Origin: Dimorphilus gyrociliatus
Taxonomy: Eukaryota > Animalia > Annelida
Direction: 5' to 3'
NCBI GenBank assembly: GCA_904063045.1
Contig: CAJFCJ010000008.1
Span: forward strand, 1,240,001-1,304,000
Length of the DNA: 64,000 bases
The notes under the pieces were generated by a model. It saw only the letters and a list, made by a program, of their open reading frames with translations, ran no database searches and was not told the DNA's origin. The position numbers and the translations under genes are program-made. Positions within the stretch are counted from its first letter, which is position 1; each line of letters starts with the position of its first letter. Positions 1-64,000 of the stretch are shown here, one piece after another.

Positions 1-1825
1 AGGGTAAACTAAAGAAGAATTATCCAATTGTGTGCGGATGAAGATAAATTGCTAATTGATGATGGAGAATACACAGGAAGAAAGCTATATTAACAGATTA
101 GTTTAAGCTAATGTTTCACTTTATTCTTTCATTTTTGATATTGTATCTACCTTACTCTGACATGACGTTAATTGTTGTATATATTTGGAGGACATCAGAG
201 CGATGCAGTCATAATGAATAGGCTTACGTTAATCTATTGAGTTTTATAGACTCTTAATAAAATTATGTCATATAAATCATGCAATTCATACTTTAGAGTA
301 GAGGTTAAGAAACCGTCGGGTAATTGTTGTAGTCAGCTCATGGAAGAGAATTTTCCAACTACCAGAAAAAGTCCATGTTATGACCTTTTTTATTAAGTAA
401 GTAGGTGACTATTCTAAAAATTCAATATGACAATTCCTTTGGAAAACGAAGAAAAAGGAGAATTTTTACTATGGAACGAATGTCGTTTCCCGGCGGCTCG
501 TTAAGTCGGTTGATTCGGTTTTGTGGAGGCAAATTTTTTTTCGCTATGCATAAATCAAAGAGGAAATTTAGCAGTCAGGCGACGCATCAGTCAAATGACA
601 GATGATCGCATCTTTCTCCAGACAAACGAGTGTTTGAATATAAGATCTATTCTTTTAATATCAAGCTTTTTATTCTTTAATATCATAGGATGCAATTTTA
701 ATAGACAATCAATCACGTTGTATTTTGAAATTTGATAGAGTATACTATGATGGTTATACAATACTTATCGATGTATCAATCGATCCTTTTTAACCGATAC
801 CGTACTCGTAAAAGCAACAGTATCTTTTCAAAGCATAGTCTTTAAGAGAAAGATTAGACGAATAGTACATTTACCAAATGGCAATAATTATCTATCATTA
901 TTGAAAAATTCAAAGACAAAATTATTTTTGATTACATCTCATTAAATATTAATTTTAATTTTCAATAATGAAAAAAAACTTTTAAATTAAAATTTTCAAG
1001 TACAAGCCATCCTCTAAAAATATTCTCTGCTCGCATATTCCACACTAATGTATACTGCATATAAATAGAAAAAAACAGTGAGGGTGTCTATCTTATTTCA
1101 TTTTTTTGCGTTTATAATTCTGAGAGAAAGCTCTTATGTACTAAAAAATTTTTATCAATGTACGTAATTCAACTTCTAAACTAGAAATGGCCTAATTTTT
1201 TTCTTAGAAATCAAGTTCTTATATTTTTAGACAGAAGTATTTTAATTTAATAGACTGATTTTTAAACAAATGTGACTCAAATTACGTATTTTGGTTCTAT
1301 ACTCCTTGAAGACGAAAGCTAAGCATTGATAGACTCTATTTATTCATTTTTAGGCTTAATTATGTATCTAAATATACAGCCGCACGCTATACAAGTAATT
1401 ACCATCCAGATCGATCGGAAAGTTTATTGCGCAAGTGATGAATTGGTGGCCATTTGAATAATAGCCCCTTCCCAGTACGGCTTTTGTTTGTCATCAGCGA
1501 CAAACTAGACACAAACGTGCCAGCACAGTTGTCAAACGAAGCTAGCTTGATTGTGCAAATGCAATTGTAGAAGCAGAGCTGTGGGCTGAAGAATTTGTTG
1601 GTATATACATATATACTGTATATATATATATATATGTATATATATAGTATATATATATATATATATATATATACCGCATATGTGCATATATTTAGATATA
1701 TATAGTGTATAAATTCACAAGTCACTCTATTTAACATATACCTATATAATTTATGTTTATGATTCTCTGAGAAGCTATATCTACATTTGCGGTAGTTTTT
1801 CAAGGATAAAATGAAAATAGCAGAG

Positions 1826-1866
1826 AACTAAATAGAGACGAAACTAAATAGAGACGAAACTAAATA
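1826..1866. repeat. 16-bp tandem repeat, ~2.5 copies
   Basis: AACTAAATAGAGACGA x2 plus AACTAAATA. Confidence 0.9.
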
Positions 1867-2045
1867 AAGAAGATAAATGTTCATTCTTTTAAAAAATAAC
1901 ACGTATTAAGTCACATTTATTATATTAAATAATATTATATAACATTATTGCATCTACATATATCTATATATATATTTATATTAAAATAATATATATACTC
2001 TATATATATATATATAAATATATGCATATATGCTGTATATATATA

Positions 2046-2048
<3 letters not shown>

Positions 2049-2114
<66 letters not shown>
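2049..2114. repeat. (TA)n microsatellite
   Basis: An uninterrupted TA run of about 33 units inside a wider AT-rich low-complexity tract. Confidence 0.95.
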
Positions 2115-2117
<3 letters not shown>

Positions 2118-3416
2118 TTATATATATTTTCAAAGAGCGTGGTGCGAATTCCTGTTGTATAATTAATGAATCAATCAATTTTCGATTCGAATTCTAGCTC
2201 TAGTCTTTCCCAGCTTTGTACACGTGACAAGAATGATGCTCAAAGTATCCATCAGTTGTGAGAAAATGCTCCAAAATTCTCACTTACAAAATGTTGTTAT
2301 GAATTATTAGTATAAATTTATGAAAGTTACATTAATCTCTAAATTTTAGTCAATCATGTAGAATGAAATGATATAAAGGTGTCTCTTTGACAGTCAGAAA
2401 ACAAGGGCCGAAATGCTCATTTCATATATTTTATTTATGATATGAAAAGAATATAAGAATGGAAAGAAAAATGAGGATTAATATTAAGGCTAAAAATGAG
2501 TCAGTAAAGAGCTTTGAGGATTTATGAGGTGAAAATATAGTAATATTAGATATTCTAGGGTCATGCTATATTTAGCTAGACCAAGAAAGAAAGTTTTAGC
2601 CCCTATTTTGATATTATATGTTACGTAGCTATCTTGTAATAAAATCCTAAAAGACACAAGATGTTGCCAAGATAGGGGAAGCAAACGGTAAATTGACGGA
2701 AAAGAGCTGATAATATTTCGTCCCGTTTCCAATTAAGATGCCCTCTTTAGATCAAAAACAAGACCAGCTCGATCTACTTGGAAAGTCACTGATGACGTCA
2801 TAATTGTCATCTATCATTTCTTGATTAGATGGACACGCTTCAGTAGCGTCTATTCAACGAGCGCCTTTGAAAATTTTCTTTTCCCTGTTTGCTAGTTTGG
2901 CAAGAGAGCAGCACTAAATAAGTGCAGTGTGAAATGTAATTAAGTCCAGATCATATGAGATGGGAATGCAATTAGGCATCCACCAGTAGAGAAGGTATGT
3001 CGATACCTTATGTACTACTGGCTTATATTAATTAATTACTCTTTCGTAATCCTTTTCTGGAAGAAAAGAGCAAAGAGAAATCTTATAAATGTTTTCTTAT
3101 ATTATCTAAAGCTTGTTTTCTAGAGATGGAAGTTTGCAGCGTTTGCATAAATTACAGTGTCAAGTATCTTTTGCATTTGACAAGCTGAGTAGATATTTTC
3201 TATTTTTTCACCTATTGCTACTCTTTCTGCCCAAGGCGTCAACTTGTTTTCCAATGACACTGTTTTCCTGTTAATATGTCAGAGTTTGTCTTCTATTTAT
3301 AAGACATACAGAATAATAGTGGAATACGATTAGCGGAGAACTTATCCTTATAGGTCAAGGAAGAAATTTTATATATTTCTTAAGCACAGTCCGACCTTAA
3401 TTAACGGCCACATCTG

Positions 3417-3565
3417 CCGGAAGTATAGCGTTGATAAATAACGCTTAGAAAACGCTTTTGCGTTGGTTAAGCGATTTTTTCATTGGCTGCAAACATGCTG
3501 TGTACACGTGTAATAGTTTCCGTTATTTTGCCTATGCTTTGTATCCAACTTCCTCTCCCTCAGTT
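3417..3565 (+). promoter_or_regulatory. Promoter-like module (ETS, CCAAT, E-box, Inr-like)
   Basis: CCGGAAGT 3417-3424, ATTGG 3482-3486, CACGTG 3505-3510 and TCAGTT 3560-3565 lie within 150 nt of a relatively GC-rich patch. Confidence 0.35.
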
Positions 3566-4402
3566 GTGCGGCAAGACAGTTAGAATAAAACTCACTTTAT
3601 CCCTTAAATAAGCACAATTTCTTGTTAACAAGCAGAATAGAAATATTAATCATACTTGAAACATTTTTCACACAATGGTTAGCTTTCGTAGAAAGCTCCT
3701 AATCTACTTGAGTTTTACTTTTCATAAAAAAAGAAATAGCCTAGTGTTTAATCCTCTCGTTTCATAAAAAAGGTGTCTTTTTATTTTTTATGACAGGTTT
3801 GAAGGATAAGCCTTTTTTGCCCTAATTTTTTCTTATTATTATGGTAATATAAGCATGATAGAAAAAAATAGTAATCCATTGTTGTCATTAAGTCATTTAG
3901 AATTGAACATTTCTACCGATGTATATATAAAAAAGACATTAAAAACACACACTGCATATACTTTATATGCAGCATAAATGAAAGTATAATTCCTAACTCG
4001 TTAATACATATTTTACATGCTATAAAAATTACAATTAATTGTATGAAGATACACAATTATTTGTATATTAATTCAATATCAAATCCGTATGGTAGATTTC
4101 GACACTAATTGCTTAATTGAATTTCATGAAGTGCAATGAGATGGAAAATTTTCACTTTATTTAAAATTCTCTTTTTATGTTGTTTATTATTTTTCTTTAT
4201 GTTGTTGAACATTATTTCTTTTTTATCTTCCCTTTTCGAGTATTTATAACGTAAAAATTACAAGTCTTTTCTTTTTAATATTTAAATAGAGTAAAGCAAA
4301 AACAAATAAACAAAGGCTGCAATATATGGAGAGAAGAAAGACTAAAAAAATCAAAGTTGAACTTTTAAGCCTATTGTTAGAAGTAGGAGGAATATATATA
4401 TG

Positions 4403-4403
<1 letters not shown>

Positions 4404-4451
<48 letters not shown>
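4404..4451. repeat. (TA)n microsatellite
   Basis: An uninterrupted TA run of about 24 units. Confidence 0.95.
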
Positions 4452-4452
<1 letters not shown>

Positions 4453-5054
4453 CTATAAAAAGTTGTATAAATAACGAATAAAGGTAGATTTATGCTCTTT
4501 TTGTGGATATCAATTAATTTATATCTGTTCAATTTGAACATAAAGCTGTCTTTAAAAATTTAATCAAAGTAATTTTGGTTGAATACGTTAATTGAATCTT
4601 TGCAATTTTAGTACTTGACTGCTGTAATTTTATGCGTTATTTATAAAAAATATTTATATATCTAGAGGTTTTTTACGGTTTTTACGAGTTTCTAGCGTAA
4701 ACTCTTATTGTATTCATACAAAAAAGTAGTCTTTTATTTTATTTTTAAACTCTCCAGTTTGCTTAACCGCGTCTATAGCGCATCCGGTTCTCTAGTCACT
4801 TCCGGCTTGCAATCAGAGTGTTTATTGGACGTGTTCCGGTCAGACTGCTGAACCAGTAATAAAACAATGTGCAAAAAAAGGGAATTAAAAGGAGAAATGA
4901 TGATGATTAGAAATTTATACGATTAGGGATTAATCGTTGAAATTATTTACTCAAAGGTGCACTATTAATTATTTAGATGATAATCCCTTTTTCAGAGATA
5001 GATTTCTGATATTTAATAAATAATATTCGATTTAGGATTTTTTTGTCTTCATAA

Positions 5055-5070
5055 CCGATAGATGGCGCTG
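5055..5070 (+). promoter_or_regulatory. CTCF-like motif upstream of nAChR A
   Basis: CCGATAGATGGCGCTG matches the core YAGRKGGCR. A second site on the minus strand at 5449-5461 (GCACTAGATGGCA) faces it. Confidence 0.5.
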
Positions 5071-5510
5071 CCAATATTTGAAATATTGGAAATCATTGTC
5101 TAATAAATTTATGTCCCAATTGCATTATGACCCATACGAAAAAGTAGAGAAATTGGCAAAGATAATATAACTATCATATGCTGGATGCAATCCAATTTGG
5201 AAGTCTTATAGGCAAACGTGTCGTCCAAGAAGAAATTATTTGAAGCTCTTCAGACGACCAGCTTCGAAATAGGCCGACAATTGAATTTACCGCAATCATG
5301 AGAAAGATGCCAGCTATTTTTGACAACTGCAATTTTCCATGAAAATTACTATCAATTCCATTTGGATGAACCGGCTTCATTGACTTATTCTCTATGGCTA
5401 CTTATTCATTATATAGGCTATCAAAATATCTTATAAATTTTTTAAAGATGCCATCTAGTGCTTTCTCGTATATATTCCTAAAGGACATGTATGATACTTT
5501 AGATCATTTA

Positions 5511-5520
<10 letters not shown>

Positions 5521-5552
<32 letters not shown>
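5521..5552. repeat. (AT)n microsatellite
   Basis: About 16 AT units. Confidence 0.95.
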
Positions 5553-5554
<2 letters not shown>

Positions 5555-6219
5555 CATGAACCCTATAGCATAGAATTACGAGTAAGTAGTGAAAACCGTA
5601 GAAAGTCTAGCTTTTATAATTAAAGTGTTAATTGAAAATGTAATTCTTTATAGAAAGTATGACCATATTGATACGGACATTCCTTGATCTTTCAATAAAG
5701 TATTTAAAAAATTCAAAGCAATCTCCTATACTTTAGAGTTTGGTGATTTCATCGATTACTCAAAAACATTGATTATAAGTGAGAATAGACTATAATAATA
5801 CTTATGTTATATTACTTCTGTGCAGAATCCTTTGATGGTAACATATAACTAATGTTAGCAAATTTTTTCAAATATACAATAAAACCGAAATAAATAGTAT
5901 GAGCGAAAATTTTAACTTTTCTGGATAAGGGAAACAACTGGTAGAAGGTTGTTGACTCTGTGTCAAAGAAAACAAGTTGCAGAGACAGAGTGAGTGCGAT
6001 AGAGAGAGAGACAGAGAGCGAGAGAGAGAGAGACGGAGAGAGTGTGAGTAGACTGAGCGTTCGATCTATCCCAGTTGCAGTTCTGCAGTCGTGCCGGCAG
6101 TATCTAAGAAGGGAAAATCGGAGATCGTCCTTCACCTTTAAATTATTCTTTTCTATTTTTTTATCGGCGTCACTAGACGTCATGAATCAAAGTCGAAAAC
6201 GTTAATATGACTACTCGAA

Positions 6220-9200
6220 ATGGCTTATCTCATTCTTCTCCTTTCCGGAGTATATTCGATAATTCAAAATGCAGGTAATTTGTTTACTTAAATCCAAAGA
6301 ATTTGTCTTCAAAAATGAATGCATATATAAGTATATATAAACTTATATATATTTTAATTTTTCACCTGTAAAAAAAAGCTGACGGCTAAAGCGATCAATA
6401 TGAAATAATCGGCTATTAAGATGTTTACGGGCTATTATTCGTGCACTAAACGTGCTTAATGCGTTATTTTATGCGACAATATGTAAAAAGAAGGTTGTTT
6501 ATTTAGATAAGAACGATTTTTATTAGCACTATGCATAATGGAGGGCGCTAATTAGTAATATGACCGTGAATTAACAAATACGTGTAACGAATGAATTGTA
6601 AGCTTTTTATTATATGATAGATATATAAAATCTTGTAATCTTTTCTTGAGATTAATAAACGCATATATACGCACTTTTAGCTCGTAACAGATCAATAAAC
6701 ATACCAATATCTGCCTACATATGTAGAGTAGTGGAATTATGATCAATAAGCCAGGTGGAAGAAAAGTAGTGAAAAATCATAGATAATACGAGACAGTAGT
6801 AGGAGAATGGCAAAAGAAATGTTTTTACTAATTGAATATTTGTCGGGGATTTTCTCTCCAATTCCCTCCTGAGAATTTTCCGTCGTTTTTCTGTAGAATT
6901 GTAGAGGAGTTTAACCCGATTTTGTACCGATCAATAACCAGTCCCGATAGAATCGGGAATATTTCACCCCAGTTTCCTTATTTATACCCCTTCTCTTTAT
7001 TAATCAAGCATTCTAATTGTAAGGATTAGGTAACCGTTATTGAACTAGTTAACTCTTAATTAACAAGTCATTCTCAGCATATTGTAAATGCTTTGCAGAG
7101 TTTATTTAAAAGTGTAATAAGTGTTTCTGCACACTTGCATACATAAGATACACTTAGATTAGTTACTTTAACGTAGTAACAGGTAGAAAGGGTATTGATT
7201 GAAAATGACGCTTTGTATCCGGTGGATTTATGCTGTTACGCAACACTGATCTATATTTACGCTTTTCTTCGTGATTATGAATCCTCCTTTGGTATTCTTT
7301 CTTTTTTGTCTTTCAATGCAAATAATTCCTAAAGCTTTTTTTTGGAGCAATTAAAATTTGTTTCCCTTTTTTCTATCTAAATGACTGCGCCTTCTGAAAT
7401 AGTTGCACGCTATTTTAAGACCCTACATTTTTGCAGTACAGTCACGTGATAGAGAAGAAATGACACAGACGTGATAGGGGTTTATAGCAAAACTGTATCG
7501 ATTATATATTATCATTATAAAACCGTACGGGAAGTAAGGGCAAGTGGTGTTTTTAGTAATTCTTGATCTAAACACTAGTTATATGCAACGTTGTAGTATG
7601 ATTCATATAGTCTCGTCTAGAGTTCAGTGTCAAAAAGGAACTGGTATCTAATAAAAAGTAATAAACGCCCAGCTTTAGTGAAACAATAAAAACGTGAGAG
7701 GAAATAGGCGTTCGCAAATAGAAATTGCTGTCGGCTAAGCGTCGAGATGACCTTTTTAGACGTTATGAAATGTTTGTAGAGAATTTTTTGTGTCTGCAAT
7801 CACGTTCCGTCACGGAATGTCTTTTTTTTCGCATAACTTACGAAAAATCTTTATGAAATTAGTATGAAAAGAATGAGTTGGAAATTTATGGGAGACTAGG
7901 ATTACAGCATGTCTATATATACCTTTGCTGCATAAAATCAGTATAATACAGTATACTATGTCTATATATAATGCATATGTACTATATTCATAAATAATCT
8001 TTACTCTAAAACTTCTTACCTCACACCAGGAGCATTGATTTATTTTTTCATTTGAAGGCTTTTTATGTTATATTATAAGCTTTAATATACATGGCAACGT
8101 TAGGTTAATAACTATTACGTAGTATTTTTTATAGCATCTTTCACAGGGCATTGTAATATATTTCATGATATAAAAAATAACGTGAATCTAATTGTTAATA
8201 AATAGATAAATACATAACTAAAACACTCGCATATTTATACTATATTACGAATATAAAGTATATAAAAACATATATAAGAAAAACATTGATTAAATTATCC
8301 TCGAATTGATCTCTTTGAACCAAATCAGTCAATAAAGTTTTATTCTGTCATTATATTCTAAGCTGCTAGATGTTTGAATAAGAGGATGCTTTTCAATGTA
8401 ATTTATTGTATTTTCTGTACTTTACCACTAATAATATAGATATTCCTTTGTTCAGCGTAGAAAAAGGTTGATAAAAATTAGAGATAAGACTCATAAATAT
8501 ATTCATTCTGAAAATATTGACAAGAATCCTTACAAAAAAAAATGTAAAATAACAAGGAAAGAGTATAGGATAAATGCTACAACAGATATGGTCTGTCTAG
8601 TTGAATAACAAGGGAAAAGTAGCATTGACATTTAGGTATCGCGAGAAGCTTATCAGAAATTTATATATAATTAATTACAACTATATAGGGGTGACGAAGC
8701 CTTAAAGAGAATGTTATAAATAAAAAATTCTATCTTTCACCTTTATAAATTTACATAAATTTTTTCTATCGTGAATATTTCTTGGATTACGATGAACGCG
8801 GTACTTTGTATAATGAATCTATGGTATAATGTTTATTCTATCTTATTCTAAGTGCCATATTATCTTCAAAATTTTATGAGTAGATGATTAAAGTCTTTTA
8901 ATCAAATGAGAATAATAAATTAACAAAGGAAATTTTATCACCCCACTAATTGTGGATTTGTAGAGTTTTATACATAAATTTTTAATGAATTGTCCTAATA
9001 TCTGTAAAAATCAGCTTTGACATTTTATGAAAGGTTCACAAAAGACTCGGTTCTTTTTCTGTTTTATAATAGCCTGACCTATAAAAAGTGTTTCTCACAA
9101 GAGCGTCGTGAAAAGATTAACGTGAAATGGAAGCGTCCCTTCATATAAAGTTATCTTATTTAAGTACACAATTTTTTCTTAAAGTCTATTTCCCTAACTG

Positions 9201-12200
9201 ATTATTTCCTGTACAGGAAAAGTGAGAGATATGCACAGTAATTATCGAACAATTTTTTATATTAGAAGGTTTTATCTATATATATATACTGTATATAAAT
9301 TTATATATACTAATACATATTCAGTATATATATATATTAGTCTTTTTCTTCTCCCAAAAATATTTCGGATAAGCCGGCTAAATATTTTTAAAAAGGAATA
9401 AACGGAAAAAGAAAAAGGGATTTTAAAGTTTATAACTTGGGGGAAATGTTTGTTGGAAATTTTTATATATGCAATCACACAACGTCACGAAACTCTGGAA
9501 TGTCTCCTAAAAATATCCAATCGACAAGATTCGTTTAACGAAGTAGGGTGAAAAAAATTGGAAAAAATAACTGCAAAAAAGGGAAAAAAAGAAAAATGAG
9601 GGCATGGGAGGAGTAGGAGGAGGGGTGGGAGGATAAAAAAATAAAGAATAAAAATATCGTGCCACTGTCTTTTTCTTGATTGATTGATCGTTGCGATTGA
9701 TTAGCCGATTGATTTGTGGTCGCCTCGTAAAAATTGCTTTGCCATATTTAATTAGGTTCCTTGTTACTTTCTCTTTCTTTTATATTTTTTCCCTTTCGTT
9801 GTCGTGCAGTTTTGCAAAAATTTCATTTTTACAGTGTTATCATAATATCTTTTTAATATTAAATATATAAATTACTGTCCAAAGAGCTAACAAAATATAG
9901 TCTACTTTTAAAGACACTACAAATATATATACAGTATATATATATAAGTACTCGAACAATCCTACTAAACCAAACCCCAGGAATACAGACAACAGACGAA
10001 GCGTAACTAATGACTCCCCGTTCCGATTCATCGTCATGCAAAACTGCAATTTTTTTCCAGCCTGTTGAAATAAAAGACGCGACAATATATCAGTAGAATG
10101 AAATAAAAGAGAAGAATAGAAGGAAGGAAAAGATAAATAGAGAGAGAGAGAAAAAGAAAGAGTGAAAAGAGAGACAGACAAGCTGACAGAAAGCAAGAAT
10201 GAGAAGAAGGTGGCATGGTAATGTTGTCAGACAGAGGCAAAAAATGAGAGAAACTAGTCCAGTACAATTTTTTATCCCTGATTTTGTAGTCGAGGCTCAG
10301 TCGGCTGATAAATACTCACTCGCGTAATTACCAAGTTACAATTGAGCCCCAAGCTCAAAAGCCACGGACGTGACTGACTACTTCGTACTGCTTAAACGAT
10401 TCTTATCATACAGGGGGGGGCAATAGCAGTTGGGGGCGGTAATAGAAGGGAAGTAAAGGAAGTGTAAGAAGGATAGAAAGGGTTTCGTATTGTAGACATT
10501 CATATTTCAGGAGAGTATGTATACTGTTTTTTTACAAACAAAAGGTCTTCGAGTTTAGAATTTGACGTTCGCATAATAACATCAATATTCTATATTATAG
10601 ATACCGGATAGCTTAATAATCTTATCGGTTAACATATACTAAAAGTAATAAGGTAAAGTGATAAATTCACTTTTCAATTTAGTTATATCATTTATAGGAG
10701 GGCGAGGATCATCTGGGATCAAATCAGTATTAGCTGAAGTGGAATATCTACTTTAATTATCTAAATAGATAAACATATATTCGACTTTGACAGCGCCCCC
10801 CTCCCTCCTTCCGATGAGTAGTTAGATTACTAAATAACATGAAAAAATCCTACTTTACTTCGATAGACTTCCATCTTTACGGATTATCAATAGATATTAC
10901 CAGTAACATAGTACTATCCCTGTGTCAATATCATGTATTCCTAGGGTAATGAAGTTGGAGATTTCGAGCTTAATAGCGTACAATATTTATATGGCTTAGA
11001 ATTAAGATGACACTCATAGGAAAAGGCAATAAGAAAAAAAGTGGAAAGAGTAACAAAACCTATTTGGTTTAGAATACCATATATTTAGAAAATAAACTGT
11101 CAAAAGAATTAAAATCATCCATAGAAATCTATATTTTCTTAAAATAGGACATTTTTACTGTATAAAATAGTAAAGTGCACAGTAACAATATTATTTTACA
11201 ATGGAAAGTTGATCTATTCGTTTGAAACAACTTCCGTGACACATAGACGATATATACTATACATTTTTACTTAAAAATAAAAAACGAATAAACGTCTAAA
11301 TGATATGGGTTTATAAAATAAAAAAAAAGTAACAAGAATTTCTACTAGTTATTTCTTTTTATTGAATTTGTTCAAGTTTGTCAAAGTTTTATTATATTTC
11401 GTCAAATGGTTTAGACGGGGAAATGGCAACTTTTTGTGAAAGATGCAAAATCGATATTGGCTAGTATTACATAACGAATTTTAGGAAATTTTTAGTATTA
11501 TATTCCGGTTGACAGCGTCGCACCGCATTAGCCAAATATTACAGTATACAATATCTTTTTTCCCAGCTTAAAATCCATTACTGTCTCTGTGTCAAATAAT
11601 ACAACCACGTGACTGATATAAGGTCACGTAATTAAACACACGATCATAGACTACCAATATTCACTCGGAATGATGAACAAAAATGATTTTGTGCTAGAAT
11701 GAAGACTAGACAGTAATGTCATTTTTATCTTCCCTTTCTAGCGTCTTTATTGCATTATATAAATGATAGCAGTTTAGTCATTATTGTAATTAGGAGAGAT
11801 ATAAAACTGTTTGCAGAGCGATCTTTCACTCTTTCACTCTCACTTACGCTAACATGCTACGAAGATATGATTATTTTGCTATGATTGATTATTCCTAAAT
11901 AATTTATGGAAGCTTCCTAATTTTGTAGAAAATAATTGAATTATCAGAAGTAATTTATAACTTGTAAAAGAATCTGATGAAAAGACTACTTTCTTAATTA
12001 TGATTGAAAAATGAATGATAATCTTTGGCCTTAATCTAAACAAAAAAAATTTGCCTCAAACGAGGAGTAAAGATAGATTTCTCTAATTTATCATCTAGAT
12101 ATCTCTTACTTTTTCTTATTCTATGAATTTTATAAGATAGTTATTTGTTTTGCGAATTCTTCCTTCGTAGTTCTTTATTAATAAGAAAAAATTTCTGATT

Positions 12201-15200
12201 TATATCCATAAATGATAACAATCTTTATTAATAGAAATAGATTTTCGATGGAAGATATTTACTCGATAGATGGCGTTTTTCTTGGGTTGTTTTCAGTATT
12301 GTTTTCGTTAAAAGTATGATAAATATTTTTTTAATTGTCAATATTTTAAAGAAAGGAAAAAGTAAAGACGACGGAGAATTCTTTCTTTCGCGTTTTTTAA
12401 ATTAATTTTCTAGCTTTAATTGACAAACATCAAGCATATTATGCTTCGGTCGACCATTTTCTCTTTTAAGTAGTATTCTCATTAGGCTTGTGCAACCACT
12501 AGTGGCTAATCACCTTCAAAGCTTTAAAATCTTAGACAGTTGTCGGAATCGACCACTGCAGTGGCCATACTAGACAATAAAAGCCTTTGAATAGCCACTG
12601 TTGGAAAAAAATCCTGTCAGTATATAAAACGAATAAATGTACGACCCTGTCCGTATCGGCCATTTATCGATCAACCATCAAAGGAGTCTCGTTCCTTTTA
12701 CTGTCTTCTTCTAGCCTCGCTTTTTGATTATAAAATTTCTCTCTCATTGCCATTGAAATCCTACATAAACAATATATAAGTATCATATAGTTAATTAGGA
12801 TAAATATGAAATAGAGCTATTTCATGTAAATGCATCTTAATTATACGAATAATATATGCCGGATTATTTAAATATATTGAATAAAGGCTTTATATATATG
12901 CACATATTAGACATGAAGTATACCTAACTATATATATATACTACTTATCATCTTTGTATGTTGAAATGCCGTACGGTATATTTATATACTAACATTATAG
13001 AATATACTACAATTTATTTATATCTTTGAATATAACTCCCAGTGTGCCATTTCTCCTATTGAAATATACGGGGTGCATGTTTCTGTAACATTACAATACA
13101 ATTTCTGTTCTTTTTCAAAGCAATATTTCTATCCTGAATGAATTAAGAGGAAAGCTTCCCTTAAAACGCTCGTAGACTATTAATAAATTTTCTTGTTCTC
13201 TATTCATTTTTCTCCAGACTTTCTCTTCCCTGATATAACACATTTTTACGATTATTTGATGTCAGATGGCGCTCCTAAAACTAAAAACTTTTAAGGGCAA
13301 GTTTTGAGGTATATCAATTGTTTACAAACCTTATCGACGTTTTCATTAAGTCTATAAACAAATTCGACATTGAACGATAAAATGTTATTAGCGTTTGAGC
13401 GATATTTTGTCCTTTTTTTTTCTTATCACTATTCTTGTCTTTTCTTTGGCGAGATTTCGGATAGATTTTACCTTCCCAAACGAAAATATAAACAGGTTGA
13501 GCGAAAAGTTAGTTTGTTCTTCCTTTTTATCAATTTTCCTCCAAATTTTCTTTTAGCTACTCTATTAGTGTTTTTCAATCTTCAACGAATTTCTCGAATT
13601 ACGATTTCACCACGCATCGACGGTGAAGGGTTGTGCAAACACTCGCTGCGGGTTTTTTACTTGTTTTAGTAATGCAGTCAGCCGAGTACGAATTGGAACG
13701 ATGTTTTGTGGAAACTGCAAAAAAAAAATACAAAAGGTGTTTAACATATGTGTAAAAGTTCCATTATTCGAAAAGTTTATCCATGTATAGCATATGAATA
13801 ATTTGAAGAAAGTTCCATTCGTGCTGCAAAATCTATTTTAGAAATATTAGACAAACCAGTCGTGAGATATTTGCATTTTTTCTAAATCCTATTGTCTCTA
13901 GGTTGTACATTACATACGATACAGAATTTCGTTAATGTTTGTAATAAAATAGTTTGCCCTATTACCTTTTCATATTCCATGCATCAATATCTAAATATAA
14001 CCTTTTTGAATTGCTGCAAATTACCTATGCATATTCTTTTTCATTTTCTTCCTTTTGAATCGTATACTCATTTCAAATAGGCCTTGTTCCTTTCTTATTC
14101 TAAATAGGTTTAAGAGAAATCCTAGAATTCTCACCAACAATAATTGATTTTATTATTACATTGAATGTTTATAGAATGTGACATGTTTTTCAAAATATTG
14201 TGAAATTTGAACGCTCTTTGAATGTTTATACAAGATGCTCTCATAATTAACAACATCCATAACAGCAGAGTAATTAAGTGGTTTTCAAACTTTTCTATTA
14301 TTTATAGTCTATTGAATGATTTTATTTTTTTTAACTTAGTTACATTTCGGATGTAGCAATGGTGTTTTCTCCATTTAAATAGCTACTTTCTGTTAACACC
14401 TGCATCAAATATTTTTATTTAGTTTTTAGACACCTTAAGATGTTTTATTATGCAATTATATGATTATTATTTGGAAAGTTAAACCTTTCAAAGGAGCTTT
14501 TTAGCACATATAAGCATGGAATACTTAACGTTTACTAACCCGTTAATTGTTTTTTATCACTGTCGAAATTCTAACGATTCCAAACCGTTATAATTGGCTA
14601 CTACCAGCTTAGATATCGTAGATAAGTCGCTCAGCCCGTTTTATCACCGAGAAACGATTTGTAGGCCTAAAAATGATTGATTCCAACCCACTGCTAATTC
14701 GTCTCAAAATTATATCAAACATATGTGTAATAGAGAAAGTTTTTTTCGTTTGACTTAGTAAAAACTTTATTCAGTTAGTTACTAGAATCGATTTCAATTA
14801 AGTAAAGATAGAGTAATCTCTTAAAAATATAAAATGAATATATTATTCAGGTGTTTCTGTATGAAAAGGAGTGTGATACCCTAATAAATCTCTAGCATTA
14901 AACAATAAAATTAATTTAGCAATGAATACTTTTGCCTCTACTACAGACTTTTCCTTTTAGTTACCTTCTCTCTCTATTTTTCTCTATAGTAATAATTAAT
15001 CCTACAGTCATTTGTTATAAAAAATATAAAGGTTACTTTAGCCCTAGTTATAATTATACTATAGCGTTTAAGCAACTCTCCCCAGTAAACAGAAATGACA
15101 CGTGTTAAAAATTAAACTAACCCGTTTTCTTATTTCGACCCTTGTACTGATAACAATATAGTAGTATATTTACGCTGCAGCTCACAGGTATATATAACAA

Positions 15201-16273
15201 AAGGCATACTAAATAAATACTACAATTCGTGTAGACCTTACATAGCGATTATTTATAGAATAAGAGAAAATGAATAAGTGAAGTTAAAAGGTTATTTGGT
15301 GATATTTATTAGCCGTAATTAAAAGAGAATAAACCAGAATTGAAAAATTAGTTCAATCAATGAAATAGATAAGTAAAATTAACCCGAACAGGTAATATAA
15401 ATAAATAAATATACTTTAAATGTCTGTACGGTGCATTGTTCTCGCACTAATATATATGTTATAAATATATTTTATATATTTATATATATACTAAATATAA
15501 TCATAAAAAACTATAGATTTTATATTAAATGATGTCACGTGATGAGCTAGATGTATTATTTTGAATAAGTTAAAAAATCACATGTTGATGTTTTCATATT
15601 TACTAAAAACTTACTTAAGAAAATTAATTTAACGTTCCAACAGATTTTTTTTAGTTAAAATGATTTAATTTAGGAAAAGAAGTGTAGTAAATATTTTATT
15701 GGCTATACGCCGTAGTCAGACCGCAAAAGTTGTACAGTAATAACTCGGCTTGCAATGAGAAAACAATAATGCTCGATCTTTTTCACTTCTCATGGATTTT
15801 TTTAGCCGTCGTATATTTTCCATCGGTTTTATTTGGCTCGTCGTCAATTTTGGTTTGTATCGTGCTGGACGTTTTTGTTTTTTTTTCACACGGCGTCAAG
15901 CTGTTATGAAATATGCAAAAGAAAATTATGACCATAGGCTCCATTAGTCGTTTCAATAACACTCTTCGTGTAAGGAAATATGTTGAAGTATACATATAAA
16001 TGTAAATAAAATAATTCTTATTGACAAATAGTGCTAGCTTTTTAAAACAAATTTTTCTGATTGGATTTAGGCTTTTCTTCCTCTCTTAGTAGAAATTTTG
16101 AATTATTGTTTCTTAACTCAATATGTAGTTAGCTCTATTATAAAGGTAAACTTTATAAAGTATAGAATAATAAACAGGTAAAGTGAAAGGTATATGTTTG
16201 ATATTTGATATAATTCATTGAAAACATAATAAGGAAAAGTCTTATAAACATTGTAAAAGTATTAATTTCAATT

Positions 16274-16333
<60 letters not shown>

Positions 16334-19300
16334 ACTCTACCTATCTCTCTATCTATCTTACTCTCCTTTCTTCTTCCTTTACTGTTATTTCTTTTTATCT
16401 AAATATCAACATTTTTTTCTACTCCCTTACTCTTTTTGAACTTTCTAGAGTAAGTTAGACTATAAACTTGTACCGACGATTGATTTTATTGATAGTTTGC
16501 TCTTAATTACAACTTCTGCGAAAGAATATAAGAGAGTTTAACTAAACCCTTTATTAAGAAAGTTATAAGATTTTAATTATTTTTATTGGAGTTGTAGGAA
16601 AGGAAAAATTACCTACTTTTTCTCCGGCGCTCTCTTTAAATATCTACCAACATTACTATCCCCTGAAACCACATTTTTTTTGTTTTAAGTGTGCTCCTCC
16701 CCAATTCCATTATAAACTCTTTCGGTTTAAATCGACGTATTCGTTGGGCATACATTTTATATTTAATTAGAACGCCGCAAAATAGGCCTATTTACAGAAT
16801 AAATATAACCGCTTCCTGAATAATGTATTCTTTTTTAAAAAACATGAATATTTTCAATGATTAGGACGTAATTATCTTTAGAAAAGACATTGATATGGGT
16901 ATGAAAGTTTAAATTATATACTTAAGAGTCTTAAGTAAAATGGGTAGTGTTTTTATTATATATTTATAAAATAAAGTCTACATAAACTTTTTAATAAATA
17001 TATGTACCTTTAGACGTATATATATATATATACTGTATATATGTATATATATATTAATATATATATATATATATATATACATATATAAAAGATGCATTAA
17101 TGAGCATATAAATACATATTTTGCACACTATTAAGCCCTTATTCTTTATTCATATATACTTTACATACTACACTATAATATATATTAGTATATATATATA
17201 TAGACAGAAAGAGAGATAGAAGAGTAGTTAGAGATATTCTCCTGGAAAACGAATAAAATAAATAGTGTATTTCTTTACTCAACCAAGTCTTATTGCATTA
17301 AAAATCAGCCTACTACTATAACTAAATAAAGGATAAGGGGAACAAGGTTGCTCAATAAGATAATAGCAGTTATTATTCTATAATTACAGTGTGCTTGCGT
17401 TAGGATTGTAGGATAAAACTGTACAGTTCTATAATTCCTTAAGTTAAAAAGGCCATAGGCAAATGTTAATATATAGTATATTTTATGAAAAGGTTTTTTA
17501 TTTAACTTACTTTTTCTTATATTTGATTAAAAATCAAATTATACAATTGTATTCAAAGAAAGATGAGAGAATATTCTCTTAATTAAACATTTAAACTATT
17601 TTAATTACAGACGGAGTGACCCTTTCGGACGAGAAGAAATTAATTAAAGATTTATTAAAAAAGTACTCGGAAGCCGGTAAAGTGGGTCGACCCGTCCAAA
17701 ACACAAGTCATACAATATCGGTGACATATGGATTAGCGTTAATTCAGTTATTGGATTTGGACGAGAAGAATCAGATCTTAACGACAAATTGCTGGTCTAG
17801 ATACGTAAGTTATGTCATTAATCAGTCGGCAGTTCTATCAACGCTTTTCGGCACGTGTAAGATTTTTCAACGATAAAAACAGAATTTCTCAAAGATAGAG
17901 TGTTACCATTAGTTAAAGGAAATACGCATAAATCTTTAAATTTACTGGTTATATAACCCAATTCCATGACCCTTTAACCTACATATCAGGGGATTGACCT
18001 AAAGTGGAAAAAACATTAAAATAAAGAATTGATAATGAATCAAAGTTCTTCCTACATTATCTAAAAATAGTGATAGTGCACAATGCAGTTATATCGAATG
18101 TATTTTTTCCCTCTGCTATTCATTTTCTCCTTTTGAAAATGTTTGCAAGCCTTTAGAGTATTCACTCTATTTATTCAAGCAAAGATAGCAAATGGTGCAT
18201 TCTATATGATTCTGCAACATGATACATTAACTGCATTAGCACTCGTTGAAAATGCATACATTTTTCAAACTTTTCTATCCGCATTAATTAACCCTAGTCA
18301 GGTTTAAATCATTATATCTATGAGAAACAGTAAAAAATACTAATGAAGGCCAGTATAAGACGATGAACAAATTTGATAAAACTCGTAACGTTTGCAAACC
18401 ATAGATGATAATTGATCAAGATGTAAATATTTTCAAATTAAGAAAAGCGAAAAGAAAATATAATTACATTAATTTAACGAAGGAAACTGATTATTTTTTA
18501 TGTTTTACAACATACAGTTAAGGAATCGGATTTGTTCTTTATAGTGTTTTAATCAAATTCTTAAATTTATGCAAAAAACAGTTATAAGAAAATAAAAAGG
18601 GATATAATTGGGTGAAAAGTCTACGTACATCAAATTTTATTTCAAATAAACTTATTTCAAGCCAACTCCTACTGGTTTCATCTCAATAAACATCTGCCTT
18701 GGGCATCACTAATCATACACCCACACTTTCCTACTAATTCTCAATTACCGTAACAATTAAGTGAGAAATACTCGTCGGAGTAGTGATCAATTTCTTTTTC
18801 CTCACTCTTTTAATTATTTATTAAAAGAAGCTAAGTCGAAAATTCTGCTCGTCTTTTTCATTTGTAAGAGATGAGAATTTTTTTTGCCAAGTCAATTCCC
18901 TTATCAGACGATTAAAGTGATTGATAACTGGTTTTAAGATCAGTAGTCATCTACTCTTAAATTATGGAAAGCGATTAATTGAAAACTTTCCTATTATAGA
19001 CATGGTACGACATATTTCTTAAATGGGATCCAAAGGAGTATAACGGCGTTGAAACAGTACGAATTCCTTCATCTGATATATGGACACCTGATATAGTCTT
19101 ATACAACTAGTAAGTTCATATGCTTTAATATTCAATTTAATAGTTGATTACAAAGTAATTAATTTTCACAAGTAAGTAAGAGAAAACTGAGACCATTTTC
19201 TAACAATTTTTTTATGTCATCCTAGCGCTGATACCCGTCTGCGAGAACACCGTGACGCCTTTGTTGTCGTTTCTAGCACAGGTGGAATCCTTTGGATACC

Positions 19301-21141
19301 GCCCGCTATTTATAAATCGTCCTGTGTAATAGACATAACCTACTTCCCATTCGATAGACAAACTTGTTGGATGAAATTCGGAAGTTGGACATATGACGGT
19401 TGGAAATTAAATATATCGTTCTATAGTGATTTGGATGAAATCGATTTGAACGATTATATACCGTCCAATGAATGGGATGTTTTGAGCCACCGTGCCAAAA
19501 GAAATGTTCGTTATTATCCGTGTTGTAAAGAACCGTATCCGGATTTAACGTTCATTATGGAACTTCAAAGAAAAGTGGCGTTTTATAATTACATTCTAAT
19601 TTTACCCTGCGTACTGTTATCAACACTTACTCTCGTCCTATTTTGGTTACCGCCAGAATCCCCTGCTAAAATGGTGCTGGGTAAGTTTTGTTATATGAGT
19701 AGCCGAAGTAAGGCTTTGATAAGAAATAATATACAAACCATTCGGCTCTAATCTGTCATCAAAACTAATTGATTGTTTGTTTTCTAATTAATATGGCGAG
19801 AATTTTTTTTAAAGGTATGAACATATTCGTTGCATTCTTCGTCCTGCTTTTACTGTTAGCAGAATCTACTCCTCCAGCTGCTTCTTCCATTCCACTTATA
19901 GGTATGATAATTTTGTTGTATCTACAAACGCAAAAAAGCATAGGCAAACAGTGAACACGCAAGGGAAACTTTCATTCTAACGGAGTAACTTGGGGGGATT
20001 TTTGTTGCCAAATAGTTTCACAACTAATCTATTTGCAATAGAAATCTCTTAAAGTTTTTCGTTGCAGTCAGCCTGCAGGGGGATTTTTAGGGCCTTACTA
20101 ATCGTTTATACATAGTAATGTTATTAGTAGAAAGTATTTTAATTGTTTAAAACAAAAATGAAGTTGATAGGTAGATAACTACCATAAAATAATTAAATTA
20201 AAAATCTTTTAGAGTATTTCGATAAATATTCAATGCTAAGTACAAGAGACTCTCTGTGTAACATACATGATTTATGCAAAGTCTATTTACAAGACAACAT
20301 GATGTATGCACTAAATTATATAATGCATATGCAAACGAAATAAAGTAGTTTAGTATTATTTGATGTATAACCATACAAAGAACTCTAACATTAAAGTTCT
20401 TTTTCATATATGCATATTCATATTTCAATCTGCATTCTCATTACTTAAAGTATATATTTATAGTTGATCTTTTTTTCGACAGGTGCATACTACTGCCTCA
20501 ACATGATAATGATAACACTATCAACTTTCCTCTCTGTTATCGTTATAAATCTATACTTCCGAGGTGATAAACGAAACCGCGTACCGCAATGGTTAAAAAG
20601 GGTTAGAAAAAATAAATAAAGAGAACCTGAAATCATATGAACAATAAACATTCTTTTGCAGTTAATGATCGACATATTAGCGCGAATCATGTGTATGCGT
20701 GGTGAATTAGTATCGGAAGATGCACCGAAGAACCAGTCTAAGACTCCAGAAACGGTTCATACTGTTAAAATTGATAAAAAAACTAAACGAAAAGTTAAGT
20801 GTCCTGAAATGAAATATAACAAATTTCAAATGTATGAACTGAAAGAAGGATGCCCAAGTGGACTGTTGTCGAATCATAATTCAACATCAGCTCCATCTAG
20901 AGGACATTATCAAGAGCAAGATAGATCTTGTTTTCAAGGACAATCTGGTGTGGAGGCTGATGTTAAGGAAATTCGAAAGTATTTAAAACAGATGCTATAT
21001 CGAATACAGCAAAAAGAGGAAAAAGGCAAAATTGCATTGGAATGGAGGATTGTCGCCATGGTACTCGATCGGTTCTTCTTTTTTATGTACTTGATCGCTA
21101 TCGTTATTTCGTTGGTGACCATTTTCCCGAAGACTGCTTAA
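6220..21141 (+). CDS. Nicotinic acetylcholine receptor alpha subunit, anion-selective clade (paralog A), 7 coding exons, ~499 aa
   Basis: Exons: 6220-6274 (signal peptide [18 protein letters not shown]; alternative candidate 15792-15852), 17611-17804, 19000-19109, 19226-19680, 19815-19901, 20483-20601, 20662-21141. All junctions are GT-AG and phase-consistent, totalling 1500 nt. Motifs: loop [11 protein letters not shown], Cys-loop [15 protein letters not shown], loop B SWTYDG, loop [10 protein letters not shown] (vicinal Cys = alpha type), M1-M2 linker LPPESPAK, M3 [24 protein letters not shown]4 [17 protein letters not shown]. Exons 2-7 are secure; the choice of first exon is less certain. 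Confidence 0.95.
15792..15852 (+). CDS. Candidate alternative first (signal-peptide) exon of nAChR paralog A
   Basis: ATG at 15792 reads [20 protein letters not shown], then G|GTTTGT, a phase-1 donor that joins in frame to exon 17611 (…[13 protein letters not shown]). GTTTGT donors are used elsewhere in this window (nAChR B at 25194, chitinase at 41608). Confidence 0.55.
16274..16328. repeat. (CT)n microsatellite
   Basis: A near-perfect TC run in intron 1 of nAChR A. Confidence 0.95.
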
Positions 21142-21645
21142 ATGTACGATTCTTTTATATTACACATTCAGGCTGATTCGAACTGTATTTTTCTTTAATA
21201 ATTATTAACACTATAGGCTTAATTATATTGAATATTTGTTATTCAGGTAAATTACACACACTTATACATATGTAAATGTAAAATAACTTTTTGTTGGATC
21301 TTTGGTTCTTTTCTTGCTTTATGTTTTAACTTAATTCAGTTTTTTTATATAAACCTGCAGTATCACTTGCATGTGATTTGACCAGTTTTTTTCTCAACAG
21401 TTTTAAAATAGGAGTTTCGGCAATAAAATTTTTTAAAGACATTCCAAATATTAGTAAGATAATATAACATAGGCATTTTAAAATAAAAATAAAATGAAAT
21501 ATTTTGCTAAACTTAAACCTCAATGAGAGAGTTCAAGTTCAAATCAATAGATATAAGACTATCAAAGCATTTATACTCTGGATTAAATGTTTATTTTATA
21601 TAAAAATAAAAAAAGTGAGATGGGTAGCAAAACGGAAATTTGAGA

Positions 21646-21650
<5 letters not shown>

Positions 21651-21686
<36 letters not shown>

Positions 21687-21830
21687 AGAAAGAAAAAGAG
21701 AAGGGGGTTGGAGGAAAGGAAGAAGAGAAAGGGAGAGAAAGAAAAAATAGATAGAAAAGCAGAAAAGCCTACAGACAGACGGAAAGAGAGGAAGAGAAGA
21801 GAAAGACAGAAATAAGAAACAAAAAAAGAA
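21651..21830. repeat. (GA)n repeat, G-run and long polypurine tract
   Basis: (GA)13 at 21651-21676, then G10, then ~150 nt of almost pure A/G downstream of the nAChR A stop codon. Confidence 0.9.
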
Positions 21831-23755
21831 ATATCTAGATGAAAAATGAGAGAAAGTTTTTGCACAGGGTTTCCAACCGTATTATTATATAATTTTCTTA
21901 GCGTTTATTCTATAATATTATTTAAAAGGAAAGAAATAAAATGAAAACATCAATTATTTATAGAAATAAGGTTTTAATTAATTTTGAAATAAATACTTGA
22001 AATAATTTTTTTGTTTATTATTGAGAAAATCTTTTACTCTCTGACAATTCGAGTGACTTTGTATGTGCGTAATTCGGTTAGAAAATGCTTCTGGTCGTTG
22101 GCAAGCGGGGGAAATAATCAAAGCCCGATCACCTGATAACCTTTGATCTTTTTCTTTTAACTGTTTTAAGTTGTAGTAAAGAAGACCTTTTTGCCTTTTA
22201 AATATATTAATAAACAGCATATTTTCTATTTATCTTAGGATAAAAAGAAATCGTGAGTATCCATTTAGAGAATATTATCGTCGCAAAAAGCTTAATATGC
22301 ATATAAGTAAATAAGGTTTCATATGATAAAAAATTATCATACCAGATGTCATATTTTGTAACTAAAAATTATAAAAAGAAATTTTGTAAAATTTATTAAT
22401 AATAAAAAATGGGAAGCTATCAAAAAGATCTCTTAGAATATTTCGTTTTTACTAATTTCTAACTAAGGTTATCAGAGTTTGCGGCGTAAAATAACAAACG
22501 TAGGTGACTGCCCGCTTTTTTCCCGTTAACGCTTGTTCCTTCCTCCCGGATAAAATAGTATCTTTTTATCCATTATTTCAGGTTTTAACTTTTGACCTTT
22601 CTATTTTTTATTATTATATCTACTATAAAACAACATTAAAATTTAATTAAAATAATATTGGCAAAGATAAATTAATTATAGAATATTTTGGTTAGATAGA
22701 TCAGGTGAGAGAATTACTTCAAGAAGAAAAAAAAAATAGACTGGAATTTCCTCATCAAGATAGATTCCAAAACTTATGTTATTTTCTTTTTCTTTCACTA
22801 AATCTTTCTATTTCTATTCTGTATTTAACAAAACATGTATATATATTACAATATATATTAGTATACAGTACACTGTATACTGTATATAAATTTATATATA
22901 ATTTATAAAGAATATAGAAGGGTAGAAGATCATTTTTTCTGCTTCCTCCGTTTCTCTCTCTCTCTCTCTTTCTCTATCTAACTTTTTCTTATTCTCTTGG
23001 TTCCACTTCTTTCACTCTTTTCTATTTTCTCCAAATATTTATTGTATGTAAAAGCTGTAGAAGGAGCATTAGAGGCAATCTAATCTGAATATTTGATACA
23101 CACAAACTGTAATGATATATAACAAGATATAAAACTCACGTGTTCATCTGGTAAAACACTTTTATTAATAAAAGATTAACTCTAATTTATCATATAAGTT
23201 AATTTATATTTAGATTAAAATATATTCTTTAAATGGCTTAAATAATTTATATGACATTTTTAATAGAAATTCGGAGAGGTCGAAAATGTCAGGAGAATAA
23301 GTAGAATAAAGAGAAACATGGTCATTTAATTATTCGATACTCGATCCTAATTTTTCACTGACTAATTGACAACAAAGTAGTTATTTTTTGTATTTATTTT
23401 TATTTTAAATGGATCTTTTGAATTATACAAAAGGGACGCTATCATCGTTTTTTTTTATATTCTTTTGCCTTTAATCTAACGTATTCTGAACCATACAATA
23501 TTAGATTTACTGGTGCGATTATTATCCATTCGGGATGATTTTCTTGAAAAATAGCAGATATGAGAAGCAATAAATTATGAAAGCCATACTATCTTCCTTC
23601 GACCGTATAATTCAAATCATCTTTCATTATTTTTTTATATAAATTAAGTAGAAATATTACTGATGATTTACATAAATATTACTTTTTCCCTTTCAAAATT
23701 ACTATGTTTTCTTAAATATATCCAGTATCGCAATCCTATAGAAACATTATAGTCT

Positions 23756-23769
23756 GGCGCCCTCTAGTT
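23756..23769 (-). promoter_or_regulatory. CTCF-like motif between the convergent nAChR genes
   Basis: The reverse complement reads AACTAGAGGGCGCC. Confidence 0.55.
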
Positions 23770-24142
23770 TTTCTAATTTAGAAAACTATACGACTCATAC
23801 TGATTTTTTTATTGTAGTTTATGCATTTAATAAGGAAAAGTCGGTGATAAAAGAACGTAAAAAATAGTAGTTATATTTTTTGAAAATAGACAAATCTTTA
23901 TTTTTCCAAAAACAGAAAGCTATCATTTATCGGACAATTGTATAATTCTTTTTTGGGAAATTGGAATTCCTTAACCTGAGCAATGAGCAGCTAGAATTCG
24001 CAAATGTTCATAAAATAATGAAACTCATTACGACAGAAATTCAAATAAAGCTCTGAAAAGATTTCCACTTTAAATACGCTCATTGAGCACCCTTACAGTA
24101 ATACATGAATATTCATATTCATTACACTGTATATAACATAAT

Positions 24143-27100
24143 TTATCCCCTGGGAAATATTGTCCCCAGTGAGATAACAATTGTTGCTAAATAAGTAAAA
24201 AAAAATACTCTATCTAAAACAAGAGCAACAAGTTTCCACTCTTTTACGGCTTTGATTTGAGCTTCTTTGTCATTTACTTTGTTCATATAGGACTTTAAAA
24301 TTCGTTTAATTTCTCTTACATCACTCTCAATGGACGAAGCTTGGGATGAGATTTGCGGATTTATTCTAGGAGTTGAGTTTCCTTTTAATGGTTCAATGTC
24401 ATTTGCTTCCATTGGAGGTGGTTGAAATTTGTTATATTTCAATTCAGGACATCTTATTCTCTTTCTTTCAGATTTTTTACCCGTTTCAACATTTATTACA
24501 TAATCAGTAGTTTTCGGTGAATCATCATTTTGAGCCAATTCATTCTTCATACATAATAACCTCCCAACATAATCAACTATGAACTGTGAAAGAAAAACAA
24601 AGATAGAAGGATTAAAAATTATTTTGCTAGATAATCAAGCTTAATGAAAAAGAAACAGGCTATAAAGCACTTTTAAGGCGTTTCGATCATATACATCTTA
24701 CAGGTACGGTTAGCATGTGTAACAGCCTAGAAGATTAAGATAAAAATAAAAGGAAATACATTTCGATTTTCTCCTTTGTCTTTTTTTTCATTAATGCGAT
24801 AGATATCTGTTTGAACTTCAATATCCTGAATGCAAATCTCAAAGAAAGAGGACAACTCTATAATGTTATTTATAACATTATACTAAGGGAACAGAGAGAT
24901 TTTCTTTTCATTCTTTGAATTTACTTACTTTTTTCAACCACTTTGGCACACGAGATTTCTTATCTCCACGAAAGTATAAATTAATTACAATTACTGACAG
25001 GAACGTTGATAAAGTAATGAGGACCATGTTTAGACAGAAATAGGCACCTGTATTGTTTAAATTTAATAGCATTATATATTTATATATTATAAGTCTTGAA
25101 GACGAATTTGTGGTTAAATTACTTCACTAACAACAGCCATTTAGATAAAAAACATGTTATGAAAGGGAATGTTGAAAGTTATTGATAAACAAACCTATTA
25201 AAGGAACAGATTTTGCAGCAGGAGGAGTTGAATCGGCAAGAAGTAAAAGTAATAGAAAGAACGCAACGAAAATATTCATTCCTGTGAAAAAACATCAAAC
25301 TTTTCGTTATTTATTACTGCAAATAAACCTATTTTCGGTATGGATTTAGAGGCTGGTGGCGTATTATTAGCCAATAGCAGTAGTAAGAAAAAGAATGCAA
25401 CAAAGATGTTCATTCCTAGAATATATTCAATAGCTAAGTATATTTAATGAAAATGTAATTTATATTAAACATTTTTTTCGCGAGAGAATTGTATTGAAAT
25501 TAGACCATAGATGGCGTAGCTGTTCCATCAATCAATTCCTACTTAAAGTCAATTCCCTAGTTTAAGTGGACTTTCAAAGAAATAAACGTTTACAAATAAA
25601 TTGTGTTAACAACTCTACAGTTATGCATATATCAATAATGGTATGTTCTATAAGTATTCACATAAGATGTAGTATAGGCTTGTCAAGGACAAAAAAAACT
25701 GGGTGGCAGAAGGGGAGGGGGAGAGAATCTAAATTTCCTTCCTCTTATAATAATAAAGAGGGAAGGGAAGGGGGAAGGAGTGAGAAATTTGATGTCCCTT
25801 TTCCATTTAAAGCAGAAAAAGAGGGAAAATGCTAAAAAAAATTCGTTGCATAGTGACAAAATAGAATAAACTACATTATTTTTTGTTGGCAACAATGTCA
25901 ACGCTGACAAGGCACAGGAACGAATCGAATTTTTTTTCTCCTTTCTAATTATTATGTAAATTAAGGAATGTAGAAGGAGCAAGAAGGCGAGTCAAGCAAT
26001 CAGTAATTAGCGCAGAAATAGGACACAATCAGGAAAGAATTTTCTGTATCGGTAATTTTCCACATTCTGCGTACACAGTACACTTTATAAGAGAGTTAGC
26101 GATATAAAATGGATGGTAATGTTTAGAAGAAACATCTATTTATACATTGAATATACTAGTCTCCATATATACCAAATTTGCATAAACGATAGTCACGAGC
26201 GAATAATCCGGCAAACCGAAGCAAACCAACAAAAATAGGCATAAATAAATTTTTGATTTAATAGAAACGTCGTGTGGTTTGTTCGATTGCCTCTGAACTA
26301 TTGCTTCTACATCTTTCGTAAGATAACTGACACCTATAAGCCCTTCCAATATGCCATTAAGGCCTAGTTAGATAGATAGTGGATTTTTGGTTTAAATCAC
26401 GTTTTTTTCCTATTAAATAATATGTTCAGAAAATAACGCCCTTTCAAGATATATGATAGATAAGACAATACAAAAACACAAGAGGAAACATGGCTTTCCG
26501 GATAAATCCTTGATCTTTTAATAATCAACCTTGATGGAACGCTACCCAATCTAAAAGATTCATTTTTCAATATAAAACCCTCTCGTAATATTCTCACCTA
26601 GAATCATTTTCGCGGGAGATTCTGGAGGCAGCCAGAAAATAACGAGAGTTAAAGAGGATAAAAGGACGCAAGGCAAAATTAGTATATAATTGTAGAAGGC
26701 CGATTTCCTCTTCACTCTGATATAAAACGTTAAATCTGGATACGGTTCTTCACAGCAGGGATATTTTTTGGTGTGTTTACGAGCAGGAAATCCTAATAGT
26801 TTCCATTCATTAGACTCAACATAGTCATTCGTGTCTATACTGTCTTTGTTATCGTAAAAATCTAAATCTAACTTCCAACCATCGTATGTCCAACTGCCAA
26901 ATTTTAAACTACAATTTTGTATATCAAAAGGAAAATGAGTTATGTCAATTGGACAAGTCGACTTAAAAATTGATCTTGGGATCCATAGGACAGATCCAGT
27001 ATATTGAATAACAGCTAAAGCATCTCTATGCTCTTTTAATCGCGTATCAGCACTATATTGGGAGTAGAGTTATAAATTTTTCGAAGAATATAACGAAAAA

Positions 27101-29219
27101 TTGATGCGCCTTACTAATTATATAAAACTATATCAGGAGTCCATATCTCGTCAATAGGTATACGGACTTGCTCAACATTCTCGAATTTTGTTGGATCCCA
27201 TTTCAGGAAGGCATCTGTCCATGTCTGAAAAGTTGTTGATAATGGATATATACCAAGTCATTAATATAAGTCCTCTAATTCCTTTTTCTTGATTTTATAA
27301 AAGCATATTAAAATGGATTTATATGCCCTCAATTGGAAATAGAAAGAAATGAATTAAAAACTGCTGTGGATAAAAGATAGAATAACTGCACATATAACTA
27401 TTATATAGTGCTAATCATAATCTTTATCGTTCATCTCATGATTAATATAAAATTCAGATTTCGTTTTCTCCTCTATTTTCTTGAGCTCTTTTTTCTCTTT
27501 CTCTTTTGCAACCTTCGCTAAGTAATTAGTTGAAAAAAAATACCAAACTTTTCTAGTTAGCGTTATACCATAGTAAACATACTTGAAAACCATATATTCT
27601 ACTTGTTTTATAGAAGTTACCGTTAGTTTGCAATATACTTACATATCTACTCCACACATTTGTCGTCAGCACTTGGTTCTTTTCATCCAAATCTAGAATT
27701 TGAATGAGGGCTAAGCCATAGGAGACTTTAACTGTTTCTGACGTATTTACAACGGGTCTGCCTAGTTTTCCCGTTTTTTCATAGTTACTCAATAGCCACT
27801 TTATTAATTCTTTCTCTTTTGATAGAGAAAAGTTGGAACCTGAAAGGAATATTTGGTACTTGAAAGATATTCTGACATTTCGAATAATTAATTATTTGTT
27901 GTTCCTTTGAAATATATAATTAATAAAAGCATAAAAAAATATAAGGTGCATTTATAGCATGACGTTCAATGTTAATCTACTTACTCCAGAAAGGTTCAAA
28001 AAAATAAAGTAAAAAAAAAACGCATATGATTAATTCCTCGGGCTATACTTGTCAAAACTAAGTAGAAACTCTATATCTTCTCAAAACTCTAATCTTTTAT
28101 AAACAAAGAATAAGACAAACCTTTTATACATATGAGAAAAAGGAGTAGAAAATTTAAAAACGCCATGATTCGCTTATATATATACTGTATATATACATAT
28201 ATATATATGTACTAATATATATATATATATATAGGGAGAAAGAGAGAGATAAGTTTCCATTCTATACGGTTTGCTTTCTAATACAGTCCACATGTCAGAA
28301 AACATAGCTTTGCCAAGATGCAAACTTTAGCTATTTGTTTTATCATTGGCTATAAACAGAACCACACTTTTTAAAACAGTGTTTAATAATTTGTTAGTAG
28401 TCTCATTCATTGACAAATCGGTCTCAAAAAAAACTCTCAAACTTTTTCATCCGACTTAACTTCTTTTCTTTTGTCGAAAAAGATATCTTAACTACCATCT
28501 TTAGTCATCAATCTCTCTTTCTCTCTTCCTAGTCTCTCTCACTCTCTCTCTTCTTCATTTTCTCCTTATCTTCATCATTTACTTGCTAAATAATACTAGC
28601 TTCGTTTTATTTTAAAACTTTTTATTATTTCTTTTGCTTTTTAATCCTATTTGCTCTTTCATTTGAGCAACTAAAATTTCATCTATCTTAATTAATTTCA
28701 AAGAAAAATATTGGAAAAATATTTCAATTATTAATAAATTAATTATGACTCTTACTAATTGAGAGTTTTAATTGAAAAAGTATAATCTAAAATTACCATC
28801 GTGAGAAGAACCATTAAGTTATTTATAGTACGGTGCTATCATGTTATTTCAACAGTACGGAAACCTTAGGCTGACATACGAAAAAATTGCTTCCACCAGG
28901 ATGCATTCGTTAGCAAATATGCACTAATGATGGTTTTATTACGGATTAAAACAAAAGATACCAGCCCATTTTTTACGCCATAACGATTATACAACAAAAG
29001 AGTAAAAAGAGTAAAATAAATAATGTGAACTGAAGCATTTTGTAGGGGTTACTATTGCTTCCTCCAAGCGTGAAATGGCTTACATAGCGATAATTATATA
29101 TATATCATAGATTTATGAAAAGATATCTATAAGGTTTTTTTAATTTTCTGTTAAATTAAACTACAAAAGCAGATATTTTGCCAATAGAAGCCTATTTATA
29201 TATATATAAATGATTATAT

Positions 29220-29259
<40 letters not shown>

Positions 29260-32200
29260 TTATATATAGTACCTGGATATATATTCAAGGTGTAATAATA
29301 GATAAAAAACTAAACATTGCAGCGAGAGATTTAAGCTAAAAATAGATCGTATAACACGATGCACTTTTGTTATTCTACCGGCCCAAAATCCTTAAACTGA
29401 CACATAAAAAAGATTAGTACTGTCCGTATAGAAATTGGTATTGAATTGGAAATGTATTATGCGTTCCATTGCTATCCTAACTCTTTGTAAAAAGCTCGTA
29501 ATAAAGTAGTCATTAATTTCGTATAAATAATTAGAATATTTTATAATGAATCCTCGCATTACCAAAAGTTAGAAGTTATTTTTTGGTATTAGTTTTCAAG
29601 GGCCATCTATAGATTAAAGAAAGAGCTGATTTAAGTATTAGACCTTACTTTTAATTAATTCATTCATGTTCTCTTTGTTAACTTTGCTATCATTATATTT
29701 TATATATGAATTTTAAAGATGACAATGTTTTATTAAACACTTTTTTCTTCGCTAATTACATTTCTATTGTGCGCTAAGGGGCTTGATTAAGAAGATTAAT
29801 AAATATTTAATTTCATACTGATTCCTAAAAGATTTAAACCTGTACTCTATGGAAGTTGAGAAGAACGCTTTCTAGACTATACACACCTGCTATCTCACTT
29901 TTTTTTATATTTTTGCTGAAGACGTTATATTTTCCTGGCTCGGAAATGCGGAAGGCTAGAAAACTATCCTACTGCATATCGAGTTCCGATGAAACGCAGT
30001 CCAATGAAAATTGCTTATGACTTCATAGAATAAAAAATTGCTTGGCTAATAGAAGATTTTCGGATGTTATTAACGATATCTGATGCTGACGAATAAGTGA
30101 CAAGAGAAGACACTGGGATCCAGTTGGGGAAAGCTTAAAAAAATAAAATCCCAGGAATAGTATATAGTAGAGTGCGCAGCTGTCAATTTTACAGATGAAT
30201 ATCTGCAAATCAATGCCAATCAGTGTATAGTCTCTGATCCTAATAAAAACAGATCAATTCGAGTTAACCCTGAAGAGAAAATAACGACTAATAAGCTATA
30301 TTAGAATTTTAAAGCGCAACAACTATAAAATTACAATTTCAATCAATCATTTCTCATCATTCCATTAGTCTTTCGTTAAATTATATCTTGGTAAAAAAAT
30401 TACATTTATATCTTAGAATAGTACTGTCATATTCAGTTATCTACAATCAATATCAAGCAGACAACCCATTGACTCCTATTTTTGCTACTTTGCATTAGGT
30501 ACAATACTTCATAGGAGTATGGTGTTGAGGTTGCGATGAATGGTACCTTAGAGGTTACAAGAGGTCAATATTTTATTATTTAATTTTTATCCTTGTTTCC
30601 TTTGACGTTATTTTATTGGGGGAAAAAAATAAGCTATTACTTTAACTAATGAATATATAAGTTGAAAATTTGCTACATTTAACAGTCACCGAAACCCTGC
30701 ATGACGTCACTCTTATTATACACCTGTTACAGTTTCCTTTTTATAGGTGGGTTATTAAGAGCAAATGCTTTAATCAGTGGCATTTTTAATAAAAGCGTTT
30801 TACAGACAAAAGTCCTTCAACTGCACTACGCTGTGACATTGGTATTTCTGATACACCTGCGTTTCGTTCGACAGTTTAATAAATCGAGTTCACATAGTGC
30901 TTTTCATATAAACGATTAATCTTTGCTATATTATCAAGAATAAATAGTGTAAACATTGTGTTAGAACATCCCATTGAATAGATAAATAAAAAAAAAGCAT
31001 ATATTAAAAATCAATTCGTTTACGATTGTTGCTTTTATCCAATTTTCAATATTACTTCCATTAAATCTGTTTTATAGTATAAATAAAAACTACATCGAAA
31101 ACAGACAAACTCTGCTTTTTTAATGAAATTTCATTACGAAATAAAAAAACTAGTCCAAGATATCTATCAAAACCCTAAATACAACTGCTTGACTTATTTT
31201 ACTTAATTTACGTATAAATCATTTGTCAGGAATTTGTTAGAATTTTGACAAAGCGTAACCGGTATTTGGTGGGGCCGATGATTTCCAGAGCGAGTGAGGG
31301 AGAAAGAAGAGAGAAAAAGATAAATAAAGAGAGGCATATATAAAAATTTTTAGTTATACGTTGATTTACTTTTCCTATTTGGTATAAAATAAGCTTCTCT
31401 TGTACTTCCTTACAAATTGACATCCTGGTTGCATCCGTACTTTATTCTAATTTAAAAACATTATCTTTGAATGATTTAGTCATTTTGCGTTAAAGGGTAC
31501 AAAATAGATAATTCCAATAGGGATAGAAGTTTTTATGCAATTCTGATAGGAGAACACTGATAAACTCAATTGGGTGATGTTCTCTTGACAAATTGCCTTG
31601 ATGAGATGTCTGTCAGACATATTAGTGCCTCCTATAAATAAATTGTGTCTATATATAATGGCTTGTAAAATTAATCTATTTTCGTAAAATTATGATTATT
31701 AGCATGCCTCAGGCGTACGATAAAAAGACATCAATATCTTACGCCTTACGCCCTAAGTCGGACATTTTACTTGACTGATATCTATCCGTTCGATCTAAGC
31801 TATTTCTAAACAATCAATCAAAGGAACCTCGGTAGAAGTAAGTGGTTTAAGAAAAGCTTTCTTACACAAGAGATGAACTGAGGAAATAATAAGGCTTTTA
31901 TATTTGAATCTTTACTTTTTTTTCAATTTATTTATTAAAGTTTTATAAATTCCTATTGCAAACAAGTAATTCATAATTTATGGAGAAAATTTGATCTTTT
32001 TTACAAAGAATATTAAGAAAAATTTCTTTTCATCAGTACTTAATGAATAAATTTATATTGTAAGAGCTCATCAACAACATTCAAACATTCATACCTATCT
32101 ACAGATTCTTTAGCCTCACAAAAAAGAAAAAAAAATCAGTTACGAAGATAATTAGCTGAGGTTATTAAGGAACAAATAATTCATCTTCACTTTATTTCCT

Positions 32201-32963
32201 CTATTAAGATATCTTTAAATATTTCACAAACAGAATCAATAGATCGAGAACTGTGGTGTCGGTTTTTGTCATTTTGATCGACAGCGATTTAAATCATTAA
32301 AGGATGACAGACAGAAATCTGATGAAGAAAACTTGGGTGTGAGCTCCTCCAAGAAGTCATTAAATTCCTCATGGTGATTGGTCAAAAAGGCTACAGGCTA
32401 TTCAATTCAATTCAATTCAAAGCGTTTATTGAATTAATAGTAATCGATGGGAAGATATCCTAATAGACTAATCTATTGCACCAATTTAAATTAACCAATG
32501 GCAAAATCATGATAATTATTACTTTTAATGATTAAATGACTACTTTATAAGTGACTACAAATTATGGTAAATAAAATATAAGATATATTCAACAGTTGTT
32601 TTCACACATGAGGACTTTTTGAACCGTTAGAATTTAGCTACCCAAAAACTAATAAAACCTTAATCAATATAAATGTATCTTTTAAAGGAGAAATCAGCTG
32701 ATAAGTTGAGTAAACCTCTAGAGTTTGGTATAAAATTAGTGCGGTAATGCAAATGATATAAAACATGCAAAAGACAAACATCTGCAGGGAGTTGAAGTTT
32801 CAATGATAAACGTAAAAAACTTCTTGTTTTTACCTTCTTTCCTTGTATTTTTTTTGTTTAGACTATTTTTTCCGTAAGTCCTGTCTTCGAAACACCTAGT
32901 TATATCTATTAAAGCAGTTAAAGAGCAGAACGTTGCCAAAAAGTATAGCCTTATCCGCGGCAT
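24143..32963 (-). CDS. Nicotinic acetylcholine receptor alpha subunit, anion-selective clade (paralog B), 7 coding exons, ~512 aa, with a duplicated M2 exon
   Basis: Exons on the minus strand: 32963-32834 (putative signal exon MPRIRLYFLATFCSLTALIDITRC…, G|GTAAAA), 27839-27643, 27224-27115, 27052-26598, 25281-25195 (or 25415-25329), 25047-24929, 24583-24143. The total is 1539 nt and in frame. Motifs: [12 protein letters not shown], Cys-loop [39 protein letters not shown]4 EWKLVALVLDRVFFFTY. Exons 3-6 are the same lengths as in paralog A (110/455/87/119). Confidence 0.93.
25195..25281 (-). CDS. Alternative M2 (pore) exon 5b of nAChR paralog B
   Basis: TTCACAG|GA ATG AAT ATT TTC GTT GCG TTC TTT CTA TTA CTT TTA CTT CTT GCC GAT TCA ACT CCT CCT GCT GCA AAA TCT GTT CCT TTA ATA G|GTTTGT = (G)[28 protein letters not shown](G). 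It is 87 nt, phase 1-1. Confidence 0.92.
25329..25415 (-). CDS. Alternative M2 (pore) exon 5a of nAChR paralog B
   Basis: TTCTAG|GA ATG AAC ATC TTT GTT GCA TTC TTT TTC TTA CTA CTG CTA TTG GCT AAT AAT ACG CCA CCA GCC TCT AAA TCC ATA CCG AAA ATA G|GTTTAT = (G)[28 protein letters not shown](G). It is 87 nt, phase 1-1, with no stops. Confidence 0.9.
32401..32430 (-). repeat. (TTCAA)4 followed by TTTATT; possible 3' tail relic of a non-LTR retrotransposon
   Basis: The minus strand reads AATAAA-CGCT-(TTGAA)4, a polyA signal followed by a short tandem tail. No reverse transcriptase ORF is visible. Confidence 0.3.
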
Positions 32964-33021
32964 GTCTTCTTTTCATCTTTTTCTCTGCTAGTCAATAGAC
33001 GCCTGACTACGTCACGTTTGA

Positions 33022-33030
33022 CGCCCTCTG
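33022..33030 (-). promoter_or_regulatory. CTCF-like motif in the putative promoter of nAChR B
   Basis: The reverse complement reads CAGAGGGCG, ~60 nt upstream of the ATG at 32963. It lies in a GC-rich patch that also has CGTCA CRE half-sites and GGCGGG. Confidence 0.45.
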
Positions 33031-36000
33031 TCGACGCTTTAGGCGGGGAAATCTATGGTATAATAGACGCTAAAAATTTTTTTGAACTATGGTATGAGTA
33101 GGTGAAATATTTAGTAGTAAGTGTTCAAAACCGATAAAAATCGAAACTTATAGCGGAAAATTATGAATCGATGGTAGGAAATAAGGTTTGAAAAATCAAT
33201 GTCAATAAATTTCTCCTTTTCATACACGTCGAACGGTAAAGGGAATTTGCAACATTTTCAGCATGAATGATTTTTAGACCGCTGAAGCATAATAGCAAAC
33301 GGTCCAATAATCACGTTCCAACTAATAAGGCTGCCAAACTATACATATTTATAATAATAATATATATAAATATCTATATGTACCTAAAAATAAATACATT
33401 TATTTGTATATATACAGCATATCTCTAGATATCAGAGATTCAGAAAATCTCTGTATATATATTCATACTAATATATACATTATGTATATGTCGCATACAA
33501 ATATATACTAATAGATTATATATACTGTACGTATATATATAATATTTATAAATAGTTGTACATGTATAATATACAAAGTTTCGTAATTATAGACACATTT
33601 ATACTGTATATATGTAAATGTTTCTTTTTCAATACATATGTTCATAAACATCAATATGAAAAGTATAGACTTTGTTTTAAAAGTAATTGTCTATGCGATT
33701 CTGAAAAGTTTATCTAATTAATAGCTTATTATTAATCAACAATAGTCATTCGAGATTCTATGTTGGTTTCTGATATAAAACCGTATATATACATATAAAT
33801 AGCGTATATATTGTATAAATACTGTATATATATATAATATAAATCTATCAGGAGGCAAACAGAACTGACGCCCTTCCTGTTTTTCTTCAGATCAACGTCT
33901 GGGTCGCTTTCGATTATTCTACGAATTGACAAAGATGTATCTGCCACTCTCTTCTTGCTTTCTCAGTTTTTTTTCTATTGAAAAAGAAATCAATGTTGGC
34001 TTTTGTTTCTTTCACAGGAAGTTGAAACACTTATAGAAAGTTTATTTAGAAGGTCGATCGAATTTATATTATCGATGTTTCTTTTTGTCTTTTTACTTTA
34101 ACTTCTCGTTTTAATAGAAAAGTCAACCGATTTATAGCTAAGCTCGTTTAAAATGTAATCAGCCATTAAATTTGAAAGTTTACTCAAAAAATAAAGAGAA
34201 AAATTTTGCTCTATAACGCTTTTCCTTCGCTCCTTATATTCTATTAAACCCTTTCAGATTGCAAATTCGAAGACAGTTACCTTCTCATTCTGGACTAGTC
34301 AAAAGCTTTTGTTTTCTATTCACGTAGGCTTTTATATATCACTTTGCACCAGGCCTGTCATCTTTCCAAGACTTTCCTGGCTCTTAAGCATTGCTGTCTG
34401 GACGTAATCAAACTATCTCTGACAGGAATTTCTTATATTAAGAAAAATGAGTTAAATTAAACGAATGTTACGCCAAAAAATTTTAAAGAAATGAATGTAA
34501 TATTCAAGAGATTTACTTGTAATAAATGATCTAATGCAAATATATCATCAAAATGGTATATATTACTAATATATATATATATACTGTATATATACATACA
34601 GTATGTATATTTATAAGTGTAGAATTTATATATGTTCATATACTGCTTAGAGTGTATATATTTACTTTATTTAGTTAAGATAATTAAATTACATAGAAAA
34701 ATATACCCTGAGGTATCTATTGGAAAATTTTTTAATTAATACGGTAAAAGAAGGTGATCTTTCTATGTATAAGTCATAAATATTAAAAGAATCTTCATTT
34801 CTCTTACCTAATATCAGTTATGAAAAAGAAAATTGAAATTACTTTTAATATAAGGTTCTTCTTATTTTGATAGAAAAAAAGCTAAGTGCATATAAAGGCT
34901 GAAAGTTCCCTAAGGCTGACTTTTACAGTTTTTCCATTATTTAATAAAATCTTAATGTTGCTTGTATATTTTAGCACTAAATTTACAAGGAAGTGTAGGT
35001 TTTTGTTGAAGGAAAAGTAGCTAAAAAGTAGCTATTGGTTAAGTAACAGTACAAACCTAGTGCTACTTACTTCAACTGTTTTCCATGCTTTTTTTTCTTT
35101 TTACCTGTTTTCTGACACGCAACGATATAGGAATAATATACTATGGGAGAGAAACTGCTTTTCAATTCCTTTATATACGAAGCAGACATATATATAAATA
35201 TATATATACAGCATATATGTTTAGAGTATAATATGAAATACGAGTTTGCTTTCTCAGATTCACCTCTATATATAAACCAATTCTTGTTGCCAAAAGAATT
35301 CGAACAAATGCATTATATAATAGGTTTACAAAAAATTCTAAATAGATGTATTGCCCATATGTCTTGTATATACTGTATAAATGCATCAAAAATATAAATA
35401 GCAAATGCCTTATATATAGAATATATATATATATATATATGTTTATTTATATTATAGACAGACTATATAAGATTAGTAGGCTGTGTAGTAAGTATAGTAA
35501 TTTTCTCTCACACAAAGTATACAATGATAATTATTAGTTTATTCGTTTTTCTTTTGCCTTAATAATTGATTAACATTTTGTTAGACAAAATTAATGAAAA
35601 ATGTGAATAAAAATACACATGTACACGTATATTTTAACAAACTTGATTCCTATACAATTTTCTATCCGCTTGTTGCAGACTGACCATTTCCGGATCTTAG
35701 GTCATAAATATAAGAGTGATTTATAAAGAATGATTCGTCTTATGAGTACCGCTGTTTTTAACCTGCTGACTTGGTGAAAGCTTTTCAATTTAGGCCTAGA
35801 ACATTGCTGCTAGATATTCAGAGGCGAAATGAAGGAGGCTGATTGGCAAAGTGCATTACTTACTAGCGCTATCGCAACTGTTAGATCTAATTTGTGGTTT
35901 TCGAGACGGATTTTTTCTTTCGTCTTTTCCTTTTTTTTGAACATACATACACTGATCATAACACCAACGTAAGATGTACTGTGAACTACTTTAACTTTAC

Positions 36001-36116
36001 AACGAAATATTAAAAAGTATTATCTTAATTATTATATTTATTATTCATTGCTCTATAATCTGTCTTTGATCCCCCTTGCATTCGTCCACGTACAAGTGGA
36101 AAGTTAAAACTATTAA

Positions 36117-36133
36117 CACTAGCGCCATCTACC
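36117..36133 (-). promoter_or_regulatory. CTCF-like motif, intergenic
   Basis: The reverse complement reads GGTAGATGGCGCTAGTG, a long match to the CTCF consensus including the GCGCTAGTG extension. Confidence 0.55.
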
Positions 36134-38547
36134 ATACAAACCAGGAAACAATACAAATTTTGGCCACCTGCAATGATATGAGAGAACTAAAGAAAACTTT
36201 TGTTTAGAAGAAAACATTTTATACGGTTGAAAAACTTATTTCTTTTAAATTATACGTTGACCTGACGTAGTACTTCGTACCTTGATTCTTACTTTGTCTA
36301 TTCTTTTCATAATTATTTTATCCTTTAAGTATGATTTTTCTTTGAATCAATAAAATATAAAAACCCATCTTGTACAAAACTTTTTAATAATAGTTATTTA
36401 GCGGGGAGAAAGAAAACAAAAAAAAAAGAAAAGCTAATAAACCAACAGCTATTCACGAATGTTCAATCATTGAACAAAAAATGTTATTTGATCTTAGGAT
36501 TAAATTGGCAAATGAAAGCATTTAATATCTTATGTGCTAATTGTTCACCAACTAGCTGTCATATTGTTCAATTTTAATAATAAAAATATTACTAGATTTC
36601 TTCGCTACTGTGTAACGATAAATGAATAAATAATTAATAAGATCTTATAGGCTATTGTTATTTTTATTATTATTATTATTTTAATTTTACTGATACGCCC
36701 TGCACTGTTCTATGATTCATCTCTACCTTAATAATGAAAATAGCGCTTAAATAAAAACCGTCAATCTCACAGTTTATATATAGTACGTTTTTCCAGGTAA
36801 AACTTTCAATTTCCAGTTAGACAATAAAAGATAATTAGTAGGAAGAAATTAAAGAAATTTATTCTTGGAGAATAATTACAACACCTATTCATATAAATAT
36901 ATATTTATATATCCTACAGAAATATTACTATAGATATATAAAAAACGGACTAGGTTTTCTTTATTTCGGATAGGATATGATATGAATTCAATTTAAAGGA
37001 CAAGAAATAGAGGATCATTATAATTATTAAGTATTTTTTTCATTAAAATTGGAATAATTATACGAAAAAGTCATTAAATTAAGTATAGACTTTCACTTTT
37101 ACGACTAGATTTGTTGCCATTTTTGTGTATTCGTATATTTATTTACCAATATTTGTTTACATTTATCCAACGAAAACTGATTCAATAAATGAGTAACATA
37201 AGTTGCTTTTCCCCCTCATTAATCTTTAAGCTTACAAATCCCAATTATACATTTTGAAAACATATGCTGAGAGGATATCTGCACTCTACCAAGTTTTCTA
37301 GAAAGAGATTGTTCTTTTAACTGCCTATCGAAATAGCAAGTATAACTATATTTACCTTAAAAATCCATAAATAGGTAATTATCAATAATAAATATAACTG
37401 CATTCTTATTAAACTTAATGTCAACAAGGCTAAGAAAACTTTAACCAATAATAAAAGATATAAGTCCGAGATTCGTCATATAAAGTCAACAAATTACTTG
37501 CAAACCTAACCGTTTTATTGCCTTAGAAGGCGTTAGATCCCATTTCATTATCCTGAGGAAGAAGCGCCCAAAACTCTTTAGATCGTTTTCACAATAAGAA
37601 CAATTTGGTAAAGGATATTGCAGATCTAGCGAAAAGAATTAGAAAATTTCCCAGCAGGAAATGAGATGAAACAAGCGATTTTTTTGAGAACATCTGTCAA
37701 TTTTCACAGTGTCAAGGACGTCATAGGTTAAAACTAATCTTTAATCTTTTAAATCCTAACATCAATTTTCCTTATCAAATATAAAAGAGATATAATCTCT
37801 TTTTTTTATTTATTAAAAATTTATAAAATACGTCTTATTGTTATAGTAATTTGTCTGCTAAAAGGTTAAAATTTTTTAACATTCGGCTTATCCCCTTTTA
37901 CAAATATAAAATTTATAAGGTTACAAAAAAAATAATGATTTCATTGATAAGCGAATAAATCATAGAGTTAATGATCGCCATGTTTTTTTTTCAAAACGAT
38001 TTAACAATAGCTGGGTATATATATATATATATATATATATAGCAGCCTTTTTCCTAAGCTTTTCATTTCATAGGTTTTTTTTTTCAATAAAGTTAAAGTA
38101 GTCGAACCTCTTTAAGTAAATTATTACTTTTTTTGGTTAATAATATCTTTGAACTGGAAAATAATCTACTCACCGGGAATTAAGTTGATGAAAATGTAAA
38201 CTTTCAAAAGAATTCCGAGATTATTCATATTAACTAAGCTTCTTCTTTCCCGTCTTCTTTTCCTCTTTTACATAACATTAATCTCCAACATTGAGTCTGT
38301 TCACTGAAACAAACGCACGAATATTTAAGAGACAAGTTGTAACAAAACAAATGAAAAAAGGGTATATTTTTACACTAATAAGGTTTAATTACCCCCTATC
38401 TACCTAATAGGAAGAAAAAGCTGCTTAAGATATAACAAAACCTCTAGGAACTTACAGTATAAATTATTCTTTATTTGACGTATGTACAGTAGAGAAGGTT
38501 CCGAGTGAAGTGTGTCCGAAGTGTGGTATTAAGAGGCTAACGAAATT

Positions 38548-38560
38548 CGCTAGGGGGCAG
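38548..38560 (+). promoter_or_regulatory. CTCF-like motif, intergenic
   Basis: CGCTAGGGGGCAG. Confidence 0.55.
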
Positions 38561-40590
38561 TAGGGTAGAGGTGCGTAGTTTTTTTCGTGACATTTCAATT
38601 AAGAATGTCCCAATCTTTCAGTTGTTACTGCCGATAGAAGAACCAAAATGCCTACGGGATGTGCTTAATTATTGTTGTCAGATGCAGTTTTTGTGCGAGC
38701 GGATGAAAAATTAGTTGGAAAGATTTCCATCATTTTTTTGTAATTGAAACAAGCCTGTAGACAGTAAACGTAAAAAAATGTATTAGGAATTATATAACAA
38801 ATATCATCCAAGTGAAAATTTATCTCAATTTCTTATAAATATAAATGAATAAAGTTATCTGTATTCGATGCACATCTCTTATATCTTACTCTAATGCTTT
38901 TCACCTTCTGAATTGGTATGTGTTATCTTAGGCCTAGTCAACAAATAAAAAGAAAAATGAATGAATTATTTGTAAAAAAAAAAGAAAACACTATTATGAA
39001 AGAAAAAGAAAGGTGTTAAAAGGTGGCCTTTGAATGATATTTTGTCTAATCTTATTGTAGACGTTTGTTAACATGCAGCTTTAATGAGGTCTTCTTAATT
39101 AAACACGCTTAGGCGAATTTTTATTTAAATAAGAGGGAGAGACTTCGTTTCAACTCTTAAAGATTAATTCAAGGTGAAGAGATTTCACATTAAGGAGGTC
39201 AATAAACCAAAAGTGTTAGGTGCAATAATAGAACAGACTATCATAAGATTAGAATTAAGGAAGATTAATTAACAAATATATACTCAAAGGTTTTCTTTCT
39301 TAATATCAAATTTCAATTAATACTTTTTTCATTCGTTAAATCATTCTAGTTTACTCGTTCATCCATTACTGACAAGTCAGAGAAAGGGGAAAACTATGTT
39401 CGTAAGAGAGTCGAAAGAAAAGAAGAAAAAGAACAAGAGAAAAAAAGAAAAACAAGAAAAGATGGAGGGAAAGAGAAAGAAAATATAAAAAGAGAATATG
39501 ATAGATAGAGAGTGAAGGCAAAGGAGATGGGGAATGATGGAAAAAGGGAAGAGAAAAGTAAGGGGATTTCTATGTAATTCTTGTTGCAGCTTAACGGAAT
39601 AATTGTGCATATCTTGTTTTATAAAGGTAAAGTTTATTGAAAGCTTTGTTTTTCCTTAAGAAAGAGTATATAAAGAAGGAATAAAGGCATTAAGCTACCA
39701 ATTGTCAGGTTTTGTCTGTTTTTGTAGCTATTTACTTAAGTATAAAAAGAAAACTCCTTGTAATAATAAACCTTTTTCTCTTTCTTTTTTAAAAAAATAT
39801 AGAAGATAATATATGTTACAATCTTGTATGAATATATAATACAATTACTGGCCAAATATTTAGTTTGACCACTATATTTTATCAAGTGTTGCGCTGGACA
39901 GCTCCACTTTAGGTACTCGATAATGGACACGTTATTTTACGCTATTTCACTGAGTTTGACTGCATATGACGTCGATAATTGGTTGTTTTAGGTGTTTATT
40001 TACTACAGTCTATCAAATGTTTCTTGTAGCTATATAACAATGCGTTTTCCAAACTAAAAAACTACGTTTTGTTTGACTGCCTAGAAACTTCGTCATTGTT
40101 TTATCATGGATGATACTAAGTACAATTATTGACAGCTTATCAGTTGCATCTTCTTCTTATGTACGGTTTATTTATGAGTTGTTTTGAATCTATCATTCAA
40201 TGAACATTTCTGTTATTATAAGCTTCGCTGCAGTCATATGAAATTAGTATACACTTTATAGATAGAACCCTGCATTCAAAATTGCATTTTAAATGCGCAA
40301 TTTAGTTTAATTTAAATAAAATATTTCAAGAAAATATAGCAAACTGTATTTCCATATTCTTCAATCATTATTTAGATATTGTAGAGACATCTAGTGCCTA
40401 ACAAAATTCTTTAATTTAGTTTACCAACTATTCTCAGTACCTCTTTTTTCTACGAATTTTTAATTATCTTTAAGTCTTTCCTATATTTTGGAAACATTAT
40501 GGTAATTAATTATCATTTTTTAAAGAATACTTCCCAGTATTTTATTTGATAATCAATCAAAATAATCTACTAGAGACTTGTTATTTAAAA

Positions 40591-42438
40591 TTAGTTTAAT
40601 TCTAATTCTAGAATAAGTAGTAAAGTACCGAGAAAATATAAGTTGACAGCAATATTATTAGAACTTCCGTTCATTGGCAGGAGTCTTGTATTCGACTTTT
40701 CTGATGTGTCCATTAATGATGCCACGCTATTTAGTATCGGCATAAAGCCTCGGTTGCATTTATTCTCAAAGTCATCTTGAGTAATTTCCCAAATCATAGC
40801 ACCAAATTTTTCCGATTTAATATATTCAATCTATTATAAATGAAAAAATATTATGCTATTAATTTCTAGTCAATAAACAAATTTATCAAAATCATACTTT
40901 ATCATTTATATCATCAATAGAATCGAAACCTATCCAAATATTATCGGATATTGAATAAACATAGGACGACTTAGCTAATGAGTCATTGCTATATGTCCAT
41001 CCATTAGTTAATAATTCGCAAATCTAAATAAAATTACATTGTTAATTTAGATATAAATAAATCAATCTAAGAGAAAATAATTGAATTTTCTTATTCATCT
41101 ATTAAATAAGAAAATCCCAATTTAAAACTAACTTCCGCAAAAGTATAAAACCATTTAGTTGTTAAACATTTTCCGCAAAAATCATTCGGTTTAAATTTAT
41201 GAAGAGACGTTCCAAAGGCTCTTCCGTATTCTGAAAGTCCTATAAAAATCTTGTGTCTCGGAATTCCTTTACTCAAGAAGTATTCTGCTTTTTCTTTCTA
41301 GAAGTAGGCAGAAACTAAATTGAATTGAAAGAACAATGAAGAAATTAATACAATAAGACGAATATCCGTATGAAACCCTAGTCGTCTATTCCAAATCCCC
41401 TTTAGATCGTAAGTCATTAAGTGAAAATTATCTAGATATCTGAGGGAAAATATATAGGTTTGATGTAAATACAAAAATATAAATATATAATTGGATATTA
41501 TACTTTTCCAGTTCTTTTAAATCGTATCCCTCTAACGCGGCATTTCCAACAGCTAATTTATTTTCAATTTATTGATTACAGAAAATTAATAAATAAAAAA
41601 AAACAAACCAAATGCATTCGTTAATATCTTTTCCTTCATATATTTTCTTACTGTCTAACATTTATATTATATATTAGTTTATATATTAAAGTAAAACTAT
41701 AGCTCAATTGTATTTTTAACCTTTACTAGGAGTGTAAATTGATGCTTCTCATCTTTCCCCGGCCATTCAAAATCCAAGTCAATTCCATCAAAATTATTAG
41801 TACTAAAACAGGTTAAAAAATAATTTAATAGTAAATTAATTTTAATAAAATGAATTTCATTTATTAAATAAAATTAGAATTAATTTATATTTTTTCACTT
41901 ACTCAACAAATTCTTTGCAACTTTTTGCAAATTTTTCAATTTGTTGTTCACTTTTTAACATCTCTGTAAATAGGTTTTTTTGGATTAAACTAGCACCGCC
42001 GATAGCTATCAAAACTTTCACTTTTCTCTTGTAATCGAGGCTATCTCTTAATTTAATAATATCACTATAAACATCTACAACATAATGAAAAAGGAAAAAG
42101 AATGCAATAAATTAAAAATATTAGCCAAGTTTCAGAGGGAAATTTTCATTAAAATACCGGTATATCCATCGGATATTAGAGTGCTATTTTCTGAATTAAG
42201 AGCGAATGCTATAATAAAATATCCACATTTGCCTTCCGAAAAGATTGAATTAATTCTCCCTAGCATGAACTTGTGCTTATAAGTAGGATAATAACATGCA
42301 ACTGAACCCGAGTGTTCTGAATCTATTTTACATTTTAAAAATATCAAGGCTTTCAAATGAAAAAAATAGTTTTGAATCTTCACCTATTTTTCCAAAAAGA
42401 AATTCCACAACAAAGAGAAATATAGCAAGTTTTATCAT
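40591..42438 (-). CDS. Glycoside hydrolase family 18 chitinase-like protein, secreted, with hydrophobic C-terminal tail and no chitin-binding domain; 10 exons, ~395 aa
   Basis: Exons on the minus strand: 42438-42384 (signal MIKLAIFLFVVEFLFGKI), 42322-42158, 42074-41903, 41802-41721, 41654-41609, 41552-41504, 41439-41352, 41297-41133, 41023-40898, 40830-40591. All are GT-AG with 54-109 nt introns, totalling 1188 nt in frame. GH18 motifs appear in the expected order: VACYY, KCGYFIIAFA, KVLIAIGG, FDGIDLDFEWP (catalytic DxDxE), FHLMTYD, GIPRHKIFIGLSEYGRAF, WIGFD, GAMIWEITQDDF. Confidence 0.92.
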
Positions 42439-45400
42439 TTTGTTTCTCTTATTTTTTCAGCTTGTTAGCTAACTCTTAGTTCGATTCTAAATTTCAAGTG
42501 AATAAATTATAACTCTTTTCTCTCTTTTCTACTTTTTTTATAGGCCATATATTCAGTTCTGGATTGAATTTTAAACAAAAAACGAAAAAACAAATATAGC
42601 ATAGGATCTCAATATAAATATCTATAGAATATATTTTATAGATCATATTATATACTCTCTTATACAATATGATATACATTTTCTCTTACGCATGAAAAAT
42701 TTCACAAATTTCATCGCTTTTATCATCAAAGTAAGATAAAAAGAGAAAACTGAATAGCATGTAATAGTTCTTCTCAATAATTCATCAATTTTTACAAAAC
42801 CTGAACAAATAATTAATACTAGCTCGATTGATATAGCTTTCAATAAAAAGCTAGCAACAAACTATAATAATAATTTACGTTTTTTTGCTTGTGTTTGATA
42901 AATTAATTATTGAGAATTGTTATTACTTTTTTCATAATAAGGTCCATTTCATACCATTGTATTATTTACTGAATATGCTAAAGCTCTATGATAAAAATTA
43001 TTAAGAATATGCATTACCAGTATTTCATTACGAATTAACAACAATTACGTTAATGCATCAATATACCATGCCTTTTCTAACAATGACAAAAATTGAAAAA
43101 GGTTAGGAAGTAAAGCAGAAAGATACACAATAAATACATAATTCTAGTGTTAACCATATCGTTAATATTACTAGAACTACAACTATTACTATTTAAAACA
43201 CAGTGAATGGATAGAGAATGGACTGATAGATAGACAAATTTTCATTCCAGCTATATATAAAGTCTATCGATCTTTCCGGTTGTTTGAGGTAGGAAGTTGA
43301 GATCCATTCCCCGCATGCAATAACCGCGTCCATTTAAACTCATATAAATGAGTAACTTAGAGGGGCTTGTTTAGATGGTAGCTGCTGCTTTCAGAAATCA
43401 TTACTGATACTTGACTTAATGAAATTTTAGCGAAGACGATAGTGTCACTTAAGGATCTCTCAGTTTTCTTTCCCTCCAAACTTTAAATACATTGCCTAAG
43501 TTACGATAAAAAAAATAGGAATGATTTAAAAATTAGTAGAAAAATATTAAAATTATAACATTTAATTTTTGAATATAATGAAATTTTACAAAGCCAAGAA
43601 AGGAGAGAAGGAAGAAATGTCATATGGTTAAAAAAATATGTTTACAAGAACCCTTGATTTATATATAATATTTAAGTTTATCTTGAATGAATTTAAACAT
43701 AACTTTGAAGTAGTTTCGTTTGTTGATCAAAAGAAATTTTAATGTCCAGTACAAAATATTCTTAATATAAAAAACTATACACGTTTTCCAAAGCCAAACT
43801 AAAATCCCAATGTCAATTAATTAAAAATTCATTTCAAAATAGACTATTTAGAAAAGATTATGGACAATTTTAAAATCATAGGAAAAATAATCTTTAAATA
43901 CCGGTAAAAAACAAATTGTCAGATATAGGTAAAGGATTAATTAAAAATATTAAATACCGTCCTCATTCCTCTCACTAAATGAACTATATTGGAAAATTCG
44001 GACTATTTATGAGTATTCTTCTAAATGGTTACAGTTTTTTCTCAAATAGAAAAGGATAAGACGAATAAAAAAGGCATTGTTTACTATTTAAGTGATATAT
44101 AAAGTTTTAATCTATAATCATTGGCACAAAAGAACAGTAATTCCATATATACTTAATGAAAATCGAAACTAATTTATTCTAGCAACCGATCTTTTTCGTT
44201 GTTTCTTTTTCTTAAAAAAGTGAATGTTTGTCAAAGACGGATTGACTATATTCTTAGTTGTTTACTCAATTTTACAGCGCAATTAATTAATCTCTCCCTT
44301 TGCGTTAATCTAGTAATAAATCTTTTTATTTTTACTATTAAGCAAGATGAAAAGGCATTTGAATATGAATTACACTCGTAAATAAAAATATAGATTTTCA
44401 TTGCTGCCATAATTAAAGAGGACAAAATTATTCTCAGAATTATTCTTAATTAGAATTACATATGACCGTAGCTTTGGCCATTTGTATGCGTATTCTTGGA
44501 AAAAGATATTGGAAAAGCTTTAGACTAGAAAAATTTATGGGAGAGAGTAGTTATGCAATAGCCTCTGTCAAATCACCGTTGAGAAATGAATCACGACTGA
44601 GGTCATTAGGACAAATAAGTCCGAGATTTTAGTTATTTACTATCTTGGCTTTTTCTTTTGTAGAGTAAATTCTATAACTTTAAAAGAAAAACCTAACAAA
44701 ATTATAAGTAATCTATAGATTTCGTATAAATATATAGAAACAAAAATAAGTGTCTAGAAAAAATAAATAAATGTAATAATATAAATAATAAAAATTCAAG
44801 TCATACGAAATTATTATTAGTTTACCGTTGTACGCATAATTTATATTTATACAATAGAGAAGATTTTTATATGTAAATGACATGAAATTTCTAAAATATG
44901 TTGGTGAGCGTATATAGAAATATTTATCTTTTCAACTAATATCTCTTTAATGAAGCTTAATTAATGTATTTCTTAGAAAAATCTTTAGTAATGTATGTTT
45001 TTTATTGCTATTATTAAAATCAAAATAATGAAATACTAATTACTTATTATGGAAATTGAAATTTTTCTCCTAGCAAGTCATACAGTTCGAATGTATAGAA
45101 AATAAGGCGGGCAAGGAGGAAAGAATAGTAAGGAGAAATATCGTAGAATGGTGACATCTACAGGAAAGATATTAAGTATCGTATGGGTCACGAATCTGAT
45201 GCGTTTAATTTATATCTTCCGCTACAAATTTTAATAATTGCTATATAAATTAAATGAAATATTTGTCAGCCTACTTTCCTTTCTTGCTGACGCTAGAATT
45301 TATTAGGAAATATGGAGAAAATTCTTAGTTTCTCTATTTACTCCTCTCATGAAGAAGGTTTTCATTTATTTAATAATGAAGAAGAATGAATATTTCAGCC

Positions 45401-48400
45401 TCAAAATTTTTAGAATTTTTGTAACATAATTATTGTTCTGTCAATAGAATAAAAACTACTATTTGCATATTAAAATATGCTACATCGATTTAAGAGATTT
45501 TTTGATTTAAACATCATTTAAATATTTGTACCTCTATATTAGTGAACTTAAGCGAATTTGTGGGACATTTTAATTATATCAATATGCTTGTAGTACTTAT
45601 CTTTATATGAAAGAGTATTTAAGGTGAGAACCGATTGATCTTTTTTACGGTATATATGTATATAAATAAGTATATGTTGATTTACTCAGTTTTCGACTCG
45701 CAATATTTCATTATAAGAATTATAAATAATAAATTGATATAACGATTTTAGTACTTAAGCATATCAAATGATCTTTTGAAATATCACATTCTTATAACTA
45801 CTTCATTCTATTCTGTTCACATTTCTGCCTATTTCTTTGGCCTCCGCTAACCCTATTCTCTTTTTCACTATTAGTTATCTAATCATCGAAATGGAAAATC
45901 GAAAAGGATTTAGGAAAGAAGGAAAAACGGAAGAGGGAATAATTTTTTTAGAAGAAATGCTCAGTTCGTAGTGTCCTTTTAAACCCTTGGGCACAAAAGA
46001 CTTGAAAAGTGCTTAAAAATAAATGGTATTTTGTCCAAGTATGATCAAACCCCATTACTTCTTGGCACTGACAACAAGGAAAAAAAAGAAAAGTAGAAGA
46101 TATTCGACCTTCCCCTGACCCCTGAAAGACAGAATCAAAAAGAGAACAATCACTGAAGATGTAATTTGAAATTTTAGAATTTAACTCTATACTATTTAGT
46201 TAAACATTAATAATAAATGTTACAGCGCTTTCGTAACAAATGAGTGGGTGTCAGCAAGATAGTTAATACGTCTGGAAAGTCTCATTTCACTGTTTGGTAT
46301 TCTTTACTATATGTAACTATTTAGTAATTCGACTAAGAGTGGTCCAAGTTAATTTTTCAAAAAGAAATAAAAAGGAAATAACACCTGTTCCTATTTTTAT
46401 TAAAAAAAAGACTTTTTTTTATTAATAATTTTTTTCTAATGTAAAAAGTTTATGAAATTATAACGAATTGTACATTCCTAACCCAGTAAATAAACATTCT
46501 TATTTAGCCACATGACAGTTTTTAATCAATTTACCTTAAGTAGCAAGAAATGAGATTTTAAATTATTCAGATCCTGGAAATTATACGATTTACATTGATG
46601 ACAGCTATTGACATCTTTCTTTTTTTTTGTAGTCTAACATTGTAGGGTTTATTTTCTTTATGTAGGTAAACAAAATATACCTTATACAAACATATTTACA
46701 ATGTGTTTATTAAAGCGTTTACACGACTATAAGTTAGATATGCCAATCTAAAGAAGTAAAAAATTTAAGTAATGTGCTTTCTCGATCATTCTAAAGAATA
46801 TTCAATGAAAAACTTGGCGGATCCAAATGTTTTTATAAGAATTTAAAGAATGATAACCGATATATATTTACACCTTATTAAAAAAGATAGAGAAGGGAAA
46901 GAAGATTGCTTTGTATATTAATAAAAAAGAATAAACTAAATATCTTTGTACTAGTTAATAATTTTCGAAAGAGAAACTGTGAAGATTGAGGTAAGAATAG
47001 CTAATTTACGACATTAAAAAGGTCATAAGTGCCAGGAAGCTAATATCCGTTAACAGCACTTGGCAGTGTTGCATTAAATTGTATGTGCTTCAAGTTTTAT
47101 CAATAAAATACACATAAGAAGAGAAAGGAAAACTAAGTTGGTAATGTTTATTTTCCCTAAAACGATATAAAAAATTTGTACATTTCCCTCCTACCCTCTT
47201 TGCCTCTCAACTTCTTTTGAAAATTAGCTTATGACAGTTAAGCCATTAGTCAAAATGAGATTAATTATTCATTTTCTAATAATATAACGATGTCACTAAT
47301 AAAGTGTCCTAAAATCTCTCTTTTTTCTAGTTTTTTAGGTTACTAACTGAAGATGGTACCATTAAAGAAAATGTAAATGTAAATTTCGAATCAGATCTCT
47401 AACAAAGCAAACAATAGACGAAGGCATGTTTGCATACAAAAAAAGTTATAGTTTATGCCAGAATTTTGTTTATCTGTTTGTTTCAAAATTTTTGCTTATC
47501 ATTTTGTTTATAGGATGTACAATATTAGTATTTTGAATGTTTTTTGACACCCATGAACTATTTCCTCTTCAAAGTAACGAAAAGTTAAAGTTGACAGATA
47601 AGGTGAATCTATTTGTAATGCACTTTGAGAATTGTTTGAAACTTCAACTAAAATACAATAAAATAACTGATAAGCTTGTCTTAGTTCAAATAAAAGAATG
47701 AATTAAGCTTTCAAACTAAGCGATAAGTGGGTTAATCATGTCGATTTATTCTCAATCAACAAGTCTTCACGGGAAAGGAGAATTTTGTGTTAAAGAAAAA
47801 ACCCAACCATTATCGCGAATCGTGACTCTCTAAATAACAAATTTACAGTTGATGTCAGCTGGATATCTAGGATTAATAATACGCGTTTACTTTCACACAG
47901 TAGGTAAATGGAAGAGAAGTCTGAGAAATTGTACATCCATATATTAATAAGGTAGTTTTCTTCTTCAAAAAAATTACTTGGCACTTTAAGAAATTGTTGG
48001 TTTATGTAAACTTCGTATCCTAAATATATCCCTCAAATAAACAATAAAGTTTAATTGAGAGTTTGAATTGAACTTTTTGGCTTCTCTATACGAACTCTAC
48101 ACTCCTCTATTAACGTTAATGTATTCATACAAATGACATAAAGGCAAAAGCTAAAGGAGTTCTTTGATATCAAAGTTCCTCTGCACGTTATAGCAGGTAT
48201 TTCTTTTAAGAGTAATATTATTAGTGAAAAAGTATAGTGGCGGAGAATAAAACTTTTTATTTTCCATCTCTGACTTATAGATAATACCAAAAATATCTTA
48301 CTCTTTTTTAAATTAATAAAAAAGCAAGAAGTCTTCATTAGCCGGGTTAAAAGTTCATTCTTTATATTGTAAACGTTGTATTTGCATAGTCTAAAAATGT

Positions 48401-51400
48401 TTGCCATCAAGAAAACTAATACAAATTTCCCTTGAGCACTGAATAAGTTAGTTTAAAAAAAAGTGAAAAATCTTCTTTTGATAACCTACTGTAAAAAGTT
48501 AGGCTCTTATCTTAATCAACAAATAAGACTGAAAGAGAAATAAGATAAGAATCTTGGCGAGAATGTTACCTTTCCACTAATTAAAACCAATTATTTTCAG
48601 AATTGTTTACCTATTTAACAAGTTACATTTTCTATTTATTAAACTAAATAAGTAAAAGTGTAACTTATTTAAACTAATGAGAGTTTTTTTCATTAAATCA
48701 AGTTTGTTGAAAAAAGTATAAATCAAACTTACAAACTCGTTTCTTTAAATACTTTACGTTATTCATTCATTCTTAACAAATTTGCAAATATTATTCATTA
48801 AATAACAAAGTTAATTAATATTTGCATAACAGGACTAACTTAAGAATAACATAATTAAGTTTTGTAGCAATGTCTGTTTAAAAATTATATACCTTTACAA
48901 ATATAAATATATATACTGTATGTATGTATAAAAGTTAGGCCTACACAATATAAAGCGGTAACAGATTTCCTCTAGTGTTTGCAGTTATAAGCAAGTATAC
49001 AAGACATTCTATACATTACTATTTAATATATGACTACTGCTATCAAAATTGTAATAGGGAAAAACTTCTTTAAAAGTCAAGAACTATGGAATAGCGTTTG
49101 CTTCTAATAGTTAAATATACAGTATACATATATAAATTTATACTGTACATATGTGTGTGTTACATAAATTCTTGTATAAATAGTAAATAGTAAATATAAA
49201 AAAATGCAAAAAACTAGCTTGGTTTATTAATATTCTATGTTTTTAAGAAAAGAGAAAAGTGGTTGTAAAATTTTAATTAAACTTAATTCAATAATTAACT
49301 TTTCTTTTTATTAAAACAAGAGTTATACTTTTTGTTTTTATAAAAAAAAACTTTTTTTATTATTTCTATTTATGCATAAAAAATCATTGAATTCTTTGTG
49401 ATGTTGAATCCTGTTAAAAGCTTGTAATCTTTTGTGGCAGTACTCTAGCCTTTTATAAGTTTGAGCGTCTCACGTCAGTATATATTTATAAATATATACT
49501 TTACATAAGGTATAAATTTATATATATGGTATATATATATATAGAGGCTGTATATACCGCTTATATATTATTGTATAAAAGAGCCTAGTAATATTTTCTA
49601 TTTATCATAGCTTATATTCTTTATCTGAATTATCTTCAAAAATTAATAGTATAATATTTGTTTTGAATATATTTCAATAACGATGAATTTTATTGATTAG
49701 TTGTTTAATCAATTAATCATTTGGGCTATAAATGTTTTACTGTTTGGGTGTGTTGAAAGTGAGAAAAAAAGAATAACTGTTTCTGTGAAATGTTTCAAGC
49801 ATATGTTTTATAGGCGTATAGGATTTTCATGCGGGTCATTCGTCATTGCCAATCCCAAATAACAAATCACCTAAACCTATCAACAGAAATCCAAAGCAGA
49901 TTCTCCTTATCCGAAATTTTCCGCCTTTCCCCCTCTTCTAACTATCTTTAAGTGGTTAAAACGTGAAGAATTTTTATTTTTTATTTCAATAGTTAACCTT
50001 GTTGTTTTTATTCTTTTTCCTTATTTTTCTCCTTTTTCTTTCTTTCTTCGTTTCTTTCTCTCTTTTGCTCACTCACTAAGCCAGTCTTTCCTCTTCCCCT
50101 CTCCCACTCTTTACTGTTTTTACACAATTTTTTGTGCCTACTTGGTCTTTTTTTAAACGATCCATCATAGCAAACAAATCATCTTGATATTTATTGGCGT
50201 ATCGATTAACGGTTAGCCGAATATAGGTAATTCCATCTATTTCGATTCGTTTACTTAACAAACTCGACGCGTGCTGTAGATGAAAAAGGAAAAGCATTTT
50301 CTATTCCACATGACCAGCGAGGATATACTCTAAAAAACTAAACTTGTACAGGTTTAGAATAAACAACAATTGGAAGAGAAATATTGGTATTCTTAAAAAA
50401 AGAATAAAGAAAAAGAAAAACTTTATTGATGGCAACTGTATTGATATATTAACAATAATACATTTATTAAACATAAGTCCATCGTTTATGCATATAATCG
50501 TTCCGGCTGTTTTATACATTATGTTTATATTTCAACCAACTCAACATGATCTAAGAAACGGCGGATTGGGAACCACTCTAGATTAAGATCAGTAGAACTC
50601 TAAATGACAAATCCAACTAAATTAATTTATGCCCTTTTCGCTACTTAAAAGACTATTCTCTGAAGGGTAAAAAAATGGAAATCTATAAATTTTACTATCT
50701 TCATATAGACTAAATTGTTATCAAAATATCCACATCAAACGTATTCTGGTTGAAAGAATACTTTCTAAAAACAAGACGAAAAATACAATACAGAGCATTT
50801 TGTATTTTTAATTTCCCTGGTTCCTTCGTCTATTTACCAAATTTATAGTCTTTTTAATTTCTCTTTTGATAAAACTCTAACTTAAATAGATGGAAACCAT
50901 TTCTCTTTTATCTATTTGTCCATCTCATTTACCAACTACTTTTCTCATTTTTCCCCTCGTTTTGTGTTAATCTTTCTTTTGGTATCTCTTTTCCTCTGGT
51001 AAGTTTTTTTTTTAATTTATAGTCACTTATAGCAATATGAGGGCTGTAAAAATCTTGAATAAATCTCTTCATTGTTAGTTAGTAATACTATATATTTGAT
51101 TTTTAAGATAATTTAAAAAAAAATTGTAGCACTAATGCAGGAGATAAAAACTAGTCATCGAGTTTGTTGTTTTCGAGTTAAAGAAATTCATGTCAAATCT
51201 AATTATGCAAACTACATTGCAAATGAAAGATGAGGAAGCTGAAATGTTCTCCTTTTCTCCATTTAAGGCTGTAAAACTAAAAAAAAAGTATTAACAATAT
51301 GTAAAATAATAAAAAAGAGTATATTATGCGTAATAGAAAGAACTATATTTTTAAGTAAATAAGCCAACTTATAAGGATTCACTGTATAGCTGTAGAGGAA

Positions 51401-51871
51401 CTTTTCCAAATAAACACAAGGGAATACTTTACATAATGTGACAAATTTCTCTCCTTTGTTTTATTCAAAAGGAAATAAAGAAAATATGCTATTGAATTTA
51501 AAGAAAAGACTACAAATTTTCTTCTTTTTAACATAAAGTATCCCGACAGTTTTAAGGTCAAATGTTATTTTTTTATTTTCTTTTTACGTTTTATTCTTCG
51601 CTTTGTTTTTTATTCTATCATTACATTCGGTTTTTTTAAACTTGTAAAAAAAGAAATGTCTATTTAAAAAAATCTAATCTTGCAATTCACCGTATCAGTA
51701 TATTGTTATAAAAATTTATGTTAAAAAACAGGGTAAAAATTGGCTGTCGGATAGACCAAAGGATAAACTTTCACTTAATTTCTTCATAATAAAAGCTTCC
51801 GATTTTTAATAAATAGTTCATAAAATGTCTCTCCATCATATATTTTGTTGAGAAATGGAGTGGAAATTGGC

Positions 51872-51883
51872 GGCTAGAGGGCG
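51872..51883 (+). promoter_or_regulatory. CTCF-like motif ~270 nt upstream of the luqin-type receptor ATG
   Basis: GGCTAGAGGGCG. Confidence 0.5.
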
Positions 51884-52154
51884 TTGATTTTAATAAAAAC
51901 CGAGCTCAAACTAATAATAATGTGCCGATAGAGAAGTCAGGATCGTGAATCTTTACATTGCCTCCTCGGAATTTATTGTTTGTGTTTTTTTTATTTTTTG
52001 TAAAATAAAGGAGAATTAAAAATATGTAAAAAACGACACGTAATTGAAAATATAAAGAGAGAAGACAATATAAAATCATAAGAGGGAATACTTTATCTCA
52101 AGATAAAACAATAGAAAAGGAAACTTAATTACTGCGTTAAGGATAACAGAAAAC

Positions 52155-55100
52155 ATGAATACTTCAATTAATAATACAAACGCTACGGAAATTGAATATG
52201 TCGAAATATCATTTTTTGGACATTGTTTATTCGTTATCTTTTATTCGTTCATAATCATTCTGGCAATTGGAGGAAATGCGATTGTTTGCTTTATTATTAT
52301 GGCTTATCAGAGAATGCGAACTGTTACCAATTATTTCATCTTTAATTTAGCCGTTAGTGATATACTTATGACTGTTATATGTATACCTTTTACCTTTGTT
52401 TATTCTGTTTTATTGGGATATTGGCCCTTTGGAGCGTTTTTATGCCCAACAGTTTCTTACGTTCAAAGTTCTTCAGTCTTCCTTGGCGCCTTTACATTGG
52501 TTGCAATGAGTATAGATAGGTGAGTTTGTTTGCTTTTTTTCTCTTGCATCTTTAGGCATAGCTTCTTACGAAAATAACGCCTATCTCTTCTTAAAATCTT
52601 AATAAGTTCAAGGCGGGGAGCTCTATTGTCTTTACATACAATTAAATCGCAATAAGAAAATAATGCCTTAAGATATTAGACAATGATTAGGCCTAATGAA
52701 CGATACTCTTGGGATTAGAGACATAGATAGATATACTAGATAGTTGCCCGAAGAGGATGAGAAGAGAGAAAATAGAGAAAGGGCGGAGAAAGGGGGTTGC
52801 AGAGGAAAAAATAAAAGAGTTTCAAAATGATTTAATGATCGGTACATATTGAAAAGAAAATCGGTATATTTCTTCTCTTTTCTTCTTCTCAATTTTCCAA
52901 TATATTACTCAGTAGTATTCGCAATATATACAATAAATCCCTTTCCTTTACATATATCTACTAATCTTAATTATACAATTTTCTATTGCAAAATATAATT
53001 AAAGCTCAGCTAATATGAAGAAAAAGCGATTATAAGTTGTCCAAATTCAGAAGTGGATTGTCAAATATGAGGTTCATTTATGATAGATATATACAGTGTT
53101 TTATTGCGACGGAAATTCGAAAAAAATGTGAGATAAGGAGTTTTTGTTTTATTTACAGAAATCTTGAAACATAAATATGTTATCGTAGTTATCGGTAAAA
53201 AAAACTTTATATAATTGATTTCTTTATCAACTTTATTTATTTGTAATTGTAATTTAATAAATTAGGATTTTTTACATCTCTTCGACTTTTCAATTTATCA
53301 TCGTTAATAAATTATGCGAACGGTTAAAATTTAGAATTTGACTTTGCAGTTAATAGTATCTGCATCTATTTTATTATGGACCGTGTGTCACTAATATATT
53401 AGATGCCTGTGTAGTGTTGTCAATGGAAAGACGTCTATTATCATTGACCACTGATCTATATTGTAAAATAAGGATACTTTTTTGTAAACTGTGTTGCCAT
53501 TTATATACGAAAATAGATGAAAAAAGTTATTTACAAAAATATCAGACAAGTACGCCAAATTGAAAAAATAGAGAAGAAAAGAAAGTTGTAGTTGGCCTTG
53601 TACAAGTTTATTAGAATACTTTTATACATTCAAAGGTCAAGTGGCTATCACTTCTTGGCAAATAGTGAATGGTAGTATTCGATTAACCTTATTAACCATC
53701 TCGAATTTAACAAGAATAAGAAAAAGGCATTTACTTCCCACTGTAAAAAGAACAAATCACGTGACGAAAAAAATACCCTATTGATTAGGTCTTATGGAAT
53801 GAATAAGAATTCTTTGATTTCAGATACATCGCCATAATGAGGCCATTAAAACCAAGAATGACGACCCGTCAAGCCCTTCTTACTATAACAGTCATCTGGT
53901 TCTTAGCCTTATCTATATCTGTTCCAACTGCGATCTTTACTAAAATAAGGGAAGGGAATGATAATTCTATCAATGAGACTCAGCACAAATTATGTTATGA
54001 AGAGTGGGAAAATGTCAATCATCAGGCCATATACAGTTTGGCGATTATGATTGCGCAGTATTTCTTACCACTCGGAGTATTGATGTTTACTTACCTAATG
54101 ATAGCCTTTGCTATTTGGGGGAAAAAACCCCCGGGTGAGAAGGAGACAAACCGGGATCAAAGGATGGCTAAATCAAAAAGAAAGGTATGCTTTGAAATAT
54201 AAATATTTGGAATTATTTCGATTAATTTATATATTTGTAAACAATTTCCTAATTTTATCTATAAATAAGAACGTCGAAGCTCATAAACAAACAAATCTTT
54301 TTCTTCTTTCTTTTTCGACTTTCGTCTTACTTTAAAAGCAAATACTTGTTTTTTGTATATACAAGTTCTCATTTCTATTCATCACATTTAATATTATATT
54401 AAGACATATTTATTTATTAATTTATTAAAACGTCTACAGTAGATAAATAATAGTTATGGTGTTTCGTGTTCTTTTTCCGTTATTCAATCAGAAACGTCAG
54501 CTGGCAGCTTTTTATATCTTTATAAAAAAGAACAACACTTTACCCTCGTGTGATTATAGGCCTAATTCCCTTAGATCTGAAACCCATAAAAGGAAATGAA
54601 CCGTCGTTCAGTTGATAAAAACAAGGAAGTTGGTCAAAGACAGTAGAAAGAAATAAGTTAAAGAAACTAAATTACAAATACATAGATACAAATATATTGT
54701 ACACGTATTAAAAATAAATATTAGAGGTATTTCTGGAAAACTATTGAAAGATATTTTAACAAGTTTCCTATATATTAGTAATATATATAGACTGTATATA
54801 TATATACAATATAGATAACTAGATATGTGTATAGTATTTTACTTATATATACTTTACACACCTGTTAAACGTATTTCAATATATTAATACATACTTTTAA
54901 ATAAGGTCAGAATAGAACAATTATTGTTTATTAATAAATAATGTCAATATTTACTGCTGTAATAATAAGTTAAATAAATATAAATTTACACAAATTTCAC
55001 ATAATCAGAGAGGTAAATACAACTCTGAACATTTACAGAAGAAAGGAAACAGGAGAATAAAGGAAAAAAGTAAACTAAGGGGTGGTGTTGAAGAGGGAAA

Positions 55101-57125
55101 AAATGTAATTTTTTAATAAGAATAGTACGTCTAAACAATTCTTTTTTTTGCATAGAACTTAATTTATTTGATAGAATTAGTTTGATAAATATTTCTCTTC
55201 CATTCTATCTTTGATTAATGTTGGGTATAAATTTTATCTTCTATAAGAATATTATCATATACACTGTATATGTAATGCTTATGTAGTGAATATAGTGTTT
55301 GAGAATAATTTCATCATCTTTATAAAAAGGGATAAGGATTATAATATAAGAATATTCTATATAGTAACGAAGAAAAAAAAGTAAAATAACATTCGATTTG
55401 ATACAATTTTTGTACGCTTACCTGTTCAGATAAGCTTCATTTATGTGTTGGTTTGCTAAATGGGCCTTTTAAGTAGACATGTAAAAACTCTAACCCATTT
55501 GGATTCAACTAGTGGATCTTGGATGAAAAAAAATAAAGTAAAAGCATTCTACTTTCTATGTATAGGTGAATAATTACTATATCTATTCAACTTTACCTTA
55601 AATGTCAGTTACTTAGACGTAATGCTTTTAACCCATCTAAGGCACTTTTTCTCTCTATATAAAAAAGGTTACCATTGTAAATTAAAATGTTCTTTTTCTA
55701 ATAGTAAAATATTACAAATCTATTTAGATTTACAAGTAAATTACGTAAACTGACTAAAAAAGATTGTACATGTGTAATTTTACAATCTACTTGGTATATC
55801 TTTCTGTAAAGTGACCACCCAGTTGAAAAAAGATAAAACTCTTAAAAGATGATCAAATGCTGCTCAATAAATTTATTTGATCATATGAAATACTTTCAAG
55901 ATACAGACGTAAGTTGAGAGCACTTAAATATCATATATTACTTATTTATAGATATTCCATAGTTGCATAATAGATTCATATAGAATGTCATTCACAAAAG
56001 CTTACATGAGAAGCATTTAAATATTCAGAAAAAGATTGGCAATAGATATAATTCTACGGTAAAGATCACTAAAATAATGAAGGAAGGTACACTAATTAAT
56101 TATCTAACCCGATGTGACAGCTTGTCAAGTCTACAAGTTACAATGTGTTTTTTTTCTAAAATGTATTAAATCGTCTTATTATATCAATATATATTACACC
56201 TATAAAAACTACACATATACATATATATATCTATATATATATATATATATATTTGTATATATTTATATACAAAAGATCTATCTATATCTTTTCATTCTGC
56301 ATAAAAAAGTTTATATTTGTTTCTGTTTTTTATTATACTGTAAAAGTTTTCCAAAAACTCATCTGCGTGGGAGATAAGTAAAGAAAAAACAAACACATAA
56401 TTGATTATAGGAAAAAGTTTTAAGTATATAGCTCTTGAGGAATTTGTTTTTTTCAAAACTAACCCATCTGTAATCTATTCCTCGAAAATGCTGAGGAAAA
56501 TTACATCCAAACCAAAATCAGATAAGGAAACCTTAATAAACCAACGCAATATGTATACCGTCATTTCGTAAATCGAAAAAAACAGTAATTAACACCGCAT
56601 CTAAATCACAAATGTAAATTACAGTTAGTCACGCTAAGATATATTTGTTATTAACAGTTAGATTTGACAGTCTCCCTAACCTCCTTTTACCCTCTTAAAC
56701 AGATGGTCAAGATGATGATAACTGTAGTCGCCGTCTACGCATTTTGCTGGCTTCCCCTTCATACAGTTACTCTCCTTGGAGACCTATATGGATATAATAG
56801 TTTGCCTTATTCAAAAATTATTTGGCCAATGTGCCACTGGCTAGCTATGAGCAATTGCTGTACAAATCCAATAGTTTATTGTTGGATGAATACGAGATAC
56901 CGCTACGGTTTTAAAAGAATATTTAGGCATTGTCCTTTTGTAAATTTCCGAATAGAGGATGATCCCAACATGAGACGACCCACTGGATGGACAACTTTGA
57001 AAAGCTCATCGAGAGTTGGGAGACATATGGACGTTAACGTTACAACTCTATCTACACCAAAGTCAAATTGTAATTCAGTTCGATCAAGTCACGAGCGTAT
57101 TCCCTTGACAAAGATGACAGATTAA
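52155..57125 (+). CDS. Rhodopsin-family neuropeptide GPCR, luqin/RYamide receptor type, 3 exons, ~382 aa
   Basis: Exons: 52155-52519, 53824-54184, 56703-57125 (1149 nt, in frame). Motifs: GNxxV in TM1, MRTVTNYFIFNLAVSD, WPFG, DRY split by a phase-2 intron, TM5-ICL3 IWGKKPPGE…RDQRMAKSKRKMVKMM (recalled as typical of RYamide/luqin receptors), CWLP, NPIVY. The family assignment is from remembered motifs, not a database search. Confidence 0.88.
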
Positions 57126-59821
57126 AAGAATCTTCTTCTTATTTCTATTAGGTTCTCTGCAATCTACAAGACGAATAGGTTGTTCCTTTAAATTATATCG
57201 TTAAATCAGATTTATTTTCTGTACTTGTACATGTCTGAAAATTAAAGCAATTAAATTTAGCATAATATACATATATAAACAGTATATAAATGGTTTATGA
57301 AAAGTATATATACATATATTTATATGTATTTATAATATTTATATACTGTTTATATATGTATATATGCATACATTATATACGTAGATAAATCTATACACCT
57401 ACATACGAAAAAAATTACTTTAAAGTATACAATTCAGTTTGTTCATGTGATCAAAAAACATGCAACAGTAAGTAGCATTATAAGATGAGCATTGAGAAAG
57501 AAAAGTCAACATATAGCAATTTATACACCCTATTTGTATTTATAATCATATATATTTCATTAGGATAGAGCGCAACACTTCTAGCTGAAAAATAGAAATG
57601 AATTTATAATTTTATGTTAACAAAACTATTTACAAACATTTGTCAGAAATAGAAATATATCAAATACCATTTTAAAGGTGTATAATATACGGTATATAAT
57701 ATATGTGTATTAAGGATATTATGCTTGAGCTATGAAGAAATTACTTAAAATTTCTGGCTACATATACATCTAAATATAGAAATTTTATTATTGAAAAAGT
57801 TTTAATTATATCGAAAATAAAGTCAACAAAGTATTAAAAATAATAATTCTTAATTGTTTTGTTACGTTGTGGGAGTCATTCAACTAAAAGTATGATTAAA
57901 GATTAGTAGTTTTAAATTTACATATGCTGTGTATAAATGCATTCTTTAAACAAAACATTTAATAGAAAAGTATTAGTTAGGCATATGCTGGTATACAGGT
58001 TCTAATAATCTGTTATGTATTAAGCAAATACATGCATTTTTTGTTGCTTTCTTTAATATTGAAAAAATTTTTGTTAGAAAGTTTTTTTTTAATTTCAACC
58101 TTACTACTTTGAAAAAACCGCTTTTTCTCTTTGAATGCTAATTAAGAATCAAAGAAGTTAGCATTTACTTTTAAATGAAATGATTATTTATTTATTCAAT
58201 GCTTATTTAAGTGATTATTCAAAATATAAGTTACAATTTTTTAAAAAAAGAACAGATTTTTTATTTATCACTTTAATAATGTTAATTTTTTTAAAAATAT
58301 ATATTGTATATATAGTTTATAACCATTTTCTTTTCATACTTCTGATTCTTTCTCTACGATGTGTATGTTCCCTATATAGTAGCAGTAGCTATTTTTTCTA
58401 TTCGTTATTTCGATCTTTTCCCTTGAAATTTTGCCTAATAAAGACTTAAATGGTTTTTTATCGTTTTTTTTCTTTATTTTTTATTGAGTTAAATTGGCAG
58501 GAAAAATAGTAAGAAAGATTCTTTGTCGTTAATGTAATGTTTACCTGATTAGTAGAATTTGTGAAAACGATAATAAGCAAACTCTGATAAGATACAAACT
58601 GCCAAAAGAATACAATCAGGTGAGCCAGTCGATACGGAAGCTGATTTACTGTTGATTTACTGTTCGTTCTAGCGTAATTAGCGCATAACTAATACAAAAT
58701 TAGTCCACATTTGTCACATTTATAGTTCAATAATTAATTACGATTGGCTAATTTGTGAATCAAACGTGAGAACGTGCTTTTGAGAGAACAAAATCTTCTA
58801 AGGCTTTTAAATTATGTAAAATCTCCTGTTATTGACGTAAATTGGTATTTTAGCTTATTTATCAGGATTAGTTAACTTTGTTCTAAATTTCTAATTATAA
58901 AACTAATATAATCGACCCAAGAAAAAATATTCTGGATAAACTACTCCCGGAACTCACTAAATCCTTATTGATTCGAACCTAAATTACCAATATCAATGCG
59001 AGAATCGTTTTTTTCTCTTTCTCCACAAGCTTGACAAAAGCCAAAGGAATAGTAGTTTTTTTATCTATATTAATTTCTTTCCATTTTGAAATATATCCGA
59101 AGCCTTTATATTACATACAAGATAGTGAAAACTACTTCAATGAAAGAAAATAGAGGATTTTAATTGGAAAAGTGTTTGCGACGTCACAGACTATTAAATC
59201 GTAAAAGAGAAACAAATTTAAACATAAGATATGCTCTCTAATTAGCTTTTTTCTTATGGTAATTTTAGAACCAGTTTACTGAAAGATTGAAAAAATATAG
59301 GATGGTGAAGGGTTCTTTTTCTACGAAGATACTATATTCTCTGCAGCGTTTAGTAGTCTTTCGATCCACATAAGCCGATTTGAATCCAATGACCCAAAAA
59401 CAATTTAAATGTATCTATCGATCCAAAAAATAAACAAACAGTAGACACTACCAGAAAAGAAACGCTTACTCTCAAAAAATTTCTTAGATAGCAGATAAAA
59501 GTTTTTTATCAAAATTGAATAAGCGAAGTATGAAGGAGAAAAAATAGAAACAAAGTAATTGTTTTATCTATTGATTTCCATTGCGTTTGAGAGTTGAGGA
59601 AATAGCTATACTTGACCCTTTGTTTTTATCCTCACCTAAACTTGTTTGATTTCTTAGTACTCGTTTCTTACTATTTTTATGATATTATATCTGTTAATAT
59701 TTTCAATATAGACAAGCTGATGAAGTATACATTCCGGTCTTAATGAAATGAAAATTATTAGGCATTTAAAAAATATACAGTAGATGGAGCTATATAGACC
59801 AAAGAGAAAAAGTTATGAAGT

Positions 59822-59830
59822 CGCCATCTA
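59822..59830 (-). promoter_or_regulatory. CTCF-like motif between the two GPCR genes
   Basis: The reverse complement reads TAGATGGCG. Confidence 0.45.
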
Positions 59831-61143
59831 TGAAGAAAAAGTTCAAATTTTCCACTCTCTCGAGTTCCGTCAGCCGAACGTTTAACAAATATGGATTCAT
59901 TCTTATTTTAACCAGATTGTTCTCAAAATTGATGGAACTTTCTTTTTTTTTTAAAATAAACAATTCATTTAGTTTCTAATACTGCTGATTGATTAAAGTT
60001 AAGCAAACGGAAATAGAAGTATTATATCAAAGAAAACTCTTACTCAACTATATAGTCTACTCTTAATAAGGTTTGTAAAATCTTATTCAATATCACTTCT
60101 ATCGCACCCTTTGTACTTTATTCCTTTGTTGTGGAAAGCGTTATTTAGATGATGAAAAAAGATCAGTGTTGATTCGAAATGGGCATTTTGAAGATCAATA
60201 ATTTCTCCCTTTTTCAGGAAAAGGTATATTTAGCGATTAATCGATAGCGCTATTTTTCCAAAGCTATTCATTATATTACCTTAATCGATTCAGTTACGAA
60301 TTCTCATAAGTTTTGCAAATAGTAAACTTTTTTTGCAAAGTATGTAAAAAAAATATATAAACATAGTATAAACTAAATACCCTTTTTTAAAGAACTTCAA
60401 AGTGTACAATGACGCTACATGTATAGAAAAATTATATAATACGTATAATGAGCGCATATACGATGCACCGTTATTATTACTTATTTTTATAAAAAGAGAG
60501 ATTTTAATGAAGAAATTCAATTAAAGATAAATAGACATTGTCAACCTATATTCTGCCTTTCACTATTGAAGTGAATATATATCATAGAAATAGACCAAAA
60601 TAGTTTTCCAGGGAGTTTTTGTTAAGAGAAAAAGAGAAAAATAAAGATTTTACTTAAATATTATCGAAAAAGTTACGAGGGAGAAAGAAGCAATCTCTTT
60701 AACGAATAATATAAGCAGTGAAAGAATCCTTCAATTATCTAGTTTTTATTCTCCTTTACTATAGAGAGAAAGGAAAGGGGAAAGAGGAGGAGAGAGGTTA
60801 AAAAAAGGAATGGAGGATATATAGAGAATGAGTAAATCTGCTAAGGATGAGAAATATAGGATTCTGATATATTTACTCTAAAACAAAAGCAAACAATCTT
60901 TTTTGCCTAGAACCGCAAAAGTAGGGGTTATAATAACAACTATTCCCTTCTATAATATTCGTGACATTCATTAACAATTTTTATATGCGTGAAAACGATT
61001 TCCAGTAGAAACTCAATTATCTATTACGAGAATAACCTTTTCAATAAAATGCACGGAATCGTCCCCAGCCAGAAATTGGGAATATCTTTAGTATTTACAA
61101 ACCTTTTCTTCTTTTCTATTTTCAGTTGACTTCTCTTCCTAAA

Positions 61144-62871
61144 ATGGTGGACAGTTCTACCCCAACCGTTAATTATACAAATTCAACAAGAAACAATGAT
61201 GACCTGTACTCTGTACCTGTTTCATTGATAATTTTATTATCAATTCTCTATGGTATTTTATCAATCGTTTCGGTTACTGGAAACAGTTTGGTAATTGCTG
61301 TCATAATTCGTTTGAAACACATGCGAACAGTTACGAACTTTTTAATCGGAAATTTAGCGGTTGCTGATATTCTTATAGGACTTTTGAGCATTCCATTTCA
61401 ATTCCAAGCTGCTCTACTTCAGAAATGGGATTTACCGCCTTTTTTGTGCACAGTAGCTCCTTTTGTGAAGGAGATATCAGTTACAGTCTCAATATGCACT
61501 TTAATCGTGATCAGCATCGATAGGTATTTTCAGAGATGAAATTTAGCTATAAGTTTTACCACCTATCTTGAAAAACAAGAAAAAAATCGATTGTAATTAA
61601 GCATAATTCCATATAGCGATATTTATCAGAACAGAAACTATCGAATTGATTTAATTAACTTTTTATCTCTATGGATCATAAAGGAATAATTAGCTTCATT
61701 TGTTTTCCAAGAGGAAATCAATATTTATGATTTTTTCTCTCCGATCTCAATACTTTTGTTGATTAATAGTACAAGCACGACAGACAGAACTCCAATTAGT
61801 CTAACTGTCCATTTTTCAAGTTGATCCTAATTGAGGATCAACCAGCTATCTTAATTCTTTTCTATAGGAAATAGGGTTTTTTTCTAGACTCGCTCTCTTT
61901 TTACTCGCCTGTTGTGTTGGCAAAAGCTTAAACTTAAAATGAGAACAAAAGTTTTTGTCTTTTTCAATCAATAATGATTTTATTATCATATTAAAAATAG
62001 ATACATAAAATCGTAGCCATTAAAAAGTAAACGATTCGATAATTAAACTATAAAGAATTTATCGAATTCTTCGTGTACTGTTAATTTTGAATTCTAGCAC
62101 TCTTGTTTTCAATGTAATTCTTTGACAAGCTCTCTTCTTATTTCATGACAATAATTAATATCGACAATAATTAAAATAGCAATTATAATATAGTATTGAC
62201 AATTTCCAAACAAGATAGATAACCTTAATTATTTTAATCCACTAATTGTTTGATAATAATGTTTTTATAACTAAAGAATTAGAAAATGAGGTTGAGACAT
62301 CGTTAATATTTTTAACCCTTCATTCTGCATTAGAACAAAAGCATTTACTCCTCATTTTGGAATTATTGAAATGTAAATATTTTATAAATAAAGGAAGTAC
62401 TAAAGCTTATTTCGTCTCTGAATTTTCCTTTAACAACAAACAAAAATCTCTAATATGCATATAAATATATATGTATTATTCGTATATATATATGTATATA
62501 TATAAATGTATATATGTATATATTTATATAGATACAATGCTATCATTCATCCGCTACGACCGAGATGCTCCAGAAGAGTCTCAAAAATCTGCATGTTGAT
62601 AGTTTGGATTGTTTCGATAACATGCGCCGTCCCTTGCACACTTATTTATAGATTTAAAGTTAAGGAAAACAACGCATCCATTTGCGACATTGTACTTGAT
62701 CATGGTTTAGTCAAAATCTACGTGCTTAGTTTAACTGTTGCGCAATACTTTATGCCATTGATCGTCATTTCCTTTGCCTATTTCCGGATAATGTTCAGAT
62801 TATGGAGGAGTGAAGCGCCTGGTGCTGCTGTTAATTCTCGAGATGCAATTATGCATCGGAATAAGAAAAAA
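61144..62871 (+). CDS. Rhodopsin-family neuropeptide GPCR, leucokinin/lymnokinin receptor type (5' part, TM1-ICL3; the rest lies beyond the window)
   Basis: Exons: 61144-61523 and 62532-62871 (AG|GTATTT … ATATAG|A; final donor AAA|GTAAGT). Motifs: LYSVP, IPFQFQAALLQKWDLPPFLC..APFV (leucokinin-receptor-like signature), DRY split by an intron, QYFMPL, RLWRSEAPG. I saw no TM6/TM7 exon before position 64000. An acceptor TTTTCAG ending at 61125 suggests an upstream 5' exon. Confidence 0.85.
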
Positions 62872-64000
62872 GTAAGTTGATTTGTTTTCCTTTAATATGT
62901 ATAGTATATACAGTTCATCGCCGTCTCCTTTGCTGTCGGTTTGGATTTCTGTAGGGACAATAATAGCTTCAGGCTCTTTTAGCTTGTTTTCTTTATAAAG
63001 TAACGTTTTCACATATACACAAGCACAAAAAACGATATGGGGATTTGAAAGATAAACGAATTGCTGATCATTTTCTTTGAAATAGAGTAGGTAAATATTC
63101 AAATAAATTCAGGTTTTGTTCCCAAAAAATCCTAGTAAGAAGAAAGGATATATTGCTCATAGTAGAATGTTTAGTTATTGTTATTGGCTAAAAATTACGT
63201 AAAGCCTAGTATTTTTTCCCCAGCATAAAATAAGGCTTTCTCAAAAATTAAGCGAATGGAACACCTTTAGTCTATACTATTTCATAATTCTTTTCATAAA
63301 GCATTCATTTTAGTACACCTAAGCTTTCAATGTATACTTAACGCTCAGCAGCATTTACATAGTACAATATTATAATGGACGTTTTCAACGCTTTATAAGT
63401 CGTACGAAGCGCGTTAAAAGAAGGTTTCTTTCGAGAATTTGAATAGAACATGTTAAAATAATAGCTTCTCAAAAGAGAAAGTATTAACAATTCTGTCGCA
63501 ATTTATAAATTATTTACAACAAAACTAGAATACGTATTATCTCCAGAAGCATAAAACAAGGTTAGTAGATAATTCAAGGTAAAAAGATTGCCATTAAAGG
63601 TCAAAATACTTAAAGATGGCCACCAACAGATATCACAGTTTGATAATTTGCAATGTTCTATAATATATAAAAAGTAACATTTCTGTAGTGGAATTCTTAT
63701 CAACAGAAATTTTTCCCAAATTCTTCAAATATTAATTTTTTTCATGAGGGAGATAATCAAATTTTTTGTGATAACAGATAAATTCTTTCAACATTTACTT
63801 TTCCTCTAGATATAATTTCGTTTAAAATTTATATAGCAATGATCAACTTTCCATTGATTCTGTGCATAAATAATAGTCCTTTAATTATAGAAGAGAAGAG
63901 GAAGCAAATTGTCACATATTACAAATCAGTCTAAAAAGAAACAAACAATTTCAAAGTAAAAGATTAACATTGAATATAGAATATGCGGAGGTATAAAAAT

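Follow-up and report, generated by a model that had tools for sequence, protein, structure and literature searches.

Tandem M2 exons, probably used one at a time, in a Pro-Ala nicotinic receptor subunit gene of the annelid Dimorphilus gyrociliatus

In alpha-tropomyosin, the donor of exon 2 lies too near the branch point of exon 3 for both snRNPs to bind. This steric mechanism was demonstrated in mammals, where the minimal intron is long, whereas the genome of Dimorphilus gyrociliatus routinely splices introns of ~60 nt. Inhibitory nicotinic (chloride) receptors, the class of channel considered here, are a special feature of lophotrochozoans and have been proposed as a target for anthelmintics.

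Tandem duplicated exons that swap the pore-lining helix of a nicotinic subunit, as exons 5a and 5b of the D. gyrociliatus gene DgyrCDS7085 would do, are described in the insect nAChR alpha6 gene (exons 8a/8b/8c; PMC1919356). There, one exon-8 copy, the one mostly used, stands out by its much higher conservation, which extends to the nucleotides themselves (PMC1919356); exon 5b is the parallel of that copy. On the other hand, insect alpha6 is a cation channel of another nAChR clade while DgyrCDS7085 appears to be of the anion type, and the insect duplication, which is ~300 million years old and whose usage was shown by RT-PCR, is independent of the Dimorphilus one.

Also comparable are Lymnaea LnAChR type B and Schistosoma SmACC-1 (PMC4055736), which likewise have the nAChR fold with Pro-Ala in place of the -1' Glu, have the alpha-type YxCC motif in common with DgyrCDS7085 and fall with it in one lophotrochozoan clade; the protein matches included a trematode "ACC subunit-1" and a subunit named "type B" from Biomphalaria. 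These channels were tested electrophysiologically. M2 splice variants are unreported for both, and the word stem "splic" is absent from that paper (PMC4055736).

The M2 exon pair of DgyrCDS7085

The host gene, DgyrCDS7085, lies on the minus strand of the window, the whole 64,000-nt stretch of D. gyrociliatus DNA that was analysed. Exact mapping of the protein P0155 (which carries Pfam PF02931 and PF02932 on record) onto the window, together with translation and splice sites, placed exon 4 at 26598..27052 (minus strand). This exon encodes the Cys-loop, loop C with its vicinal CC, M1 and the Pro-Ala-Lys (-2' to 0') that opens M2, contains the motifs CPIDITHFPFDIQNC and YPCCEEP, and ends in phase 1 at a strong GTGAG donor. 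A Cys-loop of the form C-x13-C, four membrane helices and a vicinal Cys pair in loop C mark the product as an alpha-like subunit of the nAChR type; the best PDB matches were ordinary four-helix nAChRs, and the M1-M3 region of paralog A (DgyrCDS7081) aligned gaplessly to alpha7 and Torpedo chains. PESPAKM aligned with alpha7 ADSGEKI, which puts Pro-Ala at -2'/-1', the motif that replaces the intermediate-ring Glu in the ACC-type anion-selective nicotinic channels of Lymnaea and Schistosoma (PMC4055736). DgyrCDS7085 thus encodes a nicotinic receptor subunit of the alpha type with the Pro-Ala (anion-type) motif, and the first-pass annotation had likewise called it an anion-type nAChR; anion selectivity is the predicted property.

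Downstream of intron 4 (25416..26597, minus strand; 1182 nt with the 5a boundary adopted here, 1164 nt by the deposited model) lie the two M2 exons, 5a (25329..25415, minus strand) and 5b (25195..25281, minus strand), separated by a spacer of 47 nt (25282..25328, minus strand). Exon 6 (24929..25047, minus strand; exact P0155 mapping) encodes M3 and offers a common acceptor to either of them. Both M2 exons are 87 nt long, with AG before and GT after, and consist of 2 nt, 28 codons and 1 nt (phase 1/1), which encode M2 from 4' on and the M2-M3 loop. The first-pass annotation had described two intact exons of this length and phase, 47 nt apart and each with its own AG/GT; its coordinates, splice sites and translations of 5a and 5b all proved exact. 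With the exon start as G4' (numbering from the gapless alignment of paralog A to human alpha7), the derived copy 5a carries F13', N20' and a loop ending in PKIG, and the ancestral-type copy 5b carries L13', D20' and a loop ending in PLIG. A tblastn search of the whole window found three M2 exons, i.e., 5a, 5b and the single copy of the comparator paralog A (about 19815..19901, plus strand; V13', E20'), in agreement with the one copy earlier ascribed to that paralog.

The splice sites of the pair differ in strength. The 5a acceptor has a weak polypyrimidine tract and that of 5b is strong with a T-rich tract, while the donors of both are weak (GTTTAT in 5a, GTTTGT in 5b), such that 5a is the weaker of the two in acceptor tract as well as donor. 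The five other donors are GTAAG or GTGAG; only the alternative exons carry the weak GTTT type. The spacer is the shortest of the 12 introns in the two paralogs: the 11 others are all longer, the next smallest measuring ~58-62 nt and not 54 nt as first given. The spacer must contain the 5b branch point (candidates TAAT and TAAC); if the 5a donor joined the 5b acceptor, the distance from donor to branch point would be at most ~33 nt. Inclusion of both exons keeps the reading frame.

Conservation of the two copies

Between 5a and 5b, 58 of 87 nucleotides and 22 of the 28 full codons are shared. The codon differences comprise 15 synonymous and 6 non-synonymous ones, and the nucleotide differences are distributed 8/2/19 over the codon positions (third-position excess, P=4e-4); in the dN/dS comparison that the first-pass annotation had proposed, dS was saturated and dN was 0.17.

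A close relative was available as Logan contig L002, an independent assembly whose constitutive exons differ from those of DgyrCDS7085 by dN 0.048 and dS 0.68. This contig keeps 5a, 5b and the exact 47-nt length of the spacer. Because L002 was assembled independently and comes from a diverged relative, its possession of the two exons led an assembly artefact to be rejected. In L002, 5a (at 2711-2797) is identical at 79 of 87 nt, with both splice sites kept and no stop or indel (dN 0.048, dS 0.23; eight changes at codon positions 1/1/6, P=0.02), while 5b is identical at 86 of 87 nt (dN 0, dS 0.05; binomial P=0.0035). The spacer is identical at 43 of 47 nt with its length unchanged, as compared to 36-53% identity in ordinary introns, where indels are present; every other intron has indels. 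Equal length and phase, separate splice sites and coding selection on both copies identify 5a and 5b as tandem homologous exons with the structure of a mutually exclusive pair. From these comparisons both copies are under coding selection and, in all likelihood, functional exons; the earlier claim that they are neither decaying nor an assembly echo was borne out by the synonymous excess, the third-position bias and the retention in L002.

In L002, 5a carries L13' and K20'. Therefore F versus L at 13' is not a conserved isoform feature: of the residue differences listed by the first-pass annotation, F/L at 13', N/D at 20' and PKIG/PLIG all stand in D. gyrociliatus, but that at 13' does not extend to the relative. 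Of the two copies, 5b most resembles the M2 exon of the more distant relative L004, of Intoshia and of paralog A, which is single in each. Since L004 and Intoshia have one M2 exon only, the duplication is lineage-restricted; thus the duplication that was to be sought at orthologous loci was recovered in L002 but not in these two. Orthology of 5a/5b with exon 8 of insect alpha6 was rejected, as the gene falls in the Pro-Ala lophotrochozoan clade and L004 and Intoshia are single-copy.

Within intron 4, single-copy islands 97-100% identical to the relative were found at ~26060-25840 and ~25640-25500 (sliding identity, alignment and blastn), and weaker conserved islands at 26300-26190 and 26560-26490. 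Some of these non-coding islands are better conserved than 5a.

The same exon swap in other lophotrochozoans

RefSeq holds isoforms that swap only the M2 exon in four scallops, Octopus bimaculoides, O. sinensis and Lingula anatina (for example, the pairs XP_021367416/XP_021367417 in scallop, XP_052824820/XP_052824821 in Octopus and XP_013418082/XP_013418084 in Lingula anatina); the scallop isoforms are of equal length and differ only at residues 298-318. The genes are of the same anion-type family, the exon is the same (G4' to the M2-M3 loop) with the same 87-nt phase-1/1 design, and the changes between copies cluster at 13', 19'/20' and the loop, as in 5a/5b. For Argopecten, Lingula and Pinctada the tandem M2 exons were seen in the genomic sequence itself, whereas Octopus is known from isoform models. 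The M2 swap in Pro-Ala nAChR-like genes is thus already known from RefSeq models, and the Dimorphilus pair adds an annelid. The first-pass annotation knew of no description in the clade; this needs amending for the database, where the isoforms of scallops, octopuses and Lingula exist as models, but holds for the literature searched, in which no account of alternatively spliced M2 exons was found for nAChRs that are anionic or from lophotrochozoans. These genes belong to paralog groups other than that of DgyrCDS7085, and the duplications were probably separate; copies within a species are more alike than copies across species.

The spacers vary in length. That of Argopecten is 60 nt (flanking introns 8.3 and 6.7 kb) and that of Pinctada 53 nt, while Lingula shows the same exon swap despite a spacer of ~690 nt, which counts against a steric mechanism. 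Scallop RefSeq models include one M2 exon each, except for Argopecten X5 (both, across the 60-nt spacer) and X3 (part of one), and the Pinctada model FSP39_006302 includes both copies.

Choice between 5a and 5b

In D. gyrociliatus, one-at-a-time use of 5a and 5b is very probable and much the best reading, since the comparative data favour it and same-family RefSeq isoforms swap exactly this exon. The overall explanation, i.e., functional M2 duplicates with one per productive mRNA, is one we regard as likely. The M2 exon would have been duplicated in tandem before D. gyrociliatus and its close relative split, and productive mRNAs would carry either 5a or 5b. Exon 5b would be the ancestral and probably the major form, and 5a the derived one, in which the acidic 20' was lost (N; K in the relative) and the M2-M3 loop has Lys where 5b has Leu. 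From exon 4, the strong donor would pair with the acceptor of 5a, which is weak, or with that of 5b, which is strong; once 5a is chosen, its weak donor would be inefficient with the 5b acceptor, because the whole intron is 47 nt and the branch point so near, and would therefore join exon 6. The isoforms would differ in outer-mouth charge and gating coupling, which may tune anion conductance or kinetics. If one gene does give two pore variants differing in outer-ring charge and gating loop, single-cDNA expression studies miss half the physiology.

Steric exclusion is by itself a plausible mechanism for such use, falling somewhat short of probable. It is consistent with the spacer staying at exactly 47 nt in the relative while every other intron has indels, with the 53- and 60-nt spacers between long introns in two bivalves, and with the 47 nt being below any of the 11 other introns of the paralogs. 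It is also possible that use is alternative but exclusivity is non-steric, arising from competition between weak sites and from trans-acting factors on elements of 5b, the spacer or intron 4, with low-level double inclusion leading to dead protein. Several lines of evidence point this way: i) the median intron of D. gyrociliatus is 66 bp and its short introns are reported to be efficiently spliced (PMC7854359), so that in a species adapted to short introns one of 47 nt may be spliceable; ii) a short spacer is not an absolute exclusion, because Argopecten X5 includes both exons; iii) the Lingula swap works across its much longer spacer; iv) conservation is extreme in the spacer and at the synonymous sites of 5b, suggesting bound regulatory sequence; v) both alternative exons have weak donors.

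No RNA structure that could serve as an alternative device was found. A Rfam scan of 24800-26700 returned no family and only two sub-threshold miRNA-like matches, and neither the exon pair nor the spacer gave a fold more stable than those of its shuffles (z = -1.4 and +0.4). Inverted repeats between the intron-4 islands and the acceptors were at chance level with no covariation; a 13-nt complement between the island at 25913-25925 and the 5b acceptor was within chance and showed no compensating change in the relative. Thus competing RNA structure of the Dscam type (docking site and selectors) found no support.

That only 5b is spliced in, and 5a is an unused relic kept by the sort of non-coding constraint that acts on the intron-4 islands and overlaps it, seems improbable. 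Some of those islands are better conserved than 5a, whose acceptor tract and donor are the weaker of the pair and which the distant relative L004 lacks; most RNA runs, moreover, contain about one exon's worth of words for 25190-25420. Yet between the two species the codon-position counts of changes in 5a are 1/1/6, with neither stop nor indel over a dS of 0.68 and with both splice sites kept, the differences between 5a and 5b are likewise third-position biased, and equivalent second copies are used in relatives' RefSeq isoforms. In the metatranscriptome run X1, furthermore, 18 words were sampled from 25190-25420 and 11 were present; as ~28% of the words fall within a single exon, this exceeds single-exon supply, a weak hint that both are in the RNA of this run, in which 0.22 of the words over the whole gene were found, an exon-like share. 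Counting against the overall explanation, no transcript-derived Dimorphilus protein spanning either junction was found in the protein collection searched, and the JGI metagenome collection gave no match to the pattern of the exon 4/M2-exon junction (which fits either copy) or to a 37-nt stretch from within 5b.

The deposited model of DgyrCDS7085 joins 5a and 5b in tandem with the 47-nt spacer spliced out, which doubles M2. Moreover it uses an upstream AG and thereby extends 5a by 18 nt (25416..25433, minus strand) that read AIEYIL. In L002 a 1-nt indel breaks the frame of this stretch; AIEYIL is therefore not conserved as coding, and the extension was rejected. Since the model is also without a signal peptide, it looks ab initio. 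Constitutive inclusion of both exons as two consecutive M2-like segments, for which the models DgyrCDS7085 and Pinctada FSP39_006302 and the preserved frame speak, is very improbable: i) an additional membrane helix would invert M3 and M4, and we know of no solved pentameric channel with such an extra helix; ii) the best PDB matches have four helices; iii) the Dimorphilus model appears to be ab initio; iv) the scallop RefSeq models, save Argopecten X5 and X3, each hold one M2 exon. The tandem joining in the public model is a probable annotation error, and automatic models would be systematically wrong here, with M2 doubled in both DgyrCDS7085 and FSP39_006302.

In bivalves, very short spacers turn up repeatedly between long introns, a natural setting in which steric enforcement of exclusive splicing could be tested cleanly beyond vertebrates and insects. 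We tentatively suggest that tandem 87-nt M2 exons with an ultra-short spacer (47-60 nt) may be a recurrent selected design in lophotrochozoan ACh-gated chloride channels (annelid, pearl oyster and scallops, with a long-spacer form in Lingula and the same swap in Octopus), in which the spacer would force one-at-a-time use and the swap would mainly reset outer-ring charge and the M2-M3 gating loop, such that one gene gives two conductance or kinetic settings at inhibitory cholinergic synapses. The outer-ring swaps at 19'/20' are D to N/K in Dimorphilus and its relative, E to N in Pinctada and A to K in Lingula.

Identity and anatomy of the duplicated M2 exons

The window is AT-rich animal DNA, in which HMMER with exon 4 and word-indexed searches identified the minus-strand receptor gene as Dimorphilus gyrociliatus DgyrCDS7085 (protein P0155) and the convergent plus-strand gene, paralog A of the first-pass annotation, as DgyrCDS7081 (P0170). 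Both encode a Cys-loop, an alpha-type vicinal Cys pair and Pro-Ala-Lys at M2 positions -2' to 0' (prime numbering set by gapless alignment of paralog A M1-M3 with human alpha7). The Pro-Ala motif is what generally marks the acetylcholine-gated chloride channels of snails and flatworms (PMC4055736), and the DgyrCDS7085 protein is predicted to be chloride-selective. Downstream of the receptor pair lie ORFs (61048-62877, plus strand) with rhodopsin-type GPCR features, among them seven hydrophobic segments and an (I)DRY-like motif, which seem to form a gene of their own.

Exons 5a (25415-25329) and 5b (25281-25195), both on the minus strand, 87 nt long, phase 1/1 and flanked by AG and GT, are separated by 47 nt, just as the first-pass annotation had placed them. 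The duplicated exon starts at G4' and continues past 20' through the M2-M3 loop; no third M2 copy of this gene was found anywhere in the window. The two copies are identical at 58 of 87 nt, with 15 synonymous and six non-synonymous codon differences that fall 8/2/19 over the codon positions (P=4e-4). The dN/dS comparison proposed earlier gave a dN of 0.17 with dS saturated (NG86), in keeping with two copies conserved as coding.

Mapping the deposited protein onto the DNA revealed that the public model of DgyrCDS7085 holds 5a and 5b in tandem, with the 47-nt spacer spliced out, and opens 5a at an AG 18 nt upstream, which adds AIEYIL. Since the D. gyrociliatus annotation was merged by EvidenceModeler from AUGUSTUS, EXONERATE and PASA (PMC7854359), this model need not have transcript support. 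In L002, a Logan contig of a close relative, a 1-nt indel falls between the two candidate AGs of 5a and would shift the frame of AIEYIL, which speaks against the extension; therefore the 5a start originally placed at 25415 is the conserved one, and the deposited model needs correction. At its beginning (28543-28558 and 27643-27839) the model has a 16-nt first exon (MKKRES) and no signal peptide, unlike paralog A, and the true first exon is probably absent from it.

Conservation and age of the pair

L002 (SRR23372229, 4.9 kb, reached via protein P0310) represents a lineage close yet clearly distinct (dN 0.048 and dS 0.68 in constitutive exons), and at this orthologous locus, of the kind the first reading had proposed to search, both 5a and 5b are present with unchanged boundaries and again a 47-nt spacer. 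Constitutive exons are 84-92% identical between the two and ordinary introns 36-53%, with indels, while identity is 79/87 for 5a, 43/47 for the spacer and 86/87 for 5b. Six of the eight changes in 5a are at third positions (P=0.02; dS 0.23), and three alter residues (N6'S, F13'L and N20'K). The single change in 5b is synonymous (dS 0.05), a silence with binomial P=0.0035 against the 25% of codons synonymously changed in constitutive exons. Because both exons are preserved while neutral introns are scrambled, 5a and 5b are judged, at the level of sequence, to be maintained as coding over this divergence. Moreover, quiet synonymous sites together with a quiet spacer are typically found around regulated alternative exons.

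Intron 4 contains single-copy, non-coding islands (25500-25640, 25840-26060, 26190-26300 and 26490-26560) that are 88-100% identical to L002, above both coding exons and ordinary introns, and rich in TAATTA-like motifs. They matched no Rfam family, are absent in the more distant relative L004, and may be enhancers or splicing-control elements.

Exon 5b is nearest to the single M2 exons of L004 (71/87 nt), Intoshia and paralog A, while 5a is equidistant from all three (57-58/87). In L004 just 86 nt of intron, with no relic of a second copy, separate exon 4 from the M2 exon; in Intoshia exon 4 is followed directly by the M2 exon. Single M2 exons there and a pair in L002 argue that the duplication predates the D. 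gyrociliatus/L002 split and is restricted to part of the lineage. At 865-4805 of L004, the ortholog of DgyrCDS7085 lies in tandem, on one strand, with a third Pro-Ala paralog, in which M2 and M3 are fused with no intron between. In insects, alpha6 exon 8b shows no nucleotide difference between Drosophila species and is used more than the other copies (PMC1919356); 5b is likewise the strikingly nucleotide-conserved copy and, by this analogy, probably the major form.

RNA evidence, and isoforms in related genes

RNA was sampled with 18 31-mers from 25190-25420, a stretch where ~28% of all words fall inside one exon; the values are word shares, not junction counts. The metatranscriptome run X1 held 11 of the 18 words, exceeding one exon's supply, and its exon-like share over the whole gene (0.22) argues against DNA or unspliced RNA. 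Most other RNA runs held 5-6 words, approximately one exon's worth, and some of these may be relatives retaining only 5b words. This hints that 5a and 5b both occur in RNA, usually not together. On comparative evidence 5a and 5b are well supported as functional alternative M2 exons, their alternative use in D. gyrociliatus RNA being putative.

The isoforms had been proposed to differ at 13', at 20' and in the M2-M3 loop. The 20' difference (N or K in 5a, D in 5b) is conserved, as are that at 21' (N vs S) and the loop Lys/Leu, but F/L at 13' is not, the relative's 5a having L13'. The loop reads ASKSIPKIG in 5a and AAKSVPLIG in 5b, the Lys standing where the alpha7 VPLIA motif has Leu. From what is known of pentameric channels, an outer ring without its acidic residue and a coupling loop with a Lys would be expected to change anion conductance, rectification or gating.

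The same swap emerged elsewhere when M2 regions were compared across members of 90% clusters: i) the RefSeq isoforms X1 and X2 (both 493 aa) of Mizuhopecten, Argopecten, Pecten and Ylistrum differ only at five residues within 298-318, the M2 exon; ii) in Octopus bimaculoides and O. sinensis the same exon differs (V13' vs L13', with the loop changed and shortened); iii) in Lingula anatina, with two M2 exons in tandem within the gene, X2 uses the upstream exon (K19'-D20') and other isoforms the canonical one (A19'-E20'); iv) the Pinctada ab initio model holds both copies, a doubled M2 that repeats the error of the deposited Dimorphilus model. Variation recurs at 13', in the outer ring at 19'/20' (where D becomes N/K in Dimorphilus/L002, E becomes N in Pinctada and A becomes K in Lingula) and in the M2-M3 loop. 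M2 splicing is not mentioned in the main lophotrochozoan nAChR survey (PMC6896357) or the schistosome ACC paper (PMC4055736), and full-text literature searches otherwise returned no description of it in these receptors. The novelty first claimed for this clade is therefore reduced, as mollusc and brachiopod RefSeq models already contain the swap, though undescribed; the pair in Dimorphilus is a new, probably independent member.

The Argopecten (L006, 73884-74117) and Pinctada (L007, 16030-16253) loci carry the 'PVLG-type' and 'PILG-type' M2 exons in reverse order relative to each other, suggesting that the two pteriomorph bivalves duplicated the exon independently, or that the pair was rearranged or underwent conversion. 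In models from Aplysia (P0464), Octopus (P0501 and P0503), Haliotis (P0490) and a schistosome (P0009, schistosome-like) the M2 exon is skipped in frame (PAK..LG to M3); such products would have no pore helix and may be either genuine dominant-negative isoforms or the result of gaps in prediction. RefSeq isoforms of Ruditapes philippinarum (P0280, P0496 and P0241, each 503 aa) differ over residues 138-286, from loop C to M1.

Splice signals and probable one-at-a-time use

Folding and inverted-repeat tests around the pair and intron 4 gave no support for competing RNA structures. The other donors of DgyrCDS7085 (5/5) are GTAAG or GTGAG, whereas those of 5a (GTTTAT) and 5b (GTTTGT), both kept in L002, are not; the T tract before the AG is long for 5b and poor for 5a. 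Choice of exon could be a regulated competition between weak splice sites: the median D. gyrociliatus intron is 66 bp and short introns are reportedly removed efficiently (PMC7854359), Argopecten RefSeq isoform X5 carries both M2 exons, and Lingula swaps the same exon with about 690 nt between copies.

Alternatively, as first proposed, the 47-nt spacer would be too short for the 5a donor to join 5b, its branch-point candidates (TAAT, TAAC and TGAT) lying at most ~33 nt from that donor. Such steric enforcement of one-at-a-time use is plausible, at slightly less than even odds. The spacer is exactly conserved in length and indeed shorter than every other intron at the locus, although the next smallest among the eleven other introns of both paralogs (58 to about 1200 nt) are about 58-62 nt, not 54 nt as first stated. 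Bivalves offer suggestive parallels that likewise speak against competition: the 87-nt M2 exons of Argopecten irradians are 60 nt apart between flanking introns of 8.3 and 6.7 kb, and in Pinctada imbricata the gap is 53 nt, with introns of about 0.8 and 1.2 kb on either side.
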